NCBI GenBank assembly: GCA_038065395.1
Contig: JBBTRB010000006.1
Span: forward strand, 19,493-83,492
Length of the DNA: 64,000 bases
Source: Patescibacteria group bacterium
GTDB lineage: Bacteria > Patescibacteriota > Minisyncoccia > Phycocordibacterales > PALSA-1337
Direction of reading: 5' to 3'
Shown: positions 1-64,000 of the stretch, in pieces
Layout of the letters: each line of letters starts with the position of its first letter
Position numbering within the stretch: the first letter of the stretch is position 1
Position numbers and translations under genes: made by a program
Notes under the pieces: generated by a model
Database searches by the model: none
What the model saw: only the letters and a program-made list of their open reading frames with translations
Told to the model about the DNA's origin: nothing

Positions 1-1
1 G

Positions 2-1135
2 ATCAAAGTGGTTATTGCTCATGCCCGAGAAAAAACCGATCGCGGACTACCTCGTATCATCGCTGCAGTCATGACCGAATCCAAAGGTCTTCGTCACGGC
101 TACATCACCAATGTCCAAGAAGCTGCCGAGAGTATCCGTAGAGCTGTTGCACTCGCCGAGGAAAAGGTTGGTACAAAAGTCAAAAAAGCTTTTATCGGTA
201 TTGGAGGTATCGGACTTTCGAGTGTCTCGGTATCGAGCTTCATCATGACCTCACGTGCAGATGCCGAGATCACCAGTCTCGACCTTTCTAAGCTCCGCGA
301 ACAGTGCGAAAAAGACCTACCGAAAAGTGCCACCGCCAACCGTCGTATCGTCTACGATATTCCGATCCAATACAAGATCGATGGTGCACCCGCGCTCGGC
401 CAACCCCTCGGACTCATCGGTAACAAGATCGAACAAAAGACTCTCTTCATCACCTGTCTCGACCATCATGTCACCAACCTCATTCACGCCGTCAATCAAG
501 CCGGCATCGAGGTCGAAGACGTCATGGCCGCACCACTTGCCGCTTCGTTCGTCACTCTATCCAAAACCCAAAAGATCGCCGGTTGCGTACTCACCAACAT
601 TGGCGCCGAAACTGTTTCTATTGCCATCTTCGAAAACAGCGTACCTACATCGCTCGAAGTCTTCCCGATCGGTTCTACCGATATCACCAACGACATCGCT
701 CTCGGTATCAAAGTTCCCCTCGAAGAAGCCGAGCAGATCAAGGTCGGTGCTATCACTGGCAGTTCGTATCCTCGCAAAAAACTCGACGAGATCATCTCTG
801 CCCGTGTCTCCGATATGTTTGAGCTCATCGAAGGACATCTCAAGAAGATCGGTCGCAACGGGCTCCTCCCTGCGGGTATTATCCTTGCTGGTGGTGGTTC
901 TGGTATCAACTCCATTGATCTCATGGCAAAGTCGTCTCTCAAGATCCCTGCACGTATCGGATCTATCAGTCCTGATAGCAAGTCACCGACCAAAGACGCT
1001 ATCTGGGCTGTTGCCTATGGCCTCACCGCCTGGGGTATCCATACCGAAGAAGGTCCTGAGATCGACACTTCTCTCCAATTCCTCAAACATGGCTGGAAAA
1101 CTCTCGTTCGTTGGTTCAAACAATTTTTGCCTTAG
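2..1135 (+). CDS. ftsA: Cell division protein FtsA (actin-like ATPase), 5'-truncated at window edge
   Basis: Translation carries an FtsA-like C-terminal region (ILAGGGSGINSIDLMAKSSLKIPARIG) and actin-fold glycine motifs. The frame is open back to position 2. It sits immediately upstream of ftsZ, the classic ftsA-ftsZ order. Confidence 0.85.
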   Translation: MKVVIAHAREKTDRGLPRIIAAVMTESKGLRHGYITNVQEAAESIRRAVALAEEKVGTKVKKAFIGIGGIGLSSVSVSSFIMTSRADAEITSLDLSKLREQCEKDLPKSATANRRIVYDIPIQYKIDGAPALGQPLGLIGNKIEQKTLFITCLDHHVTNLIHAVNQAGIEVEDVMAAPLAASFVTLSKTQKIAGCVLTNIGAETVSIAIFENSVPTSLEVFPIGSTDITNDIALGIKVPLEEAEQIKVGAITGSSYPRKKLDEIISARVSDMFELIEGHLKKIGRNGLLPAGIILAGGGSGINSIDLMAKSSLKIPARIGSISPDSKSPTKDAIWAVAYGLTAWGIHTEEGPEIDTSLQFLKHGWKTLVRWFKQFLP

Positions 1136-1240
1136 AAATAGCAATAACCCACCACAAACCTGTTATTCCTGCAAGTTGTGCCCCTTTTTTCGTGTGATAC
1201 TATACACCCTATCAACCACCGTAACACCGTACACGAAATC

Positions 1241-2473
1241 ATGCCCAACATTACTCCTGACATCGAAGCATTCGCACGTATCAAGGTCCTCGGCGTCGGA
1301 GGCTCTGGTGGCAACGCGGTTAGTCACATGATCGCCTCCAAGGTCAAGGGTGTCGACTTTATCGCCATCAACACAGACGCGCAAGATCTCCATCGATCTC
1401 TGGCCAAGAAACGCATTCATATCGGCAAGAACATTACCCGAGGACTCGGTACTGGTATGAATCCCGATCTCGGTCGTCGTGCCGTCGAAGAGAGCAAGGA
1501 CGAACTCCAAGAGGCCGTCAAAGGCGCCGACATGGTCTTCGTCGCTGGTGGACTCGGTGGAGGAACCTGCAGTGGCGCTAGTCCCCAAGTTGCCCGTACC
1601 GCAAAGGAGCTCGGCTGTCTCACTGTTGCCGTTGTTACCAAACCTTTTTACTTCGAAGGACGTCAGCGTGTACGTATCGCCGAGACCGCTCTCGAAGACC
1701 TCCGCAAAGAAGTAGACGCTATCATCGTCATTCCCAACGACAAACTCCTCTCTGCCATCAACAAAGAAACCACCGTCAAGAACGCCTTCGCCATGTGTGA
1801 CGAGATCCTGCGCCAGGCGGTTGAGGGTATCTCTGACCTGATCACCACTCCTGGACTCATCAATATCGACTTTGCAGATATCCGCACCGTCATGGAGAAC
1901 GCCGGCTCGGCACTCATGGGTATCGGCTCTGCCTCAGGCGACAACCGCGCTATCGACGCCGCCAAGGCCGCTATCAATTCTCCCCTTCTCGATGTGTCGA
2001 TCGCTGGCGCAAAGGGTGTCCTGTTCTCGATCGCTGGTGGCGAAGATCTCACCATGTTCGAGATCCAAGACGCCGCCAAAGTCATCACCGAGTCTATCGA
2101 CCCCGAAGCCAAGATCATCTTCGGTACGGTACGCGACGACAAGCTCAAGAAAAACGAGGTCAAGATCACCGTCATTGCAACCGGCTTCCCTGAAGGTCAG
2201 CTCCCTCAACGGTCCACCCCAACACAGACTCCTGAGCAATCCCAGGCCAATGAATCCAGTATTCTCTCTTTTATGAAAAGCGGCACTGCCGACAAAGGCA
2301 AGATCTTCAACCCTGCACCTGAACCTCGCCGTGACCGTGATGCCGTCATCGCCGAAAAGATCACTGACGTCAAAAAAGACGCCAAACCGATCACTCCTCC
2401 CCCTGCCCAAGAAAGCTCCGACGATGAATGGGGCGCCATACCGGCTTTTTTGAGACGGTCACGACTCAAGTAG
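1241..2473 (+). CDS. ftsZ: Cell division GTPase FtsZ
   Basis: Tubulin signature GVGGSGGNAV, and T7 loop / C-terminal tail typical of FtsZ. ATG at 1241 gives MPNITPDIEAF..; the ORF-track start 1178 is an upstream non-ATG extension. Confidence 0.9.
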   Translation: MPNITPDIEAFARIKVLGVGGSGGNAVSHMIASKVKGVDFIAINTDAQDLHRSLAKKRIHIGKNITRGLGTGMNPDLGRRAVEESKDELQEAVKGADMVFVAGGLGGGTCSGASPQVARTAKELGCLTVAVVTKPFYFEGRQRVRIAETALEDLRKEVDAIIVIPNDKLLSAINKETTVKNAFAMCDEILRQAVEGISDLITTPGLINIDFADIRTVMENAGSALMGIGSASGDNRAIDAAKAAINSPLLDVSIAGAKGVLFSIAGGEDLTMFEIQDAAKVITESIDPEAKIIFGTVRDDKLKKNEVKITVIATGFPEGQLPQRSTPTQTPEQSQANESSILSFMKSGTADKGKIFNPAPEPRRDRDAVIAEKITDVKKDAKPITPPPAQESSDDEWGAIPAFLRRSRLK

Positions 2474-2482
2474 CATTGACTT

Positions 2483-3034
2483 TTATACTGGATCGACTAT
2501 ACTTTTAGTTACCTTGGCCTTCGGGCTCCGAGATTCCCCACCTTTTGGTGGGGTTTCGATTTCCAAGGTTTCTAACAGCAACTTCATGAACATAATCAAA
2601 ACTTTTTGAAAAGTTTTTACATCGAGATGCGACATCTTTCTTATAAGTCTTTTACTACTTATGATGCGTATCTGATCGAGAAGAATTTGTGAGTGTAATC
2701 CTGTACACGTCGTATGAATTCTATATTTCAGATCAAGTATTTTGGTAGTAAGTGGGGCTATGAGCGTCAAATCTTTCCTGATCTTCTTGATAACAAGAAC
2801 TGGCCTCTCGAATGTTTCGGTAGTTCCATCTTGCTCTGAGCCAATATTCACCCCCAACGCACACCACCATAACTCTCTTTCATAGAAAAAGTCATTGAAT
2901 TCTCGGGAATCGATCTGTTCCGCATGATCGCTCCACAATTTGAACTGTTTGATATATATCTCAGACATTAGCGTAACTATACTCAACCGAGATAAAATCC
3001 GTATGAATTTAGGTTCAAGAAACGATAAATTCAA
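2483..3034 (-). CDS. Hypothetical protein (183 aa), no recognisable domain
   Basis: Long ORF opposite to its neighbours that fills the ftsZ-trxB gap. No motif recognised. Confidence 0.35.
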   Translation of the reverse strand: MNLSFLEPKFIRILSRLSIVTLMSEIYIKQFKLWSDHAEQIDSREFNDFFYERELWWCALGVNIGSEQDGTTETFERPVLVIKKIRKDLTLIAPLTTKILDLKYRIHTTCTGLHSQILLDQIRIISSKRLIRKMSHLDVKTFQKVLIMFMKLLLETLEIETPPKGGESRSPKAKVTKSIVDPV

Positions 3035-3050
3035 CGAAAGATGTGCTAAG

Positions 3051-3995
3051 ATGATCCCTATGTCTCATATCTACGATCTTGCGATCATCGGCGGAGGACC
3101 AGGCGGTGCAGCGGCTGGTGTGTATGCATCACGCAAACGTCTCAAGACAGTTTTCATCACAAAAGACTGGCTCGGCCAGAGTAATGTCTCCGAGAAGATC
3201 GAGAACTGGGTCGGTACCATAGCAATATCAGGACTCGAACTCTCTACGAGTCTCGAAAAGCACGTCAAAGCCTACGCCGAAGGGATCATTGATTTCAAAG
3301 AGGGCGAGCTATGTACCCAGATACAAAAGTCAGACACGGAAGATGCCGTCTTCACGATCTCAACTGACAAGGGTTCGTACCAGGCCAAGACGATCCTGAT
3401 CACAAGTGGCAGCAGCAGACGCACACTCGATGTGCCTGGCGCCAAAGAATACGACAACAAAGGTCTGACCTACTGTGCGACCTGCGATGGCCCTCTCTTT
3501 GCCGACCAGGACGTCGTGGTCGTTGGTGGTGGCAATGCCGGATTCGAAAGTGCCGCGCAGCTCCTGGCATACTGCAAGAGTGTCACGCTCCTCTCACGCA
3601 GTGAATTCAAGGCAGACCCGGGCACCGTCGAAAAAGTCCTGAGTAACCCCAAGATGCGTGCCATAACCAATGCACTTCCCAAAGAAGTCCGCGGAGAGAA
3701 GTTCGTCACCTCATTCACCTATACTGACACTGCTTCTGGTACAGATATCACACTTCCAGTCACGGGTGTATTCGTCGAAGTAGGCTCGATCCCCAACAGT
3801 AGTTTCGTCAAAGACATCGTCAAGCTCGACCAATACAACCGTATCCCTGTTGACCCACGTACCCAGATGACTTCTACCCCGGGTATCTGGGCAGCTGGAG
3901 ATGTGACCGACGGACTTTACCATCAGAACAACATCGCAGCCGGAGATGCCGTGAAAGCTCTCGAAGATATCTATCTGTATATCCACGCAAAATAA
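3051..3995 (+). CDS. trxB: Thioredoxin-disulfide reductase-like flavoprotein (TrxB family)
   Basis: FAD-binding GGGPGG at the N-terminus, redox-active CATCDG, and an NAD(P)-binding VVVVGGGNAG. ATG at 3051 (MIPMSHIYDLAIIGGG). Confidence 0.75.
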   Translation: MIPMSHIYDLAIIGGGPGGAAAGVYASRKRLKTVFITKDWLGQSNVSEKIENWVGTIAISGLELSTSLEKHVKAYAEGIIDFKEGELCTQIQKSDTEDAVFTISTDKGSYQAKTILITSGSSRRTLDVPGAKEYDNKGLTYCATCDGPLFADQDVVVVGGGNAGFESAAQLLAYCKSVTLLSRSEFKADPGTVEKVLSNPKMRAITNALPKEVRGEKFVTSFTYTDTASGTDITLPVTGVFVEVGSIPNSSFVKDIVKLDQYNRIPVDPRTQMTSTPGIWAAGDVTDGLYHQNNIAAGDAVKALEDIYLYIHAK

Positions 3996-4051
3996 GTTCA
4001 CAATCCCCCTCTTGTCTTCCCTGCTTCTTGAATCATGAATCCTGGATCTTT

Positions 4052-4579
4052 CTATTCGCACTCTCCCCACAGACCTTTTTTATTTTGCTTGGCTTCCCTC
4101 TCAGTTTTTCGAAATTCTTTTTGCAGAGAATAGGGTTTGCCATAGGTATATTCTCGGGCAAAGCCCTTTTCAAGCAAGTGTTCGTTGATGAACATGCCAT
4201 CGTCACGATACACATAGGCTAGGTAGCGGCCATATTTGTCGAGGACTTCTCTGTCGGGGTTGAGCACAAGCCTGACCGAATGATCCTTGAGCATGCTCTT
4301 TGTTTCAGCTGAAGCTTCTGCACCATAACACTGGGCAGGTTTACGAGGATCTACCGTCTCTGGAGTGTCGATACCCAACATGCGAACCGTGATATGTTTG
4401 CGTTTCACTACGAGAGTGAATGTATCACCATCGAGAATTGCCTCGACCGGATAGAGGACGCGAGGATCAATAGAGACTACTTTTTGTTGCTCCACCCTTT
4501 CAGGGAGAAGGATCCAGTAACCTATAACACCGATACATACGACTACGCACACGAGCAGAACCTTCTTCTTTGTATTCAT
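4052..4579 (-). CDS. Thermonuclease (staphylococcal nuclease / SNase-like), membrane-anchored or secreted
   Basis: N-terminal hydrophobic segment, then an SNase-family-like core (DGDTFTLV...VRMLGIDTPET..GRYLAYVY..NEHLLEKGFA). Confidence 0.8.
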   Translation of the reverse strand: MNTKKKVLLVCVVVCIGVIGYWILLPERVEQQKVVSIDPRVLYPVEAILDGDTFTLVVKRKHITVRMLGIDTPETVDPRKPAQCYGAEASAETKSMLKDHSVRLVLNPDREVLDKYGRYLAYVYRDDGMFINEHLLEKGFAREYTYGKPYSLQKEFRKTEREAKQNKKGLWGECE

Positions 4580-4760
4580 GGAGCTGGCAGGCTCACGATC
4601 TTCCGTGGCGACAGTATATCAGAAGTATTCATACCACAATAGCGACAATTACATTATATTGACATAGAGTCAACTACATAGTAGAGTACCGACTAGTGGC
4701 ACCTTCTCATGAAGGTGCCAATTTTTGAAAATACAACCTCGAACCCCGAAAGGATCGAAT

Positions 4761-6359
4761 ATGAAGCTCCTCAAAAACACGCCAGGACTGGCATGGACAT
4801 GGATGGTGCTGGTCTGCACCCTCCTCTTCAGAACCCCAGATGCATACACTGCGGTACGTATCGGATTGACCCGGACTGGTCCACAGACACTGTCACTCAC
4901 CTGGCCCAGTAGTCCCAACGTCATCTACCGAGTGCAAAGCTCGACCAATGCTCATGGTCCGTGGAAGAAGTCATTCTCCCCCGTTCTAGGCAATGGCCAG
5001 CAAAAGTCTATCCCTCTACCAAGCCCGAAGCCAATGGAACTGTTCCGGTTGACTGAATTATCGATCGATAGTTCGATCGACCTGACCGAAGATCATCTGC
5101 TCAGTGGTACGGTACAGATCGACATTACTGCTCTTGCAACATCAGGTGACATACAGTCTATCGGGCTGTGGGATATCTTCCGGAGCACCACCAATGTCCT
5201 TGATTATATCGACATCCGCGACCCGTCTCGACGGTCATTCACGGTCAACACTGCACATCTGCGCAACGGAACTCATGGATTGCAACTGGAACTCATCACA
5301 CCGAACCTCATCTCGTACTCAGACATGGTGCCAGTGCGTTCCAGCAATGCTATCGCCGTGGTCAGTCAGATCCCCACAGAGTTCATGAGGTACCTCGAAT
5401 TCGTACCTCATGCTACCAATGGCACCTACTCGGTCATCGTCAAGAATGACCAAGGTACGATGGTACAAAGCACTAACCGGAATATGGCAGGATCACTGAG
5501 TACCAACGGTACGATCGTCTTCAAAGATGGCTCTGCTCGTTTCACCAACATCTACAGCAGTGCCTACTTCGACTATACGATCACCACCGTGGTAGGACAG
5601 ACAACCAGCACCTATTCCTTCCGATCACCGACGGTCAGCGTCTTCGATTGGCTGGAAGGGACAGTTATCGGCCAAGTGCCTGCAGAGCTGGATATTGAGA
5701 CGAGTGAACTCGAACGTATGCTCCTTGCGCCAACGGTCAACTTTGGCTTTTGGGGAGATATGTTCATCTTTGCCACACAAACACGCGAGACCACGGTTGA
5801 AAGCTGGAATATGCTCGCGGATAGCACTTACGAGGTGTGTAACGACTACCTACTCGGTTCTTATGGACGTGCACCTTCGCACGTACATATCTATAGTTCT
5901 GGTGGAACTGACTATGTCGGTTCCCGAAGTACGAACAAAACCGAAGGAGTAAGCACTGCCACGCTACAGAGTCTGAGTCTGTCCAACCGTCCAACGTTCT
6001 TATTCCTGGATGGCTGTTCGGTACCCAGAAGTCTGGCTGCTCACCTCTCAGGGATCACTGATCTCGGAGCCCGTTGGTCTAGAGCAGATCTCCTCCGAGA
6101 AGGACGAAGACCACATGTCGTCTTTTACTGGAAAGATACTCCGTTCCCTTACCAGGAAGCGGATGTCTCTGTACGACATCGAAGCTTCATCGCCGATCTG
6201 TACACGGAACTCTGGAAACCAGACTTCATCGGACTTCCTGCTCAGACGATCGATGTTGCACTGGCCAAGATGCGTCAGCGATACCCAGGACCCATGAGCG
6301 AACTCTACAGGATGGGTTCGACGGATATCTTCATCGACGAGACGCTACCCCATCAGTGA
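4761..6359 (+). CDS. Secreted hypothetical protein (about 530 aa)
   Basis: Signal-peptide-like N-terminus (MKLLKNTPGLAWTWMVLVCTLLF). AAGGA 8 nt upstream of the ATG at 4761. A terminator hairpin follows the stop. C-terminal region has a His...hydrophobic-DGC pattern (HVHIYSSGG / FLFLDGCS) faintly reminiscent of clan CD cysteine peptidases. Confidence 0.6.
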   Translation: MKLLKNTPGLAWTWMVLVCTLLFRTPDAYTAVRIGLTRTGPQTLSLTWPSSPNVIYRVQSSTNAHGPWKKSFSPVLGNGQQKSIPLPSPKPMELFRLTELSIDSSIDLTEDHLLSGTVQIDITALATSGDIQSIGLWDIFRSTTNVLDYIDIRDPSRRSFTVNTAHLRNGTHGLQLELITPNLISYSDMVPVRSSNAIAVVSQIPTEFMRYLEFVPHATNGTYSVIVKNDQGTMVQSTNRNMAGSLSTNGTIVFKDGSARFTNIYSSAYFDYTITTVVGQTTSTYSFRSPTVSVFDWLEGTVIGQVPAELDIETSELERMLLAPTVNFGFWGDMFIFATQTRETTVESWNMLADSTYEVCNDYLLGSYGRAPSHVHIYSSGGTDYVGSRSTNKTEGVSTATLQSLSLSNRPTFLFLDGCSVPRSLAAHLSGITDLGARWSRADLLREGRRPHVVFYWKDTPFPYQEADVSVRHRSFIADLYTELWKPDFIGLPAQTIDVALAKMRQRYPGPMSELYRMGSTDIFIDETLPHQ

Positions 6360-6374
6360 AAGTACTGTCACACA

Positions 6375-6418
6375 TCCCCTTGCCACCTGAAAACGGCAGG
6401 GGGATTTTTATATTTATG
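6375..6418 (+). terminator. Rho-independent terminator
   Basis: TCCCCTTGCC..GGCAGGGGGA stem followed by TTTTTATATTT. Confidence 0.6.
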
Positions 6419-6544
6419 CACTACAAAAGAGTGTTGACAATGTATGGTCAAATATGAAATAATACTAGTCGGGAAAAACACATGGATGTGTTTTTAGGGA
6501 AACTACATAGCACGTTAACAACTCAAAGAGAAAGGTTACGCAGT

Positions 6545-7303
6545 ATGAAGAAGTGTTTCTCAGTTAGCACTAGATGTGCACTCATCCTCATGTGTCTCGG
6601 CGCATTTGTCCGCCCAACTCATTCACAAATACTCGTCGAACGGTGGGTAGATATCCCCCTTTACTACCTTGATAGCAAGGCTGAACACCGAGTCACTCGG
6701 CGACTCTACTGGTCCGAATGGGTCGAGACCGGCAGGAAGATCTATGATTTCACCCTGAAAGGAGGTACGCTTACCTACCATTTTGGAGTGAGCAAAGGAT
6801 CGACCAACATCATCTACCAGGAACAATATGTGCGTGATCTCGACAACTACACTGTCGATGTGACGCGTTGTGAGTTCTATCACAACAGATACTCAACTGG
6901 TGGAATGCAGACCAATATCTTGAGCCGAACATTCGGCGGTCCCAATTATACGCCTACTGATGACTGGCTCATAGGTACTCGCGTCAGAACGGTAGACAAT
7001 ATCACCCGGCTGACAGACAAGGGCATGTTCACGTTGCGGTATATCAATACCAACAACTACGCTGCATGGGGAAGCCATCACATGCTCATTGGAAGCAAGA
7101 ACACTTCTTTCACGAACACCTTCATCGTAGACGGTCTCAGCATACGTGAGTATGCCCCGTCCTTGGGGGATTTCACACCCCTGACCAAGAAGAACCTGAC
7201 ATGGGCGATCGAACAAGGCGAGGAATGGTTCACGCCACCCCCGCCAGAAGACGAGCTCTGGTCACCAACCCCACAACCTGCACGCACATGGCGTCGCAGA
7301 TAA
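6545..7303 (+). CDS. Secreted hypothetical protein
   Basis: ATG at 6545 preceded by AAAGG. MKKCFSVSTRCALILMCLGAF signal-like N-terminus. No known domain. Confidence 0.55.
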   Translation: MKKCFSVSTRCALILMCLGAFVRPTHSQILVERWVDIPLYYLDSKAEHRVTRRLYWSEWVETGRKIYDFTLKGGTLTYHFGVSKGSTNIIYQEQYVRDLDNYTVDVTRCEFYHNRYSTGGMQTNILSRTFGGPNYTPTDDWLIGTRVRTVDNITRLTDKGMFTLRYINTNNYAAWGSHHMLIGSKNTSFTNTFIVDGLSIREYAPSLGDFTPLTKKNLTWAIEQGEEWFTPPPPEDELWSPTPQPARTWRRR

Positions 7304-7315
7304 CAGGAGTTCACT

Positions 7316-8086
7316 ATGAACATTCGACCTCACGTATCTATCCCCTGTACCCTTATCCTTGGCAGCGTTCTGTTGTTGTGGGTATTGAGTCCAAGGAGAA
7401 GTACTGAACAACGTCCTCTATCGATCGAGGTTGCCTCCTCTTCGGAGAGACCTCATGAGATGCCGACGCCTGAATTCGTTGCACGGCCAGCCATGCAACA
7501 TCCTCTGTTGGTACGATCCGATCATCCTCGGCCCGAGGCACATATTCCCTCTGCCGAAGAAATCCTGGGTTCGTTCACAACACTGCCCGCATCCTTACGT
7601 GACCCGAAGATAGTCAAAGCGATCCAGGAGCATCGAGTATCGAGCTCTCGGATCCTCTCGGCAATGCCAAAAGCGCCTTTGTCCTATGACCCTCCAGAAC
7701 TAAGTGAGGATCCTACTGACGAAGAAATCGCGGCTCGAGATCGTTATGATCTCGAATTCCGAAGCAAGCGTCTCGCTACTGCAGATGACGAGCGTACCTC
7801 ACTCGCACAAGTACAGATCGCTGCTACTGAGGCACTCAACGGTCTGGAAACTACACTCGGTGCCGCTTACCCTGACTACGTCCAGTGGACCATGGCCGAG
7901 AGCATCGCCGCTACTCTGTCATGGCATCTTGAAAGTGAACAAGGGACTCGTTCGGCCGCAGAAAACATCGTCAAGATGGTCTCCCAAGGCCACTCAGTCG
8001 ATGATATCTTCGACCGGATCGAAATCCTCAAACCTCTTCGAGGGACCGAAGTAGTAACGTTCGTCAGTACACGTGTACGACCATGA
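7316..8086 (+). CDS. Hypothetical exported/membrane-anchored protein
   Basis: AGGAG 8 nt upstream of the ATG. Hydrophobic N-terminus (CTLILGSVLLLWVL). A terminator follows. Confidence 0.55.
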   Translation: MNIRPHVSIPCTLILGSVLLLWVLSPRRSTEQRPLSIEVASSSERPHEMPTPEFVARPAMQHPLLVRSDHPRPEAHIPSAEEILGSFTTLPASLRDPKIVKAIQEHRVSSSRILSAMPKAPLSYDPPELSEDPTDEEIAARDRYDLEFRSKRLATADDERTSLAQVQIAATEALNGLETTLGAAYPDYVQWTMAESIAATLSWHLESEQGTRSAAENIVKMVSQGHSVDDIFDRIEILKPLRGTEVVTFVSTRVRP

Positions 8087-8102
8087 TGGATCCGTCAACT
8101 TC

Positions 8103-8135
8103 CCTCGAGCCACAACCTGGCTTGAGGTTTTTTTA
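8103..8135 (+). terminator. Rho-independent terminator
   Basis: CCTCGAGCC..GGCTTGAGG stem followed by TTTTTTT. Confidence 0.6.
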
Positions 8136-8200
8136 TTCTTGATACCTGGCATCTTTGAAGTCTGACGGTTTTGATGTAGGATAGGGCGATAGTACTATAC

Positions 8201-8289
8201 GGAGAGATGGCTGAGTGGTTTAAGGCAGCGGTTTACTAAACCGCCGTTCCCTCACGGGAACCGTGGGTTCGAATCCCACTCTCTCCGCA
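8201..8289 (+). tRNA. tRNA-Ser (type II, long variable arm); hand-folded anticodon reads ACU
   Basis: 7-bp acceptor GGAGAGA/TCTCTCC, G73 discriminator, and a Ser-type D-loop GCTGAGTGGTTTAAGGC. Anticodon stem GCGGT/ACCGC, loop TTACTAA. Variable arm CGTTCCCTCACGGGAACCG; T-arm GTGGGTTCGAATCCCAC. Confidence 0.8.
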
Positions 8290-8476
8290 GTTGATCTGTA
8301 CCCCATAAAGTGGACACGGGTACACGTTTTCTTTTGTTAGAATTAGAAAATCATACAATGAAGACACCGAGGCTTGAGTCAGGTGGTTACAAATATTAAC
8401 CAGTTGGAAATGATAGCAGAAGACAGGAAAATGCGTCTAAAAATGTTAGAATTATCAAAGAATCGAAAACAAAACT

Positions 8477-8830
8477 ATGCCCTTACCAATGCCCCAAAGA
8501 GTTCCTGAGCCAGGCTTTTACTATCACTACAAGCATGATCCAAGTGGAACCATTAACGACTATGCCTATGAAGTTGTAGGTGTCGGATTCCATACTGAGG
8601 ATGATGTTCGTCCCGGTGAAGCTCACTTCATTGTGTATCGTCCGTTGTATGAGGCCTCGGTCTACAAAGCTTCGAAAGTGCTCGGTATCCCCTGTTTCGA
8701 CAATCGTCCGCTCGAAATGTGGATGGAGAATATCGAGAAAGAGGGTAGATCCTTTCCTCGTTTTCAGAAGATCACTGATCCTACAATCATCTCTGAACTC
8801 AAGAAGGTCAGAGATGCGATGTATATTTAA
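8477..8830 (+). CDS. DUF1653-like small protein
   Basis: Pattern YYHYKHD..YEVVGVGFHTE...HFIVYRPLY resembles the DUF1653 family. Confidence 0.55.
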   Translation: MPLPMPQRVPEPGFYYHYKHDPSGTINDYAYEVVGVGFHTEDDVRPGEAHFIVYRPLYEASVYKASKVLGIPCFDNRPLEMWMENIEKEGRSFPRFQKITDPTIISELKKVRDAMYI

Positions 8831-8902
8831 GAGACCACAACATTCCAGAATGTCTCACAAATTCTGGAATTTTTAATACTACGAATCTGCTAAAATCTAC
8901 TC

Positions 8903-9577
8903 ATGAACGCCGCTTCGATCAAACTCGAACCCTCCTGGAAAAAGGCTTTGGGAGAAGAGTTTGCTAGACCTTATTTCCAAGAGTTATCGTCATTCGTCCG
9001 ACAGGAATATTTGACCAAGAGTATATATCCTGCACCCACAGATGTATTCCGCGCGTTCGAGATGTGCCCTTTCAACCAGGTCAAAGTCGTCATACTGGGA
9101 CAAGATCCATATCATGGAGAACGACAGGCCAATGGTCTTTCCTTTGCCGTTCATACCGGCATCCCCTTGCCACCATCACTCCGCAATATATTCAAAGAGA
9201 TCCAGGCCGACACCGGTATCACGCCTCTACCTGACGGAGACCTGTCACGCTGGGCAACTCAGGGAGTACTCCTCCTCAATGCCACCCTGACAGTACAAGC
9301 CAGCAGCCCTGGATCACATCAGAACAAAGGCTGGGAACTCTTCACTGATGCAGTCATCCGGACACTGTCCGACCAGAAAGAGCACCTTGTGTTCATCCTC
9401 TGGGGCAACTATGCCAAGAACAAAGGAGCGTTGATCAATCGCGAAAAACATCATGTCATCGAATCCCCCCACCCTTCACCTTTCTCTGCACACAATGGAT
9501 TCTTCGGATCAAAACCTTTTAGTAAGACCAATGCGTACCTGGCTTCGCAGGGTTACACGGAGATAGATTGGAGATAG
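8903..9577 (+). CDS. ung: Uracil-DNA glycosylase (family 1)
   Basis: Motif VKVVILGQDPYHGERQANGLSFAV, and the C-terminal HPSPFSA..GFFG motif. Confidence 0.9.
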   Translation: MNAASIKLEPSWKKALGEEFARPYFQELSSFVRQEYLTKSIYPAPTDVFRAFEMCPFNQVKVVILGQDPYHGERQANGLSFAVHTGIPLPPSLRNIFKEIQADTGITPLPDGDLSRWATQGVLLLNATLTVQASSPGSHQNKGWELFTDAVIRTLSDQKEHLVFILWGNYAKNKGALINREKHHVIESPHPSPFSAHNGFFGSKPFSKTNAYLASQGYTEIDWR

Positions 9578-11344
9578 CTAGCTTTGCCTCTTACCATGCA
9601 GCAACATCTCGACTGCATGTTCCATAGAACCAGCTTCGGTGATGGTACCCGCATTCACAAAGAAGATATCATCGGCATTGGCGATGGTATTGAGACGATG
9701 AGCAATGATCACGCGCGTCGTGGAGGCAGGTAGCTTGGCAAGGATGTCTTCGAGGATCTTCTCGGTAATAGTGTCGATATTGGCAGTCGCCTCGTCGAGG
9801 ATCAGGAGTTCGGGTTCTCGGATGATCGCCCGCATGAATGCAATGATCTGCTTCTCACCGAGTGACAACTTGCTACTCGAGCCGATCGATGTGGCGAGGC
9901 CCTGTTCGAAGCGTGAGACCAGAGCAGTGACATTGAACTTCTCTACGACTCTCATGGCTTCCTCATCTGTTATATGTTGATATTCTGGAAGTCCGTAAAA
10001 GAGGTTGTCTTTGATCGTACCACTAAAGAGGAATGGTTCCTGCAAGATGAAGCCTATCTTACGAGTACGCTCTGATGCCTCATACGAACGGATATCTTTG
10101 CCCGAAAGATAGACCGTGCCCGACGTTGGATCATAGAGACGAGCGATGAGCGAAGCGGTCGTCGTCTTGCCACCACCGGTCGGACCGACGAGTGCATAGG
10201 TCTTGCCTTTTTCGAAGACGAAATTGACATGATGCAGGACTTCTTTGCCATCAGGGTATCCGAATGACACATCTTTGAATTCAAGGAGTCCAGCACCAGA
10301 AGGAGCCTGTCCCTCTGCAGAGATGACCTCGAGATCCGACTTCATATGCAGGATGATGCCAATACGATCCCATGCAGCTAGTGCCGTCTGTAGTGTCGAC
10401 CAGAGGCGTGCCATCTCGCGCAACGGATCATAGAAACGTGTGACGTATATGACATAACTAACGAGAAGTCCTATAGCCAACTCTCCGGTACCCACGAGAT
10501 AGAGACCGAAGGCCATGACGATGACGAGCGCAATGTTGCCCATCCATTCGAAGGTTGGGGTAAAGAGTTCGTTTGCAACTCCAGCACCGAATGCTGCTTT
10601 GAAGTTCGCGGTATTGGCCTCGCCAAAACGTTTCTTGAAATAATCTCGTCTGTTGAATGCGATGATCACCTTGAAGTTGGCGATCGTTTCTTGGATCTCT
10701 CCACTGAGGTTACCTCCTGCAGAGAGGCTCTTTTTGTTGACACGTCCAACCCACGCAGACACTACCTGAGTGAAGATCACGATCACAACCGCTGGCAAGA
10801 GTGCGCCGATACCGAGCTTCCACTGTATCGCAAGGATGAATATTCCTGCACCCATAACCATGAAGACACTGCCGACGAACCGCATCAGACCCTGTGAGAA
10901 GAACTCATTGACCTTCTCGGTATCACTGTTAACGCGCGAGATCAGATCTCCCGCCTTGTTCTGGTTGAAGAATGCTAGTGGCAGTGCTTGGATCTGTACG
11001 AAAAGATCATTACGCAACTGCCAGAGGGTGCGCTGTGCCACACCCCCCATGACACGGATCTGGACGTAGTTGGATACAAATGCGATGACGAAGATCACTG
11101 CCAGAGCAACTCCCGCTACAACTACCCCCCGATAGTCACCAGGGATCACGTAACGGTCGATGGTATATCCGATACCGAGCGGTCCCAGGAGGTTGAACAG
11201 CGAGTTCGCCAAGACTGCTATGAAGGCGACGATGATCCCCTTTTTTTCTTGCGCGAGGAGGGGCAACATCTTGCGGAAGGCACCGAGGAATGAGCCTTTG
11301 CGCGTATCATCGATATGATCTTTGAGTGAGTAGTTAGTTTTCAT
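9578..11344 (-). CDS. ABC transporter, fused permease/ATP-binding exporter subunit
   Basis: Six-TM N-terminal domain plus a nucleotide-binding domain (Walker A GPTGGGKTT, signature LSLGEKQ, Walker B LILDEAT). Start chosen at ATG 11344, 5 nt after the upstream gene stop; the alternative 11383 overlaps that gene by 50 nt. Confidence 0.85.
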   Translation of the reverse strand: MKTNYSLKDHIDDTRKGSFLGAFRKMLPLLAQEKKGIIVAFIAVLANSLFNLLGPLGIGYTIDRYVIPGDYRGVVVAGVALAVIFVIAFVSNYVQIRVMGGVAQRTLWQLRNDLFVQIQALPLAFFNQNKAGDLISRVNSDTEKVNEFFSQGLMRFVGSVFMVMGAGIFILAIQWKLGIGALLPAVVIVIFTQVVSAWVGRVNKKSLSAGGNLSGEIQETIANFKVIIAFNRRDYFKKRFGEANTANFKAAFGAGVANELFTPTFEWMGNIALVIVMAFGLYLVGTGELAIGLLVSYVIYVTRFYDPLREMARLWSTLQTALAAWDRIGIILHMKSDLEVISAEGQAPSGAGLLEFKDVSFGYPDGKEVLHHVNFVFEKGKTYALVGPTGGGKTTTASLIARLYDPTSGTVYLSGKDIRSYEASERTRKIGFILQEPFLFSGTIKDNLFYGLPEYQHITDEEAMRVVEKFNVTALVSRFEQGLATSIGSSSKLSLGEKQIIAFMRAIIREPELLILDEATANIDTITEKILEDILAKLPASTTRVIIAHRLNTIANADDIFFVNAGTITEAGSMEHAVEMLLHGKRQS

Positions 11345-13085
11345 AGGTGTTGGTGCTTTTTTGTGATTCCATGATCTGGACATACTCTGGTGAGGTCACA
11401 CTGAGCTCAGCATGACTACCCTCTGCGATCACCTCTCCTTCCATGAGCAGAATGATCTTGTCGAACTCTTCTATAGATCGGATCTTTTGGGTCACGGAGA
11501 CCAGAGTGATGTGAGGATACATCGTCTCGATGTTCTTGAGGATCTTGCGTTCGGTAGACTCATCGACGCGTGCGGTGAAGTCATCGAGCAGGATCACCTG
11601 AGGATTGAGTGCGAGCGCGCGAGCCAGCATGATGCGCTGTTTCTGACCCCCAGAGAGAGACGTACCGCGCTCTGACACCATACTCTCGAGACCCTTGGGC
11701 AACGTATGGATGAAGTCACCGAGTTCGGCGGCACGTATCGCCTTGTCAGTATTCTCTGCGCTGACTTTGGAACTAAAGGCGACGTTCTCTCGGAGACTGA
11801 CGTTGAACAACACACTGTCCTGGAAGACCAGTGCCACCTGCGAGTACAGAGTTTCTTTGGAATAATACGAGATCGGATGACCGTCGTAGGTGACCTTACC
11901 TTCATTGAGTGCTGTCAGTCCCATCATCACCTGGAGGAGCTGAGTCTTGCCTGCGGCGGTTGGACCGATGATAGCAGTCTTGGTGCCGGCTTTGATAGCA
12001 AAAGAAACATCATCGAGGATCTTCTTCTCTCCATAGACAAGCGTTGCATGTGAGACCTCGATGTCACCACGGATCTGTGTGCCAGTAACACCGGTATCAG
12101 GTTCATCAGGGAGACTCAAGACTTCCCTGATGCGACTGTATGAGGCCTGAGCTCGAGAGATGATACTCGATACGAAACCGAGCATAATAAAAGGAAAGAT
12201 CAGGATGAATACATAACTATTGAATGCAGCGAAATCTCCGAGTGACAACGTGCCCGTAATGACGAACTTGCCTCCCAAGAGCAATATAACGAGTGATGCC
12301 ATGTTGGAGATCGCTCCGATGGCTGGTATCACCAATGAGAATAATTTCAAAATCTTGAGTCCGGTAGTACGAGCATCGGTGTTGACGGTGTCGAACTTGG
12401 CATGCTCGAGCTTGCCCGAGTCGAAGACACGGATGATGGCCGAGCCGATGATACTCTCGTTCATGATGGTGTTGAATGAGTCGACGAGACTCTGCGTTTT
12501 CTTGAAAAGCGGGCCGAGCTGTTTGAATACAAAGAAGAAGAGCACTCCGACCAATGGCACGATAGTCAACACTCCGAGAGCCAATCTCCAGTCGATATGG
12601 ATGAGGAGCGCCGATGCGCCGATGATAACCACAACCGAAGATATGACGGTCGCCACACCCATCGAAAGAAAGACCTTGATAGCATCGATATCTGAAGTGA
12701 GGTTGGTCAGGAGTTTGGCTGGAGTCTCCTGCTCGAGTCGTGCAAAGGTCATACCCGAGATCTTGTCTGCGAGCTCCTCACGAATAGCGTGTGCGGCTTT
12801 CTCGGAGAGGTATGACTGGAATATTCCCTGAAAATAGGTGAAGGCGAAAATGAGTACAGAGAGGATCAGGAACTGTATATAGAAGGACGAAGCAATACTC
12901 TCCCCTCGTGAATACATGTCGATACCCATCGAAATGTATTTCGGTACCGCCAACCCCAACCCATTACCCACGATGGTTGCCACCGCCAAAAGTGATGTCA
13001 GCAACGCATACTGCCGAAGCATCGAGAACATACTCGGCTGTGACTTTTTGGATTCTGTTTTGGATTCCTGAACGAGTTCTGCCAT
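11334..13085 (-). CDS. ABC transporter, fused permease/ATP-binding exporter subunit (partner of 9578-11344)
   Basis: TM domain plus a nucleotide-binding domain (GPTAAGKTQ, LSGGQKQRIMLARAL, ILLDDFTA). Tandem arrangement typical of heterodimeric exporters. Confidence 0.85.
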   Translation of the reverse strand: MAELVQESKTESKKSQPSMFSMLRQYALLTSLLAVATIVGNGLGLAVPKYISMGIDMYSRGESIASSFYIQFLILSVLIFAFTYFQGIFQSYLSEKAAHAIREELADKISGMTFARLEQETPAKLLTNLTSDIDAIKVFLSMGVATVISSVVVIIGASALLIHIDWRLALGVLTIVPLVGVLFFFVFKQLGPLFKKTQSLVDSFNTIMNESIIGSAIIRVFDSGKLEHAKFDTVNTDARTTGLKILKLFSLVIPAIGAISNMASLVILLLGGKFVITGTLSLGDFAAFNSYVFILIFPFIMLGFVSSIISRAQASYSRIREVLSLPDEPDTGVTGTQIRGDIEVSHATLVYGEKKILDDVSFAIKAGTKTAIIGPTAAGKTQLLQVMMGLTALNEGKVTYDGHPISYYSKETLYSQVALVFQDSVLFNVSLRENVAFSSKVSAENTDKAIRAAELGDFIHTLPKGLESMVSERGTSLSGGQKQRIMLARALALNPQVILLDDFTARVDESTERKILKNIETMYPHITLVSVTQKIRSIEEFDKIILLMEGEVIAEGSHAELSVTSPEYVQIMESQKSTNTYEN

Positions 13086-13155
13086 ATAATTGAGCTTTTC
13101 AAGGTAACACAGAAAGCGCGGTTTGGAAAGTCGGTTTCCTGATTCCTATTCACTG

Positions 13156-13290
13156 CGGAGAGAGGGAGATTCGAGTCCTACAGACTCTGTACAGGTTTCA
13201 CATTTTCTCATCCTCGACAAGCTCGGACTCGAAAATATGTTCAACCTTTTCGAATCCCTCACGCAACGTGCTCAAGCACGTTGCTTCTCC
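13156..13290 (-). ncRNA. tRNA-Ser-derived tRNA-like element, copy 1, downstream of tRNA-Ser(CGA)
   Basis: Begins GGAGAAG (partial match to the tRNA 5' acceptor strand). Palindromic hairpin GCAACGTGC-TTGA-GCACGTTGC, then GTGAGGGATTCGAAAAGGTTGAACAT. Ends GAAACCTGTACAGAGTCTGTAGGAC-TCGAATCTCCCTCTCTCC-G-CA, an exact copy of the T-loop/acceptor 3' end of the adjacent tRNA. Confidence 0.5.
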
Positions 13291-13325
13291 TTGTTCACGA
13301 AATCGCAAGCGATTTCAGTTCACTG

Positions 13326-13412
13326 CGGAGAGAGGGAGATTCGAACTCCCGAGGAACTTTCGCCCCTGCCACTTTTCGAAAGTGGTGCATTCAACCACTC
13401 TGCCATCTCTCC
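13326..13412 (-). tRNA. tRNA-Ser(CGA)
   Basis: Minus-strand cloverleaf: acceptor GGAGAGA/TCTCTCC, anticodon stem CCACT/AGTGG with loop TTCGAAA, long variable arm, T-arm GGGAGTTCGAATCTCCC, G73. Confidence 0.85.
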
Positions 13413-13567
13413 GTGTTGTATACTCGCAAGCAAGGTCCGACCTCGCTATTGAGCCCTATTACCCTACCATCTTTTGGGTATATCTGTAAAAAGGGGTGAC
13501 CTGCCAGACATATTCTCAAATCGATAGTCTTATGTTATATTTGGTTTTACCAAAACAGGTATTTTGG

Positions 13568-13642
13568 CCCTATCGTCTAACGGTTAGGACAGCGGGTTTT
13601 CAATCCGCTAATCCGGGTTCGATTCCCGGTAGGGTCACCAAT
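13568..13642 (+). tRNA. tRNA-Glu(UUC)
   Basis: Acceptor GGCCCTA/TAGGGTC with G2-U71. Anticodon stem GCGGG/TCCGC, loop TTTTCAA. T-arm CCGGGTTCGATTCCCGG. CCA encoded. Confidence 0.85.
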
Positions 13643-13670
13643 TTAGCTATCTCGAAATATTTTCATCTTC

Positions 13671-14042
13671 ATGACCCCCACGAAAACCATTGAATCGTAT
13701 CTGCAATCCCAACCACTAGAAGTTCGCAAACGCCTGTCTCAGATACGTGCAACTATCCGCAAAGTCGCACCGAAAGCGACCGAAGGGATCAAGTGGAGCA
13801 TGCCTTCATTTTCCATGAAACGAATATTGGTCATCTATGGCGGGTTCAAGAACCATATCGGCTTCTACCCTACCCCAAGTACGATACAAGCCTTCTCGAA
13901 AGAGCTCAAAGAGTACAAGCATGCTCCTGGTTCGGTGCAGTTCCCCCATGACCAACCATTGCCTCTAACCCTTATCGCCAAGATGACGAAGTTCCGCCTC
14001 ACCGAGAGTCTCGAGGATGATCGTAAGTGGATTGAGAAATAA
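13671..14042 (+). CDS. DUF1801 (YdhG-like) domain protein
   Basis: Pattern IESYL..QPLEVRKRLSQIRATIRKVAPKATEGIKWSMPSF is typical of DUF1801. Confidence 0.6.
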   Translation: MTPTKTIESYLQSQPLEVRKRLSQIRATIRKVAPKATEGIKWSMPSFSMKRILVIYGGFKNHIGFYPTPSTIQAFSKELKEYKHAPGSVQFPHDQPLPLTLIAKMTKFRLTESLEDDRKWIEK

Positions 14043-14480
14043 TTATTGGGTAATAAAAAATCCTCCACCGAAGTGAAGGACGGAAATTGAGGAGAGTTGA
14101 AACCTACCACGAAACTGACAATGTCAGAACGAAAACGACTGAACCTTGGCAACGGTGTCTTGTCTTCGTATACTCAACGATTCTGCGAAATGCGTCGCAT
14201 GTCTGCTGAGCTCATTCATCCAAAGCTTCGGTACTTCTGCGTTGCCAACGCGAGTTTGACGATTGTAGCCGTCGTAACCTTAGCTATTGATCTGGGTTTT
14301 TAACCCTCTCGTCACCTACACAGTGTGTAGCGCATGACTTTCGGCACTCAACTCTCCGTTGGAGATATTACACAAAGACCTCTATAAATGCAACATACCA
14401 TAGATTTTTCCCCTCCTTTTTGCTAGACTGCATTTTATGGAGGCTGATTAAATATAGTAGAGGTTTCAAAGCTTATATAT

Positions 14481-14556
14481 GCGCGGTTAGCTCAGTTGGT
14501 AGAGCATCCCCTTGACGTGGGGAGGGTCACAGGTTCGAATCCTGTATCGCGCACCA
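14481..14556 (+). tRNA. tRNA-Val(GAC)
   Basis: GCGCGGTTAGCTCAGTTGGTAGAGC; anticodon stem TCCCC/GGGGA, loop TTGACGT; T-arm AGGTTCGAATCCT; CCA encoded. Confidence 0.85.
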
Positions 14557-14643
14557 AAATAAACATTCAACCATTGAACAATTAAACTAGTGAGGGTCTT
14601 CTAATGGTGAAATGGTCTAATGGTTCAATAGTTAAATAATGAA

Positions 14644-15828
14644 ATGATCATTCTCGGCATAGAAACAAGTTGTGATGAGACGGCACTCGCATTGATCGAG
14701 ACACGTGAAAATGCAGGTGCCACAGAGTATCGAGTGATCAACTCACTCGTCCATTCACAGGCAAGCCTCCATAGTCAGTATGGCGGAGTATATCCCGCAC
14801 TAGCCAAGCGTGAACATGGCAAGCATATCTTCCCTCTGCTCCAGAAGATCCTGGCCGATCTTCCGGTATCACAAAAAGTAGCAGATCTCAGCGGGGTAAC
14901 AGAGAGATTCCGTTCGGATCTTTCGGCACAGAACCCAGAGTTACTCGAGGCATTACAGGGTTCTTCATTCCTCTCTACTATCCCGACCATAGACCAGATC
15001 ACTGTCACCGAGGGACCAGGGCTTGAGCCGGCACTGTGGGTTGGTATCACTGCTGCCAAGATCCTCTCCACACTCTGGAATGTTCCCATCATCCCCGTCA
15101 ACCACATGGAGGGTCATGTGGTCGGCTCACTCTTGCAGGATGATGCATCGACCAGTCGAACCTGGCAGAAACTCAAACCTGTCGCCTATCCAAGCTTGGC
15201 ACTTCTCATCAGTGGCGGACATACCGAGCTCGTGTCGATAGAGAAGATTGGTACCTATAGCATCATCGGCAAGACCCGCGACGATGCCGTCGGTGAGGCC
15301 TACGACAAAGCCGCCCGACTCCTCGGACTCCCCTATCCTGGTGGACCAGAGCTTGCCCACCTGGCACACAAGGGACGCGACGAGAACATTCCTGCACCTG
15401 TTGCACTTCCTCGTCCGATGATACAGAGTGGTGATCTCGACTTTTCTTTCTCAGGACTTAAGACGGCCGTACTCTATGCTGTACGTGCAGCCGAAAAAGA
15501 TGGCGTATTCGATGATCATTTCAAGCTCGGCCTCGCGCGTGAGTTCGAACAAGCGATCACTGATACTCTGGTACACAAAGTAACCAACGCACTCGAAAAG
15601 ACTGGTGCGCAGACGTTGATCCTCGGGGGCGGCGTCAGTGCCAACACATACATATGCGAACACATCTCTACGAAAGCCCGAGAATACGACGCTCAGATAC
15701 TCCTGCCTTCTCGACATATCTCGGGTGACAATGCCCTGATGATCGCCCTTGCAGGATCATTCTATACAGCAACCAAAACGCCCGGAGATATCCGGGCGCA
15801 TGGTACCAAACAATTGGGTTTGAATTAG
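14644..15828 (+). CDS. tsaD: tRNA N6-adenosine threonylcarbamoyltransferase TsaD (Kae1/YgjD family), long form
   Basis: N-terminal MIILGIETSCDETALALIE, and metal-binding His pair region HMEGHV. About 50 aa longer than typical through internal insertions. Confidence 0.85.
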   Translation: MIILGIETSCDETALALIETRENAGATEYRVINSLVHSQASLHSQYGGVYPALAKREHGKHIFPLLQKILADLPVSQKVADLSGVTERFRSDLSAQNPELLEALQGSSFLSTIPTIDQITVTEGPGLEPALWVGITAAKILSTLWNVPIIPVNHMEGHVVGSLLQDDASTSRTWQKLKPVAYPSLALLISGGHTELVSIEKIGTYSIIGKTRDDAVGEAYDKAARLLGLPYPGGPELAHLAHKGRDENIPAPVALPRPMIQSGDLDFSFSGLKTAVLYAVRAAEKDGVFDDHFKLGLAREFEQAITDTLVHKVTNALEKTGAQTLILGGGVSANTYICEHISTKAREYDAQILLPSRHISGDNALMIALAGSFYTATKTPGDIRAHGTKQLGLN

Positions 15829-15831
15829 AGG

Positions 15832-16692
15832 TTATCTGAAGAGACCGGTCATGAAGTTCCAGAAACGCTTGAGGACAGGAGCCTGAGCGGCACCAGCAAC
15901 ATTAGAATCTGTGCCTGTTGTTACATCGTCAGCAGAACCAACTTCAACGCCACTGAGATCGATCGAAGATGAACCTTCGACAGAACCAGAGACAAAAGTC
16001 TGTGATCCGTATGCCTTGATGATAGCGAGTTCAGAAGCAGACAATGTCATTGACTGTTTGCAGGCGATGTCATTGATCTTCTTGATCGTAGTGATGTATG
16101 CGATACCAGAAGCACGTGTTGCATCCCATGGTGCAAGGATAGTGTCCTTGTACTTGATCTGGAATGACTTCACAGCAACTTCGGTCTGCGCATCGAATGA
16201 ACCGTTGACTTCAACGTTCATCTTTTCGACATCCTTGAGGAATGCCTGGAGACGTGCAACTTCTGCAGCGTCATTCTTGGCACCCATCTTGAGAATATTT
16301 GAAGTGATCAAAGGACATGAAGCTGAAACAGCTGATGAACTTGATCCACCTGAACGACGACGGGATGAGCCGCTGTTAGAAGAAGTGTTGCTGTCGGTAG
16401 GGGTAGTGACAACAGTCTTGTCATCATCATCTCCATTAGAAACAGTGGTTGTAACACTGGTATTCTGAGGTTCAGAGAATCCTGCAACATCGTCTCCACC
16501 GTTGGACACGGTAGTAGTGACAGTTGCACTCTCTGCCTCTGCGAAACCAGCAGTATCATCTGATCCGTTAGAAACAGTGGTCGAAGTCACGATGTCATCT
16601 CCGCCATTGGATACCTGTGCTGAGACAGGAGTTACCAAGAGGAAAAGAGCCACAATGACTGCAAATACTGAGATAAATAGGCGAATTTTCAT
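15832..16692 (-). CDS. Secreted repeat protein with C-terminal peptidoglycan-binding (PG_binding_1-like) domain
   Basis: Signal peptide, four VSNGGDD/TTTVSNG repeats, a Ser/Gly-rich linker, then LQAFLKDVEKMNVEVNGSFDAQTEVAVKSFQIKYKDTILAPWDATRASGIAYITT, which matches the PG-binding fold. Confidence 0.6.
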   Translation of the reverse strand: MKIRLFISVFAVIVALFLLVTPVSAQVSNGGDDIVTSTTVSNGSDDTAGFAEAESATVTTTVSNGGDDVAGFSEPQNTSVTTTVSNGDDDDKTVVTTPTDSNTSSNSGSSRRRSGGSSSSAVSASCPLITSNILKMGAKNDAAEVARLQAFLKDVEKMNVEVNGSFDAQTEVAVKSFQIKYKDTILAPWDATRASGIAYITTIKKINDIACKQSMTLSASELAIIKAYGSQTFVSGSVEGSSSIDLSGVEVGSADDVTTGTDSNVAGAAQAPVLKRFWNFMTGLFR

Positions 16693-16873
16693 AATAAATA
16701 TAAGTTTTTTAACCTGCTTCTAGTAATATGTCTGTTCGAAACAGTAACGAGAGACTACCATACATGATAGTTATTGTCAATGGATTTTACGGTTCCCCGA
16801 ACAGACCTGAAGCCAATAGAAAAACCTCACCGTCTGTAACAACGATGAGGCTTGAAGCGTATAAAACGCGAAT

Positions 16874-17974
16874 TTAAGGCAAGATCGCCTTGATTCTGAA
16901 GAACGTCTGTCCAAAAGGAGGGATATTCGCACGAACGCTCTCTCCTTTGAACACATTGAGCTCGTATTCATTCCAGGGATCCATGAAGTCAGGAGACGAC
17001 TGGAAGTGGTAGGTGACATCATCCTGTCCGGCAACGACCTCCATGAGGAGTTCAGTTACCTGACCAGTACTGGAACGAGCATCAGCGACGATCGTCAATG
17101 TCGGCAACTCTGCCGTAACCGTCTGAGTGTCGATCACAACCCCTGACCTGATCAGCTCGGCAGTGAAGGTAGGGGCTCCAGTGATGAATTGGTTTTTGAC
17201 CTGATCCATACTCGAAGGGCTACCGACAGTGACGACGACGGTGGCACCAAATCTGACCCAGGCATGATAGCTGACCGATGAGGGCAATTGTCCATTGGAA
17301 TAGACCTTATCATCACCTCGTTCTGTCCAGGTACCCGTTTCAGGATCATTCGTTGACTCCATAACCTCGTTGGGCCCAAAATTGAGTCCTACGAAGTTGA
17401 CATTGAACGGCAACTCCTGTCGCGTCTGCGAATCGTTGCCGATAGCGAACGTAGATGAAGTGATGTTCGTCAGGGTACTTGCGATCCTGCACTGATATGC
17501 ACTCACTGGATACTGTCCCGTGGCACTGATGACCATACGATTGCCACGTTGAGTAAGGAGGTTGTCGGCGATGTTCGTGCCTGTCTTGCCACGCCACATA
17601 CCGAAGGTGCTGGAGGCGATGACATGATGCCATTGCCAGCCATTGGTCGGAATAACGTACCATCCCTCTGGATGATCAGGGCTCGTATTGACAGTCATGC
17701 CAATGAGACCACCAATCGCGTTACGCCTGTTTTGTGTAACGCTTGGCGAAGCTCCTACACAGACCGAGGAGATAGCCAGACGTTCAGGACGTGAGGCAAT
17801 CTGGGGCAGCGAGCCGCCGGACGAACCTGCTGCCGAAATCAAAGGGTCACTAGACGCCTTGGATTTGGCCGGCTTTTCGACTTTGATGAGGGTGATTTCG
17901 GACGCATGCACCGCAACAGACAAGAGGGTCATTGCGACACATGTCAGGAGGAGAGATAACCGTGTTGTTTTCAT
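16874..17974 (-). CDS. Secreted hypothetical protein
   Basis: Cleavable signal-like N-terminus (MKTTRLSLLLTCVAMTLLSVAVHASE). No known domain. Confidence 0.55.
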   Translation of the reverse strand: MKTTRLSLLLTCVAMTLLSVAVHASEITLIKVEKPAKSKASSDPLISAAGSSGGSLPQIASRPERLAISSVCVGASPSVTQNRRNAIGGLIGMTVNTSPDHPEGWYVIPTNGWQWHHVIASSTFGMWRGKTGTNIADNLLTQRGNRMVISATGQYPVSAYQCRIASTLTNITSSTFAIGNDSQTRQELPFNVNFVGLNFGPNEVMESTNDPETGTWTERGDDKVYSNGQLPSSVSYHAWVRFGATVVVTVGSPSSMDQVKNQFITGAPTFTAELIRSGVVIDTQTVTAELPTLTIVADARSSTGQVTELLMEVVAGQDDVTYHFQSSPDFMDPWNEYELNVFKGESVRANIPPFGQTFFRIKAILP

Positions 17975-18151
17975 TCGATAGTACTGGTTTGTTTTGTTGT
18001 GGAATTCGCTTGTTACGTCAGAGAACCTATCGGTTCTCTACAAGATCTGGTCAATGTATAACTTATATTGAGTCTTTTGTCAATACCCAGTACCCTTGAG
18101 TTATTATTCCACAGGGCTCAGCATAACCCCGTGATATACTGATACAAACGT

Positions 18152-18844
18152 ATGAGCACTCTTCTTTATGCGGCATTGGCAGGTATTGTCCCCTCTTTGG
18201 TATGGCTCTTCTTCTGGACTCGCGAAGATATCGCACATCCAGAGTCACGCATGATCCTCACCGTATCCTTTTTCGGGGGCATGATAGCGGTTGTGGCGGC
18301 AATATTAGGGGAAAAGTATGTGGCAGACATCTTCACTGACACACAGAGTCGCTATATTGCCTGGGCTGCCATAGAAGAAGTCGTCAAACTCCTTGCGGTC
18401 GTGATATGTGCCCTTCTTAGTAGTCAGAACGATGAGCCTATCGACGCCATGATCTATTGCATCACCGTGGCACTGGGGTTTGCGGCACTCGAGAATACCC
18501 TTTTTATCACCACACCACTCCTCGAAGGTAACGTCTGGCAAGGAGTTGTTATGGGTAATATGCGTTTTATGGGGTCGACTCTGGTCCACGTGGTAAGCTC
18601 TGCACTTATCGGATTTGCCTTGGGCTGGACATTCTACAGAGGATACCTAGCCAAGATCATAGGCCTCATCGTAGGCTTGGGTCTTGCGATCACCTTCCAT
18701 TCAGCTTTCAACCTCTCTATCATCGCTGGTGGAGCTACCAATACCCTTCGCACCTTCGCCTGGGTATGGGTCGGAGTAGTAATCCTGATCATGTTATTCG
18801 AAGAAGTAAAAGTTGTTCACCGTCGACTTCGTTCTCAAGGATAG
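18152..18844 (+). CDS. PrsW-like intramembrane metalloprotease
   Basis: Multi-TM protein with IEEVVKLL (EExxK), GFAALENTLF (FxxxE-like), and His-containing TM helices, as in the PrsW/YpdC family. Confidence 0.65.
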   Translation: MSTLLYAALAGIVPSLVWLFFWTREDIAHPESRMILTVSFFGGMIAVVAAILGEKYVADIFTDTQSRYIAWAAIEEVVKLLAVVICALLSSQNDEPIDAMIYCITVALGFAALENTLFITTPLLEGNVWQGVVMGNMRFMGSTLVHVVSSALIGFALGWTFYRGYLAKIIGLIVGLGLAITFHSAFNLSIIAGGATNTLRTFAWVWVGVVILIMLFEEVKVVHRRLRSQG

Positions 18845-18885
18845 GGGTATGCTATACTAAATAAAATTAAAATATTGTTATACAT

Positions 18886-19371
18886 ATGAGCAAAGAAAAG
18901 AGATCTTTTTTTGAGAGACTGACAGGAACCATCCGAATGGATGAGGACACTGCCCCTGCAAAATCAAAAGTCGCTCACCGAGACACTTCTCCTGACGAAG
19001 AAGTAGCAACATCCTCCTGGATCGACGAAGAAGCAGAGAAGGAGGGTGAGCTCACTGTCGATGTATACCAAACTCCCGAGATGATCATCATCAAGAGTAT
19101 GATCGCCGGTGTGCGCCCTGACGATCTCGATGTAACGATCGCCCGTGACGTAGTCACCATTCGTGGCAAACGCGAAGAAGAGCGCATCTCCAACGAAGAC
19201 GACTACTATGTCCGCGAGCTCTACTGGGGTTCATTCTCTCGCACCATCCAACTCCCCGAAGAGATCGACGTCGACGAAGCCGAAGCAGTTGAGAAGCATG
19301 GCCTTTTGATATTGAAACTTCCTAAACTCGACAAGAAGAGATCTTCGAAGCTCAAAGTCAGGACGGTGTAG
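18886..19371 (+). CDS. Small heat shock protein (Hsp20/alpha-crystallin family)
   Basis: Alpha-crystallin domain pattern VDVYQTPEMIIIKSMIAGVRPDDLDVTI..VTIRGKREEE...SFSRTIQLPEEID..GLLILKLPK. Confidence 0.8.
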   Translation: MSKEKRSFFERLTGTIRMDEDTAPAKSKVAHRDTSPDEEVATSSWIDEEAEKEGELTVDVYQTPEMIIIKSMIAGVRPDDLDVTIARDVVTIRGKREEERISNEDDYYVRELYWGSFSRTIQLPEEIDVDEAEAVEKHGLLILKLPKLDKKRSSKLKVRTV

Positions 19372-19458
19372 CTCTGCTATCTATAGATATATATTACAAA
19401 TTGAAAAAAGGTCATTCGCAATATTGATCTTGAATTTTTTTGGGCGTACACTTTGTGT

Positions 19459-19998
19459 ATGAATAGCACACTCTCTACACTAGAAAAGATCGGTGGATGG
19501 ACTTCCACTCTCCTCCTTGGAAAAACCAAGGAGATCATCATTCGTACGGACGAACGGGTTCAAAGTCTCATAAAAATAACTGATGGACTCAGGAAAGATC
19601 TTGACGACGGCTTGAAAGAAGTCCGTGGCTCTATTCATAACCTCGCCTTGGATGTTCGTGCATTGCAACTACATACGAAATACGGCGTTGCCAACAGTCC
19701 GATCGTCCCTGCCGAAAACGGCAAGAAACTTCTGGAGGATTCTGGTTTCAACACAAAAGTCTTCCCTATCATAGAAAGGGAGCTCTTTTCACTCATGGAC
19801 TCCGAAGGTCTCCGAACTCTCTACGACTACGAAAAAGGCGCCTTCCTGGCACTCATGGAACTCAAAAAAATCCCTGCTATGGACCCTCTCAAGGACCATG
19901 CCGTCAACCATCCAAACGAACCTCTCGAACTCATCTTTGAGGTAGCTTCGTGGGTTATACGAGATAGATATGCGGAATATCTCAAAAACAAAAAGTAG
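19459..19998 (+). CDS. Hypothetical protein
   Basis: ORF with coding-like composition, convergent with gyrB. No domain recognised. Confidence 0.45.
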   Translation: MNSTLSTLEKIGGWTSTLLLGKTKEIIIRTDERVQSLIKITDGLRKDLDDGLKEVRGSIHNLALDVRALQLHTKYGVANSPIVPAENGKKLLEDSGFNTKVFPIIERELFSLMDSEGLRTLYDYEKGAFLALMELKKIPAMDPLKDHAVNHPNEPLELIFEVASWVIRDRYAEYLKNKK

Positions 19999-20007
19999 AG
20001 ATGTAAC

Positions 20008-22140
<2,133 letters not shown>

Positions 22141-22217
22141 TTATACCTAGAGTATACCAGAAATCATGTTGCTATGCACGTGCATATATGAGCCAAATGT
22201 GGCCTATTTTATGAGTC

Positions 22218-22517
22218 TTATATACCCGCAGCCTGTAATCTATTTTCATGATCGTCTACCCTTCCTTCAACCATCTTAATCCCATCTCTAATACCTCTAT
22301 TATCGTCTTTCATCCCTTCAATGACCGCGCCAACATGACGATTGTTTTCTTCTTGATGATATAATTTCATATTTTCCATCGCCCCATCCATAGTTTCATG
22401 CATCATGATCCGTATCTCTCGAATAATCTCTATCTTTTGTTCTTTCATTTCTGTACGAAAAGAATTTAATTCTTTCGTTAAGTACCTCTTTGTAACAATA
22501 TCCGAATCTTTGATCAT
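22218..22517 (-). CDS. Hypothetical small protein
   Basis: 99-aa ORF in an AT-rich spacer between pheS and gyrB. Charged, coiled-coil-like. Weak call. Confidence 0.3.
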   Translation of the reverse strand: MIKDSDIVTKRYLTKELNSFRTEMKEQKIEIIREIRIMMHETMDGAMENMKLYHQEENNRHVGAVIEGMKDDNRGIRDGIKMVEGRVDDHENRLQAAGI

Positions 22518-22641
22518 ATTGAATAAAAAAAATTAGCGATAATAGTCTGGCAGATGAGATAATTGTAACAACAAAAAATACCTGTACAAGTTCACAGGTG
22601 TTCGAAAGTGTTTTCTAATAGCTATTTATAGATGGCACCCC

Positions 22642-23802
22642 TTACCTCAACACTGCCCCGAGTTCACTCGCCGTCCTCTCGCGAATCTTGTCTTGGATCT
22701 CGTTGACTTCGTCGTTGGTCAGAGTCCTTTCGGGCGAGCGATATATGATCCTGAAGGTATGACTGACTTTACCAGCGCCAAACTTGGCGGGATTTTCAAA
22801 GGTATCGAGATGCGTGACTTCTTCGATGAGATTGCCGGCATATTCACGTACGATCTCGTAGTAGTTGTTGAGGGCCACGTCTTTGTCCACGATAAATGAG
22901 ATATCACGCAGAGTCGGTGGGTATTTGCTGACTTCTTGGTATGTTTGACCGAGCTTGAGTTGCCTCGTCACGCGTTCATCTGTAGACCAGAGAAGTCGGA
23001 TGTCGGGCAGAGACATCGAAGAGATCGCCAGACGCTCGAGACCAAACCCGAAGGCCCATCCATTGTACCCTTCGAGACCGCAGTTTTTGAGCACGGTCTT
23101 GCGTGCCATACCGCAACCAAGGAGCTCGATCCAGCGACCGTTGATGAAGGCTTCCATCTCAAAACTTGGGTCTGTGTATGGAAAATTGTGGTCGTAGAAT
23201 CGGAATTCGACAGCATCACCGAATATGCTACGAGCGATCTCTGAGAGTGCCGCCTTGAGCTCTTCAGGAGTAATAGTTTTCACCTCATCTGGCGCAAGAA
23301 GTAGACCGCCGAACTGATGGAACACGTTCATGTGTCGACTGTCGATCTCGTCTTTGCGATAGACTTTGCCGTAACAGATCGCGCCGAGTGTTTCTTTGCG
23401 TGCAATCCTCTCTTTGATCTCGGGAGTATTGAGATAGTAGTACCAGAACACTGTGTCATGAGTACGCAGGACGTTTTTCTCGTCGACATAGTAGGTATCC
23501 GACTTGCTACGTGCTGGGTGCCCTTCAGGCATATTGAACAGGTCAAATAGAATGTCGGTTGGGACAATCTCGGGGATATTGATCACATCGAAACCACTGA
23601 GACTCTTGGTCTTCGAGGCGCGATCCACTATCTCTTTGAGTGGGTTGCCTTCAGATCTTGAAAGATCTGGCATTGCCACATAGCGTTTGAGACGGTTCGC
23701 ATCGGCGTCGGTGCGGGACGAGAGACTGCCTATGAGTCTTTTTTCTTCGGAACGGTCGATATTGATGATTGCCATAATGAAACGTAGTTTATTATTACTC
23801 AA
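22642..23802 (-). CDS. pheS: Phenylalanine--tRNA ligase alpha subunit
   Basis: Class II aaRS motifs FNMPEGHPARSKSDTYY and FGFGLERLAISS. Confidence 0.85.
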   Translation of the reverse strand: MSNNKLRFIMAIINIDRSEEKRLIGSLSSRTDADANRLKRYVAMPDLSRSEGNPLKEIVDRASKTKSLSGFDVINIPEIVPTDILFDLFNMPEGHPARSKSDTYYVDEKNVLRTHDTVFWYYYLNTPEIKERIARKETLGAICYGKVYRKDEIDSRHMNVFHQFGGLLLAPDEVKTITPEELKAALSEIARSIFGDAVEFRFYDHNFPYTDPSFEMEAFINGRWIELLGCGMARKTVLKNCGLEGYNGWAFGFGLERLAISSMSLPDIRLLWSTDERVTRQLKLGQTYQEVSKYPPTLRDISFIVDKDVALNNYYEIVREYAGNLIEEVTHLDTFENPAKFGAGKVSHTFRIIYRSPERTLTNDEVNEIQDKIRERTASELGAVLR

Positions 23803-24505
23803 TATTGTAGGTCAAGGTATTAAGTAACCCAAAAACAGCAGTTCTCCCTAGGGCATCAGTCCTAATAATGTAAGAGATTCCATTGTGTCGTGAAATGATC
23901 TGCACGTCTGTATCTGCAACTTCTACATTTTTTCCATTAATCATTTTTTGATGTGTACCAATTACAATTTGTTTTCTGTATAGATTTTCCAATAATCCAT
24001 TTGCTGGCGACTCAATAACCTTAACGGTATTATTTGATATTTTCTGAAATTCTATTACTCTTTCCTTCCATGACTCATCAGATTCTTTTACTGCCATTAC
24101 CGATGCTTGATGCGCGTCAACTTTATACCAATCAACGGATTGCTTACATGTTGGTAACGATGATGTCGAAGTAGAATATGTGTTATAAATAATCACAAAA
24201 TCCTCCGTCCCATCACTTTTCAACAATTTTGTACCTTGTAAAGAATCGTTACATGCCAAAACAGAAAAAGGAGGTTCTGTATGGTAGAAACTGTATTTAT
24301 AAGAGATATTTGAATATTTTACAGATTGAGGTTTGTTTGTCTTGTCTGGCTGATTAAGCTCCTGACCATCAAACCGTTCTGAGATATTTTGCTCATTACG
24401 TGTAGCATATAAATATACACCTATTCCTAAAACAATTAAAACAAATACTCCCAGCAATAATATTGATGTTGAACCTTTTTGTAGATTTTTCATATTATTC
24501 TTCAT
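23795..24505 (-). CDS. Hypothetical membrane-anchored protein
   Basis: N-terminal TM helix (ILLLGVFVLIVLGIGVYLY). AT-rich. No domain recognised. Confidence 0.45.
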   Translation of the reverse strand: MKNNMKNLQKGSTSILLLGVFVLIVLGIGVYLYATRNEQNISERFDGQELNQPDKTNKPQSVKYSNISYKYSFYHTEPPFSVLACNDSLQGTKLLKSDGTEDFVIIYNTYSTSTSSLPTCKQSVDWYKVDAHQASVMAVKESDESWKERVIEFQKISNNTVKVIESPANGLLENLYRKQIVIGTHQKMINGKNVEVADTDVQIISRHNGISYIIRTDALGRTAVFGLLNTLTYNIE

Positions 24506-24553
24506 ATTAAACTTTAATCCTAAACTCTACCTTCTTTTTCCTTCTATGTTTCC

Positions 24554-24628
24554 TGAGCCACCTCCCAGACTTGAACTGGGGACCTTCGCTTTACAAAAGC
24601 GTTGCTCTACCAACTGAGCTAAGGTGGC
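24554..24628 (-). tRNA. tRNA-Thr(UGU)
   Basis: Minus strand GCCACCTTAGCTCAGTTGGTAGAGC; anticodon loop TTTGTAA; T-arm GGTCCCCAGTTCAAGTCTGGGAGG. Confidence 0.8.
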
Positions 24629-24648
24629 ATGTATACCCTACACGAACT

Positions 24649-25029
24649 CTACTTGCCTCTACTGGAAATACGTCGCAGGTACAAGGACGCGCCATGCTTC
24701 TTGACCTCACCACGACCTCGAACGGCGTCGAGGATCTTGCGACCGTGGGGATTTTGGAGGGTGCGATGCTTGACCTCTACGTATACCCTGCGGACATGTA
24801 CCAGTGTATGAAATGCAATGAGCTGTCCCAGGACGATCAGTGTTCTACGGTTGGCATAGGATATCCAGCGGCCAACACGAGAAAAGATAGCATGAAATAT
24901 ATGATCTGTCCCGCTCCCTACGCGAGACACGATCGTGGGATGACCAGTTTTGTGCTCGCGCCCCTTGAGCAGAATCATGCACATGATACCCGCCAAAGAC
25001 ACATAAAAAACAGCGATGAGTGTGTACAT
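24649..25029 (-). CDS. Hypothetical small membrane protein
   Basis: 126-aa ORF with an N-terminal TM helix, co-directional with and immediately downstream of tsf. Function unknown. Confidence 0.35.
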   Translation of the reverse strand: MYTLIAVFYVSLAGIMCMILLKGREHKTGHPTIVSRVGSGTDHIFHAIFSRVGRWISYANRRTLIVLGQLIAFHTLVHVRRVYVEVKHRTLQNPHGRKILDAVRGRGEVKKHGASLYLRRISSRGK

Positions 25030-25049
25030 AGGGAGAGGTATATTATACC

Positions 25050-25637
25050 TTAACGTTCGAGAACCTTGAAGCGCGCGAATCGGGCCACAGCGACCTTCTC
25101 GCCGAACTTCTGAGTGGCAAGATCGAGGAGTCCCTGGACGGTAATGTCAGGATTCTTGACGAATGGCTGGTTGAGGAGGACCATCTCGGCGAAATATGCG
25201 TCGAGTTTGCCTTCCAGGATCTTGGAACGCATTGGCTCTGGCTTGCCTTTGACTTCTGCCTCGAAGACTTCACGAGCGGTTTTCTTGTCTGCTTCGGTGA
25301 TATCATCTTTGCTGGTGAACTTTGGGTTGGTGGCAGTGACATGCATAGCGATATCACGAGCGATCGTCTTGAACTCTTCGTTATTGGAGACAAAGTCCGT
25401 CTCGCAGTTGAGCTCAACCATAGCTCCGAGTGAGCCGTTGGCATGGATATATGCCTGTACGACGCCAGCAGCAAAAGTGCGGTCACCCTTCTTTGCGGCG
25501 AGTTCGCCACTCTTCTTGCGAAGGATAACGAGCGCCTTGGCGGAATCACCCCCCGCTTCTTCGAGAGCTTTCTTGCATTGCATGACTGAGACACCTGTCT
25601 GGTCGCGAAGTTCTTTGATTTGTTCGGTAGTTATCAT
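25050..25637 (-). CDS. tsf: Elongation factor Ts
   Basis: N-terminal UBA-like MITTEQIKELRDQTGVSVMQCKKALEEAGGD. Conserved position downstream of rpsB. ATG at 25637 chosen over the longer ORF-track extension. Confidence 0.85.
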   Translation of the reverse strand: MITTEQIKELRDQTGVSVMQCKKALEEAGGDSAKALVILRKKSGELAAKKGDRTFAAGVVQAYIHANGSLGAMVELNCETDFVSNNEEFKTIARDIAMHVTATNPKFTSKDDITEADKKTAREVFEAEVKGKPEPMRSKILEGKLDAYFAEMVLLNQPFVKNPDITVQGLLDLATQKFGEKVAVARFARFKVLER

Positions 25638-25786
25638 GGATGATGTAGTTGGTTTTGTTTCTAAAGGTTGTGGTGATACGTGCATCGCCTGAGCAAGAGT
25701 GGCCTTTTTTTCGGAAATATCGGCGAAGGTTCCTCTGTGTTTCCGCCTACCCAATAGTATGAATGGGCTGATCATGCTCGTCAGGG

Positions 25787-26479
25787 TTATGCAACCTTCT
25801 TGGCTGCTTGATAGGCACGCGATATCTCTTCGGCAAAGAACTGGATACTGGTCTTTGCAGCATCGTTGCCTACGATAGGATACTGAACCTCAGATATATC
25901 ACAGTCTGAACTTGCCAATGCGATAACAGGAACATTCATGTCTTTGGCTTCTTTGAGGGCGATCTTCTCGTGACGAGGGTCGATAATAAAGAGGGCGTCG
26001 GGCTGTTTCTTGAGAGAAACGATGCCGAGGAACATCTTCTCGAGAGAAGCGATCTCTTTGTCGAGGAGCATACGCTCACGCTTGGTGTATTTCAAAAGTT
26101 CGCCCTTTTCGCGATCTGAGGTGAGTTTCTCATAACGTTCGATGCGCTTGCGGATCTGACCAAAGTTGGTGAGAGTTCCTCCGATCCAGCGACTGTCTAC
26201 GTATGGCATGTCGAGAGACTGTGCGATGATCTTGATAGCACTAGAGGCCTCTTTTTTGCCACCTACAAAGAGGATGGTCTTGCCTTCTTTGGCGAGGGTT
26301 GCTACGAAATCTGTTGCTTTCTGGAGAAGTGGAGTGGTCTTTTCGAGGTCAAAAATGTCTGTACTGTTCTTGGTACCGAAAATATAGGTTGCAATAGTCG
26401 GATGACGGCGGGAACGGCCCAAACCAAAGTGCGCTCCGGCCGAAAACATCGTATCGATAGTCTTTGTGGTTGTTGACAT
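25787..26479 (-). CDS. rpsB: 30S ribosomal protein S2
   Basis: AGAHFGLGRSRRHPTIATYIFGTKNSTDIFDLEKT matches the S2 N-terminal signature. Confidence 0.9.
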   Translation of the reverse strand: MSTTTKTIDTMFSAGAHFGLGRSRRHPTIATYIFGTKNSTDIFDLEKTTPLLQKATDFVATLAKEGKTILFVGGKKEASSAIKIIAQSLDMPYVDSRWIGGTLTNFGQIRKRIERYEKLTSDREKGELLKYTKRERMLLDKEIASLEKMFLGIVSLKKQPDALFIIDPRHEKIALKEAKDMNVPVIALASSDCDISEVQYPIVGNDAAKTSIQFFAEEISRAYQAAKKVA

Positions 26480-26525
26480 AGGTAGGTAATAACTTATCAG
26501 AATAGTGTAGGTAAGTCAATCCAGA

Positions 26526-27509
26526 TCACTCCTCATCCTCGGCTTCCCCACCGGTTTTGCCGGTTTTCTCGAATTCATGGAGAGCTTCGATGACGGGGGC
26601 TAGTTTGCCACTGAGGATGATGGGGAGATTGTACCAGGATTGCTTGATACGGTGGTCGGTGACGCGGTCCTGAGGATAGTTGTAGGTACGGATCTTCTCT
26701 GAACGGTCGCCAGTACCGATCTGCCCCTTGCGGTCGGCAGAGAATTTCTTGGCCTCTTCGGCTTCTTTGAGCGCTTCGAGCTTGGATGTCAGGAGCGCCA
26801 AGGCACGTTCACGGTTGGCGTTCTGACTGCGCTCTACGGTCGAACGAACATCAAGACCTGTTGGTTTGTGTATGAGACGCACGGCACTTTCGACTTTGTT
26901 GACGTTCTGACCTCCTTTGCCACCGGCACGAGAGAATTCCATCTCAAGGTCAACAGGGTTAATGACGAATTTGGACTTTTTGCGGATCGGCATGATAGCG
27001 ATCGAGGCGGTCGAGGTATGAATGCGACCCATTTTCTCGGTCTCTGGCACACGCTGAACGCGATGAACGCCCGTCTCCCAACGAAAATCCTCATATACGC
27101 CTTTGCCCTTGAGCTCGAGGGATGCTTCTTTGTAACCACCGATATCATTCTTGGACTCTTCGATGATGCGCGCTGACCAGCCTTTACTTTCCGCGTATCG
27201 CTTGTACATATCGAGGAGTTCTGCCGCGAAAAGCGCCGCCTCGTCACCTCCTGCCCCGGCACGGACTTCGAGGATGACTTCGTTGGGCTTCTCTTCTTCT
27301 TGTTTGTCACCTTCGAGGATCTCGTCCATCTGTTTCAAGAGAGAAGACTTCTGGTCGACAATAGACGACAAATCTGCCTCACCCATCTCTTTGAGCGAAG
27401 GATCTTTCTCTATCATTGTCCGGACTTCCTGTTCATCCTTGAGAAGCTTTTCGTACATTCCGGCCAAGAAAGAGGTCTTGGGGTTGGATTTGTAGATTTC
27501 TAAGTTCAT
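26526..27509 (-). CDS. prfA: Peptide chain release factor 1
   Basis: GGQ motif (AGGKGGQNVNKVESAVRL) and a PxT-type codon-recognition motif (RVPETEKMGRIHTS), which indicates RF1 rather than RF2. ATG at 27509 (MNLEIYK..). Confidence 0.8.
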   Translation of the reverse strand: MNLEIYKSNPKTSFLAGMYEKLLKDEQEVRTMIEKDPSLKEMGEADLSSIVDQKSSLLKQMDEILEGDKQEEEKPNEVILEVRAGAGGDEAALFAAELLDMYKRYAESKGWSARIIEESKNDIGGYKEASLELKGKGVYEDFRWETGVHRVQRVPETEKMGRIHTSTASIAIMPIRKKSKFVINPVDLEMEFSRAGGKGGQNVNKVESAVRLIHKPTGLDVRSTVERSQNANRERALALLTSKLEALKEAEEAKKFSADRKGQIGTGDRSEKIRTYNYPQDRVTDHRIKQSWYNLPIILSGKLAPVIEALHEFEKTGKTGGEAEDEE

Positions 27510-27510
27510 A

Positions 27511-27598
27511 GATTTAAGATGTAAGAAGTATGATTTAAGAATAAATCGCATTCATACAAACATGTTGCGTCATTCTTAAATCCTAAATCGTAAATCTA
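27511..27598. repeat. AT-rich long inverted-repeat element, copy A (GATTTAAGAAT...ATTCTTAAATC family)
   Basis: Left arm GATTTAAGATGTAAGAAGTATGATTTAAGAAT; right arm ATTCTTAAATCCTAAATCGTAAATCTACTTCT. Sits in the rpmE-prfA intercistronic gap. Confidence 0.6.
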
Positions 27599-27850
27599 CT
27601 TCTTCGCCTTTGCCTGACGAGTCTTGAATTTCTCCACGCGACCTGCAGTATCGATAGTCTTGTCTTGGTTGGTATAGAAAGGATGTGATGCAGAAGAGAT
27701 TTCTACATAGTGAACTGGGTATTCCTTGCCATCTTTGGCCTTGAGGGTGTCCTTGGTCTTGATAGTTGAGGAGATCACAAACTGTGCACCACTGGAATTG
27801 TCGGCAAAAAGCACCTGGCGATAGTCTTGTGGGTGGATGTCTTTCTTCAT
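27596..27850 (-). CDS. rpmE: 50S ribosomal protein L31 (type B, non-zinc form)
   Basis: [13 protein letters not shown].....HPFYT...[11 protein letters not shown]. Lacks the CxxC zinc ribbon. Confidence 0.85.
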
Positions 27851-27947
27851 ATAAGTGGTAAAAATGTAGCATTTCCTGATAAAAAAGGCAATAGGTAAGA
27901 AAAACCACTTCGATTCTGTACCGAAGTGGTATGCGCAGGAGAAAAAA

Positions 27948-28526
27948 TTAATTTTCTGTAGTAACCCGCCAGGTTCGAGGGGGTAAATTATGCCTTCTCC
28001 TCAAATAGTCTTCAAATGTAAACCACCCTCCATCACCCATGGTGACCAAAGATTCCATATGATAGGTAAACCTAGACATCAACCCACCTTTAACTTCTTT
28101 ATCTTCGGTGCCCCCTGTAGTCGAATCGAACATTAACCGAGCGCACCTGATCATTCCATCAGTCTCACTTTCTTGCTTTTGAAGTGGTACATTGAATGTC
28201 GTAAACTCTGACCCCCCTGGATAATTCTTCCCATGAGAGACGTTTACACTTTTCACACCCAGAGTCATAGATATAGCGAAAAAGAAACCCGTAGTCTCTC
28301 TGCTCTCGAAGCAAGAATGGGATTCTGATTTTCGTCGCAACCGAACACGAACATCGACAGTCCGAGGATGGTATATACTCGAACTAATATTCAGACTATC
28401 GAGTAAAAATTCTTTGCCTTGGTAACCAGGGTAAGGACTTGGATCATAGTAAATGTCGAAACAGTCACTGATCCCTTTCCAGTCACAGGATTTCACCGTG
28501 ATACTACGTACTTTCTTATTTTTCAT
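27948..28526 (-). CDS. Hypothetical protein (192 aa)
   Basis: Long ORF with no signal peptide and no recognisable motif. Confidence 0.45.
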
Positions 28527-28727
28527 TATGTCTTTCTACTGCTCACGCAACTCATCGCTTTATGCGACAAGTGATCAGCATTCAAGCCAATTCTTCTACA
28601 AGCAGTTCTAGTATAGATTTAACATTTAATCGAGAATCATGTCAATCACTTACACTGATTATGGCCTACAAGTATTTATTTCCCCACCCTCCCCGCACCA
28701 CCTTCCTGCTATAATAAATGGAAACAT

Positions 28728-29903
28728 ATGCAACTCCGTCCTGATCCCAAGAGCCATGTCATCTACACGATCGCGGTGATCGGTTTCATCTTCACTTTGC
28801 ATCTGGCGATACCGATATACTCGAACTCGAGCTTCCTGGCACTCTTCACCGATGCACGCACGATCGGCTGGATATATATGGCAGGTGCAGCAGCAGGCAT
28901 TCTTGGATATCTGCTGGCACCTTGGGTGATCCGCAAACTCGGCAACCATGTCACTTCGATCGCTCTGATCTGTATACAAATCGCTCTTATGTACGGATTC
29001 ATCTCGGCGACCTCGATAGAAGCACTGGCCATACTCTTCGCACTCCAAACAGCAGTGGGGTCACTGATCAGTTTGACGCTCGACATTTTCCTCGAGGTGT
29101 ATACCGACGGCCACAAGGTAGGTACGATCCGTGGTCTCTATATCACTACCCTCAATGCCTCATGGGTGATCGCGCCACTCCTCGGTAGTATGCTCATCGG
29201 CGCAGGTGACAACTATCGCAATACCTATGTAGCGGCTCTGGCGATGCTGTTCCCTCTCCTCTATCTCGTGTATCGCAACTTCCCACGATTCAAAGATCCT
29301 CATTACAAACATTTTTCGCCATGGCAACTGATGGCGCGTATTTCTTCGAGCAAAAACTGGGTTAGACTTTTTAGTGCCAATATTATCTTGCAGACATTCT
29401 ATGCCTGGATGGTGGTGTACAGCCCGATATATCTGCACCAGCATGTCGGGTTCGATTGGGATGAGATCGGTATTATCCTGACGATCATGCTGTTGCCGTT
29501 CGTCTTGATCCAATATCCTCTCGGTCAGTTGGCAGACAGAAGATATGGGGAAAAGGAGATCATGGCGATCGGATTTACGATCATGGCAGTAGCCACTGCC
29601 ATGCTTCCATTGATCTCTTCCAACAGGAGTGTGGCCCTCTGGGCATTTGCACTCTTCATGACACGCGTCGGGGCAGCAGCCGCCGAGATCATGATCGAAA
29701 CCTACTTCTTCAAGACGGTGTCTATCCAAGATTCGGGCATGCTCGGGTTCTTCCGTATCACTCGACATGCTTCGTATTTCATTGCCCCTCTCATAACAGT
29801 GATCGGTTTGATGTTTACGGATTCAACATATTTGTTTACAATTGTCGGCGCAGTCTGCCTCGTGGCGCTGTACCCGGTTCTCACTATCAGAGATACGAAC
29901 TAG
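28728..29903 (+). CDS. MFS transporter
   Basis: About 12 predicted TM helices and the motif-A-like GQLADRRYGEK between TM2 and TM3 of the second half. Confidence 0.75.
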   Translation: MQLRPDPKSHVIYTIAVIGFIFTLHLAIPIYSNSSFLALFTDARTIGWIYMAGAAAGILGYLLAPWVIRKLGNHVTSIALICIQIALMYGFISATSIEALAILFALQTAVGSLISLTLDIFLEVYTDGHKVGTIRGLYITTLNASWVIAPLLGSMLIGAGDNYRNTYVAALAMLFPLLYLVYRNFPRFKDPHYKHFSPWQLMARISSSKNWVRLFSANIILQTFYAWMVVYSPIYLHQHVGFDWDEIGIILTIMLLPFVLIQYPLGQLADRRYGEKEIMAIGFTIMAVATAMLPLISSNRSVALWAFALFMTRVGAAAAEIMIETYFFKTVSIQDSGMLGFFRITRHASYFIAPLITVIGLMFTDSTYLFTIVGAVCLVALYPVLTIRDTN

Positions 29904-29913
29904 AGTATAATTG

Positions 29914-31379
<1,466 letters not shown>

Positions 31380-31410
31380 GGACAATATACATATACGTCA
31401 ATACATACAA

Positions 31411-31436
31411 AAAGACCCCGATAAGGGTCTTTTTGC
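31411..31436 (+). terminator. Rho-independent terminator after eno
   Basis: AAGACCCCGATAAGGGTCTTTTTG. Confidence 0.7.
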
Positions 31437-31752
31437 TCTATACCCGCCTTATCTATGACTATGCATGAAAGGCAGGAGTTGTTTGTTCTGGCACCTGTGT
31501 TTCAGGTGCTGGAGCTGTCTCTTGTGGTTTCTTTTTTGCCATATGATTCGGCGGGGTGGTTATCTCCCGCACGAGCATTATAAAACGGGCACAAGCCCCT
31601 TCCCTTCTCCGTCACTGAGTTGACTACTCGTCAAAGGATAGGATCTAATAACTCTTGTCATTCCTGGGCTTTTGGGGACCTCAAAGTGGGATATGAAAAT
31701 AGGATATTTTTGAGCTCGAATGTCAATGTTACAGGCTTGATTTTAAAGAAAA

Positions 31753-31782
31753 TTGACATATAGGTATTATATATGATATAAT
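31753..31782 (+). promoter_or_regulatory. Sigma70-type promoter (TTGACA-18-TATAAT) for the gene at 31827
   Basis: TTGACA at 31753, TATAAT at 31777, about 45 nt upstream of the ATG, within a 450-bp AT-rich spacer. Confidence 0.55.
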
Positions 31783-31826
31783 AGTACCAGAAGATCGTCC
31801 TATGCACACATGGGTGCCGTGGATAT

Positions 31827-32540
31827 ATGATCATCAAAAACTACATACCAAAAGTACTTATGAAGCGTTCACGAAAAAACGTACCTGTTAACATCAGCAA
31901 GATGGCCAAAGATCTTGGCCTCAATAACACCGACATCAAGTTTGCCTTGCAAGGACCAAGACCGGATGTCGAGATGAAATCGATCCTGAAAACCGGAAAC
32001 ATTGCCCAGCTCACGAAACTGTTCAGTCAGGCAAAATCATTTGCTCGGAAAGAGGCGATCCTCTGGCACTCGCTCGACGTATGTCGCAATCTGGAAGATC
32101 TCGATCTCGTTCACGAATTTGGATCCGATATCATGCAATCTCGCTCTCTACTCCATGCGTCATGGATTGAAACTCGTCGTCATGCACTGCAAGTGAAGAT
32201 TATGACGGCCAAGACATTCGAAGAAATCCATGAGATCTGGTGCACACTTGATGATTGCTACGCCCACGAAGACAAGCTTGCATTCAAAAAGTTGCTGGAA
32301 TTAATCCCTACAACTGAACTAACTGTAGTACTTGCCCATATCGAGGGTGATGTCAGTACTGATGCATACCTGGAAACAAGCCAGCAATACCCCTTGTTGT
32401 TACGCGCCTGCGAGTATGCAAATTCGCTACAGGCGTTGAAGGCACTCAAGTGGCTACAGGAACGCCTATGGGACGGTGCGGAAGAATCCTATCCTATCCG
32501 CCTCTTGATCAAGAAAGCTGCCGGGTTCTATCAAAACTAG
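31827..32540 (+). CDS. Hypothetical protein (237 aa)
   Basis: ORF after a strong consensus promoter. No domain recognised. AT-rich. Confidence 0.5.
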   Translation: MIIKNYIPKVLMKRSRKNVPVNISKMAKDLGLNNTDIKFALQGPRPDVEMKSILKTGNIAQLTKLFSQAKSFARKEAILWHSLDVCRNLEDLDLVHEFGSDIMQSRSLLHASWIETRRHALQVKIMTAKTFEEIHEIWCTLDDCYAHEDKLAFKKLLELIPTTELTVVLAHIEGDVSTDAYLETSQQYPLLLRACEYANSLQALKALKWLQERLWDGAEESYPIRLLIKKAAGFYQN

Positions 32541-32605
32541 ACGAACATTCCTCACTCCCCACCCTCTACACATGTAGGCGGTGGGGATTTTTTATGCAAA
32601 AAATC

Positions 32606-32935
32606 TTAACCTTCAATGAGCCTCTCCACTTTCATCTCCAACACCTCAAAATCTTTTTTGTCCGCCTTATTTTCTCCTATACCTTTCATATATTCCATGG
32701 CAGTGTCGAAGTAGTCACGTGACTGTTGGAGGAGAACGCCTGTATGGACGCGAAATTCTTCACGAATTGAATCAATTTTACGATCAAGATTATCAACTCT
32801 CTTATCTAGTGAATCGAGTCGACTATCGACAGAGTCAAATCTGTCAGAAACTTCTGTTCTAAATTCACTGAACTCGAACTTGGTAACATAATCTAACAAA
32901 TCGCTTTTAGTAGCTTGTGTGGTGTTTATTTTCAT
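32606..32935 (-). CDS. Hypothetical coiled-coil protein
   Basis: Heptad-like pattern DRFDSVDSRLDSLDKRVDNLDRKIDSIREE. No known domain. Confidence 0.45.
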   Translation of the reverse strand: MKINTTQATKSDLLDYVTKFEFSEFRTEVSDRFDSVDSRLDSLDKRVDNLDRKIDSIREEFRVHTGVLLQQSRDYFDTAMEYMKGIGENKADKKDFEVLEMKVERLIEG

Positions 32936-33122
32936 AATGGATTGAGTTATTTTAGAAGTAATTATAATTGGCAGGTATGACTATTGTATCACGCCCAAAA
33001 ATAGTTCAATCTTTCACTCCCAAGAATTTTATTTTGTAATACATTACCCCTACTCGGTAGTCTTGACATGTATGATATACATATGTTTGTATGTGACCTG
33101 GATCAATCACAAAATATAAACT

Positions 33123-33512
33123 ATGAGTTCTATAACCGAAACGCTACGCCAAGCCTACTTGGACGAAGTTGCTGACATTCGTCGAGTCACTCATTACAAT
33201 AATCCCAAGCTAGATCTTGAGGAAATTCTCAAAAAAGACGTGAGACTTGCTTACGTCTCGAACCATTATCGAAGATTTGTCGTTGTAACGCGTCTTTTCG
33301 ATGGTGGGATGCTCGAAACAGGTGAAGAATATTTCTACGCTTCATTCATTCTGAGTCAAGAAGAAGAACTTTCCAATCAAGCACTCGGCTACATGTTGGC
33401 GCTGTCATCAAAGAGAATGGATTTTCTAGGCAACAGCGAGGTGCCTGATATGGACGAATATATCGGAAAGTTGGGAAACTCATTCCACACTCGAATGACT
33501 GGTCTGGAATGA
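33123..33512 (+). CDS. Hypothetical protein (129 aa)
   Basis: ORF followed by a hairpin/T-run. No domain recognised. Confidence 0.45.
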   Translation: MSSITETLRQAYLDEVADIRRVTHYNNPKLDLEEILKKDVRLAYVSNHYRRFVVVTRLFDGGMLETGEEYFYASFILSQEEELSNQALGYMLALSSKRMDFLGNSEVPDMDEYIGKLGNSFHTRMTGLE

Positions 33513-33595
33513 CCCAGTGAACGTCCGATTCAAACGCACGACCTGTAGGTACGGCGTTTTTTATTTGGATTATTTTTCATGCTACAATCCTCCTT

Positions 33596-35113
33596 ATGAA
33601 AACGCCCAAAAAGCCTGTGATGCTGATCGTGCTCGATGGCTGGGGGTATCGCGAAGATCCGACCCACAATGCGATCGCAGTCGCACGGACACCTTTCTTC
33701 AGCGGCCTCTGGCAGAATAGCGCTCATTCCCTGCTCAAAGCCTCAGGGGACGCCGTAGGCCTCCCTGAAGGTCAGATGGGCAATAGCGAAGTAGGTCACA
33801 CTACGATCGGTGCTGGCAAGCCTGCAGACACAGAGCTCGTCCGTATCGACAAGGCCATTGCATCTGGCGAGTTCGATGCCAACCCTGCTCTCCTGTCACT
33901 GTTCGACCATGTCAAAAAACACGACTCCGTCCTCCATGTCCAAGGGCTCGTCAGTGACGGAGGCGTGCACAGTCATCAGAAACATCTCTTCGCATTCCTT
34001 CGTCTAGCCAAGAAACAAGGAGTCAAAAAAGTTGCGCTCCATGTCTTCACTGATGGACGTGACACTGCGCCTCAGAGCGCGTCTTCGTACCTCGTCGAGC
34101 TCGAGAAAGTACTCGAGGAACTCGGATCAGGATTTTTCATCGCTACTATATCTGGACGTTACTATGCCATGGACCGTGATAACAACTGGGATCGTCTCGC
34201 TCGCGTAGAGCAAGCCATGTTCGAATGTAAGGGCAATGTTTGTGAGATCAAACCTTCTGCATACCTGCAGACACAGTACGATACTGGCAAAAACGACGAA
34301 CTCCTCGAGCCTACCGTATGCACTACACTCGAAGGTACTGGTTGCGCGATCAAAGAGCATGATGCGGTATTTTTCTTCAACTTCCGCGCAGACCGTGCAC
34401 GCATGTTGTCAGAGAAAATGCTCGAACGTCAGAAGATCAACGATATTCTTTTTGTTACGTTGACCGAATACTGTGTCGACTTTACCTGTGCGATCGCCTT
34501 CCCTCCTGCCAAGATCGAAACGACTCTGGGACAAGAGATCTCCAAAGCAGGCCTCACCCAGGCTCGCATCGCCGAGACAGAGAAGTTCGCTCATGCAACG
34601 TATTTCCTCAATGGTGGTAGAGAGAAACCATATGAAGGTGAGAAAGACATACTTCTGCCGTCTCGCAAAGATGTGAAGACTCATGACGAAGCTCCTGAGA
34701 TGCGCGCCGAAGCCATCGCCGACAAAGCTATCGAGGAGATCATTACCGGAACCAACTTTATTTTCATCAACTTCGCCAACCCAGACATGGTCGGTCATAC
34801 TGCCAATGTCCCCGCCATCATCAAGGCTATCGAGACAGTAGATACTCAACTCCGACGTGTGATCGAAACTCTCGAGGCTCGCGGTGGCGCGGCAGTCATC
34901 ATCGCTGACCACGGTAACGCTGAGGTCAACATCGACCCTGTCACTGGCACCAAACACACTGCCCATACCACCAACCTAGTACCATGTATCCTTGTCGGAC
35001 AGGACTTGAAACTCCGTGACGGTGGACTCTCTGACGTAGCGCCGACCGTACTCAGTCTTCTCGATATTCCTGTGCCAGAGGCGATGGTGGGTAAGAGTTT
35101 GGTCAGATATTAA
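33596..35113 (+). CDS. gpmI: 2,3-bisphosphoglycerate-independent phosphoglycerate mutase
   Basis: N-terminal KPVMLIVLDGWGYRED, and metal-binding ADHGNAE / PDMVGHT motifs of iPGM. Confidence 0.9.
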   Translation: MKTPKKPVMLIVLDGWGYREDPTHNAIAVARTPFFSGLWQNSAHSLLKASGDAVGLPEGQMGNSEVGHTTIGAGKPADTELVRIDKAIASGEFDANPALLSLFDHVKKHDSVLHVQGLVSDGGVHSHQKHLFAFLRLAKKQGVKKVALHVFTDGRDTAPQSASSYLVELEKVLEELGSGFFIATISGRYYAMDRDNNWDRLARVEQAMFECKGNVCEIKPSAYLQTQYDTGKNDELLEPTVCTTLEGTGCAIKEHDAVFFFNFRADRARMLSEKMLERQKINDILFVTLTEYCVDFTCAIAFPPAKIETTLGQEISKAGLTQARIAETEKFAHATYFLNGGREKPYEGEKDILLPSRKDVKTHDEAPEMRAEAIADKAIEEIITGTNFIFINFANPDMVGHTANVPAIIKAIETVDTQLRRVIETLEARGGAAVIIADHGNAEVNIDPVTGTKHTAHTTNLVPCILVGQDLKLRDGGLSDVAPTVLSLLDIPVPEAMVGKSLVRY

Positions 35114-35159
35114 AAAGCCCGTACTACTGTGTACGAGCTTGAGAGTGAAAATGGAGATG

Positions 35160-35870
35160 TCAGTACCGTGCAGTTAGACGCTTCCAATTCTCCATTCCGT
35201 CTGGGGATATAGCCTCTGACCCCTTTACACAGAGCTCACACTTGCTGGGCAACCAGCGGGTATCATGAGAATCCATCAATCTGATAACGTGTCTCCCTTC
35301 GAATTGATGAGTCTCTCCGGCACCAGAACCGATTCGATTGACCAACACCATAACGACGGGTAGCACTGTGCAGTTTGCGTCAACCAGAGCAGTGGCCGTA
35401 CGTTTCAGGCTACCACCAGTTGTGAATACGTCATCTGCCAAAATGACGACGGAATTGACTGGCAGGTGACTCTTCCAAAAAACCATCGTTCCTTTTTCTT
35501 GCCGAACATATCCCGAGAAGCATGGTGCTCCACGATACCGACCTAGAGCATCGGCGATGCCATGCGCGATCAAGACACCTCCCATGGCTGGTCCGACGAT
35601 GTAACTCGCCGTATACATATAATCAAACTTAGGCTCCCCATGTGTATACTCACTCAAGAGCGTCACCATGTCAGTGCACGCCTCAGCAAGCAAAGACGGA
35701 TCTTGCGTCAGGAGCTCAGCATTGAAGAAGCTGCTGGAATGTGCCCCTGAGGAGAGAACAACATGGGGACGTTTGATATTCCCGTCATGTGCCCATAATA
35801 TTCTCAACTCTTTGAATTTGCTGATCCATTTTGTACTGATAGATAGTGGTTCAGATGCAGATTGTGGCAT
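35160..35870 (-). CDS. Phosphoribosyltransferase, orotate-PRTase (PyrE)-like
   Basis: PRPP-binding loop VVILADDVFTTGGSL, and an N-terminal SGAHSSSFFNAELL resembling the OPRT flexible loop. ATG at 35870. Confidence 0.7.
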   Translation of the reverse strand: MPQSASEPLSISTKWISKFKELRILWAHDGNIKRPHVVLSSGAHSSSFFNAELLTQDPSLLAEACTDMVTLLSEYTHGEPKFDYMYTASYIVGPAMGGVLIAHGIADALGRYRGAPCFSGYVRQEKGTMVFWKSHLPVNSVVILADDVFTTGGSLKRTATALVDANCTVLPVVMVLVNRIGSGAGETHQFEGRHVIRLMDSHDTRWLPSKCELCVKGSEAISPDGMENWKRLTARY

Positions 35871-36000
35871 GTGATCTATGTGGTTGTGATGTTCATACGA
35901 GCACACTCAGTGGTGCTTTTGACTGTGTCGAATATCGACTCTGTCCCAACATTACAGGGATACTAATGCAAAATCAATGCTTTACGTTAGATGCCTGACC

Positions 36001-36537
36001 TTACTTCACCCTCCTCCCCACCCACACCGAAACCACTACCGCTACTATCCCTATCACCCACCCCACCACCACGTCACTAGCCCAATGAACACTCAGAACC
36101 AGGCGACTCATCCCAATGATAAAAATGAGAGAGACTGCCAGAACAGTCAGAAGGATGCGAGATATTCTACTCTGCATTTTCGGTAGAAGGATCGCCAAGA
36201 GAGCTCCAAAAAATGCTGCCGACATGCCCGCATGACCTGAAGGGAAACTTGGGTCGCCGATGATGATCTCGAGGGCGTTGAATGGACGTGTACGAGCGAC
36301 CAGTTCTTTCAGGGAGAAAATAACCACTGCAGAAGAAATGATAGAAAGCGCCATGATAGTCGCATCACGACGTTGTCTGCGCCAGATAAAATACCCGACC
36401 AATACTACACCCAAAACGATCAGAACCTCGGCATCGGCGATCGTACTTATCCAATGAGCACATGAGGCGAATACTGCGGTCACGTACTCCGATATGGAGA
36501 CATTGACAGCAGTATCTATGGAGAAGATCATATCCAT
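36001..36537 (-). CDS. PAP2-family lipid phosphatase (undecaprenyl-diphosphatase-like)
   Basis: PAP2 motifs PSGHAGMSAA and SRLVLSVHWASDVVVG. Confidence 0.7.
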   Translation of the reverse strand: MDMIFSIDTAVNVSISEYVTAVFASCAHWISTIADAEVLIVLGVVLVGYFIWRRQRRDATIMALSIISSAVVIFSLKELVARTRPFNALEIIIGDPSFPSGHAGMSAAFFGALLAILLPKMQSRISRILLTVLAVSLIFIIGMSRLVLSVHWASDVVVGWVIGIVAVVVSVWVGRRVK

Positions 36538-36740
36538 GCGTAGTATTGTATCACGTTACAAAAAGTACTCGAGAATACCGATCTTTTGGAAAAACTGGAT
36601 AATAGCCCATTCGATAACCAAAAACGGGATGAGATATATCAATATTTTGAGAAAGATTTCTTTGGCGATATCCATATTTAAAACGCACTATGGTATACTA
36701 CTTTCACCATTAATAGACATTATACGTATAATTTACACCC

Positions 36741-36977
36741 ATGAATACTGTCACTATATATTCAACTCCGACCTGCACATACTGTAATATGGCCAAGACC
36801 TTCTTCAAGGCTAACAATATCGCTTACACCGAACACAACGTCGCTGCTGACCTCGCCAAACGCAAAGAGATGGTAGAGAAGACCAGTCAGATGGGTGTGC
36901 CTGTGATCGAGATCAACAACGAGACCGTCATCGGTTTTGACGAAGCTCGTGTGCGTGAGTTATTGAAAATCGCGTAG
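36741..36977 (+). CDS. Glutaredoxin/NrdH-like redoxin
   Basis: 78 aa, CTYC active site at the N-terminus (VTIYSTPTCTYCNMAK), and GVPVIEINNETVIGFD. Confidence 0.8.
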   Translation: MNTVTIYSTPTCTYCNMAKTFFKANNIAYTEHNVAADLAKRKEMVEKTSQMGVPVIEINNETVIGFDEARVRELLKIA

Positions 36978-36980
36978 GAA

Positions 36981-37370
36981 CTACTCCCCTATTCCAAAGA
37001 GTTTTTTGAACCAGCCCCGTGAAGGGGTTGTCGTTGCATGTACCGCAGCAGATGTCTGGTCTTTGGGATCGACGATCACGGCTACGAATTCACCTTCTTT
37101 GACGGCGCGATATTTGGTGCGCATCTCGACCTCGACACCTTCTTCGGTCGAGAAGATGTCGACCTTTTTGGTAAGGGCTTGCTGACGATCCTCGAGCTTG
37201 GCCAGTTCGGTATGAGCCTGTTCGAGACGGATACGCGTCTGCTGTGCCTTGGCTTGGATGTTCCAGGCAGCTTTGGCAGATACGAAACATACGAGCACCA
37301 GAACAGCTAGAGTGACTGGTGAATGTGCCCATTTTCGTATTCGCAGAGCATGACGGTTGCCGTATTTCAT
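36981..37370 (-). CDS. Septum-formation-initiator-like (FtsB/DivIC-type) membrane protein
   Basis: N-terminal TM helix, a coiled coil (IRLEQAHTELAKLEDRQQALTKK), and a small C-terminal domain. Assignment by architecture only. Confidence 0.4.
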   Translation of the reverse strand: MKYGNRHALRIRKWAHSPVTLAVLVLVCFVSAKAAWNIQAKAQQTRIRLEQAHTELAKLEDRQQALTKKVDIFSTEEGVEVEMRTKYRAVKEGEFVAVIVDPKDQTSAAVHATTTPSRGWFKKLFGIGE

Positions 37371-37509
37371 CTATCCAAGTATACTAGGTTTATTATGTTA
37401 TTTCATCAAAAATCCCAAAAATTCCTGCGTGTCGCATCGATCATTATCAGTGTCTTGATTATCATTAGTATGATACTTCTCTACTTCCCGGTATTAGGAT
37501 AAAAAGTTT

Positions 37510-39318
37510 CTATTCTCCTCCCCTCATCATTCGCACAAAGACTTCCTGAGGAATAGTCACGGTACCATGTTCTTTGAGACGCTTGCGACCTTCTTTTTGC
37601 TTTTCGCGAAGCTTCATCTTGCGTGTGATATCTCCACCGGACAATGTACCGGCGGCGTCTTTTTTGACTCCTGAGAGGGTTCGAGAAGAGATGATACGTC
37701 CGTGAGCTTTGGCCTGGATCTTGTAGGTGAAAAGTTCACGCGGCAAAAGTTTGTGGAGTTTCTCGACGGCTTGTTCGGCATCAAGCTCGACTCGGCGACG
37801 AGAGACAACGCGGGTAAAAGCCGCCACCGGTTCGTCGGCGATGAGAACATCCATACGTACTACGTCTGCTGTACGTTCGCTGGTGATGTCATATGATATC
37901 GAGGCATACCCGGACGAGACACTTTTGATCTCGTCGAAGAAGTTGCGCATCAGCTCTCGGAGCGGCATCTCCATAGTCAGCATCGAACGATTGTCACCAA
38001 AGTTGTCGACTGAAGTCACGGTGCCTTCGTGGTCGAAGATAGACTTCATCAATGCGCCCATATATGACGGTGGACTGATGATCTTCATGGTTACGATCGG
38101 TTCGAAGACTTCGGAGATCTCATTGTCATCCGGGAAAAGTGCCGGTGAATACACGCGAACTTCTTTGCCATTCTTGAGTCTGACCATATAGGTGATGGTC
38201 GGCATGGTCACCACGAGCTCGAGGTTGAACTCACGTCGGAGACGTTCGGTAATGATCTCAAGGTGCAACATTCCCAGGAATCCGCATCGATATCCACGAC
38301 CGAGCGTGCCTGAGGACTCTTCTTCATAGGTGAATGAAGAGTCCGACAGACGCAGTCTACTGAGTGCTTGGCGGAGCAATGCCAGATCATCCTGGCTCTC
38401 TGGATACACCGATGCCCAGACGACTGGTCGAGGGGTCTGATAGCCTTCCAGAGCCGGAGTGGTGTCTTTGGTCGAGGCGACAGTGTCTCCCACCGATGCA
38501 ATACCTGGCTCTTTGACGCCCGTGACGATATAGCCGATCTCACCGACGGACAGTGACTCTGCCGGGGTTTCTTCGGGGGTGAATATTCCTACATCGATCG
38601 ATTCGAATTCTCTGCCAGCGACTTTGAAAATAAGTTTGTCGTGACGACGTACACTGCCGGCCATGACACGGATATAAACGATCACGCCAGTATGGTTGGA
38701 ATATTGAAAGTCGAACACCAGTGAGTTGAATGCTGAGGTCGGCGAAGCGGTAGTAGGCGTGACGGTCGGTGGTGGCACTCTGCGGATGAGTTCGTTGACT
38801 AGATGTTCGACCCCCTCACCTGTCTTGCCAGAGACTTTGAGCACGTCTCCTTCTGCACACCCCAGGAGCTGACTGACCTCATGGATGACCTCGTCGGTAC
38901 GCGCTAGAGGCGAGTCGATCTTACTGACCACTGGGATGATCACCAGGCCGGTATCGCGCGCCATGTTGAGTGTGGTGAGCGTCTGAGCCTGTACACCTTG
39001 GGTTGCGTCTACAAGGAGAATAGAACCTTCTACGGCCTTGAGTGCTCGAGATACTTCATATGAAAAGTCGATATGCCCTGGCGTGTCGATCATGTTGAGC
39101 ACATAGTCCTGACTTCCTTGATGCCATTTCATGCGCACGGGTTGCATCTTGATCGTGATGCCACGTTCGCGTTCGAGCTCCATACTGTCGAGCACCTGGG
39201 CCTGCATCTTGCGTTTCTCGATCGTACCAGTGATCTCGAGGAGTCGGTCGGCCAGTGTCGACTTGCCATGGTCGATATGGGCAATGATAGAAAAGTTGCG
39301 TATATGGGACGGATTCAT
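37510..39318 (-). CDS. lepA: Elongation factor 4 (LepA)
   Basis: IRNFSIIAHIDHGKSTLADRLL, DTPGHIDF, and the LepA-specific C-terminal domain. ATG at 39318. Confidence 0.9.
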   Translation of the reverse strand: MNPSHIRNFSIIAHIDHGKSTLADRLLEITGTIEKRKMQAQVLDSMELERERGITIKMQPVRMKWHQGSQDYVLNMIDTPGHIDFSYEVSRALKAVEGSILLVDATQGVQAQTLTTLNMARDTGLVIIPVVSKIDSPLARTDEVIHEVSQLLGCAEGDVLKVSGKTGEGVEHLVNELIRRVPPPTVTPTTASPTSAFNSLVFDFQYSNHTGVIVYIRVMAGSVRRHDKLIFKVAGREFESIDVGIFTPEETPAESLSVGEIGYIVTGVKEPGIASVGDTVASTKDTTPALEGYQTPRPVVWASVYPESQDDLALLRQALSRLRLSDSSFTYEEESSGTLGRGYRCGFLGMLHLEIITERLRREFNLELVVTMPTITYMVRLKNGKEVRVYSPALFPDDNEISEVFEPIVTMKIISPPSYMGALMKSIFDHEGTVTSVDNFGDNRSMLTMEMPLRELMRNFFDEIKSVSSGYASISYDITSERTADVVRMDVLIADEPVAAFTRVVSRRRVELDAEQAVEKLHKLLPRELFTYKIQAKAHGRIISSRTLSGVKKDAAGTLSGGDITRKMKLREKQKEGRKRLKEHGTVTIPQEVFVRMMRGGE

Positions 39319-39398
39319 GACAGGCACTATAGCAGAAATGCCCTGTTTTACCAAAAGCAAACCCATTAACGAAGCAGATGGAGATTGTGGACTAGCTC

Positions 39399-41078
39399 CT
39401 ACATATGCTCGACTTCAGCTGGAGGAACAGGGGCCTTCCAGATCTTTTTGTGAAGAGTCGTCCAGACTTCAGCAAGCTCTTTATTGCGCAGAACGATGAG
39501 AACCAAAACCCCGACGATCATACCGACGATACCTGCACAGAAACCCTGCATGAATATGCCCCAGACTTTTTGTAGAGGAAAGATCTCGGCGAAGATACGC
39601 AGGCTCAGATACGTCGCATATCCCATGATGACCGATGCCGAGAAACTATGGAACAGTGTTTCGAAGACTGGCTTGGTAAACCCAGGATGATCCTTTTCGA
39701 ACATCCACCAATGGAGGATAGTATTGAGAAGTATGCCGAGAGAGTATGCCACTCCGAGCATCAGAACTCCCGTGCCTGGCTGACCAGCGACCTTGAGCAG
39801 ATCTTCGAAGAAATAGGCAAAGACCGGCATGACCGAGAACATCCATGTCAGCACATACCCGAGGACGACGATCGTGACCGCAGAGATGATGTTGATCCAC
39901 AGAGGTCGGTTGGTCTTGCCTTCAGCATAGAATGCACGCACAAACAGGATGATCAGGCTCTGCCCGATCGTTGAGACTACGAAGATCGCCAGGAGTGCGG
40001 CAGTCAGTCGTGTGTCTGACCAGTCGAACTGTCCAGCACCGAGAACCGTACGGACGATCTGTGCACGCAAGACAATGAACAAAACTAGGATCGGCATAGA
40101 CCAAAAGATGATATGCCGCGCCGAGACCACCATCTTGTCGACGAACTCGCGAATATTGTTCTCAACATAGAGACGTGACAGTGTCGGGAAAACCGCAGAA
40201 GAATAACTCGCCCCAATGATCGTCAGAGGTACCGACTGGAGGTTGAACCCGAAGGTGAAGATCGAGATCGATCCAGGGACCATGAGCGACGCGATCGAGA
40301 CCAGTGAGAATGATGCCAGCTGGTTGGCAGACAAGGTGATCGTCCGAGGTAAGGATACGAACAAGACACTTCTGACTTTGCTCCATTCTATACGGAGAGA
40401 TAGACGTGGCATCAACCCTTCGAATGTCATGAACGGTATCTGGATCGCCATATGGAGGAAGGCACCGATCGCAACACCGATCGCAAGACCAGAGATCCCG
40501 AATATCGGATACAATGCGATCACTCCGATGATGATGCCGAGGTTATAGAGTACTGGTGAGGCCGCATAGACCAAGAATCGATGCTTCATCTGAGTTAGAC
40601 TCGAGAACAGATTCGAAAGTCCCAAGAATATCGGAGAACAAAGCATGATGCGCATCGACAGGATAAGTTCTGGCAAGAGAGGATCATTGGCGAAGCCGGG
40701 GATGACTTTGGGGATGAGCCACGGAGCAATAAGGGCTACAATGACGCTGACTACGATGATGATCACGGAGAATACCGTGAACATCGCATCAGAGAATGAT
40801 CTCCCCTCATGTTCACCCTTGTTGAACCGTTCCATGAAGAACGGAAGGAGTATCGAGGCTGAGACGAGCGACCCTACTGCCGCAAAGATAAAATCCGGAA
40901 TACGAAATGCGGCATAGTATACATCCAATAGATGACTGGCACCAAAAATATATGCGAGGAGCTTGTCACGTACAAGTCCCAATATCTGAGAGAACAGGGC
41001 GAACAATGCCAAAAGATACGCGGCTTCGTGGAGGCCACGTATCTCTCTCCCGATAACTGAAAACCATTTTTTGACCAT
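39399..41078 (-). CDS. murJ: Lipid II flippase MurJ (MviN)
   Basis: 14-TM MOP superfamily protein with conserved N-terminal LGLVRDKLLAYIFGAS...YYAAFRIPDF. Confidence 0.8.
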   Translation of the reverse strand: MVKKWFSVIGREIRGLHEAAYLLALFALFSQILGLVRDKLLAYIFGASHLLDVYYAAFRIPDFIFAAVGSLVSASILLPFFMERFNKGEHEGRSFSDAMFTVFSVIIIVVSVIVALIAPWLIPKVIPGFANDPLLPELILSMRIMLCSPIFLGLSNLFSSLTQMKHRFLVYAASPVLYNLGIIIGVIALYPIFGISGLAIGVAIGAFLHMAIQIPFMTFEGLMPRLSLRIEWSKVRSVLFVSLPRTITLSANQLASFSLVSIASLMVPGSISIFTFGFNLQSVPLTIIGASYSSAVFPTLSRLYVENNIREFVDKMVVSARHIIFWSMPILVLFIVLRAQIVRTVLGAGQFDWSDTRLTAALLAIFVVSTIGQSLIILFVRAFYAEGKTNRPLWINIISAVTIVVLGYVLTWMFSVMPVFAYFFEDLLKVAGQPGTGVLMLGVAYSLGILLNTILHWWMFEKDHPGFTKPVFETLFHSFSASVIMGYATYLSLRIFAEIFPLQKVWGIFMQGFCAGIVGMIVGVLVLIVLRNKELAEVWTTLHKKIWKAPVPPAEVEHM

Positions 41079-41096
41079 TATCGTATCGAGATGATG

Positions 41097-43520
41097 CTAT
41101 GACTCATCCTCATCGAGAGGTAATGTTGAACGCTTTTCTGGGGCAGGTGTCACAGGGGCTCGTGCATCTTCGAAAGGACCGTTACCCGCTTTGAGGTTTT
41201 TGAGGATAAGTGCCACTTCTTGACTCGCAGGGTTCGAAACTGTCAAAGCCTCGAATTGTTTTATGGCATCAGACCTCTTGTTCTGATATGCATAGGCGAG
41301 TCCAAGGAAGTACTGCGCATTGGCGTAATCACTCTGTAGAGCAAGAGCCTTGGAGAGCATATCTACTGCCTGAGAATACTGCTTGTCGCTATAGTAGAGG
41401 AAGCCGAGCTGGAACCATGCCACAGCACTCGATGGGTCAATCTCGGTAGCTACACGTGTCGCAGTAATGGCATCTTCAACTCTACCTGTAGTGACATATA
41501 TTTGTGAAAGAAGGAATATGGCATCGAGATAGTTGGGCTTGATCTTGAGTGCAGTACCGGTAGACTCGATCGCCTCATCGAACTTCCCTTCGGAAGCATA
41601 GAACCGGGCAAGGTTGAGATGGATCTGTGGGTTACGAGGACTGGCCGCGATCGCCTTGGTATACGATGCGATCGCACCTTCGACAGAACCCTTCATCTTA
41701 AGATTTGCTGCGACCTCGAATACACGAGCCTCGGAAGCATAGTTGTAATAATTGGTCGGATCATAGGCGATCGCTCGTGATGCGGCTTTGAGTGCGTCGT
41801 TGATCGTACCGATAATGCGAACATTGAGCTCTTCCGGAGTCGATGAGGCGACCGCCCCAGCATCTCCGCGTATCAAGGCGACAGCTTTCGCCAAGAGCGA
41901 CTCTACCTCGGCTCGACGATATATATCGGACGTATCGAAGATCAGGGCTTTCTGGAAGGCATCGTATGCCTGATCAGTGTTACCTGTGATCGTCAGTGCT
42001 TGTACCCCGGAACTAAAATATGACAGTGCCACGACTTTTTTGATATAGATGGCTCCCCAGACGATACACAAGATTACCAGAACCATCGGAAGAACTGGAA
42101 TGAGTCTCTGGTGGACCAAGCCTGTCTTCTCAGATTTCAGAGGGTACGTAGTGGCATGAATAACTCCATAACTCGTTGCGAGTGAGAGCATGATACCCGT
42201 CATGAGGCTCGCATAGAAAAGTATGTGGAGAGAAGGTATCGAAAATACGATCATGAACCACAGGAACATCGAGAGAACAGATGCGACAATGAGCATACTA
42301 CGCTGTGCTGGATCTTCTGGCATCTTGCGATATATACGGAGGAGACATAACGCAAGCACACCGAGGAGAAGGAGTAGTGCCAGGACACCTACTCCGCCGA
42401 GAGTTGCGACATATGTTCCGAGTGCACTCGAACCAACATTGAATTCTGCATTCCATACAGGAGTCTGGTTGATCTCAAGGGGTTTGCTGGTCACATATGC
42501 CTGGAAGAAACTATTAGGACCGGTACCGAACAACGGATGAGTCTTGGTGACCTCGACGGCGATATCTGTCGTGTATGACCACGGAAGAACGATCTCGGCA
42601 TACTGTGTATTCAATGTATCGACGACCGGACCGATGATCATAGCGCCCTTCCATGCACATAGAGCAAAGACCAGGGTCAAGATAACTAATGCTCCTGACA
42701 CGCGCCGAGATGGAGACGCCTGGGCAGAAGAGACGAAGCCTGGTGCACCATATCGGTAGACGGCATAGGCGAGCAACAGAGTCGCTACCGTAGCGGCTTG
42801 CCATACGACGACATATTGAACTACACAGACACTCAAGAATCCGACCCCGACGAGTACCCATGATAGTTTGCGCATACCCGAGGACATCTTGGTGAACAAG
42901 AGTCCTGATAGTGCCAAGAACATCACGAAGGCTGCATATGCGCCGAATGTATACCAACTACCAATTATAGTAGAGGTGATCGTCGGCAAAAATGTCCCTG
43001 CGAATATGTCTGTACCTGTCAGAGCAATGATGATGCGAACCCAGTGAAATAGTGCCAGGAGCATGAACGGTATACTCATTGCTACATAGAGATATTTGAC
43101 TCGTGATATATGATCTCGCGTGTAGACATACGCCACATACACCGCAAGGAGAAGTATCAGAGTGAATCCAGCTGTTGCAAACTCAAAACCTTGGCCGAAG
43201 AATGACTTGCTCATATGGCCACTGAACAGCGTGGAGGCCAAGAGCGAGAGACCGAAAATCCCGAAAGCCCAGGAGACTTTTTGTGGTAACAAGGTGAGGT
43301 GACCCTTCTTGTGAGTCGACAATATGATACAAACACTAGAGATGAGCACTCCGAGTGATATGACGAGAGACTTGACGATCTCTAGTGCAATATAGGGACT
43401 CGTCACAAAGACAAGAGGTGTCAATGCGCTCGTTGCGAGGAGTATTCGGAATCCCCACGTGTCGAGAGAAGCGTTTCGAGATGAAGGTACTGGTTCCGAA
43501 GAATGATGTTCTGGGTGCAT
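41097..43520 (-). CDS. O-antigen-ligase/polymerase-like polytopic membrane protein with C-terminal TPR repeats
   Basis: About 12 TM helices in the N-terminal 500 aa. C-terminal about 250 aa carry 5-6 TPR-like repeats (AIASYTKAIAASPRNPQIHLNLARFYASEGKFDEAIE..). Confidence 0.6.
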   Translation of the reverse strand: MHPEHHSSEPVPSSRNASLDTWGFRILLATSALTPLVFVTSPYIALEIVKSLVISLGVLISSVCIILSTHKKGHLTLLPQKVSWAFGIFGLSLLASTLFSGHMSKSFFGQGFEFATAGFTLILLLAVYVAYVYTRDHISRVKYLYVAMSIPFMLLALFHWVRIIIALTGTDIFAGTFLPTITSTIIGSWYTFGAYAAFVMFLALSGLLFTKMSSGMRKLSWVLVGVGFLSVCVVQYVVVWQAATVATLLLAYAVYRYGAPGFVSSAQASPSRRVSGALVILTLVFALCAWKGAMIIGPVVDTLNTQYAEIVLPWSYTTDIAVEVTKTHPLFGTGPNSFFQAYVTSKPLEINQTPVWNAEFNVGSSALGTYVATLGGVGVLALLLLLGVLALCLLRIYRKMPEDPAQRSMLIVASVLSMFLWFMIVFSIPSLHILFYASLMTGIMLSLATSYGVIHATTYPLKSEKTGLVHQRLIPVLPMVLVILCIVWGAIYIKKVVALSYFSSGVQALTITGNTDQAYDAFQKALIFDTSDIYRRAEVESLLAKAVALIRGDAGAVASSTPEELNVRIIGTINDALKAASRAIAYDPTNYYNYASEARVFEVAANLKMKGSVEGAIASYTKAIAASPRNPQIHLNLARFYASEGKFDEAIESTGTALKIKPNYLDAIFLLSQIYVTTGRVEDAITATRVATEIDPSSAVAWFQLGFLYYSDKQYSQAVDMLSKALALQSDYANAQYFLGLAYAYQNKRSDAIKQFEALTVSNPASQEVALILKNLKAGNGPFEDARAPVTPAPEKRSTLPLDEDES

Positions 43521-43561
43521 AGGGATGTTATAACGTTATTATTCCGATATAGCACCCAGTA

Positions 43562-43604
43562 TAGCAAAAAAGAAAATACCCGTCTTTAGAACGGGTATTT
43601 TCAT
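43562..43604 (-). terminator. Rho-independent terminator after rnpB
   Basis: Minus-strand AAAATACCCGTTCTAAAGACGGGTATTTTCTTTTTT. Confidence 0.7.
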
Positions 43605-43980
43605 GTTGCCACACCATAAGCCGAATTCTGTATCTGACAATCATTTATCTGGTCCTCCATTCGCACGGAGGATCTAGCGACTCTTTCCGATGCACCTTGC
43701 GGTGAGCGGAACACGGTCTTGCACCAACGTAAGGGTTTTGCCGTTGCATCTTCCTTATTACTAGGGAAGCTCGCCCCGATGCACCTTACGGTGATCGGGG
43801 CGCCCTTCGACTTTCGTCTCAGGGCGTCACTGTTCGCACCTCTGGGTGTTACCCTGGCAGGAGTTACCTGCTACGTGCTTTTCCGATGCACCTTACGGTG
43901 AGCGGAATGGTGTTCGGACTTTCCTATCCGAACGCCGTGAGGCGCATCGGATCGATTGTCTGGTGGTGCGTATACAATTA
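43605..43980 (-). ncRNA. rnpB: RNase P RNA, bacterial type A
   Basis: Minus-strand matches to universal RNase P RNA regions: GGAAAGTCCGAACACC (P4 5' strand), GGGTAACACCC, ACAGAATTCGGCTTATGGTG (P4 3' strand, cf. E. coli ACAGAACCCGGCTTATCGGT), and P1 pairing of CACCACCAGACAATCG with the 3' end. Confidence 0.85.
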
Positions 43981-44019
43981 TACCACTTCATGAGTTATTT
44001 GACAATCCCCTTTTGACCC

Positions 44020-45024
44020 CTATTTGACCACCTCCTCTTTCTTCTTACCATGCGCATGTGAGTCTACCTCATAACTGGTGTTCTGGGCTTCGAAGAAGTT
44101 CACGAGTTCGTAGACGTCCGTGGCAGCTGACATCCATTTTGCAGGGTTGGTGACGTTGTAATATTTTGGGAAGCCGAGTTCCTCGAGACGACGGTCGGCG
44201 ACGTACTTCACATATTGGTTAACATAGTCGGCATTGAGACCGAGGATGCCTGTCGGGAACAGATCTTTGTTGTAGTCGACTTCGTGGTTGACACCTTCGA
44301 TGATGATGTTACGGATATCATCGGCGAACTCTGGTGTCAGGAGGTCTGGATTTTCTTCGAGGATATTGTGAATGAGGTTGATGCCAAACTTGAGGTGGAG
44401 ACTTTCGTCACGAAGTACCCAGTTGATCATCGAACCGAAGTTGCGGAGCTGTTTGCGCTGACGGAATGACAGCACCACCATAAAGCCCGAGTAGAACCAG
44501 ATACCTTCCATGACGATGTTGGTTGCCACCAGGTTGCGGATGAAGTCCATCTTGCCCTCAACTGTCTCAACATCGAGAGAGGTCTCGGTCATACGCTTCA
44601 TGTATCTGTTGATATAGTCTTCCTTGGCCTTCATCGAAGCAACGTTGAGGTGATGAGCAAAGACTTTTTCGCGATCGAAGGGGAAGGTGTCGAGTACATA
44701 TTCGAAGGCCACACAGTGGTTGGCTTCTTCCCACATCTGCTTGGCGAGATAGAGGTGGCATTCGGGAGATTTGATGTATGGATATACACCGAGCGCCAAT
44801 GAACGGTTGACGATGAGTTCTGCGGGGTTGAAAAAGGACATCAAGAACTCGACCGCATGACGCTCGTCTTCGGTCATGCGAGCCCAGTCATCGAGGTCTT
44901 CTTTGAGGGTGATCTCGTGCGGGAACCACGTATTGCGCACAGCTTGCATGTAGAGATCATACGCCCAACGATACTTGATGGGATGCAAACTGGTATCTTC
45001 TGGTGAGGCTTTGCCGATCAACAT
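44020..45024 (-). CDS. nrdB: Ribonucleotide reductase class Ia small (beta) subunit
   Basis: Di-iron ligand regions EEANHCVAFEYVL and ESLHLKFGINLI, with the radical tyrosine region. Confidence 0.9.
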   Translation of the reverse strand: MLIGKASPEDTSLHPIKYRWAYDLYMQAVRNTWFPHEITLKEDLDDWARMTEDERHAVEFLMSFFNPAELIVNRSLALGVYPYIKSPECHLYLAKQMWEEANHCVAFEYVLDTFPFDREKVFAHHLNVASMKAKEDYINRYMKRMTETSLDVETVEGKMDFIRNLVATNIVMEGIWFYSGFMVVLSFRQRKQLRNFGSMINWVLRDESLHLKFGINLIHNILEENPDLLTPEFADDIRNIIIEGVNHEVDYNKDLFPTGILGLNADYVNQYVKYVADRRLEELGFPKYYNVTNPAKWMSAATDVYELVNFFEAQNTSYEVDSHAHGKKKEEVVK

Positions 45025-45151
45025 AAAATTAAAAGATTAAACAATATAACTATTAAACTCAGACTAACATACCAACCCTTCTGATGTGCACTACCTAAAT
45101 TCCCTTTTCTATTTCTTAATTGTTCTATAGTTGAATGGTTAAATTCCTGTC

Positions 45152-48142
45152 CTACTCACACCCGACACAAATATTGGCTGTACCCGGATCTTCCATGGCT
45201 GAAGATGGCAGATGGCTCGGTCGGTAGTCTTTTTTGCCGAAGTTGTCCATCATTTCTTGGACTTGTTCTGGAGTCAGAGTTGGTTTCTTGGGAGCCGAGG
45301 CAACAGAAGAAGTCACTGGATGCGGTGCAGTAAACCCTATAGGAGCATGTGCCACGGGAGTAGGTTGTGCCATAACAGAAGAATGTGCGACTGGGGTGGC
45401 GTTCGGGTGACTTGCCAACTTGTGCATCATCTCGGTCATAGGATCTGCATGGATGGATATGGGTTCTGTATGATGGACCATTTCGACATGGTCAACCTTG
45501 GAGGCGACTGCCCCGAAGCCTTTTGTAGGAGCTGCGACAGAGACTTCAGGCATTTTTTTGCTTTCTTGGAAGGGGAGTTTGCTTTCTTGTTGGATGTCTT
45601 GGGAAACAGTGCTTGCAAAAGAATCCTCTACTGTATGCGAAGCTGGGACGGCTACTGGCACACGGTTGTCGACCGTGATACGTGCGATCTCGGCATCACT
45701 CAATGGCGTAGGAACCGGTTCGCGATCCTTGGCCATGTCCCCTTCGGATTTGCGTGTAGAGGCGACTGAGGCAAATCCGACTTTGCCCATCTTCTCGGCC
45801 TTGTTGACCTTGGTGGTCGACTGCTCTGCAGTGTGACGAGGCTTCATGTGGAGGTAGTAGGTGGACTTGAGACCTTTCTTCCATGCACTCATGTATATGC
45901 CCATGGTCTCATCGATATCACGGGTTGCAAGATACATGTTGCGTGACAATGCTTGGTCGACCCACTTTTGGGCGCGAGCAGCAACCTCGATATAGGCATG
46001 AGGAGATGTGGTGAAGGAGGTCTTGTAGATCTCCTTGAGTGACTGAGGGATACCCGGGATCTCGGAGATGTCACCTTGGTGTTCGATGATGGCTTCGCGG
46101 ACTTTTTCCCAGATGCCCATGTTCTTGAGATCCTTGACCAGGTTATGGTTGAGGTCGAGATACTTGCCAGAGATCTTGTTGCGAGAAAAGACTTGTGCGA
46201 AACGTGCATCGATACCCGGAGTTGTACCGACGACCAGTCCAATGTTGGCATTCGGTGCAACCGCCATGAGAGTGGCGTTGCGGATGCCGGACTTGACCTT
46301 GGCACGCAGAACATCCCAATTGAGACCGCGATGCTTGCTCATCTGGTCGACGGTCACTGGTATGCCACGGGATTGGCCAACCTTCTTCATAGTGTCGACT
46401 GGTACGAGACCTTTGGACCATTCTGATCCTGGGAAGTTGATATATGGGCCACGTTCGCGAGCAAGGTTGGCACTCTCGTCGATCGCCATATAACTGACGA
46501 ATTCGAAGATACGATCTGCAAAGTCCCATGCATGCTCGCTGTCATATGCCATACCGAGACGCTCGATGGTGTCTGCGAAGCCCATCACGCCGAGTCCAAC
46601 AGCGCGGTTCTCTTTGTCAGACTTGATCGCTTCGGGTATCGGGAGCATGTTGATGTCGATCAGGTTGTCGAGCTGACGGATAGCCAGACGTACACTCTCC
46701 TCGAGACGGCCCCAGTTGACCTCTTTGTTGTTGACGTGAGCGGCCAGGTTGAGGGAGGCGAGGTTACATACAGCCACATTGTCCTTGTCTTGAGGCAGAG
46801 TGATCTCGGTACAAAGGTTGGACATATGGATCGTACCGGTGTTGTTGTTGAGAGCACGGTTGTTGATGGTGTCTTTCCAGACCAGCCATGGATGCGAGGT
46901 GGACTGTAGAGCCACCAAGATCTGACGGAACTGTTCTGCGGCGGGGACCTTCTTGAACATGCGGAGTTTGCCGCTATGAGCCATCTCGACATACTCGGCA
47001 TAGCGCTTGCTGAACGCCTGACCATAGAGCTCGTTGAGGTCACGAGTCTCGGCTGGGTCAAACATGTACCAGTCTTCGCCCGCTTCGACACGCTTCATGA
47101 ACTCGTCCGAAAGGAATACGGCAGTGTTGGCCGTGCGCATGCGAAGATAGTCGTCACCGGAGTTGTGCTTCCAGTCGATGAACTCCGGGAAGTCTACGTG
47201 CCAGTTCTCCATGTAGAAACAGAGAGCGCCGACCTTCTTGCCGCCACGCTGAACAGCACGGATAGCGGTATCGATGATCTTGGCGAACGGTGTCGGACCA
47301 CTCGAAGCTCCTCCGAAACTGGATTTGAGAGGGGAACCGGATGCGCGGAGTTTTGTGATCGAAAGCCCGATACCACCAGAAGACTTGGAAAGGAGGAGGA
47401 CATCGGATACGGTCTTTGCGATATGAGACATGTCATCGTGCATCTCCATGAGGAAACAGTTGGACAGAGACGATCTGACGGTACCTGCACCGAGGTTGGT
47501 GGATCCGCCAGCGATGTATTCGTGACGAGACATCTTGGTATAGAACTTCTTGGCCATGGCAGTAGGGTCCTTTTCGTTGTACGAAAGTCCCATAGCGATA
47601 CGCATAAAGAAGTATTGAGGAGTCTCGAGAGGGTGGTTGCGCTGGTCTTTGAGGAAATAACGGTTGATCAAGCCATCGAGACCGGCATAGACGAAGAGTT
47701 CGTCGCGTTCGATCATGAGAGCATCAGAGAGCTTGGCGAGGTCGAACTTCTCGGCCATGTCAGTATGGAGGCGTCCTTCGGCAATGCCTTTGCGGATATA
47801 TTCTATGAAAAAGTCTTTGTGCTTTTGCTCGAGATCCGTAGGGTCTTCTTTGTCATATTCACCGATGACACGACGATATACAGTCTTGAGAAGTAGGCGA
47901 GTGGCGACTTTGTCATACTCAGTGTCTTCTTTGATGTTCTGGACGGCGGTATTGATGGTGGCAAGGTCGAGCTCATCGGTTGTGATGCCATCATAGAGCG
48001 TGAGTTGGGTCTCGGTAGCAATCTGAGTCACCATTGAGATCGGATCTGTCAGTCCTTTGCAGGCACGCTCGATCGAACGATTGACTCGATCGGCATTATG
48101 AGGTTCGCGCGTTCCGTCGGTTTTGGTGATGAATATGCTCAT
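45152..48142 (-). CDS. nrdA: Ribonucleotide reductase class Ia large (alpha) subunit with extended C-terminal tail
   Basis: N-terminal ATP-cone (ITKTDGTREPHNADRVNRSIERAC), catalytic core (NLCTEITLP), and C-terminal CVGCE redox shuttle. About 230 aa of low-complexity Pro/Ala/Ser/Val-rich sequence lie between the core and the terminal cysteines. Confidence 0.9.
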   Translation of the reverse strand: MSIFITKTDGTREPHNADRVNRSIERACKGLTDPISMVTQIATETQLTLYDGITTDELDLATINTAVQNIKEDTEYDKVATRLLLKTVYRRVIGEYDKEDPTDLEQKHKDFFIEYIRKGIAEGRLHTDMAEKFDLAKLSDALMIERDELFVYAGLDGLINRYFLKDQRNHPLETPQYFFMRIAMGLSYNEKDPTAMAKKFYTKMSRHEYIAGGSTNLGAGTVRSSLSNCFLMEMHDDMSHIAKTVSDVLLLSKSSGGIGLSITKLRASGSPLKSSFGGASSGPTPFAKIIDTAIRAVQRGGKKVGALCFYMENWHVDFPEFIDWKHNSGDDYLRMRTANTAVFLSDEFMKRVEAGEDWYMFDPAETRDLNELYGQAFSKRYAEYVEMAHSGKLRMFKKVPAAEQFRQILVALQSTSHPWLVWKDTINNRALNNNTGTIHMSNLCTEITLPQDKDNVAVCNLASLNLAAHVNNKEVNWGRLEESVRLAIRQLDNLIDINMLPIPEAIKSDKENRAVGLGVMGFADTIERLGMAYDSEHAWDFADRIFEFVSYMAIDESANLARERGPYINFPGSEWSKGLVPVDTMKKVGQSRGIPVTVDQMSKHRGLNWDVLRAKVKSGIRNATLMAVAPNANIGLVVGTTPGIDARFAQVFSRNKISGKYLDLNHNLVKDLKNMGIWEKVREAIIEHQGDISEIPGIPQSLKEIYKTSFTTSPHAYIEVAARAQKWVDQALSRNMYLATRDIDETMGIYMSAWKKGLKSTYYLHMKPRHTAEQSTTKVNKAEKMGKVGFASVASTRKSEGDMAKDREPVPTPLSDAEIARITVDNRVPVAVPASHTVEDSFASTVSQDIQQESKLPFQESKKMPEVSVAAPTKGFGAVASKVDHVEMVHHTEPISIHADPMTEMMHKLASHPNATPVAHSSVMAQPTPVAHAPIGFTAPHPVTSSVASAPKKPTLTPEQVQEMMDNFGKKDYRPSHLPSSAMEDPGTANICVGCE

Positions 48143-48437
48143 GGGTAGTAAAGTTAACTCACGCTGTTAATCAGTGCGGTAAGGATCATTATAACTCCTA
48201 ATTTTTTATATGACGAAAAGAGCAGGGGAGTTTTGGGTCTTTTTTTGTATTAAAAATAAAAAAATAAAGTTTGTGAAGAGCGATCTCAAAATAGATTGGC
48301 ACACAAAGACTTTTGAGGGCACTTTTCTGGAAAAAATAAAAAGGGGCTTACAACAATCTCCCCTCCCCTACCCCTGGAAAAAGTTATCCACAGGTGCCTT
48401 TCCCTCAAAAACCAAACCTTACTAAAGGTTTTTTGCA

Positions 48438-48512
48438 TCGTCATCCCTCGGAAAAGAGTAATTCGAACGTAGTCTACGTACGCGCAGATCCCCGCCTGCG
48501 CGGGGATGACGA
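48438..48512. repeat. MITE-like hairpin element, same family as 29914-30064 (GTCATCCC...GGGGATGAC)
   Basis: CGTCATCCCT...ACGTAGTCTACGT...GATCCCCGCCTGCGCGGGGATGACG. Terminal inverted repeats flank two internal hairpins. The central hairpin CCCCGC-CTGC-GCGGGG resembles a type I-E CRISPR repeat, but only one copy is present. Confidence 0.5.
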
Positions 48513-48532
48513 AAATAGATGCCGATAATCCC

Positions 48533-49036
48533 CTAAAATCCCAGTTGACTACCCTTTTTTAGGCCAAAATCCGCCGCTTTGCCTGCATTGAGCTCCAAAA
48601 CGTACTTTATGGGCACCGGAGACGTAAAAGCTTCTGGATAAGAGTCTGGTGAGACATTCTCGGCGATACCTACGACCTGCTTGTGCTCATCGATCCAGAC
48701 AATATCGAGTGAGAAATGCATATCTTTCATCCAGAATGACTGCGTTCCTATTTCAGGGAAAATAAAAAGCATTCCGACGTCGGGAGGCATGCTCGGACGG
48801 TCACTGAGTCCATGCTGACGGAGCACGTCAGTGTCGGCGATCATGGCTGATATGGTTCCGTTGGGCGCTTGGATGGTCGAAGTTGCAAGTGAGATCGAAG
48901 ATATGTTCGAATCCGATATTTTTGAGCTTGAAACAAGCGCGTTCTGATCCTGAGTACGAGAATCTCGGGAAAATGGGCCGACCTCTGATACGGATGCGAG
49001 AACAATGATTCCAAGGAAAATGAGGGCGATTTTCAT
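48533..49036 (-). CDS. DUF192 family protein (secreted)
   Basis: Signal peptide plus GMLFIFPEIGTQSFWMKDMHFSLDIVWIDE, which is typical of DUF192/COG1430. Confidence 0.65.
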   Translation of the reverse strand: MKIALIFLGIIVLASVSEVGPFSRDSRTQDQNALVSSSKISDSNISSISLATSTIQAPNGTISAMIADTDVLRQHGLSDRPSMPPDVGMLFIFPEIGTQSFWMKDMHFSLDIVWIDEHKQVVGIAENVSPDSYPEAFTSPVPIKYVLELNAGKAADFGLKKGSQLGF

Positions 49037-49087
49037 GATATGCTAGTAATCGTAGCATATTCATTATAAATCGATTATTTTACCCGT

Positions 49088-49501
49088 ATGTACACAATCA
49101 ACTTTTGGCCTATTCTTATTTCTGCACTGGTGAGTTTTGGTATTGGAGCACTGTGGTATTCGCCGATCCTTTTTGGCAAAGAATGGATGGCTCTGATGAA
49201 GCTCGACTCTTCTGATATCGAAGGTATGGGCGCAAAGACTATGACCGGTTCGTATGCGATACATCTTATTGCGAATATTATCTCGTTCGGAGTACTAGCC
49301 TTCATTATTGCTATCTCAAGTGCTCAAGGTGGCAGTGACGGGGCTTTCATCGGTCTTATCGCCTGGCTCGGCTTCGTAGCACCGATCTCCGTCTCGAATC
49401 TACTCTGGAGACGTGACCCTCTGAAGCTCGTCCTGATCGACACATTACAAATCTTGATCTGTCTCGTTATCAGTGGCGCGATCATCGGGGCTTGGAAGTA
49501 G
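49088..49501 (+). CDS. DUF1761-like small membrane protein
   Basis: Four predicted TM helices. The WPILISALVSFGIGALWYSPILFGKEW N-terminus resembles DUF1761. Confidence 0.5.
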   Translation: MYTINFWPILISALVSFGIGALWYSPILFGKEWMALMKLDSSDIEGMGAKTMTGSYAIHLIANIISFGVLAFIIAISSAQGGSDGAFIGLIAWLGFVAPISVSNLLWRRDPLKLVLIDTLQILICLVISGAIIGAWK

Positions 49502-49516
49502 CCCACATCCATACAT

Positions 49517-49975
49517 ATGCAAAAAATAACACCGAACCTATGGTTCAAAGGTAATGCACCAGAAGCTGTTGCCTTTTATCTGTCGGTTTTCCCGGGAAGC
49601 AAGATCGTGAGCACCGCGTATTATCCAACAGAAGGACTGCTGGATTTCCAAAAAGAGTTCGCGGGCAAGGAACTTGCTATCACGTTTGAGATGTTCGGTC
49701 AGCAATTCCTAGCGATCAACGCTGGCCCTGAGTTTACCTTCACTGAAGCTGTTTCGTTCAACATCGCCTGCAAAGATCAGGCAGAGATCGACTACTATTG
49801 GAGCAAACTCACCGCAGATGGTGGCGCAGAGAGCGTCTGTGGCTGGTGCAAAGACAAATACGGCCTCTCCTGGCAGGTCAACCCAGAGAACATGGATGAA
49901 CTGATGCAAAGACCTGGCGCCTTCCAGAAAATGCTAGGAATGACGAAAATAGATATGGCGACGATGGAGGCCTAA
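49517..49975 (+). CDS. VOC-family protein (PhnB / 3-demethylubiquinone-9 3-methyltransferase-like domain)
   Basis: ITPNLWFKGNAPEAVAFYLSVFPGSKI... and CGWCKDKYGLSWQV match the PhnB-like glyoxalase fold. Confidence 0.7.
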   Translation: MQKITPNLWFKGNAPEAVAFYLSVFPGSKIVSTAYYPTEGLLDFQKEFAGKELAITFEMFGQQFLAINAGPEFTFTEAVSFNIACKDQAEIDYYWSKLTADGGAESVCGWCKDKYGLSWQVNPENMDELMQRPGAFQKMLGMTKIDMATMEA

Positions 49976-50235
49976 GCAGAACTCTCTGTATCATCCTTAT
50001 CATTCCCCCACTGCCAGCGCGGTTTCTCGCCTTTTGTGTAGCAAATAACCAGGAGAAGGAGCGTGAGGATGAGTACGGATGAGAGGAATGGTATCGCCTG
50101 ACCAAGCGAAGGGTCTTCGTCTACGTTCAACGAGAGCGCAAAAAGTGCTCCTACATATACGAGCAAGGTCACCCACCCTTGCCATGTTGCAGGTACCCAT
50201 CCGTAGCCGTATCTCTTGCGTTTGAACCATATCAT
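49972..50235 (-). CDS. Hypothetical small membrane protein
   Basis: 87 aa, two TM helices, overlaps the stop of the upstream gene by 4 nt. Confidence 0.4.
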   Translation of the reverse strand: MIWFKRKRYGYGWVPATWQGWVTLLVYVGALFALSLNVDEDPSLGQAIPFLSSVLILTLLLLVICYTKGEKPRWQWGNDKDDTESSA

Positions 50236-50366
50236 ACTGCTATTTTAGCAGGTTTTGGCTGTAGCGGAATCATCGTGGCCGTGTTTGACATGTCATCTAC
50301 TTATCTCACATTCTGTGCTAGATTGAATACCTAAAAACTACATCTATGGAAAACCTTGGATTCCCT

Positions 50367-51053
50367 ATGCGGATCAACAAATATCTGGCCTTACACGGAC
50401 ATTCGACACGCCGTGGTGCTGACGTGCTCATCGAAACCAAGCAGGTGTTCATCAATGGCAAACCTGCCGTGCTCGGTGACAAAGTCGGAGAAAAGGATGT
50501 AGTTGAAGTTCGTCTGAAAGGCAAGAAAAAGGAGTACCGCTATATTGCCTACAACAAACCACGAGGTATCGTGACGCATTCTGCACAAGGTGATGAAAAA
50601 GAGATCGGCACCGAAGTCCCGGTCAAAGGCGTATTCCCTATTGGTCGCCTCGATAAGGATTCACATGGTCTCATCATCCTTACTGATGATGGACGTATAA
50701 CCGACAGACTTCTCGGACCTTCCTACAAACACGAAAAAGAATACGTCGTAAAAACAAAGGAAAAACTGCGATCAAGTTTCAAGGAGAAAATGGAAGCCGG
50801 GGTTCAGATCGACGACGAAAAAACTGCCCCCTGCAGAGTACACATTCTCAATGATTTCTCATTCAAAGTTATTTTGACTGAAGGTAAAAAACACCAGATC
50901 CGTCGTATGTGCGTAGCGCTCTTCCAGGAAGTTCTCGACCTCCAGCGCATTCGTATTATGAATATCAAAATTACTCACCTAGCCGAAGGTGATTATCGAG
51001 AGATACAAGGCGAAGAACTTCAAACCTTTTTGCATTCATTAGGGTTGGTGTAG
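50367..51053 (+). CDS. Pseudouridine synthase (RsuA/RluB family)
   Basis: S4 domain MRINKYLALHGHSTRRGADVLI, and catalytic-Asp motif PIGRLDKDSHGLIILTDDG. ATG at 50367. Confidence 0.8.
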   Translation: MRINKYLALHGHSTRRGADVLIETKQVFINGKPAVLGDKVGEKDVVEVRLKGKKKEYRYIAYNKPRGIVTHSAQGDEKEIGTEVPVKGVFPIGRLDKDSHGLIILTDDGRITDRLLGPSYKHEKEYVVKTKEKLRSSFKEKMEAGVQIDDEKTAPCRVHILNDFSFKVILTEGKKHQIRRMCVALFQEVLDLQRIRIMNIKITHLAEGDYREIQGEELQTFLHSLGLV

Positions 51054-51104
51054 TAAAACAAAGATGCTTTTTCGGTTCGTTTTTGCTACTCTGTTCTGAC
51101 ACAC

Positions 51105-51193
51105 GGAGGGTTCGCATAGTGGTCTAGTGCACCACCTTGGAAAGGTGGCATACCTTAACGGGTATCGAGAGTTCGAATCTCTCACCCTCCGCA
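51105..51193 (+). tRNA. tRNA-Ser(GGA)
   Basis: Acceptor GGAGGGT/ACCCTCC, G73. Anticodon stem CCACC/GGTGG with loop TTGGAAA. Long variable arm; T-arm GAGAGTTCGAATCTCTC. Confidence 0.85.
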
Positions 51194-51218
51194 ACGAACG
51201 AATGAAATGAGTGAGTAA

Positions 51219-51361
51219 GGAGGGTAGCAAAGCGCCTGCGCGCTTTGCGTGAGAGATTCGAAAAGGTTGAGCATGTCGCAACAAGTCCTGAGCCTTTCGA
51301 AGGACGAAGTGAGACGCGAAACCTGTACAGAGTCTGTAAGACTCGAATCTCTCACCCTCCG
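51219..51361 (+). ncRNA. tRNA-Ser-derived tRNA-like element, copy 2, downstream of tRNA-Ser(GGA)
   Basis: Starts with GGAGGGT (exact 5' acceptor strand of the adjacent tRNA). Hairpin GCAAAGCGC-CTGC-GCGCTTTGC, then GTGAGAGATTCGAAAAGGTTGAGCAT. Ends GAAACCTGTACAGAGTCTGTAAGAC-TCGAATCTCTC-ACCCTCC-G-CA. About 70% identical to copy 1 in the shared internal segments. Confidence 0.5.
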
Positions 51362-51386
51362 CATTAAAATACGCTATACTACACCC

Positions 51387-51788
51387 ATGAAAAAATACAT
51401 CACCATCATCCTTAAAGTAGTTTTTAGCCTTATCCTGCTCATGCCGATCCTGGGTATGACAGGCATCTTCCCTGACCCGACAGCAGACATGTACAACACT
51501 CCTGCGGCATTTGCCTTCATTGAGATGCTCATAGCCGCAGGATATATCAACATCATCATGGGCGTTGTTTCTTTGATCTCCCTGATCTTCCTCTGGACAC
51601 GTCGCACTGCCGCAGCAGCACTCCTCATGATACCGATCACGCTCAACATCGTCAGTTTCCATGCACTCATCGACGGTGGACCGTTCACCAGTGGCGCCCT
51701 CATGGGAAATGTATTCTTCTTGATCAATATTTACTTCCTCTGGCAAAACAAGGAGGTATACAAAACTCTGTTGGAAAAGAGAGGTTAG
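51387..51788 (+). CDS. Hypothetical membrane protein
   Basis: ATG at 51387 (MKKYITIILKVVFSLILLMPILG), four TM helices. The ORF-track 5' extension back to 51249 overlaps the tRNA-like element and is unlikely to be translated. Confidence 0.5.
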   Translation: MKKYITIILKVVFSLILLMPILGMTGIFPDPTADMYNTPAAFAFIEMLIAAGYINIIMGVVSLISLIFLWTRRTAAAALLMIPITLNIVSFHALIDGGPFTSGALMGNVFFLINIYFLWQNKEVYKTLLEKRG

Positions 51789-51802
51789 TATATACTACAT
51801 AC

Positions 51803-52222
51803 ATGAAAAACTTCTTCAAAACAAAAGCCTGGCCCGTCATCGCTGGGTTATTGACGGCCTTTATTATCATGATGATATTCGAGTACATCAACTCCCTCAT
51901 CTATCCCCTCCCTACCGATCTTAATATATATGACAACGAAGCCGTAAAAGCGTTCACTGCAAGTCTTCCATGGACTGCATATATCCTGGTATTCCTCGGT
52001 TGGGTAGTCGGTGCATTCAAAGCTGGCTGTGTCACAACCTATCTTGCGAAAGAATCTGCTTACAAACTCTCATTCATCGTTGGTATCATCCTGACCATTC
52101 TCGGCATCATCAATAACATCCTGATTGGTCATGCAATGTTCTTCAACATCATCGGTCTGCCGATGTTCATCGTCTTTACGTATGTAGGACACCGGTACCT
52201 AAGAAAAAAGAAAAGCTTCTAA
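51803..52222 (+). CDS. Hypothetical membrane protein
   Basis: 139 aa, four TM helices. No known domain. Confidence 0.5.
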   Translation: MKNFFKTKAWPVIAGLLTAFIIMMIFEYINSLIYPLPTDLNIYDNEAVKAFTASLPWTAYILVFLGWVVGAFKAGCVTTYLAKESAYKLSFIVGIILTILGIINNILIGHAMFFNIIGLPMFIVFTYVGHRYLRKKKSF

Positions 52223-52224
52223 CT

Positions 52225-53274
52225 TTATTTATTTGCCACCTCGAACTCCCCCGTGGTTCGAATAGCCGCAGCGATATTTGTATCCAGATCCGCACCCACG
52301 ACAGTATCCAACACCCGACCTCGTGCAGCATCGACAGCAACACTGACCTGACCTTTGGCGATCGCTACAGGAACCAGCTTGAAATGCGTACTGTCAGTGC
52401 CCCATTCTATATCCACCAACAGTCCATGCATCGTAGCAAATGAAAAATTCTGATCGAAGACGAAGTTGCCCAGGGAATAAAAAATAGCTTTGCCTTTGTA
52501 GATCTCTACGGGCTGTACCACGTGAGGGTGCGCACCGATAACGAGATCGGCACCAGCATCGATGAAGCTCTGTCCGAGAGTGCGCTGTCGCGTACTCGGC
52601 ACATGTGTGTACTCGCTACCCCAGTGTACAAAGACGACCACGCGCGAACAGGTCGGACGTATCGTCTCGATCTCTCGCAATACTCCTGTCGGGTCTGGCG
52701 AGAAGAGGTCATGATATCCGACCATACAAAATGCCTCATGTTTGATCGGAATAACCGTCGAAAGTTCTTTGCTATTGAGAGCTGAGCCGAACGTCAGAAT
52801 GTCAGCGGCGTGTATATACTCGCGAGTCTCTGTGTCAGCAGTGTGACCAAAATCCAAACTATGGTTGTTGGCGAGACTGACTGCAGTGAAGCCTGCCTGC
52901 TTGAGGATAGGAGCGAATGACGGATCGAAGGTGAACCGCAATGTCGACGATCCAGGAATGGCGATCGAAGTGCGCGTACTCATAGTACCCTCGAGGTTGC
53001 CGATAACGGCATCAGCACCTTGGAACAACGAAGTGACTCCTGCGAAGACATTTTCCCTGCCCCGCGTGCGTGCCTCACGTGCAACGGCACGATCGAGCAT
53101 AATGTCACCAACGAAGACCGTTCGGATGGATTCACTCTCTGACCAAGATCGGAAAACGACTCGCGGTATCTCGAACGAAAGTGATGCGCGATGTTCTCCG
53201 AGATGCGACGCGACAGACAACACTCCGAGAGCAATGACGCTCAGTATGACTATGTACACAAGATATCGGAACAT
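52225..53274 (-). CDS. CapA-family (poly-gamma-glutamate synthesis / metallophosphatase-like) protein
   Basis: N-terminal TM anchor, VFVGDIMLDR, and a metallophosphatase-like GAHPHVVQP. Confidence 0.7.
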   Translation of the reverse strand: MFRYLVYIVILSVIALGVLSVASHLGEHRASLSFEIPRVVFRSWSESESIRTVFVGDIMLDRAVAREARTRGRENVFAGVTSLFQGADAVIGNLEGTMSTRTSIAIPGSSTLRFTFDPSFAPILKQAGFTAVSLANNHSLDFGHTADTETREYIHAADILTFGSALNSKELSTVIPIKHEAFCMVGYHDLFSPDPTGVLREIETIRPTCSRVVVFVHWGSEYTHVPSTRQRTLGQSFIDAGADLVIGAHPHVVQPVEIYKGKAIFYSLGNFVFDQNFSFATMHGLLVDIEWGTDSTHFKLVPVAIAKGQVSVAVDAARGRVLDTVVGADLDTNIAAAIRTTGEFEVANK

Positions 53275-53323
53275 GACGGAAATTATTACACGAGCAGATT
53301 ACAAAGCAGATGGAGATTGTAGG

Positions 53324-54208
53324 CTAGCGAATTCGCAACGCAGCAACCCTCTCGGCAACCGGTGGATGAGTCATGAAGAGTTTGCTGACCCCTTTGGCAG
53401 CAGAAGCACCAAAAGGGTTGGAGATGAAGAGGTGCGCAGTGGCATTGTGAGCGGCCGCCATCGGTTGCGTATATCCACTGATCTTGGTGAGTGCCGAAGC
53501 CAGACCTTCTGGATACCGCGTCAGGAGCGCGCCACTGGCATCTGCCAGGAATTCCCTTTTGCGGGAGATGGCGAGCTTGAGGAGTTGAGCTATGATCGGA
53601 GAAAGTATGATGAATATGATACCAACGATCATCAATATATTCCCTACATTACCCTCACTTTTGCGATCTCGGTGCCATGATGTGCGAATGAATATATCCG
53701 AGATCAATGCGACGAAACCAACCAAAACCACCACGACCGTCTGCAGGAGAATGTCTCTATTGCCGATATGAGCGAGTTCGTGTGCGATCACTCCATCGAG
53801 TTCATTGCGATCCAGGATCGCCAGAAGTCCAGTAGTCACTGCTACCGCAGCATGCTCTTTGTCTCGACCAGTGGCAAAGGCATTGGGTGCCGTGTCCTCG
53901 ATGATGTACACCTTCGGCATCGGCAGTCCCGCAGTGATCGAGAGATTCTCTACACTCCTGAAGAGGTCCGGGTATTGTGCACGATCAGCAACATGAGCCC
54001 GTGCGAGCGACAACGCGATCTTGTCGGAATACCAATAACTAAACACGTTCATGAGGAGTGCGAAGATGAATGCGATATAGAGAATACTCGGGTTACTGTA
54101 GTAGTAACTGACAAAATATCCGAGCGCTGCGATAATACACAAAAACATGGCCATGAGGAACCATGTCTTGCGCACATTTGTGTCTTGATGTGTGTAGAGT
54201 GTTGCCAT
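53324..54208 (-). CDS. htpX: Zinc metalloprotease HtpX (peptidase M48)
   Basis: HEXXH (VIAHELAHIGNRD) embedded between TM helices; HtpX topology. Confidence 0.85.
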   Translation of the reverse strand: MATLYTHQDTNVRKTWFLMAMFLCIIAALGYFVSYYYSNPSILYIAFIFALLMNVFSYWYSDKIALSLARAHVADRAQYPDLFRSVENLSITAGLPMPKVYIIEDTAPNAFATGRDKEHAAVAVTTGLLAILDRNELDGVIAHELAHIGNRDILLQTVVVVLVGFVALISDIFIRTSWHRDRKSEGNVGNILMIVGIIFIILSPIIAQLLKLAISRKREFLADASGALLTRYPEGLASALTKISGYTQPMAAAHNATAHLFISNPFGASAAKGVSKLFMTHPPVAERVAALRIR

Positions 54209-54753
54209 TAGAACTTCACCTCGACAGGATTCTTTGCGGCTTCTTCTTCAAGCTGGAAGAAATCCATGGCTGCAAATCGGAACATGCCTGCGATAATATT
54301 GTTCGGGAAAACCTGGATCTGAGTATTGAGATCTCGTACGTTGCCGTTGTAGAAACGGCGAGCGGCCTGGATCTTGTTCTCAGTATCCGAGAGCTCAGTC
54401 TGAAGTGCGAGGAAATTCTGATTGGCCTTGAGTTCTGGGTATGCTTCGGCGATCGCAAAGACTGACTTGAGAGCTCCGGTGAGCATATTTTCTGCTTCAC
54501 CCTTGGATGCAAGGTTGCCTGCCCCCATAGCGGCAGCACGAGCCTGGGTTACCTTTTCGAAAGCTTGAGACTCGTGTGTAGCATAGCCTTTGACCGTATT
54601 GACGAGGTTCGGGATCAGATCATAACGACGCTTGAGCTGAACATCGATATCTGCCCATGCTTCTTTGGCACGGTTGACGGTACGAATAAGACCGTTATAT
54701 GCGAAGACGATCCAGAGAACAATGACGGCTATGATTCCAAGGATGATAAACAT
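54208..54753 (-). CDS. LemA family protein
   Basis: N-terminal TM, then LIRTVNRAKEAWADIDVQLKRRYDLIPNLV, which is typical of LemA. Confidence 0.8.
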   Translation of the reverse strand: MFIILGIIAVIVLWIVFAYNGLIRTVNRAKEAWADIDVQLKRRYDLIPNLVNTVKGYATHESQAFEKVTQARAAAMGAGNLASKGEAENMLTGALKSVFAIAEAYPELKANQNFLALQTELSDTENKIQAARRFYNGNVRDLNTQIQVFPNNIIAGMFRFAAMDFFQLEEEAAKNPVEVKF

Positions 54754-54764
54754 GTATGTTTGTA

Positions 54765-55457
54765 TTACGGCTTCTTAGGGGTAGTTGTTGATGGAGAAAC
54801 TACTGGTGCTGGAGCTTTGACTTTGGACTCATCGACCCCCTGTGGACCAGCCACGAACGTGAAGGACTTTACCATGTTAGTAAATGCAGTGTCAGAAGTT
54901 GCAATCAAAGCTTTGTTGTTGTTCTCGGCTTGAGTAGCGTTGGAGCCAGTGAGCTTCTTACTCTCAGGACTGAGTGTGATAGAGGCGAATGAGAACATGT
55001 AGCATACTTCACCCTTCTGGAGAGAGTACATACGGTTGTAATATCCGCGACCCTGGACAGTGTTCGACATCGAAATGGTGTTGAAATTCAATTCACCTAC
55101 CTTGATAGTGCCACGGTCCTTGGCAGTGGTGACTGGCGGGAATGCACAGGTACCAGAGACAGCCTGGATAGTCGCCTGGAGTGTACCGACAGTAGAAACC
55201 TGATCTTTGTCTATAGGAATAATGAAGGTGACGCCAGAGTTGGTCTCTTCATTCTGCCAGATACTTGGGTATTTGACTGCAAAGCCAAGCTCTGCGTTCT
55301 TGTATTCAGATAGAGTACTGGAAACCTTGACGACTTCACTAACTGATGGAGTACTGGTGCCATTACGATCACGGTCAGAACGTGAGGTTGTACCCTTGCC
55401 CATCCATACAACTCCCCCGATAACTACAACTGCGATAACAACGAGTAATATTTTCTT
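54765..55457 (-). CDS. Secreted hypothetical protein
   Basis: ATG at 55457 (MKKILLVVIAVVVIGGVVWMG). No known domain. Confidence 0.5.
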   Translation of the reverse strand, partial: KKILLVVIAVVVIGGVVWMGKGTTSRSDRDRNGTSTPSVSEVVKVSSTLSEYKNAELGFAVKYPSIWQNEETNSGVTFIIPIDKDQVSTVGTLQATIQAVSGTCAFPPVTTAKDRGTIKVGELNFNTISMSNTVQGRGYYNRMYSLQKGEVCYMFSFASITLSPESKKLTGSNATQAENNNKALIATSDTAFTNMVKSFTFVAGPQGVDESKVKAPAPVVSPSTTTPKKP

Positions 55458-55512
55458 CATAGAATAAGCTAATTTGCTAATAAATAATATGGGTACTATA
55501 CCAAAATAAGCC

Positions 55513-57156
55513 CTAGAAGTCACCACCTCCCATACCAGGATGAGTTGCGCCCCCTTTTTCTTCTTTTGGCTCTTCGGCGATCGCGACTTCGGTCGTCAGG
55601 AGTATGGCGGCGGCCGAACAGGCATTTTCGACACCGAGGCGAGTGACTTTGACCGGGTCGACGATACCCGCACCTATCATATCTGGAATATCCTTATCGA
55701 GGAGCGCATCGTAGCCGAGATTACCTTTGCCATTTCGGACTCTCTCTACAACGACCGATCCGTCATCCTTGCCAGCATTGATGATGATCTGACGTAACGG
55801 AGCCTCGAGTGCTTTGAGTACAATCTTGTAGCCGAGCTCCTGCTCTTTGGTGAGATGTTTCTTGGTAAGGTGTGACTTTTCGACATCATGCGCTGCGCGA
55901 ATGAGCGCAACCCCTCCACCAGCGACGATCCCCTCTTCGATAGCAGCCTTAGTAGCATTGACCGCGTCTTCAATTTTGAGTTTGAGATATTTCATCTCGG
56001 TTTCTGTGGCGGCACCGACACGGATGACTGCAACACCGCCAGAAAGCTTTGCGATACGCTTGTCATACTGCTCTTTCTCATACTTTGCGTCGGTAGCGTC
56101 ACGCTGGGACTTGATCTGTTGTACGCGCTCTGCGATGTCTTCTTTCTTGCCTTTGCCGCCGACGATGACCGTGGCGTCTTTGGTTGATATAACTTTGCGC
56201 GCCTTGCCGAGGACGGTCAGACTAGCCGTTTCGAAGGTCATTCCGACATCTTCGGTGATGACGGTGGCACCGACGGTGACTGCAATATCCTGTAGCATCT
56301 CCTTTTTGCGATCTCCGTAGCCTGGAGCTTTGATACCGAGAACATGGAATGCTCCACGGATTTTGTTGAGTACAAATGTGGTCAGAGCTTCACCGTCTAT
56401 ATCATCAGCGATAATAACGAGGTCTTTCTTGCCAGTTGCTGCGAGCTGTTCGAGAAGTGGCAAGATCTCCTTGATGGTCGAGATCTTCTTGTCAGTGATG
56501 AGGATGGCAGGATCTTTGAGTTCTGCTTCCATGCGTTCTGGGTTGGTGATCATGTACGCAGAGATGTAGCCCTTGTCGAATTCTATTCCTTCGACGATCT
56601 CTGATTCGAGACTGGTGGTTTGCGACTCCTCGACCGTGACGACACCGTCTTTGCCAACTTTCTTGATGGTATCGGCGATGATCGCGCCGAGCTCCGTAGA
56701 CTCAGCGGAGATAGTTGCAACCTGTTTGATCTCTTCATCTGTCTTGATCGGCTTGGCGATCGACTTGAGCGCAGCGACTATATCTTTTGAAGCCATCTCA
56801 ATACCAGACTTCACCCCCATAGCGTTGACGCCCATGGTGGTATGTTTCATCCCTTCGGTAATGATCGCCTGGGTCAGAACGGTGGCAGTGGTTGTACCAT
56901 CACCTGCGCCGTCGTTGGTGCGAGATGCCACTTCTTTGATGATCTCGGCGCCCATGTTCTCGAATTTGTCTTTGAGGACGATCTCCTTTGCGATCGAAAC
57001 ACCATCGTTGGTGATGGTCGGTGAACCATAGCCTTTGTCGAGGACTACGTTGCGTCCACGTGGACCGATGGTGATCTTGACGGCATTGGCGACTGCATCA
57101 ACACCGCGCTTGAGAGCTTTACGTGCTTCTTCGTTGTAGAGGATTTGTTTTGCCAT
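55513..57156 (-). CDS. groL: Chaperonin GroEL
   Basis: AKQILYNEEARKALKRGVDAVANAVKITIGPRGRNVVL, and a C-terminal GGM-like tail (PGMGGGDF). Confidence 0.95.
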   Translation of the reverse strand: MAKQILYNEEARKALKRGVDAVANAVKITIGPRGRNVVLDKGYGSPTITNDGVSIAKEIVLKDKFENMGAEIIKEVASRTNDGAGDGTTTATVLTQAIITEGMKHTTMGVNAMGVKSGIEMASKDIVAALKSIAKPIKTDEEIKQVATISAESTELGAIIADTIKKVGKDGVVTVEESQTTSLESEIVEGIEFDKGYISAYMITNPERMEAELKDPAILITDKKISTIKEILPLLEQLAATGKKDLVIIADDIDGEALTTFVLNKIRGAFHVLGIKAPGYGDRKKEMLQDIAVTVGATVITEDVGMTFETASLTVLGKARKVISTKDATVIVGGKGKKEDIAERVQQIKSQRDATDAKYEKEQYDKRIAKLSGGVAVIRVGAATETEMKYLKLKIEDAVNATKAAIEEGIVAGGGVALIRAAHDVEKSHLTKKHLTKEQELGYKIVLKALEAPLRQIIINAGKDDGSVVVERVRNGKGNLGYDALLDKDIPDMIGAGIVDPVKVTRLGVENACSAAAILLTTEVAIAEEPKEEKGGATHPGMGGGDF

Positions 57157-57168
57157 ATGTATGAGGAA

Positions 57169-57474
57169 TTACTTGATAATCGCCAAAATCTCACTTTCGC
57201 GAACGAGATAATATTCTTCATCGCCAACCTTGATCTTGTCGCCCCATTGGAACAACACTTTGTCGCCGACTTTGACGGCCACGGCGATCTTCTTGCCTTC
57301 TTCTGTTCTGCCAGGGCCGACCGCTACAACCTCGCCACTCTTGCTGCCTTTGTCCTCACTGACGGTCATCGGGATAATGATGCCAGAAGAGGTCTTTTTC
57401 TCTTTGCTATCGACACTCTCTCTGATCAGGACTCGGTCATACAACGGTTGAACCTTTTTGGAAATGTCTTTCAT
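57169..57474 (-). CDS. groS: Co-chaperonin GroES
   Basis: VQPLYDRVLIRESVD...GIIIP...GEVVAVGPGR...VGDKVLF. Confidence 0.9.
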   Translation of the reverse strand: MKDISKKVQPLYDRVLIRESVDSKEKKTSSGIIIPMTVSEDKGSKSGEVVAVGPGRTEEGKKIAVAVKVGDKVLFQWGDKIKVGDEEYYLVRESEILAIIK

Positions 57475-57571
57475 ATATGTATATCTTTATATAAATTAGA
57501 ACTGATAAAATCGACGCAAACACTAGAAAACGTGTGGGTGTAATTATAGTCATATAGACCAAAGGAGCAAC

Positions 57572-58417
57572 TTGACTCACCTTCTGATTAGTGGCAATCT
57601 GTACCCAGACAAAAACCCGTTGGACGAGTTGTCCGACATAACGAAAGGTTCTATGAAAAAGAAAAACGTCGATCTAACCATTACCCCCAGACAGTTGCTT
57701 TACTTGTTGCAGAGTGACTGCTTTGATCCACAGCTCGTCAAAAATTATGAGATCAACTCTTTCAATGGGGGTGATTCCGGAAAATATGCCGATCTCGGAT
57801 TATTTTTGGAGGGACGTTTCGAGGAGCTACGAGAGATCCACAAAATCTTCTGGACCACCTTGGCTTTCCTTCTAACCAACCTCACCATATTAACCACCAC
57901 TCTTCTCCTTACCTCAAATACATCGTTCACTTGGGCGCATAAGTGGACCACGGGAGTTACGGGTATCTTTGGCCTCGCTTCTGTTTTCGCTATGCTCATA
58001 GCGTTGCACAGAAAAAAGGGAGTGGACAGTGAGCTCATCGATATCGCCACCGATTTCAGTACGCTGATGAAAATCTCCGAAATGGATCTCAAACACTTCC
58101 TGAACGCGTCGTACGATGAACTAAGAGATCATCTTACGCGTAAAATGCACCATCTAGGTGACCATCTCGATGACACTGAAGTTGGCCTCGGTTTCACGAA
58201 TGATCAGTCAAATATTCTGCGAGAACGCTTGGTCTATTATTGTGAAGTTCTTACCAAATTTTGCTTTAAGACCAACCCACGGATGCATTACCACGTCAGG
58301 CAAATTGGTCTCGTCCGCTCTACCCAGGAAGTCCTCTCCGGTCGAGAAAGTGGTCAGATGCAACCAGGCGCCAAACCAGGGAGTGGCAGTGGTGGTGGCC
58401 TTACTGTCGAGATCTGA
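57572..58417 (+). CDS. Hypothetical membrane protein
   Basis: Two central TM helices and a Gly-rich C-terminus. No domain recognised. Start uncertain. Confidence 0.4.
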   Translation: MTHLLISGNLYPDKNPLDELSDITKGSMKKKNVDLTITPRQLLYLLQSDCFDPQLVKNYEINSFNGGDSGKYADLGLFLEGRFEELREIHKIFWTTLAFLLTNLTILTTTLLLTSNTSFTWAHKWTTGVTGIFGLASVFAMLIALHRKKGVDSELIDIATDFSTLMKISEMDLKHFLNASYDELRDHLTRKMHHLGDHLDDTEVGLGFTNDQSNILRERLVYYCEVLTKFCFKTNPRMHYHVRQIGLVRSTQEVLSGRESGQMQPGAKPGSGSGGGLTVEI

Positions 58418-58436
58418 TCCAACGCGTTTTCCCCTT

Positions 58437-58470
58437 TCCCCGTTCCGAACATCGGAGCGGGGATTTTTTA
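58437..58470 (+). terminator. Rho-independent terminator
   Basis: CCCCGTTCCGAACATCGGAGCGGGGATTTTTTAT. Confidence 0.65.
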
Positions 58471-58536
58471 TTTCCCTAGGGTAGACCTAGGGGCAACGAG
58501 TTGCATCCTCTCCCCGATATGTTATAGTACCTCCAC

Positions 58537-58758
58537 ATGAAGTCCCTCCTCCCGTACATCCAGATCATTCTGTCCGTGCTTCTTGTTGCAGCCATTCTTC
58601 TCCAGAGGACTGGTGCTCAGGTAGGCGGTGCATTCGGAGGAAGTGATAACTTCAGCTCGGCATTCCATACACGCCGTGGATTCGAAAAGGTACTCTTTAT
58701 AGTGACGATCATTATCGCTATTCTGTTTGCTCTATCAGCACTCGTGAACCTTATTTAA
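58537..58758 (+). CDS. secG: Preprotein translocase subunit SecG
   Basis: 73 aa, two TM helices, ILLQ..GAQVGGAFGG pattern. Confidence 0.6.
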   Translation: MKSLLPYIQIILSVLLVAAILLQRTGAQVGGAFGGSDNFSSAFHTRRGFEKVLFIVTIIIAILFALSALVNLI

Positions 58759-58759
58759 T

Positions 58760-58832
58760 ACGATTTAGGATTTAAGATTTAAGAATCGGGCAGATACTGT
58801 CATTCTTAAATCGTAAATCTTACATCTTAAAT
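58760..58832. repeat. AT-rich long inverted-repeat element, copy B (inverted relative to copy A at 27511-27598)
   Basis: ACGATTTAGGATTTAAGATTTAAGAAT...ATTCTTAAATCGTAAATCTTACATCTTAAATC. Arms correspond to the reverse complement of copy A's arms. Intercistronic between secG and the solute-binding protein gene. Confidence 0.6.
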
Positions 58833-58849
58833 CTCCTCCAATTTCTTCC

Positions 58850-60598
58850 GTGACCGACTCACAACCTCCACAAGAATTCCGTTTGAAACGAAGTTCATCA
58901 ATACTCGGTATTCTCCGTTCATTCTCCGCAACCGAAAAGGCACTTTTTGGCTTTTTCGCAGTGGTTATGCTCGTATCGACTATCTATATGTTCTCACGAG
59001 CGAACATGTATTTCCTGACGGAGATACCTGCATCTGGCGGCTCTTTCCATGAAGGCATGGTCGGCTTGCCACGTACGATCAACCCTGTCCTTGCCATCAG
59101 TGATGTAGATCGCGATATCGCCTCGCTCGTATATGCAGGCCTCATGAAATATGACAAGGATGCCCTCGTCCCCGATCTCGCCAAAGAATACAAAGTCTCT
59201 GACGACGGCCTCACCTACACATTCACCCTTCGAACTGACATCTTCTTCCATGACGGTAGTCCACTCACTGCGGATGACATCATCTTTACTATCCAGAAGA
59301 TCCAGGACCCAGTACTCAAGAGCCCTCGCCGACCAGACTGGACTGACGTGACAGTGAATCGTATTTCTCCTGCAGAGATACAGTTCATCCTCAAACAGCC
59401 CTACGCGCCATTCCTCTCCAACACCACTCTCGGCATACTCCCCAAGCATATCTGGGGCAATCTCACCGAAAATGAGTTTATTTTCAATAATCACAATACC
59501 GAACCTGTCGGCGCTGGTCCCTACAAAGTCGCCGGAGTATCCGAAGACTCTGAGTCTATACCGACCCAATACACACTCTCGACCTGGCGCAAATATCACG
59601 GAGATGCACCGTTCATAGACTCGATCTATGTGACATTCTTCTCTGATGAAGCCAACGCTCTGGATGCACTCAAGAATGGCAACATCGACAGTCTGTCTTC
59701 GATCTCAGCAACAGGGGCAGCAACTCTCGAATCAGGCTCAACCGACGAGCATTACTCGGTACTCTCTTCGCCTTTGCCTCGTATATTCGGAGTCTTCTTT
59801 AACCAGAACAACAACCCTGTTCTCGCCGACAAGATCGTACGCCGCGCACTCAACATGAGTATAGATAGACAGACGATCGTCGATGCCGTCCTCTTTGGAT
59901 ATGGCACACCGATCCAGAGCCCTCTACCACTCGAACAGTCATCCATACGAGCTACGACTGGAACCTCTTCCGATGTAGTCGCGGCCATGGAACTACTCGA
60001 ACGGAACGACTGGAAGAAAGGCGAGGATGGTATATACCAGGTCAAGACAAAAACCTCAACCCAGAGACTTGCATTCACTCTCTATACTGCCGACACTCCT
60101 GACCTCAAAGAGACCGCCAACCTCCTCAAGGACTCTTGGCTCAAGCTCGGTGTAGATGTAGAGGTCAAAGTATTCGAACCGAACGATCTCTATCAGAATA
60201 TTATCCGCACTCGCAAATATGACGCTCTCCTTTTCGGAGAACATATCGGCAAGGATCGAGATCTCTATGCATTCTGGCACTCATCCCAGCGCACAGCCCC
60301 CGGCCTGAACGTCTCGATGTATACCAATAGCAAAGCCGACACTCTCCTCGAAGAGATCCGTACGACTCGCGACGAGACTCTCCGATCCAAGAAGTACAAG
60401 GAGTTCGAAGAGTTGATCGCGACAGACATCCCCGCACTCTTCTTGTATTCTCCGGATTTTATCTACGCAGTACCCACCAAGATCCATGCGATCAATCTCG
60501 GTGACATCAGTGTCCCGACCGACCGCTGGAACTCGATACGCTCCTGGTATATCACCACCGAGAAAGTATGGGAGTGGTTCGCGAGAATAGAGTCATAA
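58850..60598 (+). CDS. ABC transporter substrate-binding protein, family 5 (Opp/Dpp-like), membrane-anchored
   Basis: N-terminal TM anchor and SBP_bac_5-like core (GLMKYDKDALVPDLAKEYKVSDDGLTYTFTLR...GAGPYKV). Confidence 0.8.
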   Translation: MTDSQPPQEFRLKRSSSILGILRSFSATEKALFGFFAVVMLVSTIYMFSRANMYFLTEIPASGGSFHEGMVGLPRTINPVLAISDVDRDIASLVYAGLMKYDKDALVPDLAKEYKVSDDGLTYTFTLRTDIFFHDGSPLTADDIIFTIQKIQDPVLKSPRRPDWTDVTVNRISPAEIQFILKQPYAPFLSNTTLGILPKHIWGNLTENEFIFNNHNTEPVGAGPYKVAGVSEDSESIPTQYTLSTWRKYHGDAPFIDSIYVTFFSDEANALDALKNGNIDSLSSISATGAATLESGSTDEHYSVLSSPLPRIFGVFFNQNNNPVLADKIVRRALNMSIDRQTIVDAVLFGYGTPIQSPLPLEQSSIRATTGTSSDVVAAMELLERNDWKKGEDGIYQVKTKTSTQRLAFTLYTADTPDLKETANLLKDSWLKLGVDVEVKVFEPNDLYQNIIRTRKYDALLFGEHIGKDRDLYAFWHSSQRTAPGLNVSMYTNSKADTLLEEIRTTRDETLRSKKYKEFEELIATDIPALFLYSPDFIYAVPTKIHAINLGDISVPTDRWNSIRSWYITTEKVWEWFARIES

Positions 60599-60631
60599 CA
60601 AAAACTTATTTAATTAATCTTATACATCATC

Positions 60632-62593
60632 ATGAACGAAACGAATCCAAAACCACAGCCATCACCTGCAACACCACCGGCTCGACCAGCCCATACACCA
60701 CACCGCACCGGAGCACCAGCACAGCGTACCTGGCACAAACCAGCGAACAAGCATAGCTCTTCCGTGGCACGTACCGTATACAAGCCTGTAGAGGCCGCCA
60801 GTCACGTTGCAGGAGCTCGCATGAATATCGTGCGTCCCGACGCTGCCCGATCGATGCGCCGCCCTCCATCCAAACCTTTCGTAAAGCGTGAAGGTGATAC
60901 TATTCCTGCACTTGCGGCAGACTCGATCCGTATTATCCCACTCGGTGGTGTAGAAGAGATCGGCAAAAACATGACCGCGATCGAATTCGGTAACGATATC
61001 ATCGTGGTTGATATTGGATTCCAGTTCAAAGATGACGAGACTCCGGGTGTTGATTTTATCCTTCCGAATACAAAATATCTCGAAGAACGTCGTGACAAAG
61101 TCCGTGCAGTCATCATCACTCACGGTCACCTCGACCATATCGGAGGACTTCCCTATATCATGCCTCGTATCGGCAACCCGCCTGTATATACACGTCTCCT
61201 GACCTCGATCCTGATCAATAAGCGCCAAGAGGAATTCCCTCATGTACCAAAACTCGATCTACGTATCGTCGAGAAGAATGACACGCTGACGATCGGTGGT
61301 CTCAAGCTCAAGTTCTTCGCAGTGACACATACGATCCCCGATGCTATGGGCGTGATCGTCCAGACTCCGTACGGGTCTATCGTCCATACTGGTGACCTCA
61401 AACTCGACCATGACGAAGGTGTTGCAACTCCCGAAGAAGAGGCCGAATATGACCGCGCCTTCAAGAATGAGAACGTGCTCATGTTGATGGCCGACTCGAC
61501 CAACGTCGAAAATCCAGGCTTCTCTCTCCCTGAGAAAGTCGTACACAGGAACTTGGGCGAAATCATCAAGAATATGCAGGGACGATTGATCATCGCTACC
61601 TTCTCTTCTTTGCTCGAACGCCTTCTCAAGATCGTAGAATTCTCGGAACTCTACGGCAAAAAAGTCGTCGTCGAAGGCCGCAGTCTCAAACAGAACATCG
61701 AGATCTGCAAACATATCGGTCTCCTCAAAGCCAAGAAAGACACCATCATCTCGGTAGATGAGATCGAGAACTATCCTCCTGACCGGATCGTGATCCTCTC
61801 AACAGGTGCTCAGGCCAATGACTTCTCTGCTCTTGTACGTATGTCACAAAAGACTCATGCCAAGATCAAGATCACTCCTCGTGACACGATCATCCTCTCT
61901 TCATCAGTTGTGCCTGGCAATGAACGTGCTGTACAGAAGCTCAAAGACAACCTATCTCGCCAAGGAGCCAAGATCCTGCACTACAAGATCGCTGACGTTC
62001 ACTCTTCTGGTCATGCCAACCGTGACGAAACCGCCTGGATCCACAAAAAGATCCATCCGAAGTTCTTCATGCCACTCCACGGCTATCACTACATGCTCCG
62101 TGCCCACTGCGATGTAGCCAAAGAAGCCAACAACCTCCGCGAAGAGGACGTGATCGTCCCAGACAACGGCAACATCATCGAGATCCAAGGTGGCGGTGCT
62201 CGTATCGTCAAGCTCAAAGAGAAGGCCCCTTCTGGACTCGTTCTGGTGGACGGATTCTCTGTCGGTGACGTACAAGATGTCGTCATCCGTGACCGCCAAA
62301 TGCTCGCTCAAGACGGCATCTTCATCATCTTCGGTATCATGAACGCTCAGACGGGCAAGCTCCGCAAATCCCCTGACATCATCTCTCGTGGTTTCGTCTA
62401 TCTCCGTGAGGCACAGGAGCTCCTCCATGAAGTCCGTATCCTGATCCGTGATACGGTCGAACGATCTTCTCGTGGTATGAACCCGATCAATCTTGATCCG
62501 ATCAAAGACAACGTCACTGATGCCGTCGGCAAGTTCCTCCTCCAGCGCACCGCCAAGAGGCCGATTGTGATTCCGGTTATATTGACGATATAG
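60632..62593 (+). CDS. rnj: Ribonuclease J (beta-CASP metallo-beta-lactamase RNase) with N-terminal low-complexity extension
   Basis: Motif HGHLDHIGGLPYI and beta-CASP motifs. The core begins at about residue 95 (IRIIPLGGVEEIGKNMTAIEF), preceded by a Pro/Ala/basic-rich extension. Confidence 0.9.
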   Translation: MNETNPKPQPSPATPPARPAHTPHRTGAPAQRTWHKPANKHSSSVARTVYKPVEAASHVAGARMNIVRPDAARSMRRPPSKPFVKREGDTIPALAADSIRIIPLGGVEEIGKNMTAIEFGNDIIVVDIGFQFKDDETPGVDFILPNTKYLEERRDKVRAVIITHGHLDHIGGLPYIMPRIGNPPVYTRLLTSILINKRQEEFPHVPKLDLRIVEKNDTLTIGGLKLKFFAVTHTIPDAMGVIVQTPYGSIVHTGDLKLDHDEGVATPEEEAEYDRAFKNENVLMLMADSTNVENPGFSLPEKVVHRNLGEIIKNMQGRLIIATFSSLLERLLKIVEFSELYGKKVVVEGRSLKQNIEICKHIGLLKAKKDTIISVDEIENYPPDRIVILSTGAQANDFSALVRMSQKTHAKIKITPRDTIILSSSVVPGNERAVQKLKDNLSRQGAKILHYKIADVHSSGHANRDETAWIHKKIHPKFFMPLHGYHYMLRAHCDVAKEANNLREEDVIVPDNGNIIEIQGGGARIVKLKEKAPSGLVLVDGFSVGDVQDVVIRDRQMLAQDGIFIIFGIMNAQTGKLRKSPDIISRGFVYLREAQELLHEVRILIRDTVERSSRGMNPINLDPIKDNVTDAVGKFLLQRTAKRPIVIPVILTI

Positions 62594-62724
62594 AACTTTT
62601 TTAGAGCGTATCCACAATCTTCATATGCGAGGCATTTTCAAGCGAAAATTCGAGCCTTATTGGATATAAGGTGAGAGTTTGAGCGTAGAAAATAACGAAG
62701 CAGATGGAGATTGTGGACTAGCTC

Positions 62725-64000
62725 TTACAACCCCTGTAACTGATCGATCATAGTACGCTGAATAGTATCCGCACGTATCACCACCTCGTTGCCATAGAAT
62801 GAGTTGGCAGGAGTTTTGTTGTCACAAATGCGACCAGAATAGTACCTACAGGCGGCATTACGTTCACTACTGTATGTCTGGCCACTGGCACCAAGGTCTC
62901 CGAGGTACATAGCAGATGCCATGAAGGCATGTTGTGGATTCCACGGATCTGGACTACTGATACCGAGTGCCGACGCAATACGAGCTTCGAAGAGTACCCA
63001 AGTCGTCGGGATAAACTGCGCAGGACCCATCGCCCCTCCCCAACCAGCACCCCATGGACATGAGAGCGGCAAACCTTCGGTACTACCTCCCAGATTGGCT
63101 ACAATGCGCTTGAAAACAGTCTGGTCATCTCGACGAGAGAGACCGGCTTGTTTGTCTGCGGGACCTGGCATAATACGTGTCCAGTGTTTCTCGATCGGAT
63201 CTCCTACCCTGTTACAGGTACCCACATTGGCACCGAGGTTGGACTCTTGTTGTATGACTGCCAAGATGAAGGCTGGTCGCACGCCAGTCTTTTGTGATGC
63301 AGAGACGGCATATCGATACGCATCACCGAATGGTATCGGATCAGAACCTCTCAACGGGAAGAGAGTGGCACGGATCTGAGTTGCACGAGCACGTTTTGCG
63401 GCCAGATCGGTGGCGTATGCTTGCTCACTCATCTTACTCAATGACAAGAGGCGCTTCTTCTCTTTCTCATCAACTTCGATATTCTTTTGTTCTTGTTGGA
63501 TGATATAGCGCGCATCTATCTCGGTATTGCGGCGCTTGTCGAGAGTGTCACGTTCTGCCGAGGTTTCTGCTTTGTCTGTACGAAGTTGTTCGAAGGTATC
63601 TTTGAGACCTACCTGAACGGATTCAAAATCATCAATATCCTGCAGGACCCCTGTAATAGTAGTCTGTGCCAAGAGCATCTCTGGCACGGTCAATGAACTC
63701 GTTTCGTTGGTCTTGCGCATCAGAACTGCCAGGGTCTCTTTGCCCTTTTCGATACGTTGTTCGAGAGTCCCTATATGTGCCTCTTTTTGTTTTATATCCT
63801 TGCCCAGAGATTCGATCTTGAGATTCTTTGCACGGATATTGAGCTTGGCGGACTGGATCTTTTGGTCGAGCAGAGTGAGGTCACGTTGCAATGAAGAACT
63901 CTGTGCTTGAGTCTTGGCAAGCTCGGCCTCTACTTTCTTTTGTTCAGCCTCTACCTGGGCCAACTCTCTCTCGAGTGCCTCCTTCTGAGCCGGAGTCAGT
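62725..64000 (-). CDS. Coiled-coil protein with C-terminal lytic-transglycosylase-like domain; 5' end beyond window
   Basis: N-terminal coiled coil. The C-terminal AGWGGAMGPAQFIPTTW..YYSG resembles MltB/SLT-type transglycosylases. The frame stays open to the window end. Confidence 0.6.
   Translation of the reverse strand, partial: LTPAQKEALERELAQVEAEQKKVEAELAKTQAQSSSLQRDLTLLDQKIQSAKLNIRAKNLKIESLGKDIKQKEAHIGTLEQRIEKGKETLAVLMRKTNETSSLTVPEMLLAQTTITGVLQDIDDFESVQVGLKDTFEQLRTDKAETSAERDTLDKRRNTEIDARYIIQQEQKNIEVDEKEKKRLLSLSKMSEQAYATDLAAKRARATQIRATLFPLRGSDPIPFGDAYRYAVSASQKTGVRPAFILAVIQQESNLGANVGTCNRVGDPIEKHWTRIMPGPADKQAGLSRRDDQTVFKRIVANLGGSTEGLPLSCPWGAGWGGAMGPAQFIPTTWVLFEARIASALGISSPDPWNPQHAFMASAMYLGDLGASGQTYSSERNAACRYYSGRICDNKTPANSFYGNEVVIRADTIQRTMIDQLQGL

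Follow-up and report, generated by a model that had tools for sequence, protein, structure and literature searches.

Hairpin elements with tRNA-matched arms behind tRNA genes of Patescibacteria: a probable new type of miniature mobile element that may alternatively be a structured RNA

Results

Two elements behind serine tRNA genes

The 64,000-nt stretch of patescibacterial DNA analysed here (in the following, the window) encodes six tRNAs according to ARAGORN, two of which, tRNA-Ser(CGA) and tRNA-Ser(GGA), are followed by an element of ~135 bases (Table 1). A first-pass annotation had described these two elements as a composite of an acceptor-strand match, a hairpin, a conserved core and a copy of the tRNA end. 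On inspection of the sequence, both are present where it had placed them, with the same anatomy and with all of these parts. In the following, S denotes the segment of the tRNA gene between T55 and N73 (its 3' half), A its inverted copy within the element, and S' its second direct copy. Read from 5' to 3', the order throughout the family is tRNA including S, spacer, A, three-way junction and S'. A is the reverse complement of S, interrupted by a hairpin (H1), and the junction is laid out as GAAA / P3–P4 / GUACA / P5, the latter with a GUA loop.

In copy 1, the copied tRNA end is longer than first described: the direct repeat shared with the tRNA, TCGAATCTCCCTCTCTCCGCAGTGAA, spans 26 nt, with the terminal string TCGAATCTCCCTCTCTCCGCA and the N73-equivalent G at position 13156. 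The direct repeat of copy 2 spans 21 nt. The core strings of copy 1, GTGAGGGATTCGAAAAGGTTGAACAT ... GAAACCTGTACAGAGTCTGTAGGAC, each occur exactly twice in the window, compared with 0.00–0.05 occurrences expected from shuffles, and when the entire window was scanned with a covariance model and no filters, just the two copies were returned, at 128 and 122 bits, with the next match at 13.7 bits. The spacer of copy 1 holds a local hairpin (GAAATCGC-TT-GCGATTTC, 13316-13299) at the place where most family members have a conserved ACGAACGAAGTGAG loop, and the loop-1 motif in the spacer of copy 2 also recurs behind other tRNAs. Likewise, H1 of copy 2 is identical to H1 in the related loci L050 and L053.

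The elements contain no ORF, and the overlapping ORFs that had been called artefacts are entries of a mechanical list that have no support. A scan of both loci revealed no promoter or terminator between tRNA and element. The genes around the copies are housekeeping genes, and the next gene is co-oriented in both cases and starts 27–70 nt downstream.

Table 1. Positions of the two elements and their parts in the window
Feature	Position	Strand	Basis or remark
tRNA-Ser(CGA), intact	13325..13412	-	ARAGORN; Rfam tRNA 56.9 bits
S, copy 1 (T55 to N73 + CAGTGAA)	13344-13319	-	sequence, repeat coordinates
Spacer, copy 1	13291..13324	-	sequence, family comparison
Arm A, copy 1 (inverted copy of S)	13250..13290	-	sequence, fold, H1 covariation
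Acceptor complement GGAGAAG in arm A, copy 1	13290-13284	-	sequence
Hairpin H1, copy 1, perfect: GCAACGTGC-TTGA-GCACGTTGC	13284-13263	-	sequence
T-stem/T-loop complement GAGGGATTCGA in arm A, copy 1	13260-13250	-	sequence
Three-way-junction core, copy 1, conserved	13175..13249	-	fold, covariation
P3, copy 1, AGGTT/AACCT	13247-13243 with 13197-13193	-	GAAA junction also in core
P4, copy 1, variable hairpin	13240-13200	-	
Junction GTACA, copy 1	13192-13188	-	
P5, copy 1, GAGTCT-GTA-GGACTC	13187-13173	-	last two bases common to S'
S', copy 1 (exact 26-nt second copy: tRNA 3' half + 7 trailer bases)	13149..13174	-	
tRNA-Ser(GGA), intact	51105..51192	+	ARAGORN, Rfam
S, copy 2	51173-51193	+	sequence
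Spacer, copy 2, ACGAACGAATGAAATGAGTGAGTAA (loop-1 motif of family)	51194..51218	+	sequence
Element, copy 2	51219-51361	+	
Arm A, copy 2	51219..51261	+	sequence, fold
GGAGGGT, exact 7-nt acceptor match, copy 2	51219-51225	+	
Hairpin H1, copy 2, GCAAAGCGC-CTGC-GCGCTTTGC	51227-51248	+	
GAGAGATTCGA in arm A, copy 2	51251-51261	+	
Core, copy 2	51262..51342	+	sequence, fold, covariation
P3, copy 2	51264-51268 with 51320-51324	+	
P4, copy 2	51271-51317	+	
Junction GTACA, copy 2	51325-51329	+	
P5, copy 2, GAGTCT-GTA-AGACTC	51330-51344	+	
S', copy 2 (exact 21-nt copy of tRNA-Ser(GGA) 3' half)	51343..51363	+	N73-equivalent G at 51361

Fold and covariation

The two window copies share one branched fold, with z-scores of -5.9 and -6.6 as RNA and of -5.5 and -6.2 as DNA. 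All six helices covary: compensatory changes are found in 38 of 43 pairs, which was matched by none of 500 shuffles, and 92.9% of the cells are paired, compared with 67.6% in shuffles and 28–46% in slid controls. This bears out what had been proposed at first, namely that the element is a genuine, conserved and structured unit, the stems of which covary and the tRNA-derived ends of which are specific to each locus. Covariation of P5 is also seen in L052 and L062, while the acceptor-like stem is the least well kept helix (77% paired). Invariant junction and loop bases are GAAA, GUACA, the GUA triloop and a tandem GA between P3 and P4. The T-loop bases of S' pair with an upstream complement, GAGrGATTCGA, so the entire 3' half lies within a long helix and does not form the T-arm that had been ascribed to the element.

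G·U pairs are rare, at ~3%, and not more frequent than predicted from A·C combinations for the opposite strand (42 versus 26, p=0.07; 21 versus 14 outside the tRNA-derived helices). As DNA, the two strands fold equally well. As RNA, the sense strand folds better by 4 kcal/mol on average, and does so in 25 of 30 copies. The loop motifs are strand-specific, with GCGNAGC occurring 12 times on the top and never on the bottom strand, and CGAAG 21 versus 5 times. In the predicted DNA and RNA folds alike, imperfect inverted repeats turn a single strand into a duplex site, as in folded attP and attC sites, and the covariation agrees with these folds.

A family behind many tRNA genes

The initial annotation had considered that the element could be a lineage-specific one with exactly two copies. 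This count applies within the window, but the family as a whole is widespread in the candidate phyla radiation (CPR): ~35 copies were found, and the covariance model detects 34 in the loci retrieved. They occur in metagenome-assembled genomes (MAGs) of Saccharibacteria and Paceibacterota and in metagenome contigs, and exact-word scans yielded true copies in these sources only. Family members measure ~115–190 bp. The expected linkage to tRNA genes holds, but not its presumed restriction to tRNA-Ser: the host genes represent 15 isoacceptors for nine amino acids (Gly, Tyr, Glu, Leu, Pro, Ser, Val, His and Arg). All tRNA-linked copies lie downstream of the tRNA in the same orientation, and their ends match their own neighbour. 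As in tRNA-targeting integrative elements, the 3' segment of the tRNA is repeated in direct orientation on either side of the element, and the tRNA gene itself is intact. These exact repeats are 20–34 nt long in the related loci and start at T55 in most copies, but at G57 in the second unit of L032 and in L038:8577 and L044:701.

Compared with the tRNA, the upstream arms agree at five of six informative positions with the Watson-Crick complement of its 3' strand and do not copy its 5' strands. Complementarity continues beyond S into the proximal, but not the distal, trailer in 10 or more of 19 copies (e.g. 27 bp in L058 and 16+ bp in L044), as expected if S and the trailer are part of the element. 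S' is truncated, hybrid or decayed in L022 (second unit), L032 (third unit), L037, L039, L044, L055 and L062, while A and S still match, as expected of a displaced, useless 3' half; in tandem arrays, the truncated S' is the last one. Six copies have terminator-like hairpins with T-runs between tRNA and A, and several have terminators after S'. Of the ORFs that come next, 18 share the orientation of the element and 9 are opposed to it, a ratio that does not exceed the usual co-orientation of neighbours, and downstream genes are unrelated among loci.

Signs of movement and turnover

L022, L032 and L038 harbor tandem arrays of units with differing cores. At L051/L056, a second copy without a tRNA lies on the same contig and is 100% identical over 175 nt. 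One element is 97.5–99.5% identical in three genomes, compared with 87–89% for its flanks, and is followed by a different cargo after S' in each of them. Orthologous tRNA-Leu(TAA) genes in four genomes carry different element types. One copy contains a 560-nt cargo with an 87-aa ORF, and the closest relatives of H1 and core modules are found behind other tRNA types on other contigs.

At the tRNA-Ser(CGA) site, the element is present in the window, L062 and L070, and absent from L061. The latter retains half of loop 1, which points to a 161-nt deletion rather than a pristine target, and no clean empty site was found. The copies of L056 and L042, which lack a tRNA, have a full S', but just the last 4–10 nt of S. 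Finally, window copy 1 and the L062 copy appear to be orthologous: their H1 hairpins are related, their H1 and P5 helices are kept through compensatory changes, and the proteins differ by ~22%.

Partner genes and database searches

No recombinase, transposase or reverse transcriptase gene lies within the element or recurs in its vicinity. All-against-all clustering of 528 neighbouring ORFs gave syntenic housekeeping families only (e.g. LepA, RbfA, L19 and RluD), and Pfam scans of the ORFs next to tRNA-less copies and of the L038 cargo ORF revealed no recombinase. Flanking integrase genes, which would have marked the elements as plain attachment-site scars, were thus not found nearby. The L042 copy is preceded by phage-like genes (a CI-type repressor). 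Neither conserved R/L boxes nor a dif-like core could be identified, and no recombinase is linked. No autonomous parent or full-length island carrying the core was found in the genomes, viral contigs, phages and plasmids searched, and no distant tRNA copy bounding a large island in the available DNA around L042, L056, L050 and L028. In IMG/VR, 18- and 19-mer core words had no match, and the 18 matches of a 16-mer core word were chance matches, judging by their context; a blastn search with copy 2 against INPHARED phages and PLSDB plasmids likewise had none. Literature searches on the core strings and on tRNAs and integrases of CPR bacteria yielded nothing relevant.

Rfam was searched with the window and with 11 loci, both at the gathering thresholds and at more permissive ones; apart from tRNAs (RF00005, cut-off 29 bits), this gave only a sub-threshold alignment to sX4 (RF02223, gathering score 70 bits), in line with the expectation that nothing beyond tRNA would be found. 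The sX4 RNA of Xanthomonas is the only non-tRNA model that aligns, because it contains a tRNA-Ser and a downstream stretch that pairs with the 3' strand of the T-stem; at 30.3 bits, the alignment is far below the gathering score and mainly covers the genuine tRNA-Ser. The element obtained no tRNA score from ARAGORN or from a permissive Rfam scan of positions 13050-13500, and ARAGORN detected no tmRNA in the window or the related loci. We also considered other structured elements. The three-way junction prompted a comparison with small ribozymes: its strands (GAAA, GUACA, none) are incompatible with the core of the hammerhead, and no Rfam model of a hammerhead, twister or other small ribozyme gave a match. 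No copy adjoins the reverse transcriptase gene expected of a retron. For TnpB/IscB guide RNAs, IS110 bridge RNAs and group II introns, the partner gene is absent and the size or the architecture is wrong.

Discussion

With prophages, integrative and conjugative elements and islands that target tRNA genes at a T-loop-class attachment site, and with their integrase-less derivatives (CIMEs and tycheposon-type arrays of partial tRNA repeats), the family shares the repeat of the tRNA 3' end from the T-loop onwards, the intact tRNA gene, a tandem accretion in which older, shorter repeats lie farther from the tRNA, variable cargo beside the repeat and differences in presence among relatives. In contrast to these elements, however, its 115–190 bp encode neither an integrase nor any other gene, it features a conserved three-way junction as well as an inverted copy of the attachment sequence into which a hairpin is set, and it serves at least 15 tRNAs, where an integrase family normally has one target. 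The closest parallels to its fold are integron attC sites and the XerCD-dependent attP(+) of CTX-phi, which likewise have two inverted site copies ~90 nt apart, rebuild a duplex site by hairpin formation, conserve structure above stem sequence, possess side branches or extrahelical features, and occur as gene-less units and in arrays. In the present family, however, it is the apical junction that is conserved, and the stems derive from tRNA, the reverse of attC; no association with IntI or Xer was found, and an action as single-stranded DNA is inferred.

Bacterial MITEs and REP-type elements (Correia, RUP, IS200/IS605 PATEs) are similarly short, gene-less, intergenic and multi-copy, with decaying copies and long, nearly perfect Watson-Crick hairpins. 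Yet the 'terminal repeats' of this family copy the adjacent tRNA and vary between loci, target duplications of fixed length and a parent or transposase are absent, and position and orientation behind tRNA genes are strict. An assignment to MITEs was rejected given the tRNA-specific inverted arms, the variable repeat length (20–26 nt) and the missing parent, and one to IS200/IS605 PATEs given that no tnpA, tnpB or iscB is nearby, that H1 and P5 are unrelated hairpins, and that the flanks are tRNA ends rather than a 4-5-nt motif. Lastly, tRNA-like RNAs (the tmRNA domain, viral TLS, mascRNA and YrlA) share the acceptor-like end pairing and the discriminator base of the neighbour, but the element has no T-loop, D-arm or anticodon analogue, and its acceptor stem is poorly kept.

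Of the three possibilities that had been raised at the outset, the evidence favours the minimal cis-mobilisable integrative element. Mobility is suggested by the tandem arrays, the hybrid or truncated S', the duplicate that lacks a tRNA, the nearly identical copies in genomes that have diverged, and the modules common to different tRNA types. We propose, with a probability of roughly one half, that the family is a gene-less, non-autonomous integrative mini-element, whose attachment site is the tRNA segment from the T-loop to the 3' end and which acts through a single-stranded fold. The moving unit would consist of S, trailer/loop 1, A with H1, and the three-way-junction core. When single-stranded, its sense strand may fold by pairing of A to S, as well as of the trailer to an antitrailer in those copies that have one. 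The tRNA gene would thereby be restored as a duplex between T55 and its 3' end; this duplex would stack onto hairpin P5, with the conserved junction forming its cap. Strand exchange would then take place at the T-loop (T54|T55) by a recombinase acting in trans or, alternatively, by homologous recombination through the 20–26 nt of identity between the S repeats. After insertion, the S of the element would complete the tRNA gene, and the original 3' half would be moved downstream and become S'. The anatomy, the covariation of the fold, the match of the arms to their tRNA, the distribution over many tRNAs and genomes, and the arrays, hybrids and duplicates are observed. We infer from them that the fold acts as DNA and not as RNA, where strands are exchanged, that an enzyme acts in trans, and that the arms are adapted to each new tRNA, a re-matching of A for which the model has no explanation. 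Several observations count against it: a recombinase gene, an autonomous parent and copies in IMG/VR, INPHARED or PLSDB were not found, and neither was a clean empty site; conserved unpaired junction bases and strand-specific loop motifs are typical of functional RNAs; the RNA fold of the sense strand is the better one in most copies; the short S remnants of L056 and L042 fit a crossover at the acceptor end rather than the T-loop; and the compensatory changes between window copy 1 and L062 hint at selection in situ.

The RNA-like features lead to the foremost competing explanation, a structured non-coding RNA that is co-transcribed with the tRNA, in which the A:S' helix and the three-way junction serve in protein binding or in the processing of the tRNA or transcript; it may be freed by RNase P/Z-type cleavage or kept as a structured 3' external spacer. 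We consider this a possible, though less probable, alternative. Six covarying helices with invariant junction and loop bases, the strand specificity of motifs and fold, the lack of a terminator or promoter ahead of both window copies, and the persistence of H1 and P5 between window copy 1 and L062 all agree with it. A separate mobility would still be needed, however, to account for 15 tRNA hosts, arrays, hybrids and shared modules; moreover, the presumed partner S' is broken in at least seven copies with an intact A, the acceptor-like stem is poorly paired, G·U pairs are rare and without strand bias, terminator-like hairpins precede A in six copies, only some tRNAs per genome carry the element (two of six in the window), and Rfam has no match. 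The re-matching of A is in turn addressed by a reading that we regard as rather doubtful, namely a new class of 'self-addressed' mobile hairpin, whose antisense A arms, split by H1, would guide pairing with the 3' half of the occupied tRNA gene and would be rewritten from the target, by heteroduplex correction or templated copying, with each move to a new tRNA. A single conserved catalytic or recognition core could thereby colonise any tRNA gene via the universal T-loop.

It is unlikely that the copies are passive scars of deleted tRNA-integrated islands or prophages, with the core as the attP-proximal arm of one island family. A directly repeated stretch between the T-loop and the 3' end of a tRNA is the classical footprint of tRNA-targeting integrases, and the variable cargo after S' in L041 and L030, the phage-like genes near the L042 copy and the recurrence of partial tRNA ends in arrays would fit; but random deletions would not leave, time and again in dozens of loci, one architecture of ~130–170 nt with all helices intact and with S and trailer in exact complementarity to antitrailer and A, and no full-length parent with the core was found in the DNA searched. 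Still less probable is that the element acts in cis on the downstream gene, as a regulatory leader or a processing signal, and in a tRNA-like manner punctuates the boundary between tRNA and mRNA: the window copies precede co-oriented genes at short distance, and those of L057 and L062 lie ahead of ABC-transporter genes, but orientations are mixed (18 versus 9), downstream genes are unrelated and form no consistent functional class, and several copies have terminators after S'. Hardly any weight can be given to the two remaining ideas of the first-pass annotation, a degenerate tRNA-Ser paralog arisen by tandem duplication and T-loop insertion, or a decoy for SerRS or a modification enzyme. The acceptor 7-mer and GAGAG of copy 2 do equal the 5' strands of the tRNA itself, and H1 is located at the very point at which the tRNA body branches off the acceptor/T helix. 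A, however, complements S instead of copying the tRNA 5' strands, detectors of tRNAs and tmRNAs give the element no score, and no T-loop can form since its bases are paired. Furthermore, one core behind nine tRNA identities cannot stem from independent duplications, and the same breadth removes a SerRS decoy.

CPR bacteria, or Patescibacteria, account for a large share of bacterial diversity, yet have tiny genomes that are thought to contain few mobile elements. If mobile, the family would represent a new mode in which tRNA genes serve as landing sites, at 15 or more different tRNA genes in Saccharibacteria and Paceibacterota, and a marker of DNA exchange among CPR bacteria. Its target-rebuilding hairpin and three-way junction offer a compact substrate for finding an enzyme that recognises the T-loop. 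Should the arms indeed be rewritten from their targets, this would amount to nucleic-acid-guided integration without a linked protein gene in reduced genomes. If the elements instead act as RNA, they would constitute a new, widespread and strongly covarying family that is missing from Rfam. On a practical level, they give rise to spurious ORF calls, such as that of a 171-aa gene across copy 2, and could mislead the annotation of tRNAs and att sites in CPR MAGs.

Two copies of the element in the window

All parts of the element that the first-pass annotation had read from the sequence are present downstream of both tRNA-Ser genes (see the table), and the observation is confirmed at both loci. 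Copy 1 lies behind tRNA-Ser(CGA) on the minus strand and copy 2 behind tRNA-Ser(GGA) on the plus strand. Two strings from the core occur twice each in the window, against an expectation of about zero, and a covariance-model scan of the 64 kb with filters off returned these two copies only. Both adopt the same branched fold, with RNA z-scores of -5.9 and -6.6. The mechanical ORFs over the elements, at 13123-13499 (+) and 51182-51364 (-), are almost certainly spurious, as had been supposed. A public gene call, a 171-aa ORF at 51273-51788 (+), starts inside copy 2; its true start is likely the ATG at 51388. The 242-kb contig that contains the window comes from Hainich groundwater. Its window encodes proteins whose nearest relatives are found in Parcubacteria/Paceibacterota, and the gene content is housekeeping (gyrB, pheS, tsf, rpsB, prfA, eno, lepA, murJ, nrdAB, groESL, rnj).

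Coordinates of the window features and of related modules in loci fetched from other genomes or metagenome contigs (handles beginning with L)
Feature	Position	Strand	Remark
tRNA-Ser(CGA)	window 13412..13325	(-)	ARAGORN + Rfam
tRNA-Ser(GGA)	window 51105..51192	(+)	ARAGORN + Rfam
Direct repeat with tRNA, copy 1	window 13344-13319 and 13174-13149		26 nt
Direct repeat with tRNA, copy 2	window 51173-51193 and 51343-51363		21 nt
GNA-triloop mini-hairpin, example	L032:1255-1270	(-)	
GNA-triloop mini-hairpin, example	L036:1905-1925	(+)	
GNA-triloop mini-hairpin, example	L041:4450-4465	(+)	
Second element type	L032:975-1105	(-)	
Second element type	L038:8030-8098	(-)	behind tRNA-Lys
Second element type	L045:2040-2110	(+)	behind tRNA-Leu(TAA)
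Third module	L038:7190-7250	(-)	
Third module	L044:1-60	(+)	
Third module	L037, inside copy at 2214-2424		
Third module	L045:2370-2420	(+)	
Short tRNA-Ser-end units	L047:2510-2620	(-)	
Short tRNA-Ser-end units	L055:610-716	(+)	
Short tRNA-Ser-end units	L041:4403-4475	(+)	

Distribution and comparison with known systems

When every GTDB species, represented by one genome, was scanned for exact matches to an 18-mer, true copies were found only in MAGs of Saccharibacteria and Paceibacterota; six further matches, inside coding DNA, were due to chance. A 20-mer scan of JGI metagenomes added 26 loci, and 34 copies, some of them diverged and without the scan word, were recognized in the fetched loci by a covariance model trained on 18. 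Searches of IMG/VR, INPHARED and PLSDB gave no match. As anticipated, the genuine tRNAs were all that Rfam matched, apart from an sX4 alignment below threshold that rests on the tRNA-Ser, and we found no description of the element in Rfam 15 or the searchable literature. The family is real, widespread and strongly structured, and probably undescribed.

In its working, the element comes closest to tRNA-targeting integrative elements, resembling one reduced to its attachment region, and its fold is similar to those of integron attC sites and the CTX-phi attP hairpin. Membership tests separated it from tRNA and tmRNA, sX4, IS200/IS605 derivatives and retron RNA. It has no family-wide ends, fixed duplication or parent that would make it a MITE, and no integrase that would make it a classical integrative element. 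The sX4 RNA itself (RF02223, a Xanthomonas sRNA, aligned at window 13050-13500) comprises a tRNA-Ser and a downstream stretch pairing with the 3' strand of the T-stem; a similar arrangement of a tRNA end and its inverted copy may therefore occur outside the CPR.

Anatomy and fold

Read 5' to 3' along the tRNA strand, the tRNA comes first, its 3' half from T55 to N73 plus 1-7 nt being termed S. The spacer behind it takes one of two forms, a conserved loop (ACGAACGAAGTGAG...) or a hairpin that resembles a terminator. Next comes arm A, which is the reverse complement of S and is split precisely at the acceptor/T-stem boundary by the hairpin H1 (consensus GCAAAGCGC-CTGC-GCGCTTTGC). A GAAA junction leads to helix P3 (AGGTT/AACCT), within which lie an internal loop of tandem GA/GA and the hairpin P4, which is variable; a GTACA junction then leads to hairpin P5 (GAGTCT-GTA-AGACTC), on which S', the second copy of S, stacks directly. 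Since A pairs with the T-loop bases of S', no T-loop can form, and the proposed tRNA mimicry gives way to a long helix rather than an L-shape in the folds.

Across 30 copies, 92.9% of cells hold standard pairs, compared to 67.6% after shuffling and 28-46% with slid partners. Compensatory changes occur at 38 of 43 pairs, and none of 500 shuffles reached any of these measures. P5 covaries once diverged copies are added (GACCCT/AGGGTC in L052, GAAGCT/AGCTTC in L062); with 77% paired, the acceptor-like stem is weaker than any other helix. Most copies have spacers and P4 loops rich in GNA-triloop mini-hairpins (GCGAAGC, GAGCGAAGCGA, ACGAAGT), which the sense strand alone carries.

Relation to the host tRNA

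The suggested link to tRNA-Ser does not hold: copies also lie behind tRNAs for Gly (CCC), Tyr (GTA), Glu (CTC), Leu (TAA, TAG, GAG), Pro (GGG), Val (TAC), His (GTG) and Arg (TCT), besides Ser (TGA, GCT, ACT, GGA, CGA), in every tRNA-linked case downstream and on the same strand. Each copy carries its own neighbor's sequence, including T-loop variants (TTCAAAT, TTCGATT, TTCGAGT), and A covaries accordingly. At five of the six informative positions, i.e. wobbles or mismatches within the tRNA's own stems, A complements the 3' strand by Watson-Crick pairing and does not copy the 5' strand, which makes it an inverted repeat of S rather than a duplicated tRNA 5' half. Non-Ser hosts and this complementarity contradict a tRNA paralog or a SerRS decoy, whose probability we consider negligible. 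In at least 10 of 19 copies (e.g. L033, 15 bp; L039, L038, L042, L044; L058, 27 bp), complementarity of A extends past the acceptor into the trailer of the real tRNA but not into that of S', which ties A to the proximal S. The tRNA genes of these loci are mostly without an encoded CCA, and CA follows N73 in about 85%.

Turnover and rearrangements

Several loci carry arrays: two identical units in L022, three in L032, where the core of the middle unit is unrelated, and two behind tRNA-Leu(TAA) in L038. In arrays, the S' most distant from the tRNA is truncated, and in at least seven copies (L037, L039, L044, L055, L062, array ends) S' is hybrid, truncated or decayed while A still matches S. One contig holds both L051 and L056, which have in common a stretch of 175 identical nt that starts with the final 4 nt of tRNA-His and stops 2 nt past S'; L056 is a duplicate without the tRNA. 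The elements of L041, L030 and L055 are 97.5-99.5% identical, compared to 87-89% for the flanking genes, and the DNA from S' to the common downstream gene differs in each; in L055, whose S' is among the broken ones, the element is the same as in L041 until, after TCGAATCCCG, it turns into the end of a tRNA-His-like sequence. Different element types occupy orthologous tRNA-Leu(TAA) genes in L034, L040, L045 and L038. For the H1 and the core of each copy, the closest relatives lie behind other tRNA types on other contigs, and the nearest partners of the two differ; H1 of window copy 2, for instance, is identical to that of the Val-TAC copy in L053 and that of L050. At the tRNA-Ser(CGA) of the window, relatives of its organism carry a diverged copy (L062, L063, L070, L071); L061 lacks it and retains GTGACTGAACGAA, the first half of loop 1, which is best read as a 161-nt deletion.

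In L038, 560 nt are placed between S with its trailer and a repeated GCACAAATGA before A. They hold an 87-aa ORF (7448-7711(-)), behind the tRNA-Leu(TAG) trailer and flanked by this 10-nt repeat, which has no Pfam match and is possibly cargo. We found no recurrent recombinase or other protein near the copies. In L042 (676-3413(+)), the tRNA-less copy is preceded by genes for a DUF5677 protein and a CI-repressor-like HTH protein and followed by DUF2726; the mini-element may here adjoin a larger island, whose bounding tRNA would lie beyond the fetched sequence.

Proposed mechanism and alternatives

Given the anatomy, fold, distribution and rearrangements observed, we give roughly even odds (about 0.5) to the elements being non-autonomous integrative mini-elements. 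The mobile unit would comprise S, the trailer or loop 1, A with H1, and the core. Its single-stranded sense strand, DNA being the presumed active form, would fold into a dumbbell in which S pairs with A, with a trailer/antitrailer hairpin at one end and a three-way junction at the other, as predicted for the permuted unit. This pairing would restore, as a duplex stacked on P5, the part of the tRNA gene that runs from T55 to the end. Strands would then be exchanged at T54|T55 of a tRNA gene, by a putative trans-acting recombinase or by homologous recombination via 20-26 identical nt. The element's S would then complete the tRNA, the original 3' half would become S', and A would presumably be re-matched to a new tRNA. 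Such a mechanism would explain the intact tRNA, the repeat start at T55 in most copies, the match of A to the proximal trailer, the decay of S', arrays with the oldest repeat most distant from the tRNA, and cargo between trailer and A. One weakness of the T-loop version is that the tRNA-less copies L056 and L042 have a complete S' but only the end of S, which fits a crossover near the acceptor end. That a new principle of target-complementary integration is at work seems rather unlikely.

A co-transcribed structured RNA, i.e. a new RNA family, is a possible but doubtful alternative. It accounts for the invariant bases at junctions and loops and for loop motifs restricted to the sense strand (GCGNAGC 12 vs 0, with 1.4 expected; CGAAG 21 vs 5); the sense strand also folds better as RNA in 25 of 30 copies, and neither window locus has a terminator between tRNA and element. 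On the side of DNA, both strands fold equally well in that form, and on neither strand does G.U exceed about 3% of the pairs, with A.C mismatches nearly as common (42 vs 26, p=0.07; 21 vs 14 outside the tRNA-derived helices). Six copies have a terminator-like structure of A-run, hairpin and T-run between tRNA and A, and GNA mini-hairpins of the GCGAAGC type, which are unusually stable as single-stranded DNA, count as a point for DNA. An RNA would still require a separate mobility mechanism, and it leaves unexplained why S', its pairing partner, is often broken beside an intact A. Passive scars of larger islands, which would explain the repeat and neighboring cargo but not the recurrent intact architecture, are improbable. 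The downstream gene runs in the direction of the element in 18 copies and against it in 9, which gives no indication of a leader function; we regard this reading as very improbable.

Other modules

The same frame, an inverted tRNA 3'-half copy with or without H1 followed by a direct copy, recurs in a second element type, whose core is unrelated and starts with ATCGAACGGCGGAG. The third module is GGGGTCGCGGAAATTTT...CTGTGACC; its end directly abuts T-loop bases (GTGACC|GAGTCC...), and it can substitute for the right half of a type-A core (L038:8577-8725) or nest in P4. Short units with a partial tRNA-Ser 3' end (..CTCCGCA / ..CTGCCGCA) form heterogeneous arrays, in L055 without any tRNA-Ser. 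The segment at 8201-8330 (+) of the window includes a tRNA-Ser with the unusual anticodon ACT, also present in L057 and L058. Directly 3' of it lies the conserved motif GATCTGTACCCCATAAAGTGGACACGGGTAC, which recurs after tRNA-Leu(CAA) in L059 and after S' in L030 and L053, and looks like another CPR-wide tRNA-trailer module.

Follow-up and report, generated by a model that had tools for sequence, protein, structure and literature searches.

The tRNA-Ser(GGA) gene in the window (the whole 64,000-nucleotide stretch of patescibacterial DNA analysed here) is followed on the same strand by an element that opens like the tRNA's 5' end and closes with a copy of its 3' end, and the question is what such an element is and whether it acts as RNA, as DNA or not at all. 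A first-pass annotation had described it as a tRNA-Ser body in which one hairpin replaces the D, anticodon and variable arms and the T-loop is expanded. We think it probable, though far from certain, that the element is an RNA unit co-transcribed with tRNA-Ser(GGA), with a new core type (type A), and similar in design to RtT (Rfam RF00391; gene rttR), known from the tyrT-tyrV locus of E. coli as 178-bp repeats.

Layout of the unit behind tRNA-Ser(GGA)

The tRNA gene, called at 51105–51192 by ARAGORN, has the annotated start in both ARAGORN and Rfam (Table 1). The first copy of repeat X runs from the second T-loop base through the 3' strands of the T-stem and acceptor stem to the discriminator plus CA. 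The second copy, the annotated terminal copy of the tRNA 3' end, is identical over all 21 nt, provides the 3' strand of both closing helices and ends at discriminator G51361 plus CA. The gap of 25 nt given for tRNA and element is right when counted from the CA but amounts to 27 nt when counted from the discriminator, and is filled by a spacer that resembles those of comparison loci L006/L011, L024, L040 and L017 (L-numbers denote comparison loci throughout). A' is identical to tRNA positions 1–7, as annotated. The 9-bp perfect hairpin described earlier was confirmed as an inverted repeat; this hairpin, H1, occupies the point from which the D/anticodon domain of a tRNA branches off, is flanked by a conserved A and GT and shows compensatory changes relative to the other window copy, L006, L009 and L040. 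T' is antisense to the 3' half of the T-loop, the T-stem 3' strand and 2 nt of the acceptor strand. The stretch 51219–51363 is non-coding, no ORF was found inside the unit, and unit length is about 170 nt. The insert stretch reported as common to both window copies holds up: a 25-mer occurs exactly twice in the window, with zero expected.

Table 1. Features of the two tRNA-Ser loci in the window. Copy 1 is the unit behind tRNA-Ser(CGA).
Feature	Position	Strand	Evidence or remark
tRNA-Ser(GGA)	51105–51191	+	Rfam RF00005, 55.4 bits; no encoded CCA
Repeat X, first copy	51173–51193	+	21-nt direct repeat, 100%
Purine-rich spacer ACGAACGAATGAAATGAGTGAGTAA	51194–51218	+	sequence
A' (GGAGGGT)	51219–51225	+	complementary to acceptor 3' strand
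Hairpin H1 (GCAAAGCGC/CTGC/GCGCTTTGC)	51227–51248	+	9 bp, loop CTGC
T' (GTGAGAGATTCGAA)	51249–51262	+	inverted-repeat matches, 13–14 nt, 100%
Core three-way junction	51263–51342	+	MFE and covariation; model R1, 75.2 bits
Core J1			GAAA(A)
Core P3 (AGGUU/AACCU)	51264–51268 with 51320–51324	+	variable covarying extension, GAGC..CGA loop motif
Core J2 (GUACAG)	51325–51330	+	
Core P4	51331–51343	+	loop GUA/UGUAA
Repeat X, second copy (TCGAATCTCTCACCCTCCGCA)	51343–51363	+	100% direct repeat of 51173–51193
Small membrane-protein gene	51387–51788	+	BLASTP; L027 ortholog from residue 49 of the long ORF
tRNA-Ser(CGA), partner of copy 1	13326–13412	-	ARAGORN, Rfam
Copy 1 of the unit	13141–13290	-	R1, 84.1 bits
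Copy 1 A' (GGAGA)	13290–13286	-	
Copy 1 H1	13284–13263	-	
Copy 1 terminal repeat	13174–13141	-	34 nt, 91% identical to 13344–13311

Predicted folding of the two window copies

Both window copies share one predicted MFE architecture, which was more stable than all of 200 shuffled sequences (z = -6.7 and -4.9 for the two copies). An acceptor-type helix is stacked on a T-type helix with the discriminator at the 3' end, comprising 7 bp (51219–51225 with 51354–51360) and 9 bp in the GGA unit and 5 + 5 + 4 bp in copy 1. The repeat of copy 1 extends beyond the tRNA into the trailer, the sequence past it is collinear with the empty-site trailer of L038, and its pairing register is offset by 2 nt from the tRNA's own stems. 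The annotated pairing of the 5' segments with the terminal repeat is borne out family-wide. The dimensions given for the closure are borne out in part: the acceptor stem does have 7 bp, but the inner helix has 9 bp rather than the 5 bp of a T-stem, and the loop is not open. The segment taken for a T-stem strand plus T-loop-like sequence instead forms a 13-nt pairing with the 3' repeat, because TTCGAA is palindromic.

These features bear directly on the idea of an independent tRNA-like RNA, a miniature tRNA-Ser that has H1 in place of its body and carries cargo in the T-loop, which RNase P would cut at G51219 and RNase Z after G51361, and which would then receive CCA and possibly be charged by SerRS. 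The 7-bp acceptor-type helix on a T-type helix, the position of H1 exactly at the 7/49 junction, a discriminator identical to the tRNA's and the RNase P RNA gene that the annotation had correctly placed in the window (rnpB, 43603–43970, minus strand, 82.5 bits) are all consistent with it. The unit has no T-loop, however, since TTCGAA and the unit's own repeat make a helix of 9–13 bp; the variable arm and anticodon as charging identity elements are absent, and neither the tRNA covariance model nor ARAGORN called a cloverleaf at 51219–51363. We regard such a tRNA-like RNA as unlikely.

T' could pair with either copy of X, its 14 nt being equally complementary to the real tRNA 3' end. By prediction, a swapped conformer with the antisense segment on that tRNA 3' end is the more stable one by about 6 kcal/mol, which counts against the RtT-like reading. 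Equal complementarity to both copies would suit a three-segment RNA switch, in which the inverted copy (X') of the tRNA 3' end would bind one of two partners: the repeat, or the real tRNA 3' end, which would block tRNA maturation and free the downstream repeat. What happens to the downstream transcript would then be coupled to tRNA folding or processing. In both window copies the conformers differ by no more than about 6 kcal/mol, and no terminator precedes the downstream ORF. A switch is nevertheless very unlikely in our view: the tRNA is the first part to fold as the transcript is made, the genes downstream are unrelated between loci, one of the three segments is missing from many members, and the conserved core would be left without a role. 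G·U pairs outnumber A·C pairs in the helices by 18 to 9, or 7 to 6 without the outer stem, and by MFE the forward strand is on average only 3.3 kcal/mol more stable than the reverse. Rare, strand-unbiased G·U pairs and a small forward-strand gain leave room for a role as folded DNA.

A family of relatives with a covarying core

Searching with the core pattern returned one genome match and 19 metagenome loci, to which model R1 then added six diverged copies; six of the seven genome-contig matches of the first pattern were rejected as chance, as was an R1 match at 58678–58788 of the window (E = 0.33). The more than 20 relatives lie behind tRNA-Ser, -Tyr, -Arg, -Gly and an intron-containing (group I intron) tRNA, and their carriers are Patescibacteria and respiring (COX1-encoding) bacteria. 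Wherever the 5' flank is present and intact, the unit is 3' of a tRNA on the same strand. The unit is not specifically a tRNA-Ser derivative, as the same core stands behind tRNAs of other kinds, and the insert is a conserved, presumably functional core instead of an expanded T-loop.

Support for this core comes from covariation. Eleven of its 18 pairs are altered on both sides, as are all five pairs of P4, and 92.7–94.1% of core cells are paired; the value of 92.7% compares with 76.9% in shuffles, none of 500 of which reached it. The diverged copies compensate even bases that the pattern had fixed. Because of this covariation we disfavour a non-functional relic, whether left by a decayed island as an attachment-site scar or produced by slipped duplication, and consider it most improbable. 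The unit is dispensable and polymorphic, and L020, L010 and L016 are degenerate copies, as a relic would have it, but compensatory change is extensive in P3, P4 and H1, junction nucleotides are conserved across phyla, the family spans both Patescibacteria and COX1-encoding bacteria, and the carrier genomes are very small.

The antisense and repeat segments follow the tRNA that they adjoin. Among 14 elements, the segment before ATTCG matched the T-stem 3' strand of its own tRNA at 5.3 of 6 positions and that of other tRNAs at 3.9 of 6 (permutation p < 5e-5), and the acceptor mimic A' paired at 6.0 of 7 positions with its own tRNA and at 5.45 of 7 with others (p = 0.004); these are register-based counts, the duplex-energy version being confounded by H1. 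Many relatives have truncated repeats or no acceptor-type helix, the latter being absent in about half of them, and this weakens the RtT-like reading. The repeat frequently continues beyond the tRNA into the trailer. In about half of the relatives a terminator-like hairpin separates tRNA and unit, which counts against simple co-transcription at those loci.

The same frame also carries other cores (types B, C and D), in L022, L020 and L008. In L022, tRNA 3'-end repeats occur at four of six tRNAs, with two different units in tandem behind tRNA-Arg and a 55-nt repeat at tRNA-Phe. Overall, the frame was found with Ser, Tyr, Arg, Gly, Trp, Phe and Glu tRNAs. Recurrence of the order A'-A-H1-GU-T' with different cargo cores would be expected of a miniature tRNA-Ser, but the frequent loss of the acceptor helix and the range of tRNAs would not, and recognition by SerRS is implausible because the frame is common to tRNAs of many identities. 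Rfam scans at gathering thresholds and in permissive mode of the region, the window, L022 and L008 returned only tRNA, weak sX4 matches and noise; no Rfam family describes the type-A core family.

Gain, loss and genomic surroundings

The site between ABC transporter genes and TsaD is occupied by a unit in the window, L040–42 and L022 and is empty in L038 and L043, L038 and L040 being 84–90% identical and having the same tRNA. An empty orthologous tRNA-Ser(CGA) site in close relatives shows the unit to be dispensable, a further point against the RtT-like reading. At the GGA locus, synteny on the RluF side revealed a response regulator in place of tRNA and unit in all close relatives, and no orthologs of the GGA unit. 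No promoter or terminator match was obtained between tRNA, unit and ORF, and no promoter, terminator or recombinase gene near either window copy, in line with the RtT-like reading; recombinase Pfam matches were absent from about 22 neighbouring ORFs of the window. An all-versus-all comparison of ORFs within 5 kb at 20 loci gave no protein family common to the loci, and IMG/VR, INPHARED and PLSDB contained no phage or plasmid match.

Such polymorphism raises the possibility that the unit acts at the DNA level, as a miniature ORF-less integrative cassette inserted site-specifically in the tRNA T-loop (T55/C56). The cassette would supply a replacement tRNA 3' end and leave the displaced original as the distal repeat, single-stranded X:X' pairing would form a folded attachment site comparable to integron attC and CTX-phi attP, and the core would be a cis element for recombination or replication. 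Several observations agree with this. The repeat invariably begins at T-loop C56 on the left but has a variable right edge (12–55 nt), often with the trailer, and even the terminator, included; units in tandem differ in their cores, each after X and a terminator-like hairpin; near-identical units have different junctions and neighbouring cargo (L009/L021/L025 and L006/L011/L023), L021 with a 470-bp insert of promoter and ORF at the unit's repeat; orthologous sites are either empty or occupied; and pairing in the helices is almost entirely Watson-Crick, without strand bias. Against it, no recombinase is linked to the units, whether among ORFs within 5 kb at the 20 loci or by Pfam near both window copies, and viral, phage and plasmid collections yielded no match. 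Simple deletion between the repeats would account for empty and occupied sites equally well. Moreover, the tRNA-Ser(CGA) unit appears vertically inherited over about 70% nucleotide divergence; the purine-rich loops, GAAA junction and conserved pentaloop resemble RNA tertiary motifs; and the re-creation of X' for each new tRNA is left unexplained. On balance we consider an integrative cassette rather unlikely, if less so than a miniature tRNA-Ser.

Two kinds of known recombination system invite comparison here. Integrative elements that target tRNA genes reportedly duplicate the tRNA 3' end as attL/attR, with a T-loop class among them. The direct repeat from the T-loop to or past the tRNA 3' end, the tRNA left intact, the tandem accretion and the variable cargo beside the repeats are alike. 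The unit, however, is only about 170 bp long with an integrase neither inside nor nearby, and it contains an inverted repeat copy and a covarying structured core, for which we know of no counterpart in the attachment sites of double-stranded elements. Integron attC and CTX-phi attP are folded single-stranded recombination sites, and the unit recalls them as an imperfect palindrome whose stem reproduces the target duplex, with one arm bearing H1 as an extrahelical feature, a terminal structure that varies, and cassettes free of ORFs. It differs in that no IntI or Xer-type partner was identified, in having a tRNA gene as target and in the conserved sequence of its core, attC sites, as far as is known, conserving structure only. 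Bridge RNA, omega-RNA, IS605 and group II introns were rejected as candidates, as no recombinase, TnpB or reverse transcriptase is linked and repeats of 20–55 nt do not fit their mechanisms.

Similarity to E. coli RtT and other RNAs

To our knowledge, RtT has for decades remained an isolated oddity of the tyrT operon in E. coli, with no accepted function. Like the window unit, it is placed directly 3' of a tRNA gene on the same strand, with tandem copies possible. The tyrT/tyrV units start with GGGGAAGGAU, antisense to the T-stem 3' strand, and end with a direct repeat of the tRNA-Tyr 3' end (AAUCCUUCCCCCACCACCA), and the closing helix of the Rfam consensus pairs this start with the terminal repeat (GgGaaGG with CCuuCcC). 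Lengths are similar (171–178 nt versus 170 nt for the window unit), and RtT shares the GAGC-N-CGAG loop motif and a UUCGA..AGGUU stretch. In the form GAGC-N-CGA(G/A), the loop motif occurs in RtT, in the L022 tRNA-Phe unit and in at least 7 of 22 type-A cores, with 0.18 expected. In NC_000913.3, rttR is annotated as a 171-nt RNA that runs from 8 nt past tyrV to the CCA of the repeat, i.e. to its tRNA-like 3' end.

The core topology of RtT is different (long internal loop, inner helix, two hairpins). Missing from RtT are the J2 UGUAC, the UGUAA loop of P4, H1 and the segment antisense to the acceptor. The RtT repeat begins at A58/59 instead of C56 and has CCA encoded, and there is overlap between RtT and the small ORF tpr. 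With RF00391 (gathering 45 bits), the E. coli units reach 133–137 bits; this model had no match in 51000–51500 at E ≤ 10, in the whole window at E ≤ 0.01, in L022 at E ≤ 1 or in L008 at E ≤ 10. The link to RtT is therefore best worded as an analogy of architecture and short motifs rather than as homology. For a miniature tRNA-Ser, RtT cuts both ways: rttR terminates at a tRNA-like CCA, but RtT has no acceptor helix and its 5' end lies in the spacer and not at the +1 G.

The weak sX4 matches concern an RNA of Xanthomonas whose Rfam model (RF02223) covers a tRNA-Ser(CGA) together with the sequence behind it. In the consensus structure, CCCCCC of the T-stem 3' strand is paired to a GGGGGG farther downstream, after which comes UGAGA; type-C units show the same arrangement, a downstream similarity drawn from the Rfam consensus only. 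All scores were below the gathering threshold of 70 bits (window 19.9, L022 40.2 and L008 22 bits), those of the window and L022 deriving mostly from the tRNA-Ser part. On northern blots, sX4 (tRNA-Ser plus downstream sequence) appears at 280–300 nt (PMC3300014), an uncut form that speaks for the RtT-like reading and against release of a miniature tRNA-Ser.

As regards other structured RNAs, the acceptor/T-arm minihelix could recruit tRNA end-processing enzymes to a non-tRNA RNA, as in tRNA-like processing modules. These include MALAT1 mascRNA, the tRNA-like domain of tmRNA, plant viral tRNA-like structures and engineered tRNA scaffolds. The unit, however, is without a T-loop/D-loop elbow and is missed by tRNA and mascRNA models, and its helices copy the adjoining tRNA where a generic mimic might be used. 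Three further candidates were dismissed: small ribozymes (hammerhead junction strand order and sequence judged unfit by eye, no ribozyme family match), tmRNA or two-piece tmRNA (none called by ARAGORN, acceptor not Ala-like) and a retroviral-type primer-binding site (what the antisense segment matches is the gene with its trailer, not a CCA-ended mature tRNA).

A possible course of events and its wider meaning

Under the RtT-like reading, a structured non-coding domain of about 170 nt would be transcribed together with the upstream tRNA-Ser(GGA). The tRNA would fold first, and the inverted copy (A' and T') would then pair with the downstream repeat X, closing the type-A core with a helix made of both and yielding an acceptor/T-arm-like minihelix with H1 at the position of the tRNA body. 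In this way the unit may gain a tRNA-type 3' end at G51361 that tRNA 3'-processing enzymes could trim, and a discrete RNA of about 145–170 nt might be released, by analogy with the annotated E. coli rttR. At the DNA level, recombination at tRNA 3'-end repeats may underlie gain, loss, tandem stacking and transfer between tRNA genes, while gene conversion or template switching might keep the antisense segment and both copies of X matched to the local tRNA.

A design like that of RtT, with an antisense segment and a duplicated tRNA 3' end, may thus be common and diverse behind many tRNA species, in ultra-small Patescibacteria as well as respiring bacteria, which would offer a comparative handle on the role of RtT-type units. 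At least one strongly covarying core lies outside all Rfam families and is a candidate for a new class of structured RNA, or of folded DNA, for biochemical study. More tentatively, the window unit, core types B, C and D, Xanthomonas sX4 and E. coli RtT might belong to one widespread superfamily of ORF-less exchangeable RNA cassettes, in which a tRNA 3'-end copy and its antisense serve as a universal insertion and processing module. This module might act as a 'tRNA scaffold' of natural origin and in addition guide recombination into the T-loops of tRNAs, with structured cores as cargo spread across phyla from Patescibacteria to Proteobacteria. If the units were indeed mobile RNA cassettes or folded attachment sites, they would represent a new kind of mobile element, and the arrangement suggests a route by which tRNA 3' flanks turn into hot spots for small cassettes.

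The units also explain recurrent 'pseudo-tRNA 3' ends' and over-extended ORF calls beside tRNA genes in metagenome-assembled genomes. The membrane-protein ORF downstream of the GGA unit, which had been annotated as artificially extended into the element with its real start probably at the ATG at 51387, is a case in point, as the L027 ortholog aligns from exactly that methionine.

Two copies of one unit in the window

The first-pass annotation had reported a tRNA-Ser(GGA) with an adjoining element, and this arrangement was confirmed at the sequence level (copy 2; see table). Repeat analysis showed that the antisense block of the element is a perfect complement of its terminal repeat and, equally, of the real tRNA 3' end. 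Copy 1, located behind tRNA-Ser(CGA) on the minus strand, has a matching layout, with a repeat of 34 nt that extends into the trailer. The predicted folds of both copies (z = -6.7 and -4.9) share one architecture, consisting of an outer helix A, hairpin H1, a 9-bp helix T, and a three-way junction formed by J1 (GAAA), P3, J2 (GUACA), and P4. Measured from start to start, the repeats are exactly 170 nt apart in both copies (51173/51343 and 13141/13311) despite differing lengths of the spacer, P3, and A' (the antisense acceptor segment), which may reflect a length constraint or coincidence.

The long ORF at 51249-51788 is over-extended; the alignment with the ortholog begins at Met 51387, the ATG that had been proposed as its true start. 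In all close relatives (L027, L028, L032-L037) RluF is followed by a response-regulator gene (minus strand), and thus tRNA-Ser(GGA) and its unit, which take this place in the window (50346-51053 to 51387), lie at a rearrangement breakpoint.

Positions of the units and associated features in the window and in loci from other genomes and metagenomes (L-numbers)
Feature	Locus	Position	Strand	Basis or remark
tRNA-Ser(GGA)	window	51105-51191/2	+	ARAGORN and Rfam
Purine-rich spacer, 25 nt	window	between tRNA-Ser(GGA) and unit	+	sequence
GGAGGGT	window	51219-51225	+	same as 5' acceptor strand of tRNA-Ser(GGA)
Hairpin H1, perfect, 9 bp	window	51227-51248	+	sequence
Antisense block GTGAGAGATTCGAA	window	51249-51262	+	sequence
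Interior, ~80 nt	window	between GTGAGAGATTCGAA and terminal repeat	+	sequence
Terminal repeat TCGAATCTCTCACCCTCCGCA	window	51343-51363	+	100% direct repeat of 51173-51193
tRNA-Ser(ACU)	window	8201-8288	+	anticodon loop UUACUAA
Trailer hairpin	window	8289-8340		behind tRNA-Ser(ACU)
RNase P RNA	window	43603-43970	-	bacterial class A, 82.5 bits, E = 2e-23
Hairpin behind terminal repeat	L006	about 3180-3225	-	Saccharibacteria
tRNA-Ser(ACU)	L015	7242-7329	-	anticodon loop UUACUAA
Diverged type-A copy	L015	7100-7183		R1 model
Diverged type-A copy	L020	1666-1735		R1 model
Diverged type-A copy	L013	688-769		R1 model
Diverged type-A copy	L010	708-794		R1 model
Diverged type-A copies	L040-42			R1 model
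tRNA-Arg with other core	L022	715-787	-	antisense and 3'-end-repeat frame
tRNA-Phe with other core	L022	1142-1215	+	antisense and 3'-end-repeat frame
tRNA-Glu with other core	L022	7619-7694	-	antisense and 3'-end-repeat frame
Other core	L020	1420-1740		antisense and 3'-end-repeat frame
Other core	L008			antisense and 3'-end-repeat frame
Group I intron in tRNA	L009	10842-11139		precedes unit; tRNA missed by ARAGORN
Group I intron in tRNA	L025	5115-5334		precedes unit; tRNA missed by ARAGORN

Covariation and tRNA-specific closing helices

Among 22 members with the core of the window unit (type A), 92.7% of cells are paired versus 76.9% in shuffles, changes on both sides occur in 11 of 18 pairs, and none of 500 shuffles attains any of five whole-structure measures. 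The signal is lost when the partner column is slid. All five pairs of P4 covary, and in diverged members compensation is seen even at P3 bases fixed by the search pattern. Conserved bases are CGAAAAG in J1, UGUAC in J2, and UGUAA in the P4 loop.

Closing segments are specific to the adjoining tRNA. For the hexamer preceding ATTCG, pairing with the T-stem 3' strand of its own tRNA reaches 5.3 of 6 positions, versus 3.9 with other tRNAs (p < 5e-5), and the acceptor antisense pairs at 6.0 of 7 versus 5.45 (p = 0.004). The closing helices first read from the window are thus real; closure by acceptor and T helices together holds for the window copies, while about half of the members have helix T alone.

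Distribution of the family

A Saccharibacteria MAG (L006) with almost the same design emerged from a genome scan, searching metagenomes with the two core blocks yielded 19 loci, and R1, a covariance model based on the core, found diverged copies lacking the exact search pattern. At every locus with a 5' flank that is present and intact, a same-strand tRNA immediately precedes the unit, namely Ser (GCU, CGA, GGA, ACU), Tyr, Arg, Gly, or a group-I-intron tRNA. The interpretation of the element as a tRNA-Ser relic was therefore too narrow, and it is not likely to be a SerRS substrate. The window comes from a Patescibacteria/Parcubacteria-type bacterium, and the family probably extends beyond Patescibacteria because COX1 is encoded in L016 and a Cache/HAMP receptor in L015; Patescibacteria are not known to have respiratory oxidases. 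Large and strongly structured, the family is absent from Rfam 15, none of whose families matches the core, and from the literature searched; the viral, phage, and plasmid collections searched held nothing similar.

The anticodon ACU replaces the usual GCU in a tRNA-Ser of two unrelated genomes, that of the window and that of L015, and A34 would have to be modified, or decode in an unusual way, to read AGY. A unit lies downstream of the L015 gene and none behind that of the window. An ORF overlapping the start of the L009 and L025 group I introns has Cys/His motifs similar to HNH endonuclease.

Empty and occupied sites, tandem units, and other cores

ABC transporter genes, tRNA-Ser(CGA), tRNA-Glu, tRNA-Val, and TsaD form a conserved synteny in which the site is occupied in L040-42, the window, and L022, and empty in L038 and L043 (tRNA-to-ABC-gene gap of only 79 nt). 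L038 and L040 have an identical tRNA and 9-kb loci collinear at about 80-90% identity, and the sole break in their alignment is a 164-bp insertion. Past the repeat, the sequence of window copy 1 runs collinear with the trailer of the empty site. Because orthologous sites exist in empty and occupied versions, the unit is dispensable, and its gain or loss takes place at the repeats; the data fit deletion between repeats and site-specific insertion alike. No recombinase linked to the units was found among ORFs near the loci or the window neighbours.

The repeat invariably starts on the left at T-loop C56; its right edge is variable, often taking in the trailer. Four of six tRNAs in L022 (Arg, Phe, Glu, Ser) have a 3'-end repeat 110-270 nt downstream, and the units there show the same frame with other cores. 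Two different units stand in tandem behind tRNA-Arg, each preceded by the direct repeat and a terminator-like hairpin; the 55-nt repeat of tRNA-Phe includes the terminator. Starting from the T-stem antisense copy, type B reads T'-CGAAAG-CCGC..GCGG-GGUCGCG..GUGACC and type C T'-UGAGAAAG-ACGGAC...; type D has two short hairpins. Near-identical units with unlike right-hand junctions and neighbouring cargo occur in L006/L011/L023 and L009/L021/L025.

Compared with L025, L021 (oriented 4657-5121) has a 470-bp cassette inserted exactly at the terminal repeat of the unit. It starts with the missing acceptor strand GCGGAGC and a terminator hairpin, contains a TTGACA/TATAAT-like promoter, an 85-aa membrane ORF, and a terminator, and is flanked by CCTACCC and CCCTCACCC. 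The conserved trailer hairpin of the window tRNA-Ser(ACU) and the hairpin behind the L006 terminal repeat share the loop CCCCAUAAAGU(G/A)GACACGG, consistent with the unit in L006 having displaced the native trailer of tRNA-Ser.

Relationship to sX4 and RtT

Weak matches to sX4 (RF02223; 19.9 and 40.2 bits) derive chiefly from its tRNA-Ser part; in its Rfam consensus the T-stem 3' strand is base-paired to G's further downstream, and the transcript in Xanthomonas is 280-300 nt (PMC3300014). Judged from sequence, the decisive match in architecture is to the RtT units at E. coli tyrT/tyrV (RF00391, 133-137 bits). The RtT unit starts with GGGGAAGGAU, antisense to the T-stem 3' strand of tRNA-Tyr; next comes UGAGAAG, a feature also of the L022 and L008 type C units. 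It ends with AAUCCUUCCCCCACCACCA, which repeats the tRNA 3' end and is paired with GGGGAAGGAU in the Rfam consensus. The loop motif GAGC-N-CGA(G/A) is common to RtT, the tRNA-Phe unit of L022, and no fewer than 7 of 22 type-A cores (0.18 expected). The RF00391 model matches neither the window element nor L022 or L008, so the link consists in design and short motifs. The window unit is a new core type in an RtT-like design, which appears widespread, and the type-A family could at last render RtT-type units tractable.

The RtT spacer (L045, E. coli NC_000913.3 1286500-1288100) holds a T-loop-like box, AACGAAUCC, similar to boxes of the form GAACGAA(UC) in the spacers of the window and in the L038 empty-site trailer.

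Proposed function as RNA or DNA

As no promoter or terminator signal was found between tRNA, unit, and downstream ORF in the window, we infer that tRNA and unit are co-transcribed. The tRNA would fold first; pairing of the antisense segments with the downstream repeat would follow and close the core as an independent domain whose 3' end would imitate that of the tRNA and be set by tRNA 3'-processing enzymes. The annotation of rttR (171 nt, from 8 nt past tyrV to the CCA of the repeat) implies likewise for E. coli. In silico, swapped pairing, in which the antisense binds the real tRNA end, is favoured by about 6 kcal/mol, which makes bistability possible. A serious rival to this RNA-based reading is a role as folded single-strand DNA, the unit being a mini integrative cassette: many relatives have terminator-like hairpins between tRNA and unit, G.U pairs are scarce and without strand bias, and strand preference is weak, all of which count against a purely RNA reading.

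The presence of rnpB in the window, also noted at first pass, was borne out; the match lies below the Rfam gathering score of 100 and was therefore missed by the default scan, and the gene looks like a divergent Patescibacteria rnpB.
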